The notes beneath the pieces are model-generated. The model saw nothing but the letters and a program-made list of their open reading frames with translations. It was not told the DNA's origin and searched no databases. The translations under genes were made by a program, and so were the position numbers. DNA of 64,000 nucleotides from Schizochytrium sp. TIO01 (taxonomy: Eukaryota; Protista; Bigyra: Labyrinthulomycetes): the NCBI GenBank assembly GCA_004764695.1, contig SMSO01000036.1, positions 1,984,001-2,048,000 on the forward strand, read 5' to 3'. Below are positions 1 to 64,000 of this stretch, piece by piece (position 1 is the stretch's first letter; every line of letters starts with the position of its first letter).

Positions 1-1784
1 TTTCATAAAACACAGCATCTGCTTCAATTCGAAGTATTAGGATCTTACGACGTTCGGTATGAGTTTGGATTAAGCACCCCAAGAGGGAGTCAATCGAGCT
101 TGCAAGCGACACGAGAGGAAGTTAATTAGGGTAGGTTTTGCTCATCAGCAAGTAATACTTGATATGATCAAGGATGCCTTGGCCATCATATTTATTCCCT
201 CCAATCAGCGTTTAGTTTTGACAGTGCCGATTTATTTTGGCAACTGTGCCTTGGGGGAGCGACCAAAAAAAGGTTAGCCAGGCAGAGGCTGTACATCACC
301 TTTTGAAGTAACAGTAAAGATCCTTATTTCTTGTTAAGAAGGTTGAAAGCATAGTTTAGTTTACAATGCTCAAGATAAGTGTTCTGGACTCGTGCAAAGT
401 ATCATGACAGGCATTCCAGAATTATGTGGATCAAAGCACTTTTTATCCTCTCATTTGCTTGATATGTCTTTATACTATTTTCGAACAAAATCATTGAAGC
501 AGAGAAATTGAAGTATTTGAGATTTCACTGAATGTAAGGAAATTGGTTTAAGCCAAAACATCTTTCAACTATGGACTATGCTGGGGAAAGCAAAGTTTGG
601 TTCTAGCCTGTTTTGAAATTCTGAAAATTTGTAGTGGTATGGTAGTTCTTTTGCCAACATGGAAATCAGGATTTTAAAGAAACAGATGTTGTCAAGTTGA
701 GCACCAGCTATGTTCTGACGCGATCAGCTGTCCGCGATACCACGGTAACCTATAATCACAGGCTCCCACGTCATAAAACACTGAAATGCCTTAGAAAAAG
801 GGTACTCGCAACAAATATAGTCAAATCAACTCAGAGCCTCAGTGTAAAGAAAAAACTATTGCTAACCAAACTCGCAGGTTTTTGTACAGGCAATCAAGCT
901 CATTTCTGTATTAGTCAGTAGATCATCTTGGACGAATCATATCTTTTGCATTCATTTCATTCCCACATTTCAAGCTGCTGGTTTGAAGATGTAAATGACT
1001 GGCGGTGCCTCTCTGTCCTATAAATAAGGACCATGCAGTCCCACATGCATTCTGGCCTTTTCACCATTCAATCATCTTGATTTTTTCTCCTGTACTCTGT
1101 CAAAGCTCGCTTGAAATCTCTGCCTGGTAGGTAGTAGAGCAGTAGCTGCTGCATACAATCATTAATTCTCTTCTCTTGAACCATTGTCAGCAATCTCACT
1201 ACTCGTTGCCCAACTTGGCCAAACTCCAGAACGATGAACCCTGAGCATCGAGCAGACCCCTATTAATCACTATATGACTCCTATACAAGTCGCTTGTGGC
1301 CACCCATCACTAATCATAAAGCAGTTCAATGGGCGATGAAAAGAGCAGAATAAATGTCTGGTTTGTGGGAGTGAAGATGAATGTCAACTGCTTCGCAGGT
1401 CGCGGCAGCCGAGGAGCTTGCACATAAGCATTCGCAGAACATGGTGACTTGCTGGGCCCAATGGTACCATGACTCGAAATGGCCCCGGCCGCAATGCACC
1501 TGATGTTTTTTCGATGATTTTGCACATCCTTTGATTTTTTTCATTCCCCATATTCCCAGTATTTAATCAATTTGCTAGCAGTTGATTGAATGGAATATGG
1601 TAAAACATAATGTAAATGAATGAATGAAGAAATAAAAGATCATATAAATCATAGAGGAACATAGCACAGAAACTGAGAATGGAAATGAATGGGTGAATGA
1701 GCTCGTGACAGAATCCCATCATCGCCCCGTCCACCCGACCATTTCATTCTCCAATCGCCGCGCCGTCGCGAGGTAGTTGCGAGC

Positions 1785-3782
1785 ATGGCTCGAGCGGGCA
1801 AGGCCAAGGGCCGCAAGGACCTTAGCGGCGCCTTCAACGCAAAGCACTCGCTTCGTGCGAGCGGCAAGGCAGCCTTGGGTGCCTCTCTTAAAAGCGGCGG
1901 CAAGAACAGCAACGCAGCGTCCAAGAATGTCGCCAAGAACGTCAAGATCAAGGCCAAGGCAGCTGCTTTGAGCAACCCTTTCGAGGAGCGTGACAACCGC
2001 AAGCAGAAACGCGATGTCCTGAACCGCAACCTCAAGGGCTCCAAGCGCAATGTGGCTCTTGCTAGAAGTTTGGCGCACGAGAAGCGCAAGCGTACGCTTC
2101 TTGGCGAGTTCAAGGAGATGGGCAAAGCCAACTCTTTTCAAGATAAGCGTTTTGGAGAGAAGAATGAAGATATCTCCGAAGAAGAGAAGATGCTCGAGAG
2201 GTTCAAGAAACTTCGTTCCAAGCGCGGTCTCTATGACCTCAGCGACACGGATGGCAAGGGCGCTGCCAACCGTAAGAAGAACAAGGTCGAGTTCACACAC
2301 CTTGGCCAGAGTCTTTCAGAGTCTGGCGGCGCTGACATGGAAATGGAAGAGGAGTTCAAGCGGCTTCTGCGCGAAGAAGGCCTTGACGAAGACGACGGCA
2401 GCGACCCTGGTGAAAAGATTGATGCCAATGCTCTCATGGAGCAGATCCAGTCTGCCAGCAACAACGACGACCGGTCAAAGTCCAAGAAGGAGGTCATGCA
2501 GGAAGTTATTGCTAAAGCCAAAATGTTCAAGCTCAACCGCCAGCGCGAGAAGGAACAAGACGACGAAGAGCGTGAGCGCCTCGATGATGCCTTCAAGGGC
2601 CTCATGAGCGATGGACTCTTCCACCTGAGACCTACACGCCGTCAGCGTCAGGCCAAGGAAATGGAGGACATGATGGAGCGTCTTCGCAAGTCCAAGGAAG
2701 CAAAGAGCGGCGAAGAACAAGACACAGAGCAAAACGATAAACCCCAAAAGAGCACTGATGATGACGATGAAGATGAAGATGATGACTTCGATCGCACTGT
2801 TCGTGGACTTGTTTTTGAGGCACGTGCAGCTGCATCTGACAGAACATTGACTCCCGAAGAGCGCGCAAAACGCGAGTTTGAGAAGCTCAAGGAGCAGCAA
2901 GAAGCACTTGAGCGACGCATGAAGGGTCATTTCAGTGATGAGGAGGAGTCCGATGATGAGGACCTTTCCGGCAAACGACGCAAGCGCAAGAATCAGCCCA
3001 AGAAATCCTTCTTTGAGAGCACTGGCAGCGATGAAGAAGAGGCTGAGGAAGACGATGAAGAAGGCGAGGATGAGGACGAAGAAGCTGATGAGGATGAAGA
3101 GGAGGGTGACTCTGAGGATGATGATGATGACTCCGATGACTCCGATGCAGACCAGGAACTCGAACGCCACCTGCTGGAGCAGCTTGCTCTTCGTAAGAAG
3201 GAGGATGAAGCCAAAGCAAAGGCCAAGTCAACCAAACGCAAGGGCATCAGTATTGATCGTCGTGCCGACCTCATCGAGGAGGCTAAAGAAGAACTCCCTT
3301 TCATCCTTGATGCACCTGAATCTCACGGAGACCTTCTCAAGCTCATGGATAAATACAACTGTGCAGATAAAATGGGCGAGGTCGTAAAACGCATTAGAAC
3401 ATCAAACTCAATTCACCTTCTTGCTGAAAACCGCGAGAAGATGAACCGTTTCCTCGAAATTCTTGTCGATCACTACGTTTGGGTGGTCGAACGCCACGCA
3501 GCTGCTTGCAATGATTTCGAAGAAGACACCCCTGAGGGTCTTGTTACTTACAACGAGACTCTCAAAGCTTGCTTAAAAAGCATCTATGAACTCTGCCACG
3601 ACATCAAGGATACTGCCGGTCAGGTTTTCTGCAACCGTCTTGGACGCATGCAGTTAACACTTGGCAAACAACTCAGCAACGCCGCAGCGTTTGGCGCAAA
3701 TGCTGGTGGAGACTTTGGTTGCCTTTCCACTCACTTGAGTAAGGGAGGCTCACTGTATCATCGCAAAAAGGGAGGACACAAG
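1785..3782 (+). CDS. NOP14: Nucleolar protein 14 (SSU processome), exon 1
   Basis: Motifs NPFE, RKRTLLGEF..GKANSFQDKRFGE, FTHLGQSL, KSKKEVMQEVIAKAK, ASDRTLTPEE and ELPF match the Nop14 family. The frame runs 666 codons to an AG|GTAAGT donor at 3783 (phase 0). Confidence 0.93.
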
Positions 3783-4290
3783 GTAAGTGTATTGAATGAC
3801 TTGAAAAAAAATCTAAATTCAAGAGGGGAGTAGTGAAAGAGCTGTGCAGCTCTTTTGTCAGCAATCATGCACAGGGTTGTGCGTACATGTTTCAAGGGAG
3901 GTAGTGTGAAAGGTTAATACCAGCTTCAGTCAAATTCCCGAACGGCGAAAACTCATACTGTTTGGGGCCAAAAAGCTGGGAAACGAAAGGGTGGGATCCT
4001 CTCGGGGATCCCGGCGGCTATACCAGGTTTTTGTTGCCGACTTGTCCCATTGGACTGTCAAACGAACGCAACACTGTACTCAAATGGCCTGCCCACATTC
4101 CAAATGCAACATTTCATGCTACAAGAAGAAATATAGTCTCGTGAATCAGTCTGTTAATGTTGTTGACAATACGGGCCTGTATTATGAAAGGGACCTTGGT
4201 GGTAGGGGTGTCTAAAATTGCTTTTCATACGTGAATGGCTGAACTAACTTTTTCACATTGATGTAATCAATGTATTTGTCTCATTAACAG
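3783..4290 (+). other. Spliceosomal GT-AG intron (508 nt) of NOP14
   Basis: Donor GTAAGT at 3783, branch-like CTAAC at 4244-4248 and acceptor TTAACAG ending at 4290. Splicing joins ...GGHK to GAKGRMAME... in frame, giving 1046 aa. Confidence 0.9.
3920..4100 (+). ncRNA. Intronic box H/ACA snoRNA, predicted guide for the 18S pseudouridine equivalent to yeast Psi1181 (snR85/SNORA5-like target)
   Basis: Hairpin 1 has stems CCAGCTT 3920-26/AAGCTGG 3973-79 and CCCGAACGG 3937-45/CTGTTTGGG 3958-66. Pocket strands AGTCAAATT and GCC are complementary to 18S GGC-UU-AAUUUGACU. H box AAACGA (3981-86) lies 14 nt after the upper stem. Hairpin 2 base GGGTGGG 3989-95/CCTGCCC 4088-94 is followed by ACA at 4095-97. 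Confidence 0.75.
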
Positions 4291-5433
4291 GGAGCCAAAG
4301 GTCGTATGGCCATGGAACAGGAGAAAGAAGAACTTGAAGAAGAACTTGAGCTCTTCGGTGGTGGTGTCCGTGCAAGTGATTGCCGCTGCTGGCCTTCCGC
4401 TGGAGACCTTGCGTTCTTTCGCATTGTCGAGGCTGTCTTCCCAGTAACCGACTTTCGTCACCCAGTGGTGTCCCCATCGCAGCTTCTTCTAGGCCAGTAC
4501 CTTGCTCAATGTCCCATCCGCGGACCTCGTGACGTTGTTGCATGTCTTTGCACAGCCCAGCTCCTCGTTGATTTTTGCCGTGGTGCTGAGCGTCTTCCTG
4601 GTGAAGCATTCCTTTCTGTTGATGCTCTTCTTAACCAGGCCTTTCCTGCGAAGAAGAGCACCAGCAGTAACTTGGATGAAGCCGAGAAGCTCGACCTCGC
4701 CAAACGTCGTGTGTGCCCTCAGATGATCAAGGCCGGTCGTTGTGGTGTACGTAGCGAACACCTTGACTGGCTTCGCAAGGCCAAGATCTCCAAGGAAGCG
4801 CAACCTTTGTCTCTGACTGCTCTCCGTTATGATGAGGATGATTCTGAAGATGTGTCACATGTAGATAATGGCGTCATTGTACAGTCTCTTCTCTCTTTGG
4901 CTCAGCAGCTTGGCCACATGGCTGCAACCTCGCCTGTTGGTGACTCTTTGCTCCAGGGTATCGATGCTGCTTTGCAGCGCGCCAAGGGAGAGGAAGCTAA
5001 GACAATCTCGGATGTTGTATCCCGGGATGTGAAACATGTCAAGGCTAGCCGTAAACCCATGCGCCTCTTGGATGTTCAGGCTCGCGCTATCAAGTCGATT
5101 CGGCCTCTATTCAACGAGAACTACAAGTGGACCAAGGATGGCCACGATCCAGACCGTGCACGTGCTGAGCTCAAGAAGCTTAAACGACAGGCCCACCGCG
5201 AGCGCAAGGGCGTGGCTCGTGAATTGCGCAAGGACGCTCAGTTTCTTGCAGAGCAGCGTGAAACTGAGAACCAGTCTCGCATCTCTGCCTTGCGTGCAGA
5301 GCGCCAGCGCAACTTTGCTGAGCTTACCAACCAGGCTGGTGAAATGAACAAGGCAGTCCGTGAATTCGGTGCTACTGGTGGTGGTTCTCGCAATGTTGAT
5401 ATGCGCGGCCGTCGTCGTCAAACTCGGCAATAA
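4291..5433 (+). CDS. NOP14: NOP14 exon 2
   Basis: FPVTDFRHPVVSP, DPDRARAELKKLK..RERKGVARELRKDAQFLA are Nop14 C-terminal motifs. Stop TAA at 5431-5433. Confidence 0.93.
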   Translation, partial: GAKGRMAMEQEKEELEEELELFGGGVRASDCRCWPSAGDLAFFRIVEAVFPVTDFRHPVVSPSQLLLGQYLAQCPIRGPRDVVACLCTAQLLVDFCRGAERLPGEAFLSVDALLNQAFPAKKSTSSNLDEAEKLDLAKRRVCPQMIKAGRCGVRSEHLDWLRKAKISKEAQPLSLTALRYDEDDSEDVSHVDNGVIVQSLLSLAQQLGHMAATSPVGDSLLQGIDAALQRAKGEEAKTISDVVSRDVKHVKASRKPMRLLDVQARAIKSIRPLFNENYKWTKDGHDPDRARAELKKLKRQAHRERKGVARELRKDAQFLAEQRETENQSRISALRAERQRNFAELTNQAGEMNKAVREFGATGGGSRNVDMRGRRRQTRQ

Positions 5434-6641
5434 GTGATTGGCACTGTACTGTGCCAGACATTATTGCCTTTCCAACGTTTTTTTTTTTTAAATGAGAAGA
5501 GAATGCAATCCTTGTCAATAGAGGAACGTTTTCTTCCATCGAGTGTTTGTTCATAAAACTTCACTTGAAGGAACCCACTCATACAAACTTCTTTTCCATA
5601 ACGCAATTTCCTGTGGGTGTGGGCACGCATGTATTAAAATACGTGCTGGCAGCACAGGCACGAGGAAGTTACGAGCCGTCACTGACTGTTAAACTTTTCT
5701 ACCTCGCCTTTCATATGTGCGTGATGCTCAAAACTGTTCGCTTTGTTTCTAGCTTTTGTGCCTGATCCTCATCTATACACTACTTCTTTAACGAATTAAA
5801 TAAACCAACATGATAATATGACCTTACCAAATAGTTTTTCTGTTCTCGTCACTTGCAATTCTTTTCTGGTAAGCCAGGTTCAGTCACAGTCAAGAGGTAC
5901 TTACTTACCTGGCTTGCGTCGGTTCTCATATATATATATTGCAGGTTTCGACGTCCACACGAGATACGAGATATTCTTCATGTCTAGAAGTTTCCAGCCC
6001 AATTGAGAGTGTTTCAAGTTATATTTTTAGTCGATTGCTGGAACATGCTTTTGATGTGAGGAGACATGTATAATTAAACTGGTCATGTTATAGATAATAT
6101 TTTCCGAGGTTTTCTAGGTGCAAATTATGAACACATCTTTATTTGTTTTTGTCTTCTATGGGCCTACCTACTTTGAAGATATCGTTCCATAAGCTCATAT
6201 AGGCACCGTTTGAGAATCAATACAATCTATTAAAAAAGGCATTCTTTTTTTAAAAATGAGGGCGACTTCTCATTGTTGTAGGTCTCGATGGTTCCTAGCA
6301 AGTATGAATTCCATTAAACAAGGAAATAGACAAGCATCAAAGTACGCAGTTTCTTCACTCAAAAAAAAAAAATATTCACTAGATTATGTCTACCCAGAGA
6401 CATTCAACAATTTCAGAAGGCGACGAACTAAAAGTAGATCTGATGATGACTCTGCTAGTATTTGCTGAGTCTCTGAGGCCTTCAGTTGTTGATACTGTTG
6501 TTGTGGTTATGTTTTGATATGTATTCTTGCGGAAGAGATGGGTCGGATCGTTGCAGAACCAGAGATTGTACTAGACTAAGAGAATTTGGTTTCTTTCATA
6601 ATTTCAATGCTGCGAGAGAGCACAGCGAGCAACTGGACAGT

Positions 6642-8840
6642 TTAGAACTTCTCCCAGTCGGGCACGTTATCGTTCTTGCGTGCACGCTTGTTGCGCGTAG
6701 TTTCGTTGTTCTGCTTGTCATCGTTGGCATCAGCCTCGGCGCCGTTAGCGTTCGGGCGTGCTCTACGGTGAGTTTGACGAGCCTTGGATCCAGCAGCAGC
6801 GGGTTTGGGTCCCCAGTTTGGCTTGGGGTTGCCCTTGTACCTGTTGACAACGTTGTTGTTAAGCTTGCGGCGTCTAATCTCGCGGGCGATCGTAAGGTTG
6901 ACTTCATGCGTGATCTCCTTCGAGAGGATCTTGGCAGGGATGCCGTCAGGGTCTTGGGTGTGCTTCTTGTTGACAGGCTTACGGTCACGAACCCATACAC
7001 GAATGATGTCCCACAGCAGTGCGGGCGGAGCATCAGTCTTGACATGATCGGCGCTAGAGTGTGTCTTAGAGACCTTGTAGCCAGCATTGATGATTGCTGA
7101 CTGAAAGATATCCATGCTCGGGTTCTCACAGTGCACAGCTCTACACATCGCAGAGAGCGTGTAGTGAAGCGGTGCGTTAGGAACCTCATCAGCAACATTT
7201 GCCACGAGAGCGTGGACCATCTCTGCAGCACCGAGCTTGCGAGCATCAAACTCACCCTCCGGCTTGTAGTCACTAGCGAAGCGAGCACGGAGAGCATTTA
7301 CGAACTCAAAGTTGTGAATCGGGTCAGACCAGATGGGGCCTCCCATAACCATTGCGGCCCCAGTTTCAGGGCACTTGGAGGGAAGTGTCAAGTCCGCGGG
7401 GCGCACAGAGATGTTATTGTTCTTGGTGGTATCTGTTGCGAGCGGCTGCAGGAAGAAGTTGTCGCAAGCACGAGAGTGTGCAGCGTAAGAGAGCTTTGTA
7501 GGCGCAAGTTTGGCTTCACCCTTGTTAGAGTGAACACGTACGAATACACGGATGTAAAAGTCCATGTGAACCGAGAGAATAGGTACGATGTGGCGTCCGT
7601 ACTGGTTGGCGGTAGTCTCAATGAACCCGAGCAGGATGCGAATTGCAAACTCGTGCGGGAACCGTGCCACACGAATGGGCTGGGCTCTGTACCTCGGGAA
7701 GCACATATCGGTGGTCTTGCCGCAGAGGGTTGACAAATCAGTGGCGGTGACAGCGAGGAGACCTCCATCGCGAACGCACTGCACAGCAGCATCGAGAAAG
7801 GGGCTAGGGGATCCGTACGGGTCAAGATCCACAACGTCGAAGGGCTCTGACTTGAGGTTAAAGTCACGGAACTCTTTGGGGATAAACTTGCGGATACGGG
7901 TGTGATCATGAGCAGAACCTTCTTCCGTGCGGTGGTTGTACATGTACAAGGTGGCATCGCCCTCGTTGGCAAGGACCTTTTCACCGTCCTTCATGCCGTT
8001 GAAGTTAAGGTTGGCGCGAATGGCATTAACGGCATGGGTCTCGAGATCGTTGGCAATGATCTTGTCGACGCCGACACCATCAGTGATCTCCTTGGCGTAG
8101 CGAATGCTACGAAGTCCAGTTGCACTTAGGCCTTCAAGGATGCGCATTCCAGTTAGTTCACCACGTTCCGTGGTAATCTCACGCTGCTCCTTGCCTGCGG
8201 CCTTTGCGGCCTCGTCGCGAGCGATGGCCTTGACGTTGTCAATAGTTGCGGCGTCCTTAGCGAATTCAGGGCCCCAAGTCTGTTTTGTAGTGGGAAGTTT
8301 GCGCCAGGAGGCGTTTGCAGTACGACGACGGAACTGCTCATCGGCCTCGTGACCGAGCTGTTTGGCGTACTCGTTGAGAACGAGCACAGAAAGGTCACGG
8401 TTCTTAATCTGCACCTCGTTGTAGAAAACTTCACCCTTCTTGTAGAGAACTGTAGCCTGACCCTCAGAAACGGTCGAGTAGCCCTCAGGCACCTCGTTAG
8501 GTTTAAGGTTAGCAAATGGGTTCACCTCAACTTTGGGCTCTTTGGCATTTTCATCCTTGGAAACTTCGACGTTCTCCACAGCCTCGACGGCCTCGACAAC
8601 CTTGTCATCTTTGGGAGAAGCGGTAGTGGACATTGTTCTTGACGTAGAAAGCCTAAAGTTCGAGACTCTTAAGCTTGAGAATGTTCGAGGCTGATCAAAA
8701 CTTGTTGGTTTCTTAAAGACGGAATTTCTTTGCAAGCTTGCTGCTTCAGTCCAGTACAGACTAGGACGAGGTGCTGGGAGTGATCCCTGAGAGATGCGAA
8801 AAGCGTGCAACCAAGGTAGCCGGCGGAGACTTCTCTGCAT
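6642..8840 (-). CDS. TRM1: tRNA (guanine26-N2,N2)-dimethyltransferase
   Basis: Motifs VFYNEVQIKNRDLS, ILEGLSATGLRSIRYAKE, FDVVDLDPYGSP, GGLLAVTATD, MDFYIRVFVRV, GGPIW, KTDAP and NPKPNWGPK. First ATG is at 8840 (the track start at 8918 is TTG); a second in-frame ATG is at 8633. Confidence 0.95.
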   Translation of the reverse strand: MQRSLRRLPWLHAFRISQGSLPAPRPSLYWTEAASLQRNSVFKKPTSFDQPRTFSSLRVSNFRLSTSRTMSTTASPKDDKVVEAVEAVENVEVSKDENAKEPKVEVNPFANLKPNEVPEGYSTVSEGQATVLYKKGEVFYNEVQIKNRDLSVLVLNEYAKQLGHEADEQFRRRTANASWRKLPTTKQTWGPEFAKDAATIDNVKAIARDEAAKAAGKEQREITTERGELTGMRILEGLSATGLRSIRYAKEITDGVGVDKIIANDLETHAVNAIRANLNFNGMKDGEKVLANEGDATLYMYNHRTEEGSAHDHTRIRKFIPKEFRDFNLKSEPFDVVDLDPYGSPSPFLDAAVQCVRDGGLLAVTATDLSTLCGKTTDMCFPRYRAQPIRVARFPHEFAIRILLGFIETTANQYGRHIVPILSVHMDFYIRVFVRVHSNKGEAKLAPTKLSYAAHSRACDNFFLQPLATDTTKNNNISVRPADLTLPSKCPETGAAMVMGGPIWSDPIHNFEFVNALRARFASDYKPEGEFDARKLGAAEMVHALVANVADEVPNAPLHYTLSAMCRAVHCENPSMDIFQSAIINAGYKVSKTHSSADHVKTDAPPALLWDIIRVWVRDRKPVNKKHTQDPDGIPAKILSKEITHEVNLTIAREIRRRKLNNNVVNRYKGNPKPNWGPKPAAAGSKARQTHRRARPNANGAEADANDDKQNNETTRNKRARKNDNVPDWEKF

Positions 8841-9886
8841 GCCCCGGAGCAGCCGGTTCCCTCGAACTTGCGCGTCAAGACCTCTGGCCTTACGCGCAAT
8901 CCAAGGTTTTGATTGCAATTATGTGCGAAGGTCTGCCACGAGAGAGCTCCTCCACCACCAGAAATGCCAAGAGGCGCGCCGCTCGCTCGCCTGCCACTGC
9001 ACGTTAATATTTGGGCCTTTTGTTATTTTCTTAAAATAGTAAAAAGAATTTAGGGCATTTAGTATTAATGTCTCTAATCATCTTAGGTAGGTTGAAGAAG
9101 CACAACTCGGCAAACGAGAGCTCTTATGCTTAAGTACAAATTCCACATCAACAACTAGACGATGGTATACAGGATAACCAATGCCAGGTTACCTTCATGG
9201 GATAAGGACTATATGTGAATATATAAAGTTATCATAATATACATAATATACATGTGATCTGTCTAAATCTTTCAAAGCTTCAGAACTTCAATTTGGGAGA
9301 GCGTTTACTAGATGAGTCGGTCAAATTCTACAACTAAAGGGATTGCGCAAGAGTACAACGTGGAAAGCCTGAACAGATGAAAAAGAAGGGAAAATATCTT
9401 TCATAAAGGGGTGAGGAGGGAACGGCAATTCACTCCTCTAATTCAACTTTAAGCAAAAATTGTAGAGAAAAAAAGAAAGGCAGACGAGCTGACAAGAGAA
9501 AACGGGCAGGTATTTCTCTCTCCATTCGTTGCACAAAAGAAAAATGGGGAAAACGTAGAGTTTGGGTCGCAACGGGAAGGCCAATCGGACTCTGTCAGGT
9601 CTTGGTTCGTTGTCTACTATGATCGAGGTATCTTTCACTATGGAAAAAAAGAGCAGTAAAAAATGATCGCAGTTGCAAGCAAGTGGCAACGAGCTATGCA
9701 AAGAGATCAGAGCCCAAAGCAGTGAATAGATACTCTCGTACACAAGAGACAGAACGGACATTGTTGAACAGAGGAAAGATGGTCTCCCTCAGGTGGATAC
9801 AGACAAAGAGATTTGCGCCCCAATCACATTTTAATATTCGCGTGAATAGGAGAAATAACTCCTCATGAGCAGCAAAAAAGGGAAAT

Positions 9887-11182
9887 TTACTGCTTGGTAG
9901 GGGTTTGCTTTGCAAAGCTCTCGATCTTCCACTTGATGGTGTACCAGCTGCGGTGCGGGAGAAGCTTTTGGATAGCAGCCCAACGGTTGCCGAGACGCTT
10001 GTGAGCTTCGAGAGCAATTTGCTCTTCTTCAGGTGACCACTTTCCGGTACGAAGGTTGGGGTTGAGGCGAGCCGTGTAGCGGTCGCGACACTGCTTTCCG
10101 GTACGTCCGGGAATGAAGTGAGAGATCTCCTTCCACTTCTTACCCTTCTGCTTGACCATCTTGACCAGGAGCTCATCCTCAGCATCAGACCACTTGCCCT
10201 TGACAATTGTCGGGTCGAGCGCCTTGTGCCATCTCTGAGAGCATTGGTTTCCGGTCTTTCCGGGCATGTGCTGTGCAATGCGAGACCAGCGCATGGCGCC
10301 GTACTCCTTGACAAGCTGCAAGAGTCGCTCGTCTTCCTCAGGAGTCCAGCTGCGGCGGTAGTAGATCTTCTTGTTGAGCTCGCCGCTTGTGGCAGTCTGG
10401 TTCGAGTCCTGGGAGTGTCCAGAAGTTCCGGAGCCGGCTGATGAGTATCGGTGAAGAGACCGCGGTGTGTCCATCTCCTTGCTCTCGTACTCCTCATGTC
10501 TCACATAGTGGTGGTCATGATCGTGCTTTGTGCGCTTGTAGTTGATCACAGGAAGCTCCCAGTCAGCATGCTTCTTGTTCTTGCGATCCACAGAGCTTCC
10601 GTAAGGGAGGGGCTCAGGGATCGTAGAGACCTCTTGGCCGATTGGCTTGGACTCCATCACAGAGCGCTGTCCATCGTGGAAAACGTCAGTAAGAAACATG
10701 CCAAGGTCAGATTCAAGGTCGTACTTCGGGGCGGCGGAGGCAGGGTTACCCGGGTAGGCCGTGTTCGGCTGCTGGCGAGCAGGCGAGGGACCACCAAGAT
10801 TACCGTACGGCACGTGAAAGCCGTTGCCCTGAGAGCTGTAGATGGGAAGACCATGCTCAAGACCAGCGTTGTCGTAGTTGCTGTGCATCATGCTGTGCTT
10901 GTTGTTCCAAACATCCACGTAGTCGTCTTCAACATAGTTTGCGTGATGGTATCCTGAGGCGGCGGCCTTGGAGGGCATAACGTTGTTGAAATAGAGTTGG
11001 TCCTGGTTCATGGGGTGGGTGGCGGACATGTGGGTCGGGTAGTTGTTGTGGGGGTGCACCTGGTGGTAGTGCGGCTGGTTGTAGAAGTTTGGCATGTCTT
11101 CAGTAGGAGGGCGGTAGAAGTGGCTGTCAAACTCTCGCTGTTGGTGAAGTTGCATCTGTCTGTCTTCAGGGAGATGCATCAT
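9887..11182 (-). CDS. Three-repeat MYB transcription factor with C-terminal DNA-binding domain
   Basis: Three Trp-spaced repeats: WTPEEDERL..WSRIA..QCSQRW, WSDAEDELL..WKEIS..GRTGKQCRDRY and WSPEEEQ..GNRWAAI. The N-terminus is His/Asn/Tyr/Pro-rich. First ATG at 11182. Confidence 0.92.
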   Translation of the reverse strand: MMHLPEDRQMQLHQQREFDSHFYRPPTEDMPNFYNQPHYHQVHPHNNYPTHMSATHPMNQDQLYFNNVMPSKAAASGYHHANYVEDDYVDVWNNKHSMMHSNYDNAGLEHGLPIYSSQGNGFHVPYGNLGGPSPARQQPNTAYPGNPASAAPKYDLESDLGMFLTDVFHDGQRSVMESKPIGQEVSTIPEPLPYGSSVDRKNKKHADWELPVINYKRTKHDHDHHYVRHEEYESKEMDTPRSLHRYSSAGSGTSGHSQDSNQTATSGELNKKIYYRRSWTPEEDERLLQLVKEYGAMRWSRIAQHMPGKTGNQCSQRWHKALDPTIVKGKWSDAEDELLVKMVKQKGKKWKEISHFIPGRTGKQCRDRYTARLNPNLRTGKWSPEEEQIALEAHKRLGNRWAAIQKLLPHRSWYTIKWKIESFAKQTPTKQ

Positions 11183-11936
11183 AGACAAAATTTGCGAAGT
11201 GTGTTTGAAGGAATGGGTAAACCTTTAGCACACGTTGCGAAAAGGGAAGAAAAAAATGTGCTCGAGTTGCGCTTACTTGAAGGGCAAATGGAGCGAAAGT
11301 GAAAAAAAGGTATCTGAATCGATGGGGTCTACACGAGGGATCGTCTGATCGTCGATAGATCGATACAGAAGGTATCAAAAAAGGGCCAAAAAGGGGTAAT
11401 GAAAGTGTCTGCTGAGCTTGCGCTTATGCAGACTAATATACCGGTGATCGCGCTTTATTCAAGCGCTCACCTTTCCTTTGGTTTTACGCGGCACACCTGT
11501 CTCCAATCGGGAGTACAGGCAGGCCACGGGTGAAAAAAGTAAAAAAAGTAAAAAATCGAAGAGGTTGAAGCGAAAGTCAAATGGCGGCGATCGTGCCTGC
11601 CTATCTTCGACTGCTTGTGTCGCTGCCTCTGTCTTGCTCCGGTTGAGTGCTTGCGGCGGCAAGCTTTCTCAGAAAAAACCGAAAGAAAGAAACTAATGTA
11701 AAAGAAAAGAAAAGAAAAAAGAAAAGAAGGGGGTGTTCGCAGGCGCGCCTGAGCTGGCAAGCGTCTGTCTACTTCTCCTTTTCTTTCGCGAGTAGAGGAA
11801 GGCCTCTCGAGCAAGCAAGGCTAGCTCTGCAGGTCCCTTCACACGTGTGCACGGACGGACTCCACGCGCAAGCGTCCAAGTCCGCAAGCTACGCTGGCAA
11901 AAGCTGTTCAAGTCGAGCCGATCGAGTCGCCTGCTA

Positions 11937-11968
<32 letters not shown>

Positions 11969-14570
11969 GCACTTAGTCCCTGCTCGCTCGTCGCCGCTGC
12001 TCTTGGTTATGCTTCTTGCTGCTCTCGGTTGCGCTTTGCGTGCTTGCGTGCTTGCGTGCTTGCTTGCTTGCTTGCTTGCTGTTGTGCCCTTGGGCTTCTG
12101 CTTCTTCGCTGCTGCTCTGAGGTTCCGCGTTGCGGGTCTGCTGCCTTGGAAATGGCGCAGCGAAATGAGTCCAAGCAGTCGCTAGGAGGCGCTACTGCAG
12201 CGCTACGCCCGCCTAAGCGCGCCTAGTCTCGGCTTTCTTTCTCTTTTCCATCACCTTTACGCCACACCGCGTAACTCCGTCACGTTGTTACGCCGCTTCT
12301 GGTAAGAGTGCTTATGGAAGTTCCTGGAAGTCAGTGGCTTTGAGTCACCGTCAATCAATCGATCGATCGATCAATCGATTAATGAATCAATCGATCGATC
12401 GATCGATCATTCGGGTGGGTAGGGAAGTGGGTAGAAGTAGGCTAATACTAGGGAGAACAAAAAGAAAAGGAAAAGCGGAAAGAAGTTCAAGAAAGAAGTT
12501 CAAGAAAGAATTGAAAGAAAGAAAGAAGTTTAAGAAAGAAAGAAAGAAAGAAGGTATTCATTCTGTTTCCCTGGGATTCCCCTGGAGGAGCCTCATTGGA
12601 CATGGTGCTACGGCTTCGATTATCTATCCAAGGAAAGGGGTGAAAGGAAGAATGTGCCCGATTTGTTGGAAGAGAAGAAGAAGAAGATGATGATGAAAGA
12701 AAGAATGAAAGAAAGAAAGACGTGTTTTAAAAGCTGGCTGGGGATAGATGAGGGCCTTAAAAAGATTTGGTCTTGCCTTGAAAGAAAATAAATGTTAAAT
12801 GTTCACCGGCTCAGTAATGATACGCTACTGGAAACATTAATGAGCCATTGAACATGCTGAAGATGAAAAGATGAGTTTAAAAAGTAGCTTTTTGGTTATT
12901 TCATGAAAATATGAAAAAGACGACTAAAAAGAAGAAAGGTTTAGTTTTGAAGGGGAAAAGGTGAAGCGAATGACTCTCTTTATTGAGGAGAAGAGATTAT
13001 CCGACTGACCGACTGACTGACTGACTTCTGGCCAAAAGGAGCAACCGCTAAAGCGATTCTTTCTCTTGCTTGAGAGATTTATAGTGTCTAATCATTTTCC
13101 TGCCTGCCACTTCCTTCACTTTTCTTATCATTCCTTTTTGGGGAAGAGGTCGGATATCTGCGGATCCAAGTTATCCACACTTTTTATGATTAAGTACGTA
13201 TTTTATTTAATTTATTTATTATATAGAAAATTTCGATACCCATTTGGCTCATCTGTCTTTAAAATATATAAATAAATAAATAAAAAGGCAAAAAAATGCA
13301 TGTCGTATTTTATTGCATTCCATTTTTCATATGAAAGGTTTTATAAAAGTTTATCAATTTTAACTCGTGGTTCCTTCTCCATCAAATTAGACAATACTTT
13401 GACAAATATTATCCGCTTGTTGATTGACGGGCTATTCTGTTAATTTAATTTTTCTGGGCGTTTGTCTGACCGTGAACGTGCCTTTTGAGGTGCGAAGCGG
13501 ATGAAATTACGTTCACTACGAAATGACCATTCGATGATAAGTTTCCTCTCATTTTTATTAAAACAGATATAGCATAGAATTACAGTATTGCTATTCACAG
13601 ATAATTGGAAGAGAAATTAAAAAAAAGCGAATGTATTGGTTTCTTCGTATTATGCAATTTCAATTATGAAATACCTTTCCATCTGATTTTCCAGCGACTA
13701 TTGTTTATTATTTTTTCTGGATGCAATCGTAGATTACGTTTTTGATTGCCGCTGCTGTCGCCCCAGCTTTTATCCAATTAATTGCCTGCCTGCAACTGGT
13801 GAAAAATAGTATTGTGAGAAATATATACATTTAGATATATAATCTATTTAAGACCGTAAACTGCTACTTCGTTTTTTTTTTTTCCTTCAGAAAAGTGTGT
13901 ATCAGAGAAAGAATTAAATTCATGTGTCTTTTATTTAAAACTAATCCCACTCCTATGATCATAAGATCGGTTATTGAATATTACTACACGCAAAGAGAGA
14001 GAAAAGAAACGCTAACTATCTACTATTTTTTCTTTTCATTTCAAGTTATAGCTCATTATAAGTGAAGGCAAACTTGGATGAATTATTACGCAGACCTCGC
14101 TAAAGAGTATGGAAAGAGCCAACACTTGTTCGGTGTTTTGAGACAATTCCGTGCCAGAAGACCTGATGAAAAGAATCGCCCCATTAGCTCAAAACTCCTT
14201 ATTGATGTCAACCTTTTATATTTTACTTTGATTTTTATTGTATGAAAACCACCAGCAAATAAATAAATATATATTTATATATAAATTTTTTATTCCCCCT
14301 TCGTAAACTCGAGTTCCTGTTAGTCGTCGATCATCAGGGACAGCCAAATTGTCCTTTCGCTGTTGCGGTGTCCCACGTGTTTGGTGCCCTATCACGTCCA
14401 AAACGTACAGTCACACCTACCGCTGCTCCCTTTGAGTTAGTTGGTTGCCTTCTACTGTCTCCGAGTCCGTTTCGGGGCATCACGCCAACTGAATGTGCTC
14501 ATTGTGTGACGGCGAAGCCACGACATTCTTGAGGTTACTACGTTCAATCGGTCCTTTATTTCCTACAACG

Positions 14571-14694
<124 letters not shown>

Positions 14695-15161
14695 TTTCAA
14701 TCAATCGTTCAATCAGTCCATCCATCCATTAGTCAATATATTCGCCGTAGCTTGCTAGCTACTGATTGTTTCACTTGTTTTTATTTTGAGAACTTATAAT
14801 TCTAGGATAATATGTATGGATCATAGGGGTAGTAGTAGAAATGAGCACGCAGATGCTCCGTTGAAAGCCTTAGACTTTCTTCGTTGGAGCTATTCCAAGT
14901 TCTTCAATTTCTGCAATGCAAGTTTTCGAGCTTTGACTGGCGAAGAAGCCTCAACTTCTGAGCCACGATGGTTTTGTTATTTTATTTTTCACGCATGGAG
15001 AAGGCCGCTTTAAGTTTCTGAGGATATCAGTCAGTCAAAACGCATGTGAATGCGTGCTAATTGGTGCGTTACATTCACATCAAAACGAAGCGATCCTCAA
15101 GAGGGAGGCAGCGCGAGTTTTCGCGACCTCCTTCCTTTTGGTTCTTCACGTACTTCAACAG

Positions 15162-15204
15162 CTTCTTCTTCTTCTTCTTCTTCTTCTTCTTCTTCTTCTT
15201 CTTC
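15162..15204. repeat. (CTT)n microsatellite
   Basis: Direct reading. Confidence 0.95.
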
Positions 15205-16035
15205 AAATGAACTTTCTTGCCTTATCTCCAAAGGGTACTTTCCTCTGCGCCATCGCAAATGCCCATCTTGGAGGACTATTGGTGAATCGAATGGACAGGC
15301 TCATGGATAGGCTCTAATGCACTCCTTTATTGAGTTCATGGGCGCTGCTATTTTCTCGTGCCGCTCGTTCTGCACAGTATGAGCTCCAAATAGGCGTTCG
15401 ATCGCTGAAGGAAAGAAGTCTTTCGTTGGTGATGTCAGACAGAAACCAATCGATCTATTTTTAGAACGTAATTGTTTTTCAATCTGTTCGTATGTGCATT
15501 CATTCACTCACTCCCTTCTCTCAGTAATACAGAACACCTCGTTTCTCTTACTGAGCAAGCAGAGAGATGCTTAGACACTACTTCGAGTAAAATGAACGAT
15601 GACTCAGCTTTCGCTACCTTCCTGTAAAAGGGCAGCCTGGAAGGCACCTTTTTTTAGCAGATGCTTGAACCTCCAGAGAACTTGAGCTCGAGTGATGAAT
15701 TTCAAGGTTTTCGCTCGCGCCAAAGCCATCCAATTTTCGAGGCCATCTTCAAGCTGGCCAGACTTCCTCATCTCCATAGTATTTGTTGTACCTACTGTAA
15801 AAGTATGCATTGTAAACACAGAGGCCGCTGAAACCAGCATTCAAGATCATCAATCACTCGAACTTGAGAGAGAAAGGTCACTCACGCACTGGGCATCACG
15901 AAGTTACACGAGCAAAAGCTCTGCCTACGATTGGAGGCGCGAGATTGTATCTTAACTGTCGTGCATCTCGTGCCTCTACGGTATAGGAGCCTCAAACTTG
16001 CTCGCAGACCAATCATTCGTTAACGCTTTCGTTCG

Positions 16036-16156
16036 TTCATTCATTAATTCATTAATTCATTAATTCATCAATTCATTAATTCATTCATTCATTCATTCAT
16101 TCATTCATTCATTCATTCATTCATTCATTCATTCATTCATTCATTCATTCATTCAT
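16036..16156. repeat. (ATTAATTC)n/(TTCA)n compound microsatellite
   Basis: Direct reading. Confidence 0.95.
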
Positions 16157-19100
16157 CGCTTGAACTTCAAGTATTCCTCCAATTTTCATTTAACAGAGGT
16201 GGTGCCTTTCCCAAGAGAGGGGGCTTTCGACAAAGCTCGCGCGCGCCATGCCCTCCCTAGGGCAGCCATTCTCGATACCATGCCCCCCTTCTCCCGCCTC
16301 TCCCCTGCTGAAACCGCCACATCACGGGGCAGGGGAGGACTCCCGCCGCGGCACGTGGGATATGCCGCGCGAGGTAATCGACATCGGTGGCGAGATACCG
16401 GACCCCGCGTGTTGGAACCCACTGAGAATTTGAATTTCACTCGAAAAGAACCTTGGTACCAGTACGCACTGCTAGGCGAACGGTTAGCTGTGAGCTAGGA
16501 GTGCTAGACAGTTCGAGGCTAGGCAGTTGGCGCCTTTAACTCACGCACTACCTACAGAGTAGTTCTCAAAGAGGGCGACTGCTACCAGAAGCTCAGAGAG
16601 GCGAGCAGTGATTGAATCAAAGTTACGAAATGGGCACTAGAATCGTCTTTGCGCATGCATGGAGGTCTGCTGCCCTTCCCTTCTGCCGTGGCATGCGCCA
16701 CTCGACTTCGCGAGAACCGCATGGAAACTGGACGCGACTTGCGCGAGGACCTCGGCTCGAAGCTGCCTTGAAATCGAGCCAAGAAGGTCGGCGGACTTCT
16801 TGGGGAATGAAGATCTATTCAGTATGCATCTCTATATCTGTCTATTTATCTGTCAATTCTTCCCAGCTAGCTAACTGCTATATAGCAGCTAGCTAACCGT
16901 AGCAGCTACTAGTGAACGAGTGGTCGCGCATACTTTGCAAATGAGATGATATTGATCTTTCGAAACTAACTAACTTTGGGGTCCACGAGTGAGTGCCTTT
17001 GCTGATGCTTATTTGGATACCCAGAGATAGACCGACTCAGGTTCGATGTCGGTTCAAGAACGTGATAGGCATCGAGGTGCCTCGAGCCTAATGGCTGAGC
17101 TGCTCATCACGCTGTTCAACCTTGCTCGCTGGAGCATCGAGCAATTTCAGCAGACCGTCATAGTAATCGCTTGTTCTCCAGAAATCTCGTGTTTCACAGC
17201 GTGTTATCATATACTGTTTGGTCCAAACACTCATGTTCCATGAGATGATGAGAACTTGAGCTTTGAATCAGCCACAGTCACCAAAGTTTCCAGCGCATCT
17301 TTGGAACAATTATCCATCTTATGCATGCAATCATTCAGGATAACGATTGCTTCATTGCTTTAAAGCTTCATAAAGCTCTGTATCATCATATGATATGATA
17401 TAAATACACTTATTTATATACTTAAAGAAGAAGAAGAGGAAGCGAATAGATAATGATTATATGATAGGCCCTATGCAATTTACAATTAAAATAAAAGAAA
17501 CTGTTCTAGCTTTAAGTACGACACTTGCACTGGCAGTTGAAATAGAGAGGTAAGCTCGTCTAATCACGGACTAGTCTCGCAAATGAAACCTGAATAAGTT
17601 AAAGTAAGCATTTAGTAGCTTGCTGAGAGTGTTGAAACGCTGGCTTTCTGGGTATTGGTTGCTGCGGGACGACTGTGGGCTCGTGTCGCTTCGCGTGCCT
17701 TTCGGCTCTTTGCTGAAGAGGGTGAATCTTTGTGAGGATTTGAGGGGTATCCAAAGCTAGCCAGACTCATTTCAAAAACAGTTGTGAAGGAGGGAGTGTG
17801 GGTGAGCGGTTTCGTTATTTGCATGAAAACGGACAATTACCCTCACAATGAAAAACCAGTGTACACAGTCGGTAGGGCCACCATGAAAAAGCCACGAGAA
17901 GAAGCAAGGATCGACTGGCTTGCACTGGTTCGGAATCCGCAATGTGTCTGTCTGTGGGTTGTGTGGCCATTCAACCCTGGGTCAACAAACATGTTGAGCC
18001 AAGTATTAAGCCACCTCTGATGACACTCCTGGTAGGAGAGCAGTAGTGTGTTAGTGATGAGTGGTAAATAGATAAAAGAAGTAATAAGAGAAAGAAGGAG
18101 CTCTCTACCTGCTATGTAGGTGTATAACAGACACCTTGGGTGTTCAATGTGAACTCCTTTTTGAACCTTTCCCTCATTCATCATCATGCCCGCCCATTTA
18201 TTCACGCACGCCAAGGGAAGGTAGATTAGTACTAAAAAACACTAGTAGTATTCAACTTAAGCAATAAAGAAAAGTGAGATTGAGTTGTTTTGACTCTTTC
18301 TGTATTAAAATTAAAAAGAAAAGAAAATGTTTTGACTTTTAATATTAAAAATAAATTTCATGAGTTTAAAATAATTTGGAAATAAGTATTCTATTATTAT
18401 TCTTTTTTGTTAGTGCGAGTTGTCTCATTTTTCAAGTCTAATGAGGATCATTATATTTTTTGGCCTGAGGAATCTCTGAGGTGTTAAACAAAATGAATTT
18501 CGTGAAAGCTAACTCAAACAGGACAAATTGAATCATTTTTCTAGCATGTCGTTTTCAGGATGGTGAGATAATAGAGGGATCTGCAAGTGGTACCCAAAAC
18601 TGTCCAGATGTGTATATAAAGTAATCTTGGTTGCCCCTATGATGGTGAGGGATCGATGAGCTGGACTAACGAAAATTGAAAATATAAATTAAAAAAATAC
18701 TACGGCTTGTATTCCATTGTGGTAGGGAAGTCAGTGTATTCCAAAGATCATTCTACTTACTCACAGCAAAGGTTCGAGTGGGTGGTGCGCCGCCACGCCT
18801 TTAAGGAACAATCATTGCGAATTTGAGTGGTTGTAGCGCCCGTCCCCGCTCATGAGCTTTGCTGTACGATGAATACACCCCAGAATTGGCATTTTGGGAC
18901 ACTGCAGCAGCGAAGACTTCACGGAGCAGTACTTCAACAATCTTCAACAATTTGGACTGATCTTTAAACTGATGGATGCAGTAGCAACAGTTCCCTTTTG
19001 TAAAACAACCAAATCAGGGCTTCTTCCAATGGGGGTTTTTGAGAACCTAGACGGTATGTGCGCTTGAATTTCCAAAAATTTCCAAGTATAGGATTGCTGA

Positions 19101-22100
19101 AAACATGCTGCGTTATAAGCGTGACGTTTTCTCCTCAAAGGAAGAACGACATTCCAAATTCTTAATTTTGCCTGAAATGTACTGCGCATAGTTTTTTTTA
19201 GTTTTTTTGAGCAAGCACTCGTAGTGCTGAGTTGGTGACCAGGATTGTTATATTAAAAAACCTCTTCAAGACGCTTCTAGTCACCCCGTTACCTAAAACT
19301 CGAAAAACAGTCCTGACAATTCCCGGCCAAAATCAATCTATTTGCGCAACTATTCATGCCGTTACATCATATAGATTTCCGCCATATGAATTGGATGCCA
19401 GACACTTGAAATCTTTGATCCCGGCATTTTCTTCAAAACGATCTTTCAAATTGAAAAGAGGTACAATCAGACAGGGCCTTCATCGTACATCCAACACTCT
19501 TTAACTCGTTACCAGAAAAAATAAGTCCTTGAGGTAGGCTAGACAAGAAATATGCGGGACAATCTTAACCAACTATACAATACAACTGAAATCAAAATTA
19601 AGCACGCATAAGTAAACCTTTGGTGCTATACAAACTTTTGATTCTATCAACTTGAATGTAAAAAGAGAAGGATCCGTTTGGATAATTTCCCAGGGCTTAT
19701 CTTAAGGATCACTCATGAAAAAAGGCACAAATATTGCAACTAATATAAAGGAGAAAGGTATGTCAAACGGTAGATACCCTTTCAAAGCAATTACAGAGTA
19801 AGCAGAATATCTACAGATGATTCTTGCTTGGTTTAGAATCAAGCACAAGTACCTAGGGAACCTCAATGTCTTATTATGCTCGTGGTTCCAATTATCTACA
19901 AATTGTTGAAGTATGAAGCAGTAAAGAGTCTAGCACTGTTGATGGTCGACGTTAGTTTACGTTGCAGGTTGCCATGAAGGAGGTCAATTCAGGGTGGCAA
20001 CCCGCTTAGAGAAGGGGTTGTAAGAGCTGTCTAGAGCTTTTACTTCCTAAGTAGGTACGAAAGATATTGTTTTCAGTAGCACATGTTTGCCTCTGTAACG
20101 TAGTGGGCGATGCAATAGCAATATTGTCATGACACCTCTAATAATGTGCCTCAATGGTTGGTCAGTTGTACGCCTTGTGAATATTGTTGATATTCTAAGC
20201 ATTGGGGACTTGGCGTACGCACGGCCATGGTCTGTGTTTTGTCCAATTCAATGTTCGGGAACAACATCAACAAGCGACAAGGAAGATACCTGAAATCCAA
20301 GCAGTCCTTTCATGAATCATAAAGGGGCAAATGTACAGGCAGGTTTCGCTCCGCTTCATCCTTCCTCGTTGTCTAGCTGTGCAGCCTCCGTACATGCGGC
20401 TATTGCTAAAGGGGTATAGTAGCGCTCTCAAGAACCTTTCTCTTTACAAATATCAAAGTTGTCGAACTAGTGACTAGTTATTTCTCAAGCAGAAATTCCA
20501 GAGTAACAATACAAAACTACCGCTATGAAGGTTGTCTTTAAGGCCAACGAGAGAGGACCTAGGTTATCACAAGACCTTGCTACGTAGATTTGAGCTTCAC
20601 TTTACCCTGACTAATAACATGTGCACCAGATTTTTTGAGGTCTTTCATTAATCTTGACGTTCAAAAAATTATTTTTTTCGAAGAAGTCAGCCTATATATT
20701 GATAGGGTAGTAGTTTTCCACCAACACCATAGTATGAAAACATTAAAGAAAAGGCAGAGAAAAAAAAACTGAGCAGTAAAAAAGAGAAAGAAAATAATAA
20801 AAAGATGTTGTATTTTTTTAAAATAAAAATAAAAATAAAAGAATATGTTCACTCATAAAGTCATTAGTTTCATTAAAAACATTTACATGAATAGAATAAA
20901 AAATCGAACAACTGAAAACAAAATCAAGATGTAGGAGTTCTTTGTACTAAAATGAATATCCTCTCAGAAATAAGTTTTAATTAAAAAGAGAAACGCAAAA
21001 TACTCTATTGATTAAATCAAACAAAGCTACTTTCCGGTTTTTCGTGACAAAGCCCTCATATTATCATAGTGTGCTCAAGAAATGAATACTGCACCTACGA
21101 TGATGGAAAAGAGAAAATCATCGAAATACCTACCTACCGAAATCTGAAGAAATAAAAATATTGTTACCCAGGCTCATCTACAAGTTATCATTATCCCACC
21201 ATAATCCTGCGTCTCAGTGTTGGAAGGTATTGCGTAGCAGCACCTGCCCTGCGGTGGGGATTCCTGGACACCTGGGCACGGCAGGACTTTGCTACAGCAC
21301 GTGGTAGAGGCCTCCTTATCCACTGAGAGTACTCTTTTTCAGAACACATCCAGGATTCCTGTCCTGCCCCCCTCCACTGGGGGCCATCGTTTTACTAAAC
21401 CTTGGGCATCTGCAAGGCGTTTTGGCCTGTCAAGCTGTCCGTGGATGATCTGCGAACCTAAAACTTCGCAGCTTCGCAGCCCAGAGCCTCCTCAAGACAG
21501 ACGGCCCTCACCGCTCTGTCTCTGGCTCCCTTGGCTCGCGGCAGGGCGGCTCTGCCCCGGCGAATTCACCGCCCGACCCGGTCTTGGTCCCCAGCGGCAG
21601 CGAAACTTTCTTATTATAGTAGCAGCAGCAGCGGTAGATAATAAAGAAACAGAAACAGGCAGAAAAAGGTGCGGTGCATTGGATATGGAGTTGGGCACTT
21701 ATACTCGCTCGTCTGTTCCTCTTGTTCTTCAACCTTTCCTTTCGACGTTTGTTGGGTGATATCGTCGTGCATACGCGGGTATACATATCTTCCAGAGCAG
21801 CTCTGCGTTTTGAGGTTTCCAATGAAGTTTTCAGGTCCTTCAAGTTCATGAGGAAGCATCATCATACTTTACCTTTTAAAAGCACACATTGCATTGTGTT
21901 ATATTATGTTACATATATTCTGTATCATCAATAGTTACATTACTCATGATCATTAAAAACTAATTAAACATTATAAAAATAAACGGGAGATGAAACTCGT
22001 GAAGGCTGTCGATCGATCCTCGATGGGATTGACTGGAGGAGGTCACATATCTTGAGGTTCTGGAGGAAACATAAGAAAGAGGAGATACAATCGTCGTGGA

Positions 22101-22938
22101 GGCCAGAAGCTCTTCCTTTCTTTTTTTTTCGTCGGGTGGGCAGGGCACTCGTTATTTATGCATGGGCAGCGCAAGTGTTCCAAGTCTTGGAGGGGAACAG
22201 AACTATAGGTACATAGATAATATTTACTGCCTATTCAGGAATGCCAGCATCACTCATCTATTGTTCGACGAGGTCAGGGTCCTGGAAATGGTGGCGTTGC
22301 CGCGGCCTCGAAATCGAAAGGAACTTGTGAATTTCATGTTGAACCAACGTCGAAGAAGAGACATAACACGCTGCACAGAAGCAGCTCTGAGGTCGACGCC
22401 GCGACTCCAAACAAATGGAGGAATGTTGAGTGAGTGAAAACTCAATGGTTTAGCTATCTAATTCATTCATTAATTAATTAATCATAACTAAATGACTCAT
22501 TGGAAATGATGACCTTTAAGAATATGTGTAATGGGATGAGTTGTTGCGTTTCTTTCAGGCGTTGCTGCCTTAGCCTCGCCCGAAGCCGACAGCACGGCGC
22601 AACTCGCGGACAAGATGTTCCGACGAGGTCCAAGCTCTGACGCTGATAACGAGTGGGCCCGCCTCCTTCGCCTCCCGTCTATCTGCCTTTGCTCGATAGA
22701 GCGACGGACCGGTGAACGGGATGCTGCGCATGAACCAACGCCGTGGTCAAAGAACCCGGTCGAGAGCGCCAGGTCGCCTTCACTCGAGTGAAGGCGCCTC
22801 TCGAGGAAAAGCATTCTCTGCGCGATGTAGCTCGCGGAGGGAGGCCTTGTCTTCTCTCTGCTGCCTTGCCAGCCACGATACTGACTCCTTCGAACCTCTG
22901 CCGCTGCCGCTGCTGCTCATGGCTAGATCGTGGAGCTA

Positions 22939-23389
<451 letters not shown>

Positions 23390-23719
23390 TTACGGCAGCA
23401 GAAGAACCGCGATGGAGTTTACGGGGGAGCAGCAGTGCCAACTCGATGCTTGAGCTCTCGAGGCTCCCAGACCGTTTGGTCAACAGATGTTGTCCTCCTC
23501 CAATCAAGCCTTCTCCGGCGGTGCTTGATCCGCAACGCGTCGAGCATCAGCCCACGAGGAGGCAGCAGCTCTCGAGGATGTCTTGCTTGGAGGAGATCAG
23601 CCAGTTCTGGGCCACGCATGGCCAGTTCAAGCTTCGAAGACCCCGGTTCGCTCGCCTCAGCGAAACGACCCGCCTGACTGCATTATCATCATCGTGTGCT
23701 AATAAAGTCTCCACGCGGC

Positions 23720-23776
23720 GGCGGAGACTGCGAAGATCGGCGGAGACTGCGAAGATCGGCGGAGACTGCGAAGATC
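23720..23776. repeat. 3 x 19-bp tandem repeat GGCGGAGACTGCGAAGATC
   Basis: Three exact adjacent copies. Confidence 0.95.
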
Positions 23777-24653
23777 GCCGCCGCGTAATCCACGTTTTGG
23801 CTCTCAGAACGGGCTCCTGCTGGCAGCGAAGTCGAGCTGACCGCAGCGTCGGCGATCTTAAAGAGAACCTTGAAACCCTGAACCGCCCCCCCTCGCCTTG
23901 AAAAGGGCATTCATTCATTCCGTGGCCTTGCGGTTATGGCTGCGTTACGCGTCTCTGTGAGGTTGGTGCATAACGCGGTTTAGAACGTGTGGGCGGAATC
24001 GGTGCGGGAGCCTATGGAGCCGAGCTGAGTTGCGATGACTTTTCCAAACTCAAACCGCGAGTATAGAATGAATGAATGAATGAATGAATGAATGAATTGA
24101 TGAATTAGTTGCCTCCTCCTTTGGACTATTCGCAGCTTTCTGCTCTATTCGACTCTTTAATTTTCAATTTTTTTTTCTTTTAAAGTTTGTTCTTATGGTG
24201 GAAAGCTCTAAGCGAATACCTACTCATGAGCATTTTCGAAATTTAAAGACAGACATTTTATTAAACATGAAAGAAGAAGTTTGCTGTCAATGAGTTTTTT
24301 GTACAATTTTTTGCATGCTTTTATCATATTGGTGATAAATGCCTCTTATTTAATTTTTAATAAAAAAACGTTTTAATAAATGAATACAAATACTTTAAAA
24401 ACTAATAATAATGATAAAAACTACCAGTTTATTTTCCGCGCCTTTTCTCCGTCAGATCCCTTGCCGGAGAATTGCCTTCGGCCTATTAGGCGAACCTCCA
24501 TGCGGTTCGCAGCACACCTTCAATAGCAGTAGTTAGTACCTGCGTTAGCAGTTGCAAGTTTATGTCCACTCTTTTTCTTTTTCGTGGTGGTCGCTTTTCA
24601 TATTGTTTTTTTTTTTTTTCGTTTTCCCACGGTCTTTCATTCTTTCAATTGCT

Positions 24654-24655
24654 TT

Positions 24656-24730
<75 letters not shown>
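24654..24730. repeat. (CTTT)n microsatellite
   Basis: Direct reading. Confidence 0.97.
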
Positions 24731-24858
24731 CTTAACCTTCTGAAAGACAGACAGCAGCGCCAACTCGAAGACCCTCTTTTGCAAGCTTTGGAATGTATGT
24801 ATGGTCCGTGTGCTCGCTCCATAGTCGATCTTCGCAGTGCTTCAGTCTGCTTCGAAAG

Positions 24859-24890
<32 letters not shown>

Positions 24891-25395
24891 AACAAGAGAC
24901 CACTCCCTCACTCCCGCTTCCTCTAAAGCTCCGCTCCTGACCCAGTTCCTGACCTGGTCTACCCGGCATTCATTCATTCGCACATGCCTCCAGAGCACGC
25001 TTTTCGTTCGATTTTTGAGGAATTTTCGTGTTTCTTTGTGGTTGTTTTCTGGTTTTTTCACGCCTTCTGCGATGGATATTAATTAAGAACAGCCCATGCT
25101 CTGCAGAACGAACTCGTCGGTCGGCCTCAGAGCTGCGGCGCTCGGAGAAAGCTTTCGCGAGAGACGGTTTACAGAACAAATAAAATAAATAGAAATCATT
25201 AGAAAGGAAGAAAGAGCGGAGGCTTTGGATCCAAAAGGTTGGCAAGAACCGCCCTTTGAACGAGCCGCTTGCGCGCACTGGGATGCCAGTCAGGGTCGAC
25301 CCGACGAGACCCAGCTGCCGAAAAGTCGAATTCAAAAAAGAAAAAAAGAAAAAAAAAAAAAGAGGGAAACCACGCATGGATTAGAAAGAGAGAAA

Positions 25396-25397
<2 letters not shown>

Positions 25398-25460
<63 letters not shown>
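25398..25460. repeat. (GAAA)n microsatellite
   Basis: Direct reading. Confidence 0.97.
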
Positions 25461-26599
25461 CACTCATATTTTCTTTTCTCTTCTCCTTCTCCTCTGTAGA
25501 AGAGCAGAAAACAGGCGAAGAAGAATTGGGTTTCACGAGTTTTGAAATTCGAAACTCCACAACAATTTGAAATTCCACAACAATTCGAAAATTCGAAATC
25601 GCCGCGGCACGCCTCATCATCATCGCGAGCGGGCAGGACGGCGAGGTGCTGGCGGGCCGCGGCTTCTCCTTCTCCTTCTGCTTCTGCCTCTGCTTCTGCT
25701 TCTGCTTCTGCTTGAGGGGGAACCAGCGCGGGTCGCAAGACCAGACTGGTTCCGTTTCGCTGGGAACTTGAGGGATACGGAGGTGGGACCCTCTCTTCTG
25801 CCCGGCAGGCAGGAAGCGGTGCTCTCGCCAGGCTACCCACACCGCCGCTGCCGCTGCTCAACGAGACGCTGGACACGCTGGCTGGCTGGGCTTTGTTTAC
25901 CTCGTCTCCTTCTGCGTCGCAGCGTTGACCTCCGCCGCCTCGAGCGGGCGGTGGCCGGTCGATCTCTCTTCTCCCTCCGTCAGCTTGCGGGCCAATTTCG
26001 AAATTTCGAAATTTCGAAATTTGCGGGACGAGCGTCTACTACTTCGCGGAGGACCTCCCTCCTTCTGCAGCGGCGGCTCCGCACAGAGAATGACACGCAG
26101 ACAGACAGACAGACAGACGGACTGCTGAGACGGAGCTCTGTCCCACCGCCGGTCGCGGCGAAGATACCCGTGGTGGTGGAAGGAGTGACGAAGGAGGGGT
26201 CCGCGGCTGCGGCGAAGAGACGATCGAAGCTAGCTCTCGTAAAGCATGGATCATGACTCCTCGCCGGCACGCCAGCCCACCCGAAGGAGGTCTCGAAACT
26301 CAGGCCAAGCAGCTAGCTGCCTGCCTTGGAGCTCCTCTGGTCACGACGCTGCTGCTGCTGCTGCTGCCGAAGCTAACGATGGCAAGGCCACCTCAAACCG
26401 TGATGGAGGACTCTTTCATTGAGGGCAAGACTGCCTGCCGCACTACTGATGGAAGAGCGGACCTCTCTCAGAGCTTTGAGAATCTCGCGTGGCCCATGAA
26501 TGAATGAATCACCGTCATCATCGACGATGCTCATGATGCTGATGATGATGATAATTGATTGCCAGACACCAAGGACCTTGGTCTGCTCAGGCAAAAGAA

Positions 26600-28400
26600 G
26601 CGAACGTCAGGCTCCAGAGGGTCTCTGAAGAGGGTAGGGTCTCTGAAGAGGGTCTCTGAGACCGGGGCCTTGGGCCGATGAACCACCGTCTCCAGCGTCA
26701 CTGTTGGAGGAGGAAACCATAGATATGGCGCATGTTCCAGAAGTTATGAATGTAGTCAAAGATATCGCTTCCGCGGGTCCTGCTCGTTCAGCCGGCCGTT
26801 GAAAGTCATGAGAAACACTCACTCAGGCGCATGCAACGTCTTGGTGGAGAGTCGGGTCCTCCGGGCTGGTGGCAGTGGTTGCATTCGGCACTCCTGCTCG
26901 GGCCCGGCGGTGCTGGTGCTGGTGCGCAGCGGGCTTTTGCTGCAGTCAAGCTTGTCGATGCAATGCTTCTCACAGACAAACAAACAACTTCGATGACTTG
27001 TTCAGACTTTCAACATTCGACAGAGTCACCTACGATTTTCTAAATTTAATTTTTCTTTTTGAAATAAAGAATTAAAGAATTAAAGAATTAAAGAATTAAA
27101 GAATTAAAGAATTAACGAAACAACGAAATAACGAAATATCGTACATGCTGCAATCGGTTGTGCTTGCTGTTGCATGTTCCCGTTCCCCCGCGCGCCTGTC
27201 GCTATCCTTACACTTGACGACAGCTAGAACATGAACTCGAGGCAAACTCAAAGAAACGGAGTCGCGGCACAACCAAGGACTGTCGCAAGCTTTCCACGTC
27301 CCTCAACACAGGGGTGTGCGACACCACATCTGAGAGGGCAGCAGTAATCAGTTCGTAGCTCTGTAACTTGCCCAAGCCCAAGCCCAAGCCCAAGCTCAAG
27401 CCCAAGCTCAAGCCCAAGCCGATGGTGCTCTTCTCCACCCCCTGGGCCTCGCCGCGCTCCAGAAGGTAGCTTGCCTAGTTTTCCGGCACCTTGCGACCCC
27501 AATCTTTGCTGCTCAAGTTGTCAATCATCTCTCCAATCGATTGCAGATGAGCTCTGCTCTCGCAGTTAAAACATTCGTATCTGGTTGGTTTGTTGTCGTT
27601 TCCTGCGTCCTGTTCGTTCAATCGTCCGTTCGTTTGCCAAAGCTTTCTCGCGCTATTTGGCGGCGACACCCTACTGTGCACGAACTGCAAGCAAGCAAGC
27701 AAAGCGAGCGAATGTAAACAGCCACGGGAGTGGTGTCTTGGCCGCTCCCGCAAAACAGCGCAGCACATCTTGCGATTTGGCGCTCTTGAAGACTTGGGAC
27801 CAGGAAGCGTGGCTTGCTTGCTTAACTCCGCTTCTTCGGTTCACGACACCACAAGCCGCTGCACCTGCGTTCAGAATGCTGTGCGTGGTCGCTTCTCCCG
27901 CCGTCGCTCGCGTCAATGTCCTGCCTCGCTCCAAGCTGGGCCAGCCGAAGACGTTGCCGCTGTTGACGATGCACATTCATTCATTCATTCATTCATTCGT
28001 TCATTCATTTCTTCGTTCATTCCTTCATTCGCTCATACTTCGATGATGCTCGATGGCGCTCGCGAGGCAGAGCGAGAGGCGCTGGGGCGAGTGGAGCGGT
28101 CGAGTCGATCGCTCTGCGGAAGGCGATTGAAGAAGGTCTTCCTTCCGGGAGAGATCCTCCAAGACCTCGTTCTGGATGGCCAAGGCAGCAGCAATTCATT
28201 CGCAGAAGACATGGAAGCGGACCTTCTGGGCCTCCTTCAAGTTGTTCTCAAGATGGATGCCACCAGCGGTGCGTTGGGAGGATCGCTATTCACTCGTTCG
28301 CTCGCTCAAGGAGCAACGGCGGCAGCGAGTCGGCGGCGGGGATGACCTCCTCGAGAGCGTGGTCTTGCAGGTCTTGAAAGCTCGCTAGCTAGCTAGATAG
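26600..28400 (-). pseudogene. Eroded protein-coding relic of unknown family
   Basis: Minus-strand frames with host-like codons are broken by single stops, frameshifts and microsatellites. ORFs 27475-27768 and 27208-27438 share a frame across one TAG. Peptide NGRLNEQD occurs twice with only synonymous differences. Confidence 0.45.
27065..27113. repeat. (TAAAGAAT)6 tandem repeat
   Basis: Direct reading. Confidence 0.93.
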
Positions 28401-29788
28401 CTCTGAGAACCTCGCTGCAGTTTGCTGGTAAGTTGGCGGGTTGAGGTGTAGCCAAACGAGCGGAGCACGCGCGAACGAGCGAACTCGCGGCAGGAAACGA
28501 CCCAGCCGGCTCGCTCGAGCTTCGAGGCGGCAGGCGTATCATGAGCTCGATCGAAGTCCTCAAACGAAGTTTGAACTGCGCTCGAGAATCGTCAGACTTG
28601 GATCGAGAAATCTTGTAAAATTTGACTAGTGCCTTCGTTTTCAAATTTGTTGTACTTTCATGTATTTTCATTTTTGGTACTATGAAAGTTTATTAAAAGT
28701 TTATGGAAAAGAAATAAAACGTGTCTTTTCTTTGCTGTTTTTCTAGTTCTAAAGGTTGATTAAACTGAGTTACTTTTTTTTTTAATTATGTAACTCAGAA
28801 GCTGTCTTTCAAGTGCAGCGTATCTTATTACTTGTGTATCTGTCTTTCTATCTACACAGCATCCTAGTTAGAGCTAGAAGAGTCTAAATTGAGAAAGAAA
28901 ATATCATATTTATTTTTATTTTTTACGCGGCAAATGTAGACATAAGAACTATATCCAACTTAAATAAAATACGCCTTCATTTCTTATCTACACTACAAAA
29001 TCAGCCATCCTTTCTATCTTTCCTAACTCACTTTAATGTATTTCTTTTAAATATTAAAACGAAAACAAAAATGAACGAGTTAAAAAAAAGAAAAGAAAAA
29101 AACGTTTTTCCACGGGTGCTCTTATAACAGTTTGAAAACAGTTGATCTCGGTGGTTTGCCCACGGGCATTTGCAAGAACGGCGGAGTAAGCGTTGGATAG
29201 CTGCGAATTAGGCTAAACTTTAAAGTTTTTGATATGACTGACAATAGTAAGACCAGATAATACTTGGATACGCTCGCGTACCCGCCTCAGGCTATCTGTA
29301 TATCGTATGTACGTACATGCCCTTCTTTTCTTTTTCTGCACTTTAAGTTCTTTGGTGAGGCTTTGCATCAATTCTACTCAAGAGTGTCCAAACAGAAGTC
29401 TGGGAGCCACTGTGCAACCTTCAAGATACTATGTACATGTCTCAGTCACTGTGTTGCCTTCAGAACTTAGAATCTACAATACTAGAAGTTTCACTTTTTT
29501 TCATTTTTCTAAATACCTGAAATCATGATAATTATAAGTCATAATATAAATGAATACATGAACCATAAGTACCTACCTAGGTAGCTAGCTACCTATTAGA
29601 GAATAATAGCTGCTTCGTGAGGCGTCTCTGAACCTGAAGTAGATACAAAGAAGAGAGAAATCTGAGTTCAATCTATAGGTACGTCCAAACTCGTTCTCGT
29701 TACCGTTTGTTCAAGTTCTTCGTTTCGCGCTTGTTTGAATTGGCTCATTTCATCAAGTTTTCGCTGCCGACCCATGGTACGTACTGAA

Positions 29789-29899
29789 ATCAATCAATTT
29801 CAAATCAAATCAATCAATCAATCAATTTCAAATCAAATCAATCAATCAATTTCGAATCAAATCAATCAATCAATTTCAAATCAAATGAATCAATGAGTG

Positions 29900-29930
<31 letters not shown>

Positions 29931-29995
29931 TTAAAATCAATCAATTTAAAATCAGATGAATGAATGAATCAACCAACCAACCAACCAACCAATCT
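29789..29995. repeat. Compound (AATC)n microsatellite
   Basis: AATC runs interrupted by TTTCAAATCAAATC-type units. Confidence 0.93.
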
Positions 29996-30659
29996 ATCAA
30001 TGAATCAGTTGGTTCCATGAGATCATGGTTTTTGTTATTTCTTGAAGGGTTCTGGGGGGGGGTCGCAAAGTTCGAAAATCATGATGGTATTCGTTGTTAG
30101 ATCGATCGATGGGCGGGCATGCATGCATGTGGGGTGTGTGTAGGTGTGTAGGTGTGCACGTATGAAAGTATGTATGCATGTATCTATGCATGAAACAAAA
30201 AAAGCAATTGCAGATTCTTGCTACCGTGAGGAGGACCCAACCAGATCCGCTAACTCGCTAGATTGGCAAGCCAGATTTGGGCGGTGCATGAGCCAAATGG
30301 ATCCAGCCACCCCGACTTGAGTTAACCAAATCTCACCCAAGTGGGTGGGTAGTCGAGCAGAGTCGGTCGAATCGTCTTCAGAGCAGCCTCCCACGAAGCA
30401 ATCCTCCTCAAACACACTCACTCACTCCCTCACTCACTCACTGACTGACTGACTGACTGCCTCATCACCTGGGCCCAGGTGAGAATCGGTTGGCCCTTGA
30501 ATGAATTGTAATGTGAATAAACTCCTCGTGTTTACAGATCCTTTTCGAGAGATCTGCTCCGGCTGGTTCCCCTGCTAAGGGCCCGCATAGCGTTTTCAGT
30601 AGGAGGAGGCGGCGATAACGTTGAAGACGCTGCCTAAGGCAAGAACGAGCAACATTGGA

Positions 30660-30929
30660 GGATTGATTGATTGATTGATTGATTGATTCATTGATTCATT
30701 CGATTTTAATTTGATAGATTGATTCATTGATTGATTCATTGATTCATTGATTGATTCGATTTTAATTTGATTGATTGATTGATTGATTGATTCATCCACT
30801 CATTCATTCATTGATTGATTCGATTTTAATTTGATTGATTGATTGATTGATTAATTCACGCATTCATTCATTTGATTTTAAATTGATTGATCGATTGATT
30901 AATTCACGCATTCATTCATTCGATTTTAA

Positions 30930-30971
<42 letters not shown>
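30660..30971. repeat. Compound (GATT)n microsatellite
   Basis: GATT runs interrupted by CGATTTTAATTT units. Confidence 0.93.
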
Positions 30972-32976
30972 CGGCAGGGCAAGCCCGCATCCGCTCGGGT
31001 GGGTGCCAAGCAAGCCGGAGGCTCGGGCCACCACGCGTGGCGACCTCGCGGCAGTCACTTGGAGTTGGCTCGAGAACACAGTCAGTAACGGAGTGAGTGA
31101 GTGAGTAAGTGGGGACTACAGCCAGTACATCGCATGCGCGGTTCTTCAGGCCAAGGCAGCGAGTGCTCTGCTTTAGTTTGCTTCGCTCTGGGCTGGTAAG
31201 CCAGCAGGTGAGCGAATGAGGGAAAGCTTTCGCAGATTGGGCGACTGGGCTTCCTGGTGGCCTGTCTCCCAATGCGAACTCGAGTGCGAATTCGAGCGCA
31301 AATGTGAATGCAAATGCATGGCTCAAGATGTGCTGGCTGACTGAGCTCCAGTGAGAGATCGAGATTAGACGAGATTGATTGGAAGCCTCGTTTCCTCTCT
31401 AGAGAGTGTCAAACTGCTGCCTGCTGCCAGCACAGACCTACCTACATGCCTGCCTACCTGCACGCCTGCAAGCCAGGCTGAGATTCGCGGAAATCTTCAA
31501 GTCTATCAAGAAGAAACAAGAGCGCGTTAAAACTCACACAGTAGTGAGTTGAGTTAGTTAGTCAGTTAGTCAGTCATCGCATGACTTATGAAGCAGGTTA
31601 TCGACCGATCGATCGACTTCGATTGATGGATTAGCTCATTGATGCATTGATTGATTCATTTCTAAAGAAAGCACCGCCACTCTGCAGCAGAGTGCGATTA
31701 TCAAGAGCAGTCTCCTGTATTTTCACTGCTTTCAGGTAGCTAGCCGTGAATAGCCGCAGGAATGCGTGAGTGAGTGAGTGAGTGAGTGAATAAGTAAGTG
31801 GGTGCTCTATTTGAGTATCTATGGATCCACGACCGCAGCAATTCGGCAGCACGTCGGTTTACTAATTCTTAACGTGCTGGTTTCATTCACATTCACTCAT
31901 TCACTCATTCATTCATTCATGCATGGATCACTCATTGTTGGTGCTTCCAAGAAAGAGTCTGCCATCCGTCCATTCTGTTTTGAGTGCCATAAGCCTGCAC
32001 GAGTCTCTCTGCTCAGCAAGGAAGGAAGCTAAGCTAGCCATCAACCATTGGAGAGCCCAACAAAACTAACTGACAACTCGCTGTTACGGAGACCGCATCG
32101 CATCGTATCACGTGCGGCAGTACAGACGAAGCGACTGATTTGAAGAGCACTTCGTTGGTTTCTTTCCCAAATCTGGGCTCTCTCTGAGTGCTGACTTGTC
32201 ACACCTTTGGTCTCGAAGAACTTATAAAAAAATAGTACGAAATTACGTTGTACCATGGCACTCCAACGTTTTATGATGATCAAATTATGATTATTACTTA
32301 GTTTTGTTTAGTTTAGTTCATGAAAGAAATTGAATCTTTTTTTTTTCCTTTTCTTTTTTCGAAGCAATTGTACTACAATTCACCTGATTTAACTCTCATC
32401 GGAGGGCTCTAATCGATCGATCTGCGGCTTTCGTAAGACGCCCACGCGTATCCACCCTTTCACCTGCAAGTGAAAGTACCTTGCACCTGATGCTATTTTC
32501 CAACTCTATCATGAAAATATCATCGCTATTTTAATTTAAAAAACACGAATACATAGATCTAGCCCATGAAATGAAACTTACGTCAACGTGATTTGATGCG
32601 AGTAAAAATCTAGCTCTAGCTAGAGAAAACTTGACCTCCTTTTAGAAAATGGTAACATGGAACAATGAAATAAACAGAAAGGCTTCTCCAGCGATAGCTA
32701 GCTGGGTCACTCCACTCTTCTCGCCTTCTGAACGTTGAAAGGCTCTGGAAGCAACGATAAGGCACATTTTTGCGATCGTGAACACGAAGCGAAGCACCCG
32801 CGAAGCGACAAACGCAGTCGAAGCAGACGTCGCTTCGCTGTTGCTCAACCCAACGGTGTCTCATTTACTAACTAAGCAGCTTGCTTTGAACGGCATTCAT
32901 TCTCGCATGGCCAGTTTAAAAGCATGTGCCCTGTCTCCTAGCAGCTTCCTACCTGGCCCTAGCCAGCCACACCCTT

Positions 32977-33035
32977 GAAAAAGAAACAACTTGATAGAAA
33001 CAAAGAAAAGAGAAACAAAGAAACAAAGAGAAACA

Positions 33036-33077
<42 letters not shown>

Positions 33078-33225
33078 AGAAAAGAAACAAACAAAGAAAA
33101 GAAAAAGAAAAAGAAACAAAGAAACAAAGAAAAAGAAACAAAGAAAAAGAAACAAAGAAAAGAAACAAAGACAGAGCAGCGAAGAGAAGAGAAGAGGAGA
33201 GAAGAGAAGAGGAGAGAAGAGAAGG
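32977..33225. repeat. Purine-rich (AAAG/AAAC/GAGAA)n low-complexity tract
   Basis: Direct reading. Confidence 0.93.
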
Positions 33226-33422
33226 AGGTCCTCAAGCAAGAAGCCGCTGGCAGCGTCGAGCAAGCTGCTGGAGACGCATTTCGAGAAGGCATTCCCCCTC
33301 CTCCTCCTCCTCTTCGTCTGGCCCAGCACGCCCTGAGCGGCGCCCGCTCGACTGGCTGGCCCAGGCGGCGCTCGAGCGCAAGAGGCGCCAAGAACGGAAG
33401 CAGCGGCGAGGAAGGAAGTCTC

Positions 33423-33426
<4 letters not shown>

Positions 33427-33499
<73 letters not shown>
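33427..33499. repeat. (TC)n microsatellite
   Basis: Direct reading. Confidence 0.97.
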
Positions 33500-33505
<6 letters not shown>

Positions 33506-34025
33506 ATGTGCGTGAATGAATCAGATTTTCAAATCGTGGTTTCTATCTTACTTTCAAATCGCTCATTGGAGATCCCGTCTGTAAATGGAGAACGTCGCGC
33601 TCGCGCTCGCGCAGAAGCGGAGCAGCAGCAGCGCATGCATAAACTCTGCGTGCCTGCGTGCCTGCGTGCCTGCGGGCGGAGGCTCGTCGTGCGGAAGGAA
33701 GTCTGTCCTGTCTTGGTTGGGATTCTTGGGCTGGTTCAAAACGCTCGCTCCGTACACTCCGCTGGCCACGGAGGACCTCGCGGATCGATTGACGGGACCA
33801 AAGGCGCAAAGCCACGACGACGCGGGGAGCGTGGCATCGTGCTGCGATTGATTGATTGATTCATTCATCGATTGATTCATTCATCGATTGATTCATTCAT
33901 CGATTGATTCATTCATCGATTGATTGATTGATTGATTGATTGCGGAGCGAGCTCCAGTCCAGTCGCACGAGGCAAACGATTTGCTGAAAACAACGCTCGA
34001 ACGGGATGGCCATGAACTCAAACGT

Positions 34026-34097
34026 GGGCTTGAGCTTGGGCTTGGGCTTGGGCTTGAGCTTGGGCTTGGGCTTGGGCTTGAGCTTGAGCTTGAGCTT
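34026..34097. repeat. (GGGCTT/GAGCTT)n hexamer repeat
   Basis: Direct reading. The reverse-complement type occurs at 27370-27420. Confidence 0.92.
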
Positions 34098-37000
34098 AGA
34101 TAGCGAGCAGACAAACAAGCAGCTCCAACGCAGCACGCGAACCCCATGCCGAATCTGCAGACCGACTCGGACCATTTCCTCATGATGGGTGCGTGCAAGC
34201 CTCTCGGGCGCTTCCTTCCTCAGCTAAGCAAGAAGCGAACTCGCCGCGAGGTCTCCTCTTTCTTCAGGCTGGCTGCCTGGCGGGCTGGCGACGCGCCACG
34301 CGGTGAAGCCGGGCTGCGTTGGCATCTCTCTCAGTCGAGCGCATCGCGAGGGACTCCAGCCCAAACTCAGCTCGAGGATGGGCGAATCCATCAACGAATG
34401 AGCGAATGAATGAATGAACGTGCATGAATGAATGCATGAATGAATGAATGAATGAAGAAACCACGCATGCTTGCTTGTTGGCCCCAAAGCCGCTCCAAAG
34501 CAAACAAGAGGACTTCTTCGAAGGCTTCCTTACTAGAGAGTGAACCAGCAAACGCTTGCCTTGCTCGCCTAGCTCCAGGTGCCACGAGCGCCCATGGACT
34601 CGTGTGAGCGCGAGAGCGTGCGTGCGTCTACAAGAGAGACGCCTAGGTAGGTATAGATAGATAGATAGACAGATAGATAAATAGCAAAAGCTACTCAGCA
34701 GCAGAGTGTCGGTCACCACACTACGATGGGCGTCTTTCACGGAAACAATCTCGAGAGCTGACCTATCTATTACAGATGTATCTATCTACCCATGCTGGCC
34801 CAGGTGAGCGAGGTCTTGGGGAAACAAGACGCCCTTGCGGGCGCCCTGCTGAGCGTTAGGGAGCAGGCAAGCCGAGTGGCGTGTGAGGCAGCGCTCGGCA
34901 GGGCTGCGTCTGGCGTGCGTTGGATGCGTTGCATACGCGCTGGGATTCTTGGAGCGCAGCTTCTCGTGTAGCAACTAAACTGGTGCAAGCTGCTCCCCAC
35001 AGTGTCACTGGCACATGCTGAAAGACGAAGCTGCCAGGTTGCTCGTTCAAGGTATCCCCACACCAGAGCTACGCACTTAGCGACCCTGGTGTGGGGTGCC
35101 TCGTAATTAATGGTTTGCGGAGTTTCGGAACAATGTCAACGCCGAATCGCACGTTTCACTTCCAGGAACTCTTTTTAGTTCTTTTGCTCCTCAGGTCAGA
35201 TGGCGTGACCAGCACAGTCAGATTTTTTTAATCTTCTTTTTTTTTTTTTCCTTTTTGAATTAAATACGCATCGTTTAAAATACGCTCTTTTCAATTTTTT
35301 ATAATTTATTTTTTTTAATAAAAAAAAATGGGCCTACACACAAAAAAAAGAAAGAAAAGAAAAGAAAAGAATTGAACATTTTATTTTAAATTTATACTTT
35401 AATGCACTTAAAATTAAAACAAAACTTTAGTTTGGGATTTAAAATTTAAATATTATACATTTTTCTACTTTCAAGTTTTTCTATCGATATTATTTGACTC
35501 ATTTATTAATATACACATTTTGTTTTTAATTGAACAGGATAAAAAGAAAATTATTTGACGTTAGCGAGTCCTTCAATAAGTTAGAGTGGCATTTTTTAAT
35601 TTAAAAGAAAAATGTCATCCAAAGCTATTATCATGTCTGAGTCGGATGATTTAGGGTTTGAACCCACTCGAGAGTAGCAACAGGCAGCAGCAATAGCATC
35701 AAGAGTCTTTCTGTTTGACTTTCGAATGGAAGCTCTCACGAAGTGAAGTCGTTTCTGAAAGTAGAAAGTAGATGCGCAGATAAACAGCTGAAGATGCGTG
35801 GACTTACTCGCCCATGCTATCTATGTATCCTCTCGACCAACCGCCCAACTGACTCACTCACTAACTAACTAAGCCGCTAACTATCTAACTAACTACTTCT
35901 ACCTGAAGATCTCCTGACCTTCAATTGGCCCTTTTCGAGCTCAGCCCTCATAATAGAAAGTGGAAGTACCTACGCTCTGCTCTGATTGATCAGCTCGGTT
36001 CCACGGAAGGAGCAGCAGACTTCTGGTGTGTGGCTCAGACTTTGCATGCATACGGCAGGGAATGAATGGATGGACTTCTGCAGCAGAAGGAAGGTATACA
36101 ACAACAAGAAGCAGGCATCTGTGGAAATCCAGCATCAACATCATCTCTCAAGACCCTCACGAATGTTATCACCCCTCAAACCTGCTCGCACGAAGCTTGA
36201 ATGATTTCTTTCTGCTCCATACATTCTCAAGATTCGCAAGGTGAAAGATCGATCGTCTTTCCTCTCTTTCATTAACAAACGTAATATAAAGACAATAATA
36301 GTAGCAAAACTGCGTCTTCACACCTTTCCAGCTTGCCTGAACTTGTTACAGACTCAAAAATAAAGAAGCTACCAGCTTCCACGCTAGCTTTCTGTAACTT
36401 CCAAAAGAAGAAGACCTCCGAGTTGCTTGAAGGTATTGCAGGGTGCAAAGGAGGCTGTCACGGGATGAACCCATGAGTTCTTGGTGGAGCCTCTAAAGAT
36501 ACGTATAATACGTGTGTAGCAAGCAAGCAGCATTAGCAATGTGCCCCTGCTTTCGAAAAGCGGACTTGGTGAAGTATTGAATTACTTGAGCCCAAGTGAG
36601 CCGAAGCGCGTGTTTAACGGCGGCGCCAGAACACGCACAGACCCGTGGCCTCGGCGCTGAGACGAAAGAAACCCTCCTTCGTCGAGACCCGACTTGGCCC
36701 GCTCACCACTTCGCTTCCTTCCAGCCTCTCATCGATGCGGAAAGCGCAGCGAATGCAGAAGTTTGAATGATATCTTGAGCCCTTCGTTTCTCCAGGTGCT
36801 GCTGTTAATTTACCCTTCTTATCTTTCTCAACAAATGAATGAATGAACGAATGAATGAATGAATGTATACCGTACGAAATATCGCAACAGCTTCATAGCT
36901 TCTTACTTACACAGTACGCACAATACTCGAGTTCGAGAAGGGAACGAGGATCTTTTGGCGAGAAAGCACGCGGAGCTGTGGGTACTGAGTCGGCAGTCCC

Positions 37001-40000
37001 ACGTGCAGGAGCAAAAGCGGCGGCAAATGATGCGGAAGCTGTCGAGAACATCCCGCCTCGCTACCGCCCTGAGACTCTTTCCCGCTGTCTGTCTGTCTGT
37101 CTGTCTCTGCCCTTCAGAACGAGCTCAGCGCAGGCGCCCAAAACAGATAGATCCCGGCAGAAGAAGAAGAAGCAGAAGAGAAACAAGAGCCCCTGCCACA
37201 GCCAAGCAAGCGTCAGGAGCGAGATCTCGAACGCAGCGCAGGCCGCCCCAAGCTTCGAAGGCGAGGGCTTCTTTTTCTGTGAGGATCAATCACAGAAAGC
37301 TTGAAATGAATTCTGTGAAAGCGGTTTCGAACCTGGGCAGGTAAGCGTAGCACACACCTAATGCCGACTAGGAGGATCGAGGCCTCAGTGAAGATCCAAG
37401 GTCAGCGATGTTGTTGGATGGATGGATGGCTAGAAGCTGAGATCTTTACGGAAGCGGCGTAGAGAAGAGCACTGGCCGCGTGTGTAGCGAATGGGCGGAC
37501 CCGCACTCTTTCTCTGCGAACTTGACGAAGATCGATCGATCTTGCTCGGGCGCCTTGGCCGATCAGGCACATCGAGACCATCGATCTTGAGTGAGTTTTG
37601 CTCGCAAAAGCCAGACAGCTTTGTGGAAGAAGCACCTAAGGTAAACCCTAGCAGTGCAAGGTGTCAACAATCTCATAGAGCGTCTGGCTAGCAGTAGAAA
37701 GGGAACAATGAAAGCTGGCTGAACTTTCCCGTTGTTCAGCGCAGCTTAGTTAGTAATTGTAATAGAATGAGAACGTGATATTATAATACACTTCTTCTTT
37801 TCAAAAATAAAGCATGATAATAAGTGAGGTCTGATGGTTCAGTCTCATGTCGAAAAGCTCTTCTTTCTTGCGGGAGAATAAGGAGTAGGGAGGAAGTGGT
37901 AGTAGCAGAGTAGTAGGGAGCTAGCTAGCTAGCCTCTGACTATCGAGAAACGATGGACCTGCCGCTGAAGTTCGGGCGAGTGAGGCAGCAGAAATCTTCG
38001 AATACTCGAGCTTGAGGATGGATGGATATTCGAAGCTCGACTCGAGTTGGGGCTCGTCTGAGGCCGTGACGGAGATAACAACGCCTGCGCCTCGAGATCG
38101 ACTATGATCAGGATTCGCAAACAAACAGACAAACAAGCAAACATACAAGCAAACAAATATGTACAACCTAACTAACTAACTTACTTACTAACTGACTGAC
38201 TGACTGACTTTTCAAGGTCAAACAAACATCTCATGACGGCCACGGCCACTTCCAGTGGCGACAGAGACCATCTTCGGCTGCGCTATGGCTGATGAGGCGC
38301 GCGCGGCGGTCGAAAGTATTGGAAGCCTCTGCAAATGGGGCCGACTATGGCTGATGAGGCGCCGATCAATCACCACCTCAATCACATCGAGCGGATTGGA
38401 CTGCTCGCGATTGGAGTGCTTGTTCTTTTTGATTGTATCCACCACGGAGAAGATCTTATACGTCTTAACACTGAGTGCACGGTTGCGATTGCGATCTCTT
38501 TTGAAATCGAGCAGATTTCTGCATATCCATCGACAGAGAGAGAAACAAAGAAACAAGCAAACAAGCAAGAGCAAGCAAGTCGAAGCGAAGCGAAGCTTGG
38601 TCTACGAGGGGTGTTCTCAACTTTGAGAAATCCAAGATGGAAGACTGAAAGTCTTTTGTTTGCCTCGAGATCTCAAAGTGCCGCTGACTTGCACACGTGC
38701 ATGGTAGAAAGATTTCTCAATGTCCAACCTCGGTCTAACTCTGACTCGCAGAAACACCATTCATTCATTCATTCATTCCACCGCCCCTCAGAGAGAAAGG
38801 TAGGTAGGACCTCCCTACCTGGCAGTAGTGAGCAGTAGGTAGGTAGATAGCAGTGAGATTTTCCACAGCGAGATTTTGAGAAAGGAAGGGAGTTGGAAAC
38901 GAAGAGCGAAACTTTGATGAGCGAGGGATGTGAGACAGCAACGGCGCCCTTTAAGGGGAACGCTGTCTTCAAACTGAGCAAGATATCTGCACGAGTTGGC
39001 TCGTTGACAACAGGCGTGAATAAGAAAGGGCGATCGAGGTCGAAGGGGACATAGGACCTGTGAAGTTGCCAAGTCTAGAAAAAAATGCACTAGGTGATGA
39101 TAGCGGTTTAGGCTAGGAGTCTAAGCGGAAGAGGAAGAAGAAAAACTAGAACTAAATGTCAAGGGTATGATTATATACATCATACCTGGGGTTCTTGAAA
39201 TACCAGGGATTGGAATCAGGTTTCCCGCAAAGCAATGCGGCTCGGATTTGTTATGAGTGGTGGGCGGCTCACAGACCTCAAAGAAGAAACTGAACAGGAA
39301 GGAAGGTCAGGAATTCTCAAAGAGCGGCGCCTTAATTCTATTTTTACCTATTCAATGATGTAAATAATAAAACTTTTAAAATTTTATTGTAATCTTATTA
39401 AAAACAAACGTCAAATATCAAATAGACGTCCTTCTGAGGACTGTAACTCGTCTACACCAACTAGGGCCCGGTTTCGCAACTCCCCGTAAACGTACGTTAC
39501 TTCAAACGAACTCTTCGCGACGGTATGCTTTGTGCAGACACCGCGTGCCTTAGTACTTAGTCGACCCAAGTGGCCTCGGCCCTTAAACTCGAGGTACGCA
39601 ACTTATAAGTTTAAGTTTAACGCCCCCTTTATGGATGCACACCTTGTTATGACGAAACAAAATCGATGTTTCTTGAACCTCACGTCACGCACTCTCTCTC
39701 AGTTTCTTTTGACTCGCAGCCTTTCAGCCCATAGCAAGAAGAGCCGAATGCCAAGATTGATATTTTCGGGGACCGGTACCTACTATGTACTACCATCAAG
39801 CCACGCCATCGTCGTCAAAGTGATGTGAAGTATCAAACTAATCGATTATTCGTGCATTACACACAAACTCACAAACACACACACGTGCTCACATTCGCTC
39901 GTGCCACAGAGGCACAGTTCGTGGCAGTTACTGCTGCTGTCCGCCTTTCATTCATGTCATGCGATTCGCATCCAAACTCTCGCTCGCTCGAGTGCTTGCA

Positions 40001-41691
40001 CACGCGCGCTTCGCCAAGCTGGACCTCGATGATGAAGAACGAGACCAAGACCAAGACCAAGATCAAGATTAAAATCAAGATCAAGATCAAGATCAAGATC
40101 AAGATAACAGCAACGAGCAGCCTTCTTCAGAGTAGTAGCTAGTGCGTGCAAAAGCTGCGTTAAGCGGAGGTCCAAAGCGCCGCCGTCTGGGAGGTACGAT
40201 GAGATCACGACTGATTGGCTCACGACCACTCGCTGGAGGTGGAGCTCGAAGATGGAAACTGAGGCACCTCGAAGGAAGTTGAGGTTGGCAGACAAGAATG
40301 ACTTACTTACAGACTTCAAGCAAATTGACCTGCAATGCGACGGAGCGCAAGTTCCCACGAGCTCCAAGTTCTTCTCACGGCTATCAAGAACGACCCATCA
40401 GCACCGCGATGCTTAACTTACACACCTGCTCATTTCGAGGCTCGCACGCGCTGGAACTGAGGACCACGGGCGATGGGATAGATCGAAGACGCCCGAGTCG
40501 AACTCGAACTTGAGGCTGCTGACTTGAGGCGCCATCTTGGCTTCGTTCGATGGTCGTCAGAACAGAACCGGAGGAAGCGTAGCTATTACGAGCTGACTGA
40601 CTCGTCGGTCTGAAGATAGTTTGTTTCTTTGTTTCTTTGTTACTTCACGAGTGGGCGGACCTCCAAGAACCAATGTGAACCACGAACGAACGCAAATGAA
40701 GCACCTCGTGCAGCACGATCAGTGAATCGTCATCAGCTTCGATGGATTAGAAATCGGCGCTCGAGACTTCTTCTCCATGGCTGTTGCTCTCTGCCAAACC
40801 AACAGTATGTAGGTAGGTGTAGAGGAGAGGCTACCATCACAGGCTGGCTACCCACAGTAACTAACAGTAGGCTAGTGGCAACAAGCCAGCGTCGCACAAG
40901 TTCGCACACCCGCGTGGCGCCGACTTACAGGACACCGTCTCGTACGAAAGGCCGAAGAGAAAGGACGGGCAGCGGGGCCTATGCGGGCCTACGGTTTGCC
41001 GTAGCTAGCCGGCGGGATATTCGATGGATGGACGACGATTCTTCGAAACCCACTCGAGAGGGACTCTGATCGACGACACGAAGCCGTCCGTGAAACTGAT
41101 GGGTTCGCAGTAACACGCGCAGAGCACGCGGCGAAGATAGTCCGGCCTTGCGTTTTGCAGATGACAGACAAGCAAGCAAGCAAGCAAGCAGGTGAGAAGG
41201 GTGCAAGCCAAGTCAAGTCAAGTGCCGACTTATTTTGAGCCTCCAAAGTTCATTGAGATTGACTCATATCTGAGGAGCAGCTAGCACTGCGCTAGGCAGC
41301 AGTAGCCATTAGAAGCGAATAGGAAGAAACGTAGTGGTCGACGAGTGTCGTGAATCTCTGGCTCTTTGCTTTCTTTGTCTATTTGTTCCATTTATTTTAC
41401 GCAGACCTCTTTAATGGGTTGCATGCACCCTTAGCTATACTAGTAGGAGGAGGCGTACCTACCTCCTACTGGGATGAGGAGGGACTTACTCGCTTACCCA
41501 CTTGTTTACTTGATTAGTTCTTACCCGATATTAGAACGCTGAGAAGGTATGTGTAATTGGTTGCGACTATGAACAGTGAACACCCCTACTAGTGAACTTT
41601 TTCCTTCAATTTATGAGCTCAGTCGCGATTTCGCCTTCTTCTTCTTCGATTCTTGTTCTTTTTCTTACACCTAAAGAGTGAGACGTCTTTC

Positions 41692-41782
41692 ATTTATTTA
41701 TTCATTTATTTATTCATTTATTCATTTATTTATTTATTCATTTATTTATTTATTTATTTATTTATTTATATTTATTTATTTA
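41692..41782. repeat. (ATTT)n microsatellite leading into an AT-rich tract
   Basis: Direct reading. Confidence 0.92.
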
Positions 41783-42713
41783 TATGTAGTAGTTTAGTTT
41801 AGTTTAAAATACATCTTATTTCTTATAATGTATTTTATGGAATTATGAATGAAGAAAAGACTTTGTTTAATTGTGAAGTGTTTTTTAAAATAAAAAATTA
41901 AAATTATTGTGTTTTTTTTTTTAATTATAGAGTTTTTAATTTTTAATTAAAAAAAATTAAATTATTTTCAATAATTTGATAGTGAGACGGTATTTTATTT
42001 AAAGTATGTTTGTTTATATTTTAATTTTCTATTTGTTTTTAATCAACTATTGTGCTCGTAGCTTCTAAGTATTTTTCAAGTTATTTTTGTTGCCATGACA
42101 ATGTGGTTGGAGTAAGAATAACATCCAATGGGCACACGTACCTTTGGTACATCATGGGAACACGATGAAGTGTTGCTCTAATTCAGCATGCTACAACATC
42201 TATCGTTGTAATGAATTGAAGTTTTCCCTTCGGTCCGAGCAAGTTAGCCAAAGAACCTCAAGACTCCTTCAAGACACATCTCTAGCTAGAGCTAGCTAGA
42301 GTCTCTAGCTAGCTAGCTAGCTACAAACTGCGAAACCCATATTTGCTTTTAATTTACCCATTTTGTCTCTGCAATATCTTTATGAATGCTGATTTCAATC
42401 TGAAGAAATTGCTACGGTCGTTGTCGTTGTTGTTATTGCTGAGGATTCGTCCTTCTTCGCCTCTGGCTTGGGACTCGAGCACTTAATCAATACCGCGACT
42501 CGAAGGCCGCCTTTGCGGACTCGATACGAGTCGAGATCTTGTATCGTGAGAGAAAGGCGGTCCCAAAAGACGAACTTGCGTATCGAGGCGCATCAAACTT
42601 GTCGTTGTGGACAGAGATCTGCCGACGGCTTTGGGACTATCTTTTTTGACGTTGACTTAGAATTTGTTGTTTCAAGAGACTCCAAATTTGTTGCGGGCAA
42701 GCTCAAAGGAGCT

Positions 42714-44333
42714 ATGTTGCCTCAGAGGAAGCTAGCCTTCAGTGGCGTGCTCCTCTTGATAGCGTGCTTATCAAGCTTGCTTGAGACAGTGCAAGCCCTG
42801 AAGCCAAACATCGTCTTTATCCTTGTGGATGATCTTGGATACACCGACTTTGGATACAAGAATGGTGGCGAGATTGATACACCTAATTTAGATGCAATTG
42901 CCCATCGCGGCATTGACTTCACCAGATACTATGTGCACTGCGTGTGCTCACCTAGCAGAGCAGCCCTCATGACTGGCCGTTATTCGCATCACACGGGAGT
43001 TCACAATTGGCTAGTACCTGTTGGCAACATTGGCGTGGGGCTCGACGAAGTCTTCATCAGCGAGAAGATGAACGAAGCTGGTTATGCCACTCATATGGTT
43101 GGCAAGTGGCACCTTGGCCACCACAAGTGGGATTACCTTCCCAATTACAGAGGCTTTGATTCCTACTACGGTATGCTTACCGGAGGTGGTTGCTACTTCA
43201 TGGGCCGTGCCAATGCAGAAGGATTCTGGTATCAGTATATCGAAACCACTGCCCCCAAATGCAATGTGGAATCTTGTGCAAGAATCCCATGGGAAGCCCA
43301 GACCAAGTACTCTACAGAAACATTCAGCGAAAAGGCAGTCGAAGTAATTGATCGTCATGCTGCTGCGTATAACTCCCAGCCACTTTTCCTCTACGTTGCC
43401 TATCAGGCTGTACACGCTGGAGGATGGCAGTTTACTCAAGTGCCCCCGCACTACGTCGACCCCTATTTAGATCGTATGAAGCCCGGCAAGCGCCAGCAAT
43501 TTGCCGGAATGGTGGCTGCCTTGGATTCAGGCATCGGAAACATTACAAGCGCTCTTGAGCGGAATGGCTACACAGACGAAAACACGTTGATTATTGTATC
43601 TACAGATAACGGAGGTCCTATTGAGCCTGTTGACGCAACTGGATCTAGCAACAGACCTTTTAGAGGCGGCAAACACTCCCTATATGAAGGCGGTGTACGC
43701 GGACTAGGCTTTGTTGCCGGTTATGGTATTCAACGTAAGAATACTACCTACGCCGGCCTCATGCACATCACGGACTGGTTTGCAACCCTTGCTGATGTTG
43801 CGGGATATTCATTGGACACCAAAAAGCCACTCGACAGCGTTTCTCACTGGGCCAAACTTTCAGCACCGGAGTCTTTCTCAGAAGAGGACATCCTGGCATC
43901 CCCTATGCGTACCGAAGTCGTCCTTGGTAACTCTTCTGACCATGGTATTGGCTTTGCTATGCTTGTAGATGATGAAGAAGGCAGGCAGTGGAAAATTGTC
44001 ACCGGCACTCCTGGTTTCCCAAACACATGGGGCACGTATAGCACTACTCCTGAAGAGCAGTTTCTCGCTGACAAGAAAGAGGGCGTGCCTTGCCCCAACA
44101 ACTTTTGCCTGTATGAAATCTCAAGTGACCCAGAAGAGCGCCATAATCTGTCTACCGACCCTGCTTATAAACAGGTTCTCAAAAAACTGAAGAAGGTCTT
44201 ATTAGATGAATTTGCAACAAGCCATGACCTCGTTGCCGACTGCGACATCAAACCTGTGTCCAAGGTTGAAGAGCACGTCAATCACGCATGGTGGCCTTAT
44301 TGTGATAGCACAAGTGCTGGTGTAGAGAAATAA
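42714..44333 (+). CDS. Secreted formylglycine-dependent sulfatase (arylsulfatase B-like), copy 1
   Basis: Signal peptide from the ATG at 42714, then KPNIVFILVDDLG, CSPSRAALMTGRY (CxPxR), GKWHLG, STDNGG, PFRGGKHSLYEGGVR and DPEERHNL. Confidence 0.95.
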   Translation: MLPQRKLAFSGVLLLIACLSSLLETVQALKPNIVFILVDDLGYTDFGYKNGGEIDTPNLDAIAHRGIDFTRYYVHCVCSPSRAALMTGRYSHHTGVHNWLVPVGNIGVGLDEVFISEKMNEAGYATHMVGKWHLGHHKWDYLPNYRGFDSYYGMLTGGGCYFMGRANAEGFWYQYIETTAPKCNVESCARIPWEAQTKYSTETFSEKAVEVIDRHAAAYNSQPLFLYVAYQAVHAGGWQFTQVPPHYVDPYLDRMKPGKRQQFAGMVAALDSGIGNITSALERNGYTDENTLIIVSTDNGGPIEPVDATGSSNRPFRGGKHSLYEGGVRGLGFVAGYGIQRKNTTYAGLMHITDWFATLADVAGYSLDTKKPLDSVSHWAKLSAPESFSEEDILASPMRTEVVLGNSSDHGIGFAMLVDDEEGRQWKIVTGTPGFPNTWGTYSTTPEEQFLADKKEGVPCPNNFCLYEISSDPEERHNLSTDPAYKQVLKKLKKVLLDEFATSHDLVADCDIKPVSKVEEHVNHAWWPYCDSTSAGVEK

Positions 44334-45297
44334 TAAGTCCAGGCGAATCTCACTTCGCATGCGTGCATCTACCGTCGCCCTTTTTCAACTTTGGCATCAG
44401 TTCATAATTAAATAAAAAAGCTGACTTAAAGCAAACAAATCGAACGATCATTCATAGGAATCTGCTCAAATTTATATCCTCCTCTAACCTCCCAACAAGT
44501 CGATTGTGATCCGGGGAGTACAGCTCAAATCTAGGCTTTGCTCCCCAATCTGATGTATATTCTACGTTCTTGTTAGTAGCAAAAGATTATAGCATTTTCT
44601 ATTGTCGCAACAGTAAAGCTCCTGGTTCACTCCACATCTTCTTCACATTTTGAAATTGAATAACCCATTATTTCTCTTGGAGATTCGACCAGATCTATTA
44701 CCTGCGTGTCTTGTATTTCACCAAAGAGCTACACTATATATACATGTGTACCCTCACCTGCCCGTAATCATTAGATCAAGATCAGGAGACAGCCATGCGC
44801 CTTCCATGGAGTTAACACCATCTTCATTTACAAAACCCATAAAAGATATTTCTTTCTAAGCATCACCTAGGTAGCACTAACTACTAGTAAGTATCTATGG
44901 GTTTACTCTTTTCCTCTTTTTATAAAGAAGAAACAACAACTTGGGTTGGAAAGACCTCTTTCGTGGGCTTAAAAAGCAAAGACCCAACCGCTACGAAAAA
45001 GTCGAGCAGTCGCTCGCCGTTCTACAGGGAGGAAACAGCTTATAACCTTTGCCCTGATCCCCGAGGCGCCTGGAGTCTGCGGGTATTTGGGCCTTGCGTA
45101 GCGACCCTAAAGAAGCAGCTCTCCTGAAGCTGGGACGCGTGGAGTGCAGTTGAATCTTCTTTCTTTCTTTATCTTGAAGATCTTGTATCTTCTTTAACGA
45201 TCGGTATCTATCAAGCCAATTCCTAGTTTTATGAAGTACCTCTGCATCGACGAAGCGGGGGTGATCGAATTTAACGTTCAGACTTCGGTCGAAAAGA

Positions 45298-46953
45298 ATG
45301 ATCCTGAAAGCTCTGGTCCTGGCATTTGCTTTGGTGCTTTGCCTTGCTCAGTTTGCGAAAGCTGCTGAGAATAATGGGACGAAACCAAACATTGTATTCA
45401 TCGTAATTGATGATCTCGGCTATGCAGATATCGGCTACCGCAATGACAACGAGATCGATACACCTCACCTAAATTCAATTGTGGGGCGTGGTATTGATTT
45501 GCAACGTTACTACGTTCATACAGTTTGCTCCCCGAGCCGTGCTGCACTCATGACTGGTCGCTTCTCGCACCACACAGGCGTCCATAATTGGCTTCATCCG
45601 ATTGCCAACATTGCTGTCGAACTTGACGAAGTCTTTCTTAGCCAAAAGCTCAAGGACGCTGGCTATGCTACGCACATGGTAGGCAAGTGGCACCTTGGGC
45701 ATCACAAGTGGAGTTACACCCCTACCTATCGCGGTTTTGACACATACTTCGGATACTACACAGGTGGTGGCGACTACTTCATGGGCCGGTGTGACTCAGA
45801 GCGATACTGGTTCCAGTACCTTGATGCTAAAGCGCCAAATTGCAATGAAGAAGAAACCTGTGTACGAATCCCTTGGGAAATCCAGGTTGAATACTCAACA
45901 GAGGTTTTCTCTCGTAAAGCCGTAGAGGTTGTTGAACGCCACGCAGCTCACGAGAGAGACAAACCTCTCTTTCTTTATCTTGCTTTTCAAGCAATGCATG
46001 CGGGCTTTTTCCAACCTAACCAAGTCCCTCCCTACTGGGTGGAACCCTACCTTAAGCGAATGGGACCAGGGCAACGTCGCCAGTTTGCAGGCGCTCTTGC
46101 AGCTGTTGATTCTGCTGTAGGAAACCTCACAGATGCTCTTGAGCGTAATGGGTTTACCGATGAAAACACTTTAATTATTGTATCCACAGACAATGGCGGT
46201 CCTGTTCATGTTGGAGACGCGGTAGGTGCTCGCAATACCCCCTATCGTGGTGGTAAGCACTGCCTCTACGAAGGAGGTGTCCGTGGCGTTGCTTTTCTAG
46301 CGGGTTATGGAATTAAACGCAAGGGTAAATCTTACAGTGCTCTCATGCATATTACCGATTGGTTTGCCACACTAGCTGATGTTGCGGGCTTCTCGCTTGA
46401 GACCAAGCGTCCGTTGGATTCCGTTTCCCATTGGGCACGCCTCTCTGCAGATTCTGATGAGGAACTTGCAGATGCAGAACCTCTGCGTACAGAAATTGCA
46501 CTTGGAAACGTTTCTGATTATGGTTACGGATTTGGCATGATTATCGACGATGATGAAGGCCACCAGTGGAAAATTATTGCTGATTCTCCTGGGTATCCTT
46601 CTGTTCTCACAGAGGAGGACCCTGCATCAGATCCCCACGGCTTGGAAACGAAAGGAAAGTCTTGCCATAATGGATTCTGCCTCTTCGAGCTTACATCTGA
46701 TCCTCAAGAAAGCAATGATCTTGCGGAAGACCCTGCATACGCTTCGATTCTTGCAAAGTTGCGCAAACGCATTCTTCAAGAGATTGAAACGTTCCATGAT
46801 ATTCCCAAAGACTGTGATATCGAGGCCACTCCACGTTATGAACTGCATGTCGGCAATGCTTGGTGGCCGTACTGCCCCGACGATGACGACAGCCACGTTT
46901 CACAAGAAATTGAATTTGCAGCTAAGCAGCATGGATTTCTCGCAGAAAAGTAA
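45298..46953 (+). CDS. Secreted formylglycine-dependent sulfatase (arylsulfatase B-like), copy 2
   Basis: Signal peptide plus the same motif set (CSPSR, GKWHLG, TDNGG, YEGGVR). Colinear with copy 1. Confidence 0.95.
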   Translation: MILKALVLAFALVLCLAQFAKAAENNGTKPNIVFIVIDDLGYADIGYRNDNEIDTPHLNSIVGRGIDLQRYYVHTVCSPSRAALMTGRFSHHTGVHNWLHPIANIAVELDEVFLSQKLKDAGYATHMVGKWHLGHHKWSYTPTYRGFDTYFGYYTGGGDYFMGRCDSERYWFQYLDAKAPNCNEEETCVRIPWEIQVEYSTEVFSRKAVEVVERHAAHERDKPLFLYLAFQAMHAGFFQPNQVPPYWVEPYLKRMGPGQRRQFAGALAAVDSAVGNLTDALERNGFTDENTLIIVSTDNGGPVHVGDAVGARNTPYRGGKHCLYEGGVRGVAFLAGYGIKRKGKSYSALMHITDWFATLADVAGFSLETKRPLDSVSHWARLSADSDEELADAEPLRTEIALGNVSDYGYGFGMIIDDDEGHQWKIIADSPGYPSVLTEEDPASDPHGLETKGKSCHNGFCLFELTSDPQESNDLAEDPAYASILAKLRKRILQEIETFHDIPKDCDIEATPRYELHVGNAWWPYCPDDDDSHVSQEIEFAAKQHGFLAEK

Positions 46954-49900
46954 ACAACATTTCATTTATTTTCCTTCTTATTTGCTTTTGCGTATCAAGA
47001 TGTCGCGAACCAATTAGTTCATCAAAATATCATCATAGGGTTGTTGTTTAAACTTTCAAGTTTGATTTGATTCATATATTTTAAAGGGATAACTTTGTTC
47101 ACTCGGAATAAAGTTGAGAAGAATGGTTTTGGAATAAGTCATTTAGAAATAAGATCAAAATTTTAACAGGGTGCATACGTCTTTGAAATAACTGATGCTG
47201 ATGAAAGAAATTGATACAACCTTCACTCCCCTTCCTCCAACAAAATTCAAAGTTTTCCTATTGCATTTCTCATTTCTTGTATATCTTACTCATTTGCTTT
47301 TTACTTGTCTAACGAATGGAAATCTCACCTTAAAAATAGCCTTGACGGCTCAGCTCTATACCCCAAGGTACATTTTCAACATAATTCTCCTTGTGACCGA
47401 CCCTGTATTAGCTCTTCGAAATTGAATACAATAAAATTTGATTAAAATCTATCAAGACACTCGGTGAGAAAGATGAATAGCCAGAATGTGTCATGTTGCC
47501 CTATTGCCCACATCACTCTTTCAAGCTGTGCAATACACCGTCGAACACAACCTTCGATACTTGCAGCCGGCGTTGTCCTATGTCTGAATGTATCCCATGG
47601 TGTGCGAAGTCGTCGTTCAACTCACCCATCGGAGCAATCACAATTGGTAGGTACCACTATATAGAAATCAAAATCAAAGACTGGGGCAAACAGCTCATAT
47701 TGTGAGATGTTGCGTGTAACCTTGTTGTTGTTCGAAAGGGAGTCAGCATTCTTCCCTAATGGATCAAATGTTCTTCATAAAGGTTTACGTCAAGGCAGCG
47801 AAGGTTGCTATAAATGCATGAGCAGGGCTGCGCCCAGTATCAGCCTAAGCCTGTGAGGTGAGACGCCACTGCTGCGGCGAAGAGTAGCCCAACCTTTCTC
47901 GGTGGCGTACTGCGTCATGTAATATTGACATCGTAGCCACCATATGTTAGCTCGAAATAAACGATTCCTACACCAGTACTAAAGTTTGACATAGTTAATC
48001 GAAACGTGTTCACTATTCGCTTCTGCTGAGAGACATTCAAAAAAAGAAAATTGCAAGTTTGGTTTTACCTAGCCATACTAGTGTTTTACATAAGAGTATG
48101 TTCTTACCATCGTCAATAAACAATTAGAACATTTTGGAACACTCAATTTAGGCGCCCCATCCCGCATGATATTGGGAACCCAAATTGATGAAAAGAACGA
48201 CTATGTTTTGCAAGCGCGCACATGTTTCTAGAGCGTAGAGCAAGTGCTGTTATTACGTGATTGGTTTTATTAAAATGAATATATAGATGAATTGTAATTT
48301 TATAGGAGATTGCCTTGTGGCTTCGAATGATTTTAAAACTACGAAACATGACGATTGTAGCGCAATGTCGGCCATCTCCTGGATCTCCTGGCACCACCTT
48401 TACGCTTTCATACGCCAGTAAAGCCTTTGAGTAAATCATAACACGTGCACAATGTCTTGGATAGGTACTTGTACCTGAGCCTAGGATCGACAGCAAGAGG
48501 AGTTTCACTCCCTCGCAGCCTTGTGATCAAGCCTTGGTCCTACGTTGTTAGAGTGGACTGATCACAAGGCTAACTTATCTCAGCAGGCAAAACAGAGAAA
48601 AATGATTGACGATACCATGTTTGAAGCCGTCAATCTCTAGCGCGTGCGTCGAAACTAAGTTCGATGGACCAGCGCGTGTCGGCCCGTGACCCAGCGAACA
48701 AAAGAGCAATGAATACTCGCCCCACCCTTGGCCAAGGGCTTCTGAAGCAGGTGCATCAGCTCTCGATCATCGAATAGGCAACACATGCAGCCTTGAACCT
48801 GACTGTTAAATTAGCAGCAAAGCTTTGTAGGTAACGACATACAGGTGGACGAGCTTGTAATAGCAGTAGTTGTGGTTGTTGAGCACGTGCACAAGGATCT
48901 ACTACTGGTAGTACTATTGTTTTTAGTAGGACAGAATGCCACATATTTTAAAAAAGGAGGTAGGTATAGATAGACCTAGGTACAAACTATTGCGTGTGCT
49001 TACTTGAAGAGCTTAACAGGTGCCTTCAGCACATACTCGCAAGTTCAAGGCAGCAAGCGAGTCAAAGCAAACAGGCGCGCAAGTATACACCCGGGCAGCC
49101 GGCGTTGGAGACAAACTGAATACCCGCTGGAAGAGAAAAGTAGGTACTCGTACTATAGATGACGAAATATGAGTCCTGTAATAAAGACATGAGCATGCCA
49201 ATTGAAGAAAGAGAAAATAGAAAAACGAATGAATGAACGAACGAAGAATCGAAGAGGCAGAAAGCATAATTACATTTTATAGTCACGACGGCTGCCATGC
49301 AACAATAAACAAGTGGCGTGTTGACATGAAGAGATTAGAAGTTACGCCAACCAGGCGAGGCTGACGCGGAGGGCCACGAAGAAATCATGCTGCTTGCGAC
49401 GAAGTGCATGTAACACAACGCATTATCATGATGATCACAATTAGAAACTAGTTGACACCTATAACAAGTTCATCCAGAGAAATCTAAGGACTATCATGGC
49501 AATTTATGGCGGCATTAAGCTACGAGCGCTCCTGAGAGATAGCCCCAGAGAGTTTTTTAAGGCTTGTCAAACGGCTCCACTGTTGGCTTCAGCTGCATTT
49601 TATCCAGGGTAACACAAGTTGGAAAACAACTTTAAAGGGGTTCATAGCTAGGTGTACGTACCTACACTCGCCAGCCTCTCAAAATCGCTGCTTCAGCTCG
49701 AAGTCGCGGTATCTTCAGCCTTCTCCCGCGGCGTTCTAGCCAGGTGCCACCTCCTGATTTAGTAGACATAGAAACAGCAAAACAACCGTGACATAAGCTT
49801 GAATCACAGACCTGTGAAAGTCGGAAGCGCACGTGAAAATTACACAATTTTATACTTTTTATTCGTCACATGAAAAGAGAGTGTGACTTTGCCGCTTTAC

Positions 49901-50441
49901 CAACTAGGAATCTTCATCAGCACTCAGGCGCTGCTTACTCTTCGTAGACACTGTACCTAGATGCTTCTTCTCGCATCCCGCCAAAGCTCTTTCTTGTCTC
50001 AAGGCCCTTTCTTGCAACAAAACTGTGTGCGTGGGTATATGGATGTATGTATGTATGTATGTATGAATGTATGAATGTATGTATGAATGTACCTACCTAC
50101 ATCGACGTGTAATGTAATAAATCATTCCCATTGCTTTTTCTTTTCTTTTCTTCTTCTGCTGTTGGTACCAAGGTAAGGACGAGTAGATCACTACTATGGG
50201 GGTGCGTTTATTAATGTTTCCTTTTAAAGTTTCTCTTTTCATATGTTCTTTTGATGATGATTACGACTTAGAGGAAGACACTCTTGACGCGTGCAACCTC
50301 GAAGAATATCGACGAGGCCTCGTGCAAAAGCCAAAAGAGCTCAAGTACGTCTGGCCGAGTTTGTCAGCGGACCTCTAACGCATTTTGTGCGTGCCAGCTT
50401 TAGTAGGGTACTTGGTGGTTAAGTTAGCTGTGGAACCAACC

Positions 50442-51425
50442 ATGGGCTGTGCAGCGAGCTCTGGTGCTGGGGAAACTACCTTGTCGAGTCCTCACGGAGC
50501 ATCGGATGAGGATGGGGCCCTGACGTACAATGAAGCGCTGGTATTCATTAAACCTCATGCAGCAACAAAAGAGGCAAAGGAATTCGTGGTCGAGTTCCTT
50601 CAGAACAGGGGAATCGAGGTGCTGAAGGAGGGCAAGTGGCTAGGCCCGGAGATTGACAAGAAGGGTATCATCGATGAGCACTATGCACACATCGCCAAGA
50701 TTGCACTCAAAGTGGACCCAGCAGACATTGTTGTGACAGATGAGAAAAAAGAACTTTTCGAATCTACCTTTGGAGAGACCTGGACCCAAGCTCTGGATGA
50801 CGGCAAGCTCATCAACCTTAAGACTTTTGAGGATGAGTTCACTGAGCTTACCTTTTCTGAAATTAATCGCTTGTGGCTTGGCGATTTGGAAAAGATCAAG
50901 CTGGCGCCCGGTACCTATGTAGGATACTTTCCAGATCAGGACCGCTATGTCATGAACCCATTCTATGCCAATATGCGTGCCGTCTACACTAATGCGGACG
51001 CCAAAGTTACCTACTTTGTCATCCGTTTTGAGGAGAACAATATTCCATGGAAGGTCTTCCGCAGCGACATCATTGGTGCTACAGACCCTGCCCAGGCCCA
51101 CGAAGGATCCCTCCGGGCTTCTATGCTTGCGAAGTACAAGGCCCTCGGACTTAAGTCCGAGCCAAACACTAGTGACAATGGAGTCCACGCCAGTGCTGGC
51201 CCATTCGAAGGCCTTAAGGAGCGTATTGTCTGGACAGGTGCCAAGATTGAGACTGACCTTTTTGGCAAGGAACTCATCGCTCAGGGAGTCAGTCGTGCGC
51301 TTATTAACTCATGGCTTGATAACGAGGTCGTGACAATTAATGGTGAGACTGACCATGCGTTTGACCTGCTGGAGGACCTCGACTCAAGCAAGGCCCTTGA
51401 ACTTGCTTTGCATGCGTCAAGTTGA
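50442..51425 (+). CDS. Nucleoside diphosphate kinase-like protein with N-terminal MGC acylation motif
   Basis: ALVFIKPHA, FRSDIIGATDP..EGSLR and DNGVHAS (catalytic His motif). ATG at 50442 in context ACCATGG gives MGCAASS. Confidence 0.85.
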   Translation: MGCAASSGAGETTLSSPHGASDEDGALTYNEALVFIKPHAATKEAKEFVVEFLQNRGIEVLKEGKWLGPEIDKKGIIDEHYAHIAKIALKVDPADIVVTDEKKELFESTFGETWTQALDDGKLINLKTFEDEFTELTFSEINRLWLGDLEKIKLAPGTYVGYFPDQDRYVMNPFYANMRAVYTNADAKVTYFVIRFEENNIPWKVFRSDIIGATDPAQAHEGSLRASMLAKYKALGLKSEPNTSDNGVHASAGPFEGLKERIVWTGAKIETDLFGKELIAQGVSRALINSWLDNEVVTINGETDHAFDLLEDLDSSKALELALHASS

Positions 51426-52039
51426 CAAGGGGAACTCTGCTCAATGATCACTGCAGCCATGTGAAGTACCGTGGTGTATGTCCTATGGATGTTTAAAGCC
51501 GCCTCGTCAACTTCCTGCCATCTAAGTGCATTCTGCAAACCTATAATGTGTAATCAACCACCATTTTGTTCACTTTTATATTGTAATTGTTAGATTCATC
51601 TATGTTTCTGCCTTATGACGTGCTGGCACCAACGTATCTGGGGGCTCTTTGGATGTTGTTCTGAAGCAAGTATACAGGATTGGTAATCTTCAGAATGTAG
51701 TAGTAGCATTAGCAGTGTGTGAATTGTTTCAGTATCTTTTAATGTATCAAGGTGTAGGTGCTAGGTTTGGGTTCACATACAACAAGACATTGAAGACCAG
51801 GTGGGAATCCCCACCATGCTGCAGAATGCTCATGCATACACTTTACAGCTATTGCTCATTAAAGATAACAAACATGTTAAAACATTTAAGTCATGGTATG
51901 CAACAGTAGTGACCACAAACGAAACGATGCTGTGATATCTTATACACCCCAAAACAAGGTTTTTCCCTCATTTCTAACAGTAAGATAATAAAGAGTACAG
52001 CAAAGTATGAGTTAGAATTCACAACAGAAGCAACTTTCC

Positions 52040-55000
52040 TTATGCTGCAGCGTTCTTTTGCTTTTGAACTTTAGGACTCAAATCATCTGCATCTGCAGGG
52101 TTGTCCACGTAAACGATGTCACAACGAGAAAGGTTATCGCGCATATCTTGAATTGAGTGATGAACATTATTAAAATCCATGCCTCGACGCACCCAGTGAG
52201 TAAGAAGCTCACTAAGTGACCAGGTTGAGCGACCTAGCTTGATGGGATCGTCAATTTCATCTCCCATAAGTGTTGTGCGGCCAAGACTGACTCTCTTGTG
52301 GTTACGAGGCAAATCCTCCCACTTCAGGTCATGCGCAAATTCAAAGCGATCTTGCCGCTCCCACTCTACCCACTGACCCAGCCAAGTGTTGAACTCTTCC
52401 TCAGTTATATCCAGTACCCGGCGCGATACACGGATGACTTCTTCACCCGGAATGGTACTTCCATAGACCATGAAGTGAGCTGACACTGGAAGATTCAAGG
52501 GTAGCCGGAACTGAATTTCATATTGCAAGAAGACACACACATCATCTACATTTTGAAAGCCCCCACGATCTTCAATACGCTTTTGCGCTGCTTCGTGAAC
52601 ATATTGTAGGTTCATAATCCGGCGACCAAGCGCACGCAGCTTTTCGCGATCACCACGCGCATGCGCAACTGCGCCAACAACCTCAAGCTGGTTCAAAGCC
52701 CAAATAGGCTTATCTTCACACGCATCGATTGCATCAGCCATGCGGGAACAAAGTTCATCTCGTGCCTCGTCATCCTTTGCTACATTCATCAGCATCTCGA
52801 CAACTCGCTCAGCTAACCCACGCCGCGTTGAGGGATTGCGGTATTCACGTGAGTCCCGAAGCATGCTTAGAAAGGTGAGCACACTATCTCTATAAAACGA
52901 GTCAACTTTCTCATCAAGTGGCTTAAGCACATCAAAGTCAATGTCTGACTCTATCAGAAGGCGCATAAGCCGTGGAGGGCGGCCTGTGGCGGCTGCTTTC
53001 CAGAAAAGAACTGCATTTGAAAAGCTTTCAAAGTCTCCGTCATGGCTTAGAGTTTCCAAGCCACCCTCTTCACCAGCGCTGATAAAGTCAAGACCGGCGA
53101 GGTCATTCTCTTCATCCTCTTCACGCTCAAAAACTGCATCGCACATCCTTAGATCTCCTGCAACTATCCCGTCACGGATCCAGTTCATGCACTGTAGACG
53201 ATCAGGGATAGAAAAGTCAGAGGTTATCGCTTGAAGGACCTCTGGATCAATGCCTGTACCTTTGAGCATAAATCTGCGACAAATAATAGCAGGCTCAGTA
53301 GCGGGGTTTCGCCCTATACTACGAACACGAGTTAGCCAATTAGATGGTCTACGCCATGGCCTAGTCCGTTGAGTTTGGGCTTCCTTATACGCGTCTCTTT
53401 GAACAGCAGCATCGATACTCTTTTGGAGCAAAGAGTTCAATATCTCGCGTGGAATTGTTGTGAGTTTGGGAGCTACATTTACCACTAGATAGATATCCAC
53501 ATCTAGGTCAGGGCTGATTTCGCAGAGCTCGGGTAGATTTATTAACGCAAGAGAATTGATGACGACACCAGATGAAATATGTGTCATGCAAGGTAATACA
53601 GAGAGCAGAAGACCATGGTTGATCATGGTGTACCCTAGTTGTGAGTTGTATTGCTGTAAGGCATCCTCTCCACTGGGCTGAGATGCCTCCTCATCAAGAT
53701 CTTCGGTTCCTTCCGAAAGGTAGTCTTCATCAATAGCGTCTTCTGCCTCAAGCTCTTGACTTGATACATCATCATCACGGAAAACATCCACTCCAGGAGC
53801 AATTTCTTGCAAATTTGCCTCATCAACGCCCTCTTCTTCAGCTTCATCTTCCCCTAACTTAAGTTCGTGAATGTCGAGCTCCTCTTGACCCTCGACCCTT
53901 TCATGTATTGTATCAAGCTCGATGTGGCTCCCAGAGCTTTTTGATCTTGAAACACGCGAAGAATTTTGTCTCGGTGGATATAGACGAGTAATAGAGCGCC
54001 GTGCACCGCCTAACAAAGTATTACGACGCAGCCACTTATAATCTACTTGTCTGGAGTTTGCTGTCCACGCTCGCTGGCGGTGACGCACGACTGTTGCGAA
54101 ATGCTCATTCAGATACCCTTCAAGCGTCTTAGAGGAACTTCGCCACTCTACAGGTATACTGTGGTCAAGACGACGCTCAGCTTGCTGTGTGCTTTTGCGC
54201 CGGCTCCTGAGTCGTTTGGCTTTGGAATTGCTCAAAACCGGAGCAGGTTGTTCCAAACGAAACCCAACTGGTAGCGTTTCAAAAGTATCGCAAGAATGTA
54301 TGGCAAACGTTTCTCGTACTTGCATTTTTTTGGGGATGTTTTTGAGAGCACGGCACGAAGCGACAACCAAGTTACCGTGGTAGATACCATTGTCAGGAAT
54401 ATCTACAAGGCTGTCCAAGAACGCAAACAGGCAGTCGCCGTACACAGTAAGACGTTTAGGAATGGACTTGAACATCGGGCATCCGATCAACATAAATGAA
54501 CCAAAGTGTTCTTCTTGAGTAAAATCCTCATCATTTGTAGTAGGAATACCAGCCAGCGCAGGCCAGCCTACTTCAATTTTGTTCTGGCTAAGATCTGATA
54601 GGCCCATGCAATAGCGAATGTCAAGTCCACCTCGACAAATCATTTCCTGGGGCAGTTTTTGCAATGACGGACAGTTACGCAGGCGTACAAAACCAGGTTT
54701 GAATACGTCAGTTGTAATGATCTCAGAATCTCTCCATGATTTAACCAAAGGTAGCTCATCCCCTACAATCATTTTCGATCCGCCAATCTCTTCTAGCGTC
54801 ATACAATGCGAAATATCAAGCATACCGAATACCCGCTCCATCTCGACTTTCCTTAGACGGGGACAAAAGCGGAATGACACGTTGCTGGTTTTTGTGAGCG
54901 TGAGAATGCCGGGGTCTTGCTGACCAACAAGAGAGCCTGGATGCACGATTTCGAGACTTTGCATATGTGTACACATTAATTGTCCCAACACACGAACAGG

Positions 55001-58000
55001 GTGCAATTCACGAATACCAGTGCCAGACAAATTTAGATCACCTGTGACAAATTTCATTGCAAAAGTCTCAAGACTTGAACATCCACTTAAATCAACATCG
55101 CCTGAGCAACTCTGCAACCCAACCACATACCCGTCGTCCCGAACACGCGAGATTAGCCCTGCCATGAAACCATTCTTTAATTCACGCAGTTGCGTGCAGC
55201 TCTGGGCGCTGAGTGATGCAACATGAATTGCAGGAATAACCTCTAAAGATGTACAATGGTCCAACTGCAGTTTAACTCGACCAGGTGCAGCATTAAAAAC
55301 ATCATCTGGAATATGAGCCAAATTTGCGCATTTAGAAAGGTTTAGAGTGCGCAATGTTTGGGGCAGAGGACCTGGAATAGTGCGCAGTCCGGTGCTACCA
55401 CGGAGGTTAAGAATACGTAGGCCACTAAGCATACCAAGATCCAGAGGCCTTGCGATAGGTTCCACATGGCTTGCGTTACCAGAGTTCTGAGAAAGGCTGT
55501 CAGAATGTAAGTCTTCACCAACAAAGTGAGGGCACTCACTCAACTTGAGTTTGTTGCATCCCGTTCGGAGCTTGATATCTTCCAACAGAGGCAGGTTGTA
55601 GAGGCTCAGCTCACCTTCTGCCTCATCTTTTGTTGCCAAACCAACGTCCACGCGCGTGAGATGTTCACAATTATCTACACGCACTAACTGCCAAATTCCA
55701 TGGAGAACAAGACCTTCGAGCATATTGCAGCTATCGAGATACAAATATGACATGCCGCTACCCTCGATGTCACCCAAGTTTTCTACGCCAACGTTCTCGA
55801 GCCTAATTCGAAGATTCAAGCCAGATTTAATGGAGACAACGTCATCAGAGATCTGGGTGAGATTTTGCATACCATTAAGGTACAACTCTGCGTCATCGTA
55901 CTGATCAATGAAGATTGAGTGAGCGAGACGTTCCATAGATGGTGAATCCGTAATTCTTAACAACTGGATTTGAAGCCGACCACCAGCTAAACGTTGCAAG
56001 GAGTTACATTCGACAATTTCCAGGGAGACAGGGAAGTCTGGGCCATCGCTATCCCACAACACATCAATGTTCGGGCAATGTTGGACATTAAGATGCCCAA
56101 CTTCATTTGTAGTGTGCCATTCTGGAAGTGACTTCACAGGTAACCAACGAAGCGTCAGCCTTGGAGTCTCTAGCTTACCTTGAAATTTCTCGATAGGGAA
56201 CCGAAGAAATTCGCATGAAAAGCTTGCCTTTATATCATCAACCCACTCCCGCAGTTGAAGAGTCTCAGTGCTCGAGGTCGTTTCTTCATTATCATCTGCA
56301 TCATTGTCAATCTCATTATTCATGCCATCATCGGACTCATTTCCCGAGTGGTTCGAACCTTCATATACAGGGTTAGTTAAGTTGTTTTGACTATCCAACT
56401 CGCTTGAATTAGCGACTGCTGGAAAATTTCCATCAACCTCGTCAACAATAAGCCCGGGAATTCGTCCGCTGGTATTCTCGAAACCTCCATTAAAGCTTTG
56501 GAGACTCATGATCTGGTCGCGAAACTCAAAAGATCCACGAAGAGAGAATGAGCGCACTACGATAGACCCCTCGCAAAGACGAGGGGGGATCTCGATACCA
56601 CTAATAATCAATTCGTGCGCTGGAGCATGTACTCCGGCGGCGATGGGAGTATTGGTATCAACGCATTGAATCTCAATAGAAGTTTCATTCGGGCTGGTAG
56701 GTTCCTCATCACAGTATAAAACACCTTCACAGAGTCTATGCAAAGAGCCCTGCTCAATTCGTAGGCTCCCTGCTACATGTAAATCGCCATTGCAGAGAGT
56801 ATTCAGTTGAGGACAGCGCTGAATTCTCGTAAATGTACCAAGTGAGAGTTTATCAATGCCGATATAAGCTAGCTGGGGCAGGTATAAAAGCTCGAGTTTC
56901 TGAAGAATTGTGACCTTTGGTGGACAACTTGAAAGCGCTTGGCAGTTTTGCAGTCTGAGCTTCTTCAAGACAATCTCCATATTACTGCTTGATTCCAGAA
57001 ATTCAAGATCAGGACAATTTTCAACTTCAATAATTGCAGGTTCTTCTGCGGAAGTGATTTGATCAAAATCTATGGATTGTAAACCACTGACAGCACTCAG
57101 TTTCTTGTAGTTGGCCTCTAAGGTCTCAATCATTTTCTGCGAGCTTCCTCGGCAGCTTATGACCGAGAGCTTGTTACATGTCCAGTGCGAGAAGTCACCT
57201 GAGGGTAGCGAACAACCTCGAAAGGAAAGGTCTCCGTTCACACTCACATTGGGAGGGAGAGCTGGAATATCGAGATTTTCGAATGAAAAGTTTCCTTCAA
57301 TAGCAATCCTGGATGGCTCCCCATCATTTGATGAAATCAAGCGCGCGTTTTGCTCACCAAACTCGTAGAATACGCGTTCTAAACCATAAAGGTTTTCGGT
57401 ATTCACACCCTTTGCCCACTCCTCCAGGTAAAGCTGTAATTCACTCGACATGCTGAGGCCAGTAGGCCCTTCTCCATCGTTGTCTAGAGGAAGACGCGAC
57501 TCGCCTAGGGTTTGCCAGCCGTCATCTCCTAGACTAAGACTCAAAGCAAGCAAGTGGTCAATTTCCTCAGGGTCTAGAGCGCCTTGCTCCATAAGAGCAG
57601 TAAGAGCATCAAGGTCATCTTGTATTGTGCTTGGATTTGTACCACTCGTATCGATTGCATGCTCTTCTTCAGTACCATTACCTTCAACGTATTCAGGATC
57701 ATGAAGTTGCAACTGTACCTCAAGGTCAGGAGGAGCATCATGCTCATCCAGGGATGCGATATGACTTTGACCGTGGCTTGATCTGCCTCCTCTGCTTGTA
57801 TCAGTTGACCGGCTTGTGCGGCTTGTGCGGCTTGTGCGGCTTGTGCGGCTTGTGCGGCTTGTGCGGCTTGGTGCGGCTTGTGCGGCTGATGCGGCTGGCA
57901 TTGTATTGTGTCTGCATGTCGTTGGCTTGTGCAGGTTGGAGGTCGCCGAATTCGCCATCGTTTGCAAAATGGTCATCTTCAATTTCGTCGTCACTATCAT

Positions 58001-58529
58001 GGTTGTGATGACTGAGTCTATGGCTCGATCTGCCGCTTCTAGTCGAGCCACTGGCTCTGCTGAGTCTGCTCGAGACTCGAGACCTGAGCTCACGCAGCTG
58101 CTCTTGAGCTTCTACTTGGGAATCCAATTGAGCAAGGCCGTTCATATCTTCGAAATTTGTAGAAGGATGCGGATCATTAGACTGTACGGCAACCTCTCCA
58201 GTATATTGATTTTCTTCTTCATGAAGAACTTCACCCTCAGCGTTATTACATTCGATTGCGTCCCCATGAGCAAGGCTTCTACGGGAACTGCGAGCACCAG
58301 ACGTACGCCTCGATGAGTGTGAAGATTCTGCATCTTGAGGAGTACGGTCTTCAACATTGTCCTGACGAGCAAGGCTTCTTCGGGATCTGCGATCACCTGA
58401 GGTGCGTCTTAATGGGGTCGAATGTTCTGCATCTGGGGACGCAGGAGCTTCCACTTGTGGAGTTGAAACAGGCAATGAGCCCCGGCGTTGCAGCATACCT
58501 GCGGCACACATGAGTTTTCTGACGACCAT
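52040..58529 (-). CDS. Large LRR-repeat protein with C-terminal NEL (novel E3 ligase) domain; one apparent 1-bp insertion at 57870/57871
   Basis: ATG at 58529 (CAACCATGG). Removing one G in the 9-bp repeat joins ORF 57801-58529 to ORF 52040-58093, giving 2162 aa. There are many LxLxxCxxLxxLP and VxGxLxL repeats. The C-terminus has DAIDACEDK, LRALGRRIMNL, VDDVCVFLQYE, LNLPV..M and FNTWLGQWVEW. Confidence 0.88.
57810..57891. repeat. 9-bp coding tandem repeat (CGGCTTGTG)n encoding Ser-Arg-Thr on the minus strand
   Basis: Six perfect units, then one 10-nt unit (57864-57873), one perfect unit and one variant. Confidence 0.95.
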
Positions 58530-61401
58530 GGTTGTTTTGATAAAAAATATTTCACCGCGCCGCGCAATGCTGATGCAAGCCCTATCTACAACAAGTATCT
58601 ATGAAACCTATCTGAATTTGGCTTCTTAATCCCGAGAGAGTCAATATTTAGAGTTGCAAACCTTTGAGCTCCACCAAAGCAAGTATTGTTATCTACCTTG
58701 AAAACGAAAGAGAGATATCTCTACTCCTGGCTTCTAGTCGAAGGGTAATCGAATCGTTGCTTGTAGCCTTAAGATGCTCAGTAATTAGCAACTTGGCGAT
58801 ATATTAATTCACGTGCACGTGTTATCGACGACGCCTTTATCAAAGATGGTAACTATCTTCAGGGCTGCTCCTTTGAACGAAAGTCGTTCAAATAAGCTTC
58901 AGGCTTCTAGCTCGACAGTCACAATCAAAGCCGGATCGAATACTTCAAAACACAGAAATTAAGCCACAACCAATAATCCTCGTCAAAGCTCGAAGTTTGA
59001 GCGCGCGACGAAACTTGAGAGGGAGAGCAAACAATTGAACAAGGCGCGTGCACGCGCCGACTCAATGAGTGATGCCAAACAATGTTGCGTGCAGAAACTC
59101 ACAACACACGAGTATCAACAACAAAACCCACGAAGCGAGCTAGGGACTCCAGCTGCGTGGCGTGGCGTAGCGTCCCTCCCAACGTCTCACGACCGTTCGG
59201 GATTTGGTCGCCCGCCGACAGACGTCGTAGGTAGTACTAGTTTCATCGAGCTTGAGAAGTGCACTCGTAGCATGCTAGTACCACTAAGACCTCTACATTT
59301 TCTATTACTGTCTACATATTCCAAGAATGGAATGAAAGAGTACCTGGGGAAAGGAACAGCTACTTTGGAACGATAGAACGTTCTGCGTAGGTGCTGCAGG
59401 GGTTCCACTGCTCATATTATCCTCATAAAGAGGTGCGCACACGTGCCGTGCGAGCAACCTACTTGAATCATCGGTGATCGTGATAGTAACTGAGCATGCA
59501 TGACTCGGCGCGTGGAAAGCCCCAAACAGAGAACTAAAATGCTGGTGGGTACAGGCAGCTAAGAGAGACGCCTAAGTGCTCTCGAGCGAGGTTGACTGCA
59601 TCATTGTCATCGTCTACCTGTGTGTACAAGTTGCCTTTACGTGACAACAGGGGATGGGTGTGCACGAGTTTCTACAAAAGAGCCCAGAAAAGGATGATGA
59701 ATGTCGTTAGCTACTACAAGTTGGCTGGCTGCAGCAGTTTGGGCCGCCGTAGTAGTCAAGGAAGTTCGCGTATGGGTGTAGGCGGTACCTACCTATAAAG
59801 TATCGAAAGCAGATCGGGGAATCGAATAGCGCTACGTATGTACTGCAAGCACTGGTGATCTCAGAATACACAACCCAGATACCTTACTGTGTTCCTAGAT
59901 TACAAAGGTCGCAGCAATTGCTTGAGAAGATAATAGAAGAACGTGGCAAAGACTCGCAAGAACCGAATATACTAAAGTGGCTAAAGTGCAAATATATGAT
60001 CTCCGGGCAGCAAGAGACTGAAGAATAGTTGGTGCTCGCCAGAGTATAACCTATTTAAAAAAAAGTAAAAAGGAAGGACTTTATAAGCTTAAAAAGTAGA
60101 AAGTGAATATCATTGTAGATACAAGCTCTTGGAGCAGCTGCGCAATGATTAATATGGTTGCAAAATTGTGAATCGAACGAATACTTTCCCCAACATAAAT
60201 GGTCTATACATGAAGATTGCTCGATGTCACTTCTCAAGACCTGAGAGGTTTTTAATAGGTGTATATTTACCAATATGAGAATGGTTATTCTAGTCGTGGC
60301 AGGTATGAACTTGAAGGTAGGGCTTCTCGAGAAATGATGTGGTCTATGAAGAACGAGATCATAAAATTATAGAACCAACGAGATTCAATGTACAGGTATG
60401 ATTTACAAGAATATATTATGACGAAACGACAAACCTAAATCGCAAAAGCAAAAGTGGTGATTTCAAATGTATTTAGATGCATCTGTGCTGGCCTAGACGA
60501 GGCACTGGCAAACCATATTCAATATATGCGAATTCTTGAAAGGTATTTATATTACGACAAGGTCAGATCAAAGCAAATCCCTCTACGAGCATCAGAGAAA
60601 GAAATAGTTCGCAAATATTGTTAAAAAAAATACACCACTCACTATTGGTCACGATACATCGACCCTCGTAGTTGCCCACCAGGACCAATTTCTATTTCGA
60701 AATGCCTAATGCCATATCACCAGTCTAAGCAATCAATGAAAAGTAATACCTGACACATGCAGACTGCTGAAGTCCTACACTCAAAAGCAGAAAATCACAT
60801 AGGAGTTCCTTCGCTTCATGATTTCTGGGCCAGAGTGATCAGGTTAGATTAATTCAGTTCCCGGGCTCATAATCTCCCAACCCATCATCCGAACAACCTA
60901 TCTCGAGTTCATTGCTGCACTTTCCATCATAAATCCACTGTTAAGTTGTGTAAACAAAGTTGATGAATAACTTCTAAACCCATCCACATCTCTTCATAAT
61001 AGGGATGCTATGCTGGCGATGGGGCTGGCAAGCAACAACCTACCATGGCACCAAGGTTTGTTGGATTTCGCAAACGTTTCTGTCGTTGACGATTTTTGGG
61101 AATTCTCTCTTGTCTGTTATGTCAACCTAATTGGGCATTTTCTGCAAATCGCACAATTCAGCCATAAGTAGACTATATACGTGGATACTCTACTGTATAC
61201 AACATCGTGTAAAGTATTGTAAGTGCACTATAGCACTTCGACAGACCTTCAAGTTGATTTCTCATTTTCTTCTGCTGTTGATTCTTCCGTCGAGACGCAA
61301 TTCCGCAATCCAACAGGGGCGGAGGCTCCGCGAGGCACGCAAAGGTCCCGCCGGCGGGAAGGCCTGCGGCGATAGCATTGGCTTAGGCACGAGAAAGTGA
61401 C

Positions 61402-64000
61402 ATGGCGGACGCCGGCAACGTCGGCAGCTCAGACTTACGGGAAGAGCCCGAAACCCGCGCTGCTCAGATCGAGAGTGGCAGCGAAGGTACAGCTGAGGCG
61501 GAGTCGGCAACTCCAAGCGCCACAGAGGTCTTTGCGAAGAACAAGAACAGCACTGAGGTGCAGAATTCCGAAACGGAAATGGATACTGCGGAAAAGGACT
61601 CCGTTCAAGCCACGAGTGGTCTTGAAGACAGCGATATCCAGAATCTCGATGACGCCGGAAACGCCGCAATCGACTGCCAAACTGGTCATGAGCAGGAAAT
61701 TGTTCAGGAGCGGAAGGATCTGAAGAGCTCAATGAAACAGAGCTCGGAGGTCCAACATGTGTCAAATGATGACGCAAGTGACGGAAATGGCTTGCTGGAA
61801 ACATCCAATGATCAGGACGAGAATGTAGAAGATTCGGCGGATGCAAATGAGAGCGACGAAGGATCTTGGGACGAACAGGACCCTTATACGCAAGTTCCAG
61901 CGCCATTCAATGGGGATGGTAGCGAGCTTGCACAAGGTCTCCAGACAATGCAACTTGACTCTCCCATGGGCTCAGACGATGAAGAAAATCACGAGGATCA
62001 GTCAAACATTTTGAGCTATGCAGAGGCAGTGGCTTTAGGGAGTAGTATTGATTCCCCTGAGGCTGCAAATACTAGTGGTGGTCAAAGCCCCCCCCCGAGC
62101 CTCAACCAGGACGAGCATGAGCACCAAGAAGAGCAAGTTGAGGTACCTGCGAGCCCGGGTAGTAGTGCTGACTACGCTTCTGCTACTAGCGAGCATGTTC
62201 CATCAGGCGATGATGATGATGATGATGATCATGAACGACCACGACCACGACGACGAGAGTGCCAACGATGTCCAAGGGGACCTCCATATGGAGAATGGTG
62301 TCAACGTTGTAGAAGGAGGCCACAGAGGAGCGGAGGATGAGATCGACGTCTCCAATAGCGTTGAACATGTACCTAAGAATGGAAGTACAATCAACACTGA
62401 TGAACCAAGCTTTACCGATTCTGGCGAAAGCAATGTGCCGATATCAGAGGCTAATGCGCCAGGTCAAAACATCGAAGAAGGACATACAGTTTCGCCTGAT
62501 AATGATCACAGAAACACTGTTGTACTTAAACCTGAGCACGAGCACGTTGAAGAAAATGCCTCCCCGGCAGTCGACAACGGAAACATCTCTAGCGTAAAGG
62601 CACAGGAGCAATCCAAACCACTTGCCTCTTCAGCACCACCTTTACCTGCTCGGGATAGTGAGGAAGAAGGCAATTTAGTTAACTTTGCTAGCCTTCCCGT
62701 GGAGTCAGAGTCGAAGGTTGCAGTTCCTGATGTTGTACCAACTGTAGATGCCACTATGGAAGCAGATATGGAAGATGCCCCACGCATTCCGGAAGACGAT
62801 GATGAAGCTGAACACGTGCATATTCAAGGTGACAACATCATGCAGAGCGATATTTTTGGCAATATTAATGCCAGTGAAGCAAGCAGGTCTGGGCCTGTCT
62901 ATAGTGGATCAGCGCCAGAAAATAACGAAGGCCATACCGGCGCATCTGTGGTCTCAGGTGGTATCAGTGAGGAAGATGCTACAACTAGCTCTGTTTTTCA
63001 GTTTGATTCAGCTAAGCCATGGTATATGTTTGGAAGAGGTACTGTAGATACGTCAGGAGCCTCAGGTGCACCGGCTTGGGAACCAGATGCTTCGAAGTCT
63101 GAGTGTACTTTATGCCGGAGTAAATTTGACTTTTTCCGTCGCAGACATCACTGTCGCATGGATGGCAAAATTTATTGTAAGAACTGTTGTAATCAGTTTC
63201 GGCTCTTGCCTGCACAATTCGGTGTTCGTGAGCCTCAACGTGTATGCAATACCTGCTGCACGAAGTTGGACCCACTTCAAGATGAGCTTGCAGCGACTAT
63301 TAGCAATGCAACAAGAGAGCTTGGTCGCTCAGGTGGCAGCGCTGCTAGTGGCAATTGCGCACCAGGAGCGCATATGGGTAGTGCAAGTAGCACTACCAGT
63401 GATGAGTCAACTCAACACTCGCAGTCATCTAGCTTGTCTTCTCCAGGTGCTCTCTTGGGAGGTAGGGTAAACATTTCCTCACCTGTGAGTTTTTCAATGT
63501 CAGCAGAAATAATGAAAGCAGCAAATGCTGTAGATAATTTCTTTGGAACTTCTCAGCAGTCTATGTTGCGGGATGAATATATTCCTGCAATGTTGCTGAA
63601 GCAGGCCAAGGGGATTGCTTTCTTAACTGTTGTCAAGATGGGTTTCGTTGTGACTACACGCTTTGGCACTGGCCTTGTGGTTGGTCGAGACCGGCATGGA
63701 TCATGGACTGCTCCTAGCGCTATCGGTCTAGCTGGTTTTGGATGGGGTGCACAAATGGGGGGCGAAGTTACAGATTTTGTAATTATTCTCAATACAGAAA
63801 GTGCAGTTGATGCTTTTAGTGGGAACAGCCAGGTTGCCTTGGGATCCCAATTGAGCCTCGCCGCTGGTCCACTCGGTCGGACTGGAGAAGCTTCTGTAAA
63901 TGTAAGCATGGGTGGCGAGAGCCGTATTGCCCCTTCTTATACGTACTCCCAGTCGAAGGGCCTCTTTGTAGGTATCAGTCTTGAAGGTGCTGTCATCCGA
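61402..64000 (+). CDS. FYVE zinc finger + SYLF/Ysc84 domain protein (plant CFS1/FYVE2-like architecture); 3' partial; apparent 1-bp insertion at 62234/62235
   Basis: Acidic N-terminus from ATG 61402. The +1 frame from 62237 is open to the window end. It encodes WEPD..CTLC..FRRRHHCRMDGKIYCKNC..RVCNTC (from 63077), then IPAMLLKQAKGIAFLTVVKMG..GTGLVV..WTAPSAIG..GWGAQMGGEVTDFVIILN..YSQSKGLFVGISLEG. Confidence 0.9.

Follow-up and report, generated by a model that had tools for sequence, protein, structure and literature searches.

A NEL–U-box gene, probably encoding a ubiquitin ligase, resident in the genome of the thraustochytrid Schizochytrium sp. TIO01

In textbook accounts, NEL ligases are an exclusively bacterial device for hijacking the ubiquitin of a host, and reviews published as late as October 2026 still assign them to proteobacterial pathogens alone. 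What, then, should be made of a NEL-like reading frame within a chromosome-scale contig of the labyrinthulomycete Schizochytrium sp. TIO01? We addressed this question in a 64,000-nucleotide stretch of that genome (contig SMSO01000036.1, positions 1,984,001 to 2,048,000; hereafter the window), where a sequence-only reading had seen a bacterial-effector-type ligase and proposed its acquisition by horizontal transfer. Our analysis indicates that the locus is most probably an intact, resident thraustochytrid nuclear gene for a large cytosolic multi-domain E3, a member of an expanded NEL–U-box family of probable horizontal origin (Table 1).

At this locus, the list of open reading frames shows one uninterrupted frame on the minus strand that can be read without an intron, and contigs from four sequencing runs cover 52650-57839 free of joints. 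The span given earlier, 52340-57320, is too short, as the gene ends at the stop at 52040 and reaches upstream at least to 58093. The peptides quoted at the time are present on this strand, but the frame junction at the 5' end had been overlooked. There the main frame (with later ATGs at codons 40, 46, 65 and 168) is offset by one base, within a 9-nt repeat, from an upstream frame, and the two meet in a single 10-nt unit of the Ser-Arg-Thr repeat (57863-57872). Both the SRT repeat and a 'SRxGRSSHxxSH…D/E' motif run on across this junction, and in other strains or alleles the upstream frame probably encodes the genuine N-terminus. Contigs of four other runs have one base fewer at the junction and lack the offset; the contig of one run is 19 nt shorter within the repeat. 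Given the offset, the allele in the window may start downstream or carry damage at its 5' end; since the in-register form is found in four other data sets, the offset may equally represent one allele or an assembly error. Strain or allele differences in the main frame amount to 16 synonymous and 11 non-synonymous changes, with none of those listed falling in the NEL-region stretch 52650-53450. GC3 (0.42) and the codon-usage correlation (0.58) are both lower than in the housekeeping neighbours, consistent with weak expression or with a gene of younger age.

Table 1. Features of the NEL–U-box locus, in window coordinates (aa numbering follows the main frame)
Feature	Position	Strand	Description
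Main open frame	52040..58093	-	2017 codons plus stop; first ATG at codon 32
Upstream frame	57801..58529	-	242 codons; ATG at 58529; S/R/acidic-rich
Tandem repeat	57810..57896	-	9-nt unit AGCCGCACA = Ser-Arg-Thr; 9.6 copies
N-terminal region of main frame	57344..58093	-	aa 1-250; low-complexity, probably disordered; without domain match
LRR-like units (putative recognition module)	54266..56974	-	aa 374-1276; about 20 units, irregular spacing, Cys-containing 'LxLxxCxxLxxLP'
Low-complexity linker	53654..54241	-	aa 1285-1480; basic then acidic; without Pfam match
Pre-NEL region	53024..53653	-	aa 1481-1690; hydrophobic LRR-like cap, then linker
NEL domain	52328..53023	-	aa 1691-1922; all-helical; Pfam envelope aa 1738-1913 = 52355-52882
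Catalytic motif	52712..52720	-	Cys1792-Glu1793-Asp1794, inside family signature DACxDKPIWALN; aligns with IpaH motif
U-box/RING-like domain (predicted structure)	52112..52306	-	aa 1930-1994; beta-beta-alpha, without zinc ligands
C-terminal tail	52043..52111	-	aa 1995-2017; acidic/basic; low model confidence

Judged by sequence and model comparison, the domain near the C-terminus is a genuine NEL with an intact CxD motif, from which we infer ligase activity. Pfam NEL (PF14496) matches aa 1738-1913 with E 3.1e-24 and 86 bits (cut-off 24), covering model positions 29-214 of 223, and the NCBIfam models of IpaH, SlrP and SspH2 give weak matches to the same stretch. A phmmer search of PDB sequences returned IpaH9.8, IpaH3, IpaH1.4, SlrP, SspH1 and SspH2 (E 1e-8 to 1e-4), with DACEDK of the query aligned opposite ESCEDR of IpaH9.8 and IpaH3. 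Structure comparison led to the same proteins: with an AF2 model (pLDDT 90.8, pTM 0.84), Foldseek placed IpaH3 first (E 5e-5), followed by SspH2, SspH1 and SlrP, the NEL matches having E 5e-5 to 4e-4 and probability 1.0 at modest TM-scores of 0.40-0.46. The NEL assignment of the sequence-only reading is thus recovered by profile and by structure, and its two active-site landmarks hold as well: the catalytic Cys codon lies intact at 52718-52720, aligned with the IpaH active-site motif, and the second acidic motif (52541-52549) reads VDD opposite VDE of IpaH. Neither the Cys nor the Asp of the catalytic motif varies among the 17 intact paralogues or across 33 aligned sequences.

That reading ended at the NEL and overlooked the last ~100 residues, in which aa 1930-1994 are predicted to adopt a U-box/RING-like fold. 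A model of the tail alone (pLDDT 87.4) retrieved the U-boxes of E4B, Prp19 and LubX in Foldseek (probability 0.9-1.0). VIA-align matched the predicted aa 1930-1994 to the AvrPtoB E3 domain (Z 7.1, rmsd 2.7 Å over 75 residues) and to Prp19 (Z 4.9, rmsd 2.1 Å), its top 50 rows being RING, U-box or SP-RING nearly throughout. When a profile of the family tails was compared with PDB sequences, the best five matches were Prp19 and E4B U-boxes (E 0.002-0.005). Pfam U-box (PF04564) found no match in the tail of this gene or in four paralogue tails, and one bacterial relative scored 15 bits (E 0.028), under the cut-off. A complex prediction with a UBE2D-like E2 encoded in the same genome spoke neither for nor against E2 binding. 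The protist tail is without the canonical Cys-Pro-Ile start and reads L/F-x-Gly … Asp-Pro-Val, whereas the bacterial relatives retain that start and read Cys-Pro-Ile/Leu … Pro-Val.

Ahead of the NEL, a motif model counted about 20 'LxLxxCxxLxxLP' units in aa 374-1276 against 0-2 in shuffled sequences, although the model was seeded from the protein itself and its seeds are circular. LRR_EndoS matches with 24 bits, under its cut-off of 27.9, and the NCBIfam profiles of XopL (E 4e-7) and XopAE (E 1.5e-6) match the region weakly. The 'long LRR array' described before would be a run of about 20 units by that self-seeded count, with weak profile support. SAM, SPRY and ARM domains are absent from the product of this gene in a Pfam profile search.

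The gene is one of many. In the assembly, which is eukaryotic and comprises 64 Mb in 37 contigs, a count of paralogues gave 19 NEL matches on 10 contigs, corresponding to at least 18 genes with this one included; in one paralogue elsewhere in the genome, a frame change and a TAA stop disrupt the coding sequence. The family has about 75 cluster representatives at E <= 1e-30, with named members in Hondaea fermentalgiana and Mucochytrium quahogii, and five of the paralogues have one-to-one Hondaea partners in the tree. Across its members, a conserved NEL–U-box cassette is joined to varied modules (LRR, armadillo, SPRY, SAM and TPR-kinase). We found no paper describing this family in the literature searched. 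The Mucochytrium quahogii relative is auto-labelled 'NEL domain-containing protein' in UniProt, and one paper mentions a NEL-like domain for NLR-like genes of Klebsormidium; in view of these two entries, databases no longer fully bear out the statement that NEL is without host counterparts.

Where does the cassette come from? In our tree the eukaryotic NELs form a single clade (support 100/100) whose stem is long, at 1.29 changes per site, and a NEL–U-box superclade is split from the classical NELs, again with support 100/100. IpaH, SspH, SlrP and NopM, with which the NEL had been compared motif by motif, are not the nearest kin, a place that belongs instead to a NEL–U-box group from Chlamydiota and Verrucomicrobiota MAGs. 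By sequence comparison, the bacterial proteins closest to the family have the order LRR–NEL–U-box, have so far gone undescribed, and come from Rhabdochlamydiaceae, Verrucomicrobiae and unclassified bacterial MAGs. Proteins of PVC-type bacteria score 256-305 bits against the family profile, across the NEL and the tail; classical NELs score 76-147 bits, in the NEL part only. The Verrucomicrobiae copy is surrounded by dense bacterial ORFs. The tree, which is unrooted for the direction of transfer, shows no settled branching order between the eukaryotic clade and two bacterial or unnamed clades, and so it fixes neither donor nor direction. Of the horizontal acquisition proposed earlier, the bacterial link is borne out by the position of the eukaryotic clade beside bacterial NEL–U-box lineages; the direction is not. 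Filing the protein as an IpaH/SspH-type effector was rejected, since it is encoded by a eukaryotic chromosomal gene and lies in a clade apart from the classical NELs (100/100).

Because descriptions of NEL otherwise come from bacteria alone, and the codon usage is less like that of the housekeeping neighbours, bacterial or viral contamination or an assembly mis-join has to be weighed. The gene nevertheless sits 2 Mb into a chromosome-scale contig, between eukaryotic genes as had been described, and these are genes for Nop14, TRM1, Myb and sulfatase (the best named relative of TRM1 is from Hondaea, at 60% identity). Its paralogues are spread over 10 contigs, and a thraustochytrid sequenced independently carries orthologues. 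The same stretch recurs in 20 sequencing runs from 10 studies; contigs of 12 kb and 7 kb from other runs extend from the gene into both flanks, GC content is level across the window, and a search of IMG/VR viral contigs by family signature patterns found no relative. The earlier judgement against contamination is strengthened by the spread of paralogues, the independent runs and the five Hondaea partners, and we find this explanation scarcely credible. A decaying relic, its original N-terminus cut off by the offset in the 5' repeat and the remainder drifting, would be in keeping with the frame offset, the weak codon bias and the broken paralogue. We nonetheless think it unlikely, in view of a 2017-codon frame free of stops, an intact catalytic Cys and Asp, and strain differences that are mostly synonymous and spare the NEL part compared. 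The in-register form in four data sets also speaks against decay, as do contigs from two runs guessed to be RNA, which cover the gene at a depth that is uneven between its parts, as RNA would give.

It is also conceivable that the protein is no internal ligase but an effector, secreted or delivered against hosts, prey or competitors. Some labyrinthulomycetes are parasitic, a family member is present in the clam parasite Mucochytrium quahogii, and the family is descended from or allied to bacterial effector-like proteins. Neither candidate N-terminus carries a signal-peptide-like sequence, however, and there is no convincing hydrophobic segment (the Kyte-Doolittle 19-residue mean peaks at 1.71, in the pre-NEL region). 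The SAM, SPRY, armadillo and kinase-TPR partners found elsewhere in the family are typical of intracellular proteins, and the protein is very large, all of which makes an effector role highly improbable.

Taking the locus as an intact resident gene for a cytosolic E3, we propose a protein that would run from a disordered N-terminus through about 20 Cys-containing LRR-like units and a linker to the NEL and then the U-box-like domain. The cassette would share its ancestry with the LRR–NEL–U-box proteins of Chlamydiota and Verrucomicrobiota MAGs, most likely through one horizontal transfer into the protist lineage that predated the split from Hondaea. Ubiquitin would be passed from an E2~ubiquitin onto Cys1792 as a thioester, and from there to a substrate bound by the LRR region. 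On the model of IpaH and SspH, that region may also keep the NEL switched off in the absence of a ligand, so that LRR sensing might release the NEL from autoinhibition, as the sequence-only reading had suggested; E2 recruitment may fall to the U-box-like domain, as it does to RING1 in the RBR ligases. The analysis itself shows the domains, the catalytic motif, the residency of the gene, the size of the family and its place in the tree, whereas enzymatic activity, autoinhibition, recruitment of the E2, the substrates and the role in the cell are inferred. A bolder proposal, which we regard as doubtful but worth stating, is that a bacterial LRR–NEL–U-box protein was taken up once by Labyrinthulomycetes and gave rise to a new two-module class of eukaryotic E3, in which the U-box-like domain would dock the E2 and the NEL cysteine would relay ubiquitin, the LRR members, this protein among them, serving as intracellular sensors of microbes or viruses that start ubiquitination once a ligand frees the NEL.

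The departure from the textbook picture lies in NEL as a resident, expanded and diversified eukaryotic gene family, in which it is always coupled with a U-box-like module and fused to typical eukaryotic recognition domains. Nature would here provide an example of a 'pathogen weapon' fold that serves, presumably, the ubiquitin system of its own owner. Because thraustochytrids are grown and engineered, they offer a tractable organism for asking what a non-effector NEL does. The family also points to an unstudied set of NEL–U-box proteins among protist-associated Chlamydiota and Verrucomicrobiota, and the pairing of a Cys-dependent ligase domain with a RING-type one in tandem raises a testable mechanistic question on E2 recruitment.

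Within the same genome, the closest NEL (47-55% identity) belongs to a SAM–LRR–NEL–U-box paralogue of 3,458-3,468 aa. The two have the NEL–U-box cassette in common and are sisters in a FastTree tree (support 99), a relation on which a more careful tree does not decide; the paralogue is far longer and carries SAM domains, which this gene lacks. The proteins from Rhabdochlamydiaceae, Verrucomicrobiae and MAGs follow the same order of Cys-containing LRRs, NEL and U-box-like tail, with equally weak LRR_EndoS-type matches, at lengths of 560-820 aa and with CxDR retained.

IpaH of Shigella, SspH1, SspH2 and SlrP of Salmonella and NopM of rhizobia belong with the protist protein to the Pfam NEL family, with an aligned Cys-x-Asp and an all-helical fold, and recognition repeats precede the NEL, in the protist protein as putative LRR-like units. 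Identity to these classical LRR–NEL effectors is only ~20-25%, and their signature reads CxDR where the protist one reads CxDK(PIWALN). They are without a U-box-like domain after the NEL, and the protist protein is 3-4 times longer, contains low-complexity regions and, unlike classical type III effectors, is eukaryote-encoded without secretion context. The predicted fold of aa 1930-1994 resembles E4B/Ufd2, Prp19, CHIP, LubX of Legionella and the C-terminal domain of AvrPtoB of Pseudomonas; what sets it apart is its position in tandem behind a Cys-dependent ligase domain, an arrangement for which we found no description in the literature searched. As a working analogy, in the RBR ligases Parkin and HOIP a RING-type module that docks the E2 shares one chain with a distinct domain bearing the catalytic Cys, although their Cys domain is non-homologous to NEL and the order is reversed, the Cys domain coming first in the protist protein.

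The main frame of the gene runs open for 2017 codons and encodes LRR-like units followed by a NEL domain and a U-box-like tail. The NEL domain that the sequence-only reading had placed in this frame is borne out by Pfam NEL (PF14496; 86 bits, gathering score 24), with weak NCBIfam matches to the IpaH, SlrP and SspH2 models on the same stretch. A phmmer search of PDB sequences returned only NEL effectors (IpaH9.8, IpaH3, IpaH1.4, IpaH2.5, IpaH7.8, SlrP, SspH1 and SspH2; E 1e-8 to 1e-4), aligning the D-A-C-E-D-K of the main frame on the E-S-C-E-D-R of IpaH, and the codon earlier assigned to the catalytic Cys is exact, encoding residue 1792. From an alignment that combined paralogues with other relatives, AlphaFold2 modelled residues 1680-2017 with high confidence (pLDDT 90.8, pTM 0.84); the model's top PDB matches in Foldseek are IpaH3, SspH2, SspH1 and SlrP (E 5e-5 to 4e-4, probability 1.0).

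C-terminal of the helical NEL, the same model contains a small beta/alpha domain that is absent from the sequence-only reading. U-box domains rank directly after the NEL structures in the Foldseek search, and the 92 residues of the tail, modelled on their own (pLDDT 87.4), retrieve the U-boxes of E4B, Prp19, E4A and LubX (probability 0.85-1.0). In a structure search independent of Foldseek, AvrPtoB ranks highest with its E3 domain (Z 7.1, rmsd 2.7 Å, 75 residues), and nearly all of the top 50 matches are U-box, RING or SP-RING domains. When the tails of the window's gene, 15 paralogues and 7 bacterial relatives were combined into a profile, its best five PDB sequences were Prp19 and E4B U-boxes (E 0.002-0.005), with LubX next (E ~0.1). 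Since the Pfam U-box model finds no sequence match in the window's tail, the assignment is one of predicted fold: the tail, as modelled, is U-box-like. The bacterial relatives open this domain with a canonical-looking 'C-P-I/L-T/S-Q-D…P-V…Y-D/E-Y/F', whereas the protist copies have 'L/F-x-G-D/E…D-P-V…W-S' at the corresponding place. When the NEL–U-box region was modelled in complex with a UBE2D-like E2 encoded in the same genome (L100:1489-1929:+), the score was 0.00, a value that speaks neither for nor against binding.

In the repeats upstream of the NEL, shuffled sequences contain 0-2 LxLxxCxxLxxLP units against the ~20 of the main frame, a count made with a model seeded from this protein. 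Curated LRR profiles stay below threshold (LRR_EndoS 24 bits, cut-off 27.9; XopL E 4e-7; XopAE E 1.5e-6; LRR_1, LRR_4 and LRR_RPS2 near E 0.01). Searched against PDB, the LRR part gave phmmer matches only at E 0.1-0.9, to an NLR LRR and 4fcg, and the LRR-labelled clusters retrieved from the ESM Atlas, at only 0.86-0.87, are a lead at best. Because the bacterial relatives show equally weak LRR_EndoS-type matches together with a very regular 'LxLxxCxSLxxLP' array, the repeat type seems to be common to the protist gene and these proteins. A membrane or secreted protein was considered and rejected, as the main-frame protein has neither an evident signal peptide nor an evident transmembrane segment.

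Features of the NEL gene and of other frames in the window (nucleotide positions are those of the window; aa, residues of the main frame)
Feature	Position	Strand	Remarks
Main frame	52040-58093	minus	2017 codons
Upstream frame	57801-58529	minus	242 codons, ATG at 58529; overlaps start of main frame
10-nt unit among 9-nt units	57863-57872	plus-strand positions	within tandem repeat
Paired 117-nt contigs	56400-56516		unequal depth, DNA runs X1 and X13
Low-complexity N-terminus	aa 1-250
~20 LxLxxCxxLxxLP units, irregular spacing	aa 374-1276		motif model seeded from same protein
Basic-then-acidic linker	aa 1285-1480
NEL domain (PF14496)	aa 1738-1913
Catalytic-position Cys codon	52718-52720	minus	residue 1792
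Nop14, first and second open frames	1785-3833, 4306-5433	plus	first and second halves of Pfam model; ~470 nt gap
Tandem sulfatase genes	42468-44333, 45298-46953	plus
346-aa frame	50385-51425	plus	convergent with NEL gene

At its 5' end the gene is divided between two frames that meet within a 9-nt tandem repeat coding Ser-Arg-Thr: the upstream frame encodes …SRISRTSRT before losing register, and at that point the main frame takes over as SRTSRTSRT…. The motif 'S-R-x-G-R-S-S-H…S-H…D/E' occurs on both sides of the junction, each time in its own frame, and a single unit of the repeat is one base too long. A 12,260-nt contig of the DNA run X13 spans the repeat but is 19 nt shorter there, the length of two units plus one base; the contigs of runs X1, X2 and X17 break in the repeat and leave loose ends that fit the window only after a one-base shift. 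Four other data sets thus carry an in-register form of ~2,160 codons, from 58529 to 52040, and the window's one-base offset has two readings: the sequenced strain carries it as an allele, or the repeat was misassembled. The two 5' frames were searched separately and never joined for any search. The only public protein for the gene, P0001, is an 1850-aa call from Met168 of the main frame on a 7.8-kb contig, and lacks the N-terminal ~170-310 residues.

The gene is resident in the protist genome. The assembly comprises 64 Mb in 37 contigs, and the other long frames of the window (C35:1984001-2048000) encode Nop14, TRM1, a three-repeat Myb protein, two sulfatases and an NDK-like protein; the best named relative of TRM1 is that of Hondaea fermentalgiana, at 60% identity and far above other named organisms, which marks the organism as a thraustochytrid belonging to a different genus. 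Contamination, already thought unlikely from the eukaryotic look of the flanks, was rejected on these neighbours, on the spread of NEL matches over 10 contigs, on joint-free contigs of 7-12 kb that link the gene to both its flanks, and on the recurrence of a 6.5-kb stretch, 75-88% of whose sampled words are present in 20 runs from 10 studies. A viral island was likewise considered and rejected, the GC content being flat along the window and the neighbours eukaryotic; when viral contigs of IMG/VR were scanned for two signature peptide patterns of the protist family, no relative emerged, which is weak evidence against a viral vector. No tRNA or Rfam features were found in the window. Nop14 lies in two open frames that match successive halves of the Pfam model across a gap, and so contains an intron or a frame break. 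The 346-aa frame matches NDK below threshold and only in its C-terminal part (23 bits against 27), and is a divergent NDK-like protein.

In two runs guessed to be RNA, read depth drops across the 5' repeat (43 to 17; 35 to 5-8), a step that the flatter DNA runs lack; this suggests, but does not prove, that the gene is transcribed. Strain or allele differences in the main frame comprise 16 synonymous and 11 non-synonymous changes, and among those listed none falls in the part of the NEL covered by the comparison (52650-53450), a pattern consistent with purifying selection. The gene has a weaker codon bias than its housekeeping neighbours (GC3 0.42 against 0.43-0.69). The paired 117-nt contigs are heterozygous alleles, implying a diploid or mixed sample, and alleles differ at ~0.5-1% of sites across the gene.

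The genome holds 19 NEL matches on 10 contigs, 17 of them intact with CxD; the gene proposed from sequence belongs to a family. One match (L018/L019, G000:C31:2872556-2873105) runs across two frames with a frame change and a TAA inside, and is probably a pseudogene; the paralogues L005, L007 and L016 form a tandem cluster within 17 kb (G000:C24:1949952-1966773), and L012 lies 180 kb from the window's gene on the same contig. The closest relative is the giant SAM–LRR–NEL paralogue L006/P0002 (47-55% identity), sister to the window's gene in FastTree (99), a relation that the IQ-TREE run does not settle; no Hondaea orthologue of the window's gene was found. HMMER, run exhaustively against 1.84 billion representatives, gave 384 proteins at E <= 0.001, of which 75 reach E <= 1e-30, and nearly all of the best 150 carry the NEL and the U-box-like tail. 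Named members are annotated from their non-NEL domains: a Hondaea 'Ryanodine receptor' from SPRY, 'Importin alpha' from armadillo, 'Nephrocystin-3' from TPR and kinase, and 'RPP5' and 'TAO1' from LRR. In UniProt, one MMETSP protein, from Mucochytrium quahogii, which parasitises clams, is labelled 'NEL domain-containing protein'.

NEL genes and a TRM1 gene also occur on 5-11-kb contigs in records named for the dinoflagellate Durusdinium trenchii (P0010, P0033, P0052, P0065, P0070 and P0168), which would, taken at their name, represent a second eukaryotic lineage with the family. We suspect labyrinthulomycete contamination instead, because P0010 nests within a thraustochytrid paralogue group in IQ-TREE and a TRM1-like record of the 'Durusdinium' assembly is 44% identical to the thraustochytrid protein, closer to it than that of any oomycete or alga. 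The NEL and TRM1 genes under this name are nearer those of thraustochytrids than of any other named group.

When a profile of second-tier matches was run against one genome per prokaryotic species, the best matches came from Rhabdochlamydiaceae, Verrucomicrobiae and other uncultured MAGs, and the classical NELs of Shigella, Salmonella, Bradyrhizobium and Burkholderiales followed far behind. The family profile scores 256-305 bits over NEL and tail on these MAG proteins against 76-147 bits, over the NEL part only, on classical NELs. The products of the bacterial loci L020-L027 (560-820 aa) combine Cys-containing LRRs with a NEL and a U-box tail of canonical appearance, and their kinship to the protist family is much closer than that of IpaH, SspH or NopM; our literature search found no paper on this architecture. 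The Verrucomicrobiae locus, on a contig of 151 kb, is densely surrounded by bacterial ORFs that run in the same direction. Trees were built with IQ-TREE (LG+C20+F+G4, 61 rows) and FastTree (174 rows), whose groupings agree. IQ-TREE separates classical NELs from NEL–U-box proteins (100/100) and, within the latter, unites the sequences of this genome, Hondaea and 'Durusdinium' in one long-stemmed clade (100/100) beside a clade of named PVC MAGs (100/99), giving no settled order among these two and a third, unnamed clade. The likeness to IpaH, SspH and NopM first noted holds for the NEL domain itself, but the nearest bacterial relatives are NEL–U-box proteins of PVC and other uncultured MAGs. As five paralogues of this genome each form a one-to-one pair with a Hondaea gene in IQ-TREE, the expansion of the family predates the split of this organism from Hondaea. 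The simplest reading is one transfer event, between bacteria and the ancestral lineage of these protists, and the direction from bacterium to protist is likelier because bacteria hold several deep NEL lineages, although the tree alone does not prove it.

NEL ligases themselves are known, and sequences of this family are already public, one of them auto-labelled. A 2022 review of NEL ligases and another of October 2026 describe them as bacterial only, chiefly from proteobacterial pathogens; a 2019 paper mentions a NEL-like domain in NLR-like genes of Klebsormidium, and in the searchable literature no paper joins IpaH or NEL with thraustochytrids. What is new here is that NEL ligases are encoded by a eukaryote and carry a U-box-like partner domain. 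The order of the domains, an intact catalytic motif and its conservation are established by these data. By analogy with the NEL literature, ubiquitin would pass from E2~ubiquitin onto Cys1792, and the LRR region would select the substrate and may keep the NEL autoinhibited until binding; we propose in addition that the U-box-like domain may dock the E2, which would make the protein an RBR-like two-step enzyme. An immune-type function of the gene family is a tentative hypothesis to which we give a minor chance of being right. It is favoured by the varied recognition modules, the three-paralogue tandem cluster on C24 and the lineage-specific duplicates, traits that resemble those of expanded E3 or receptor families engaged in conflict with microbes.
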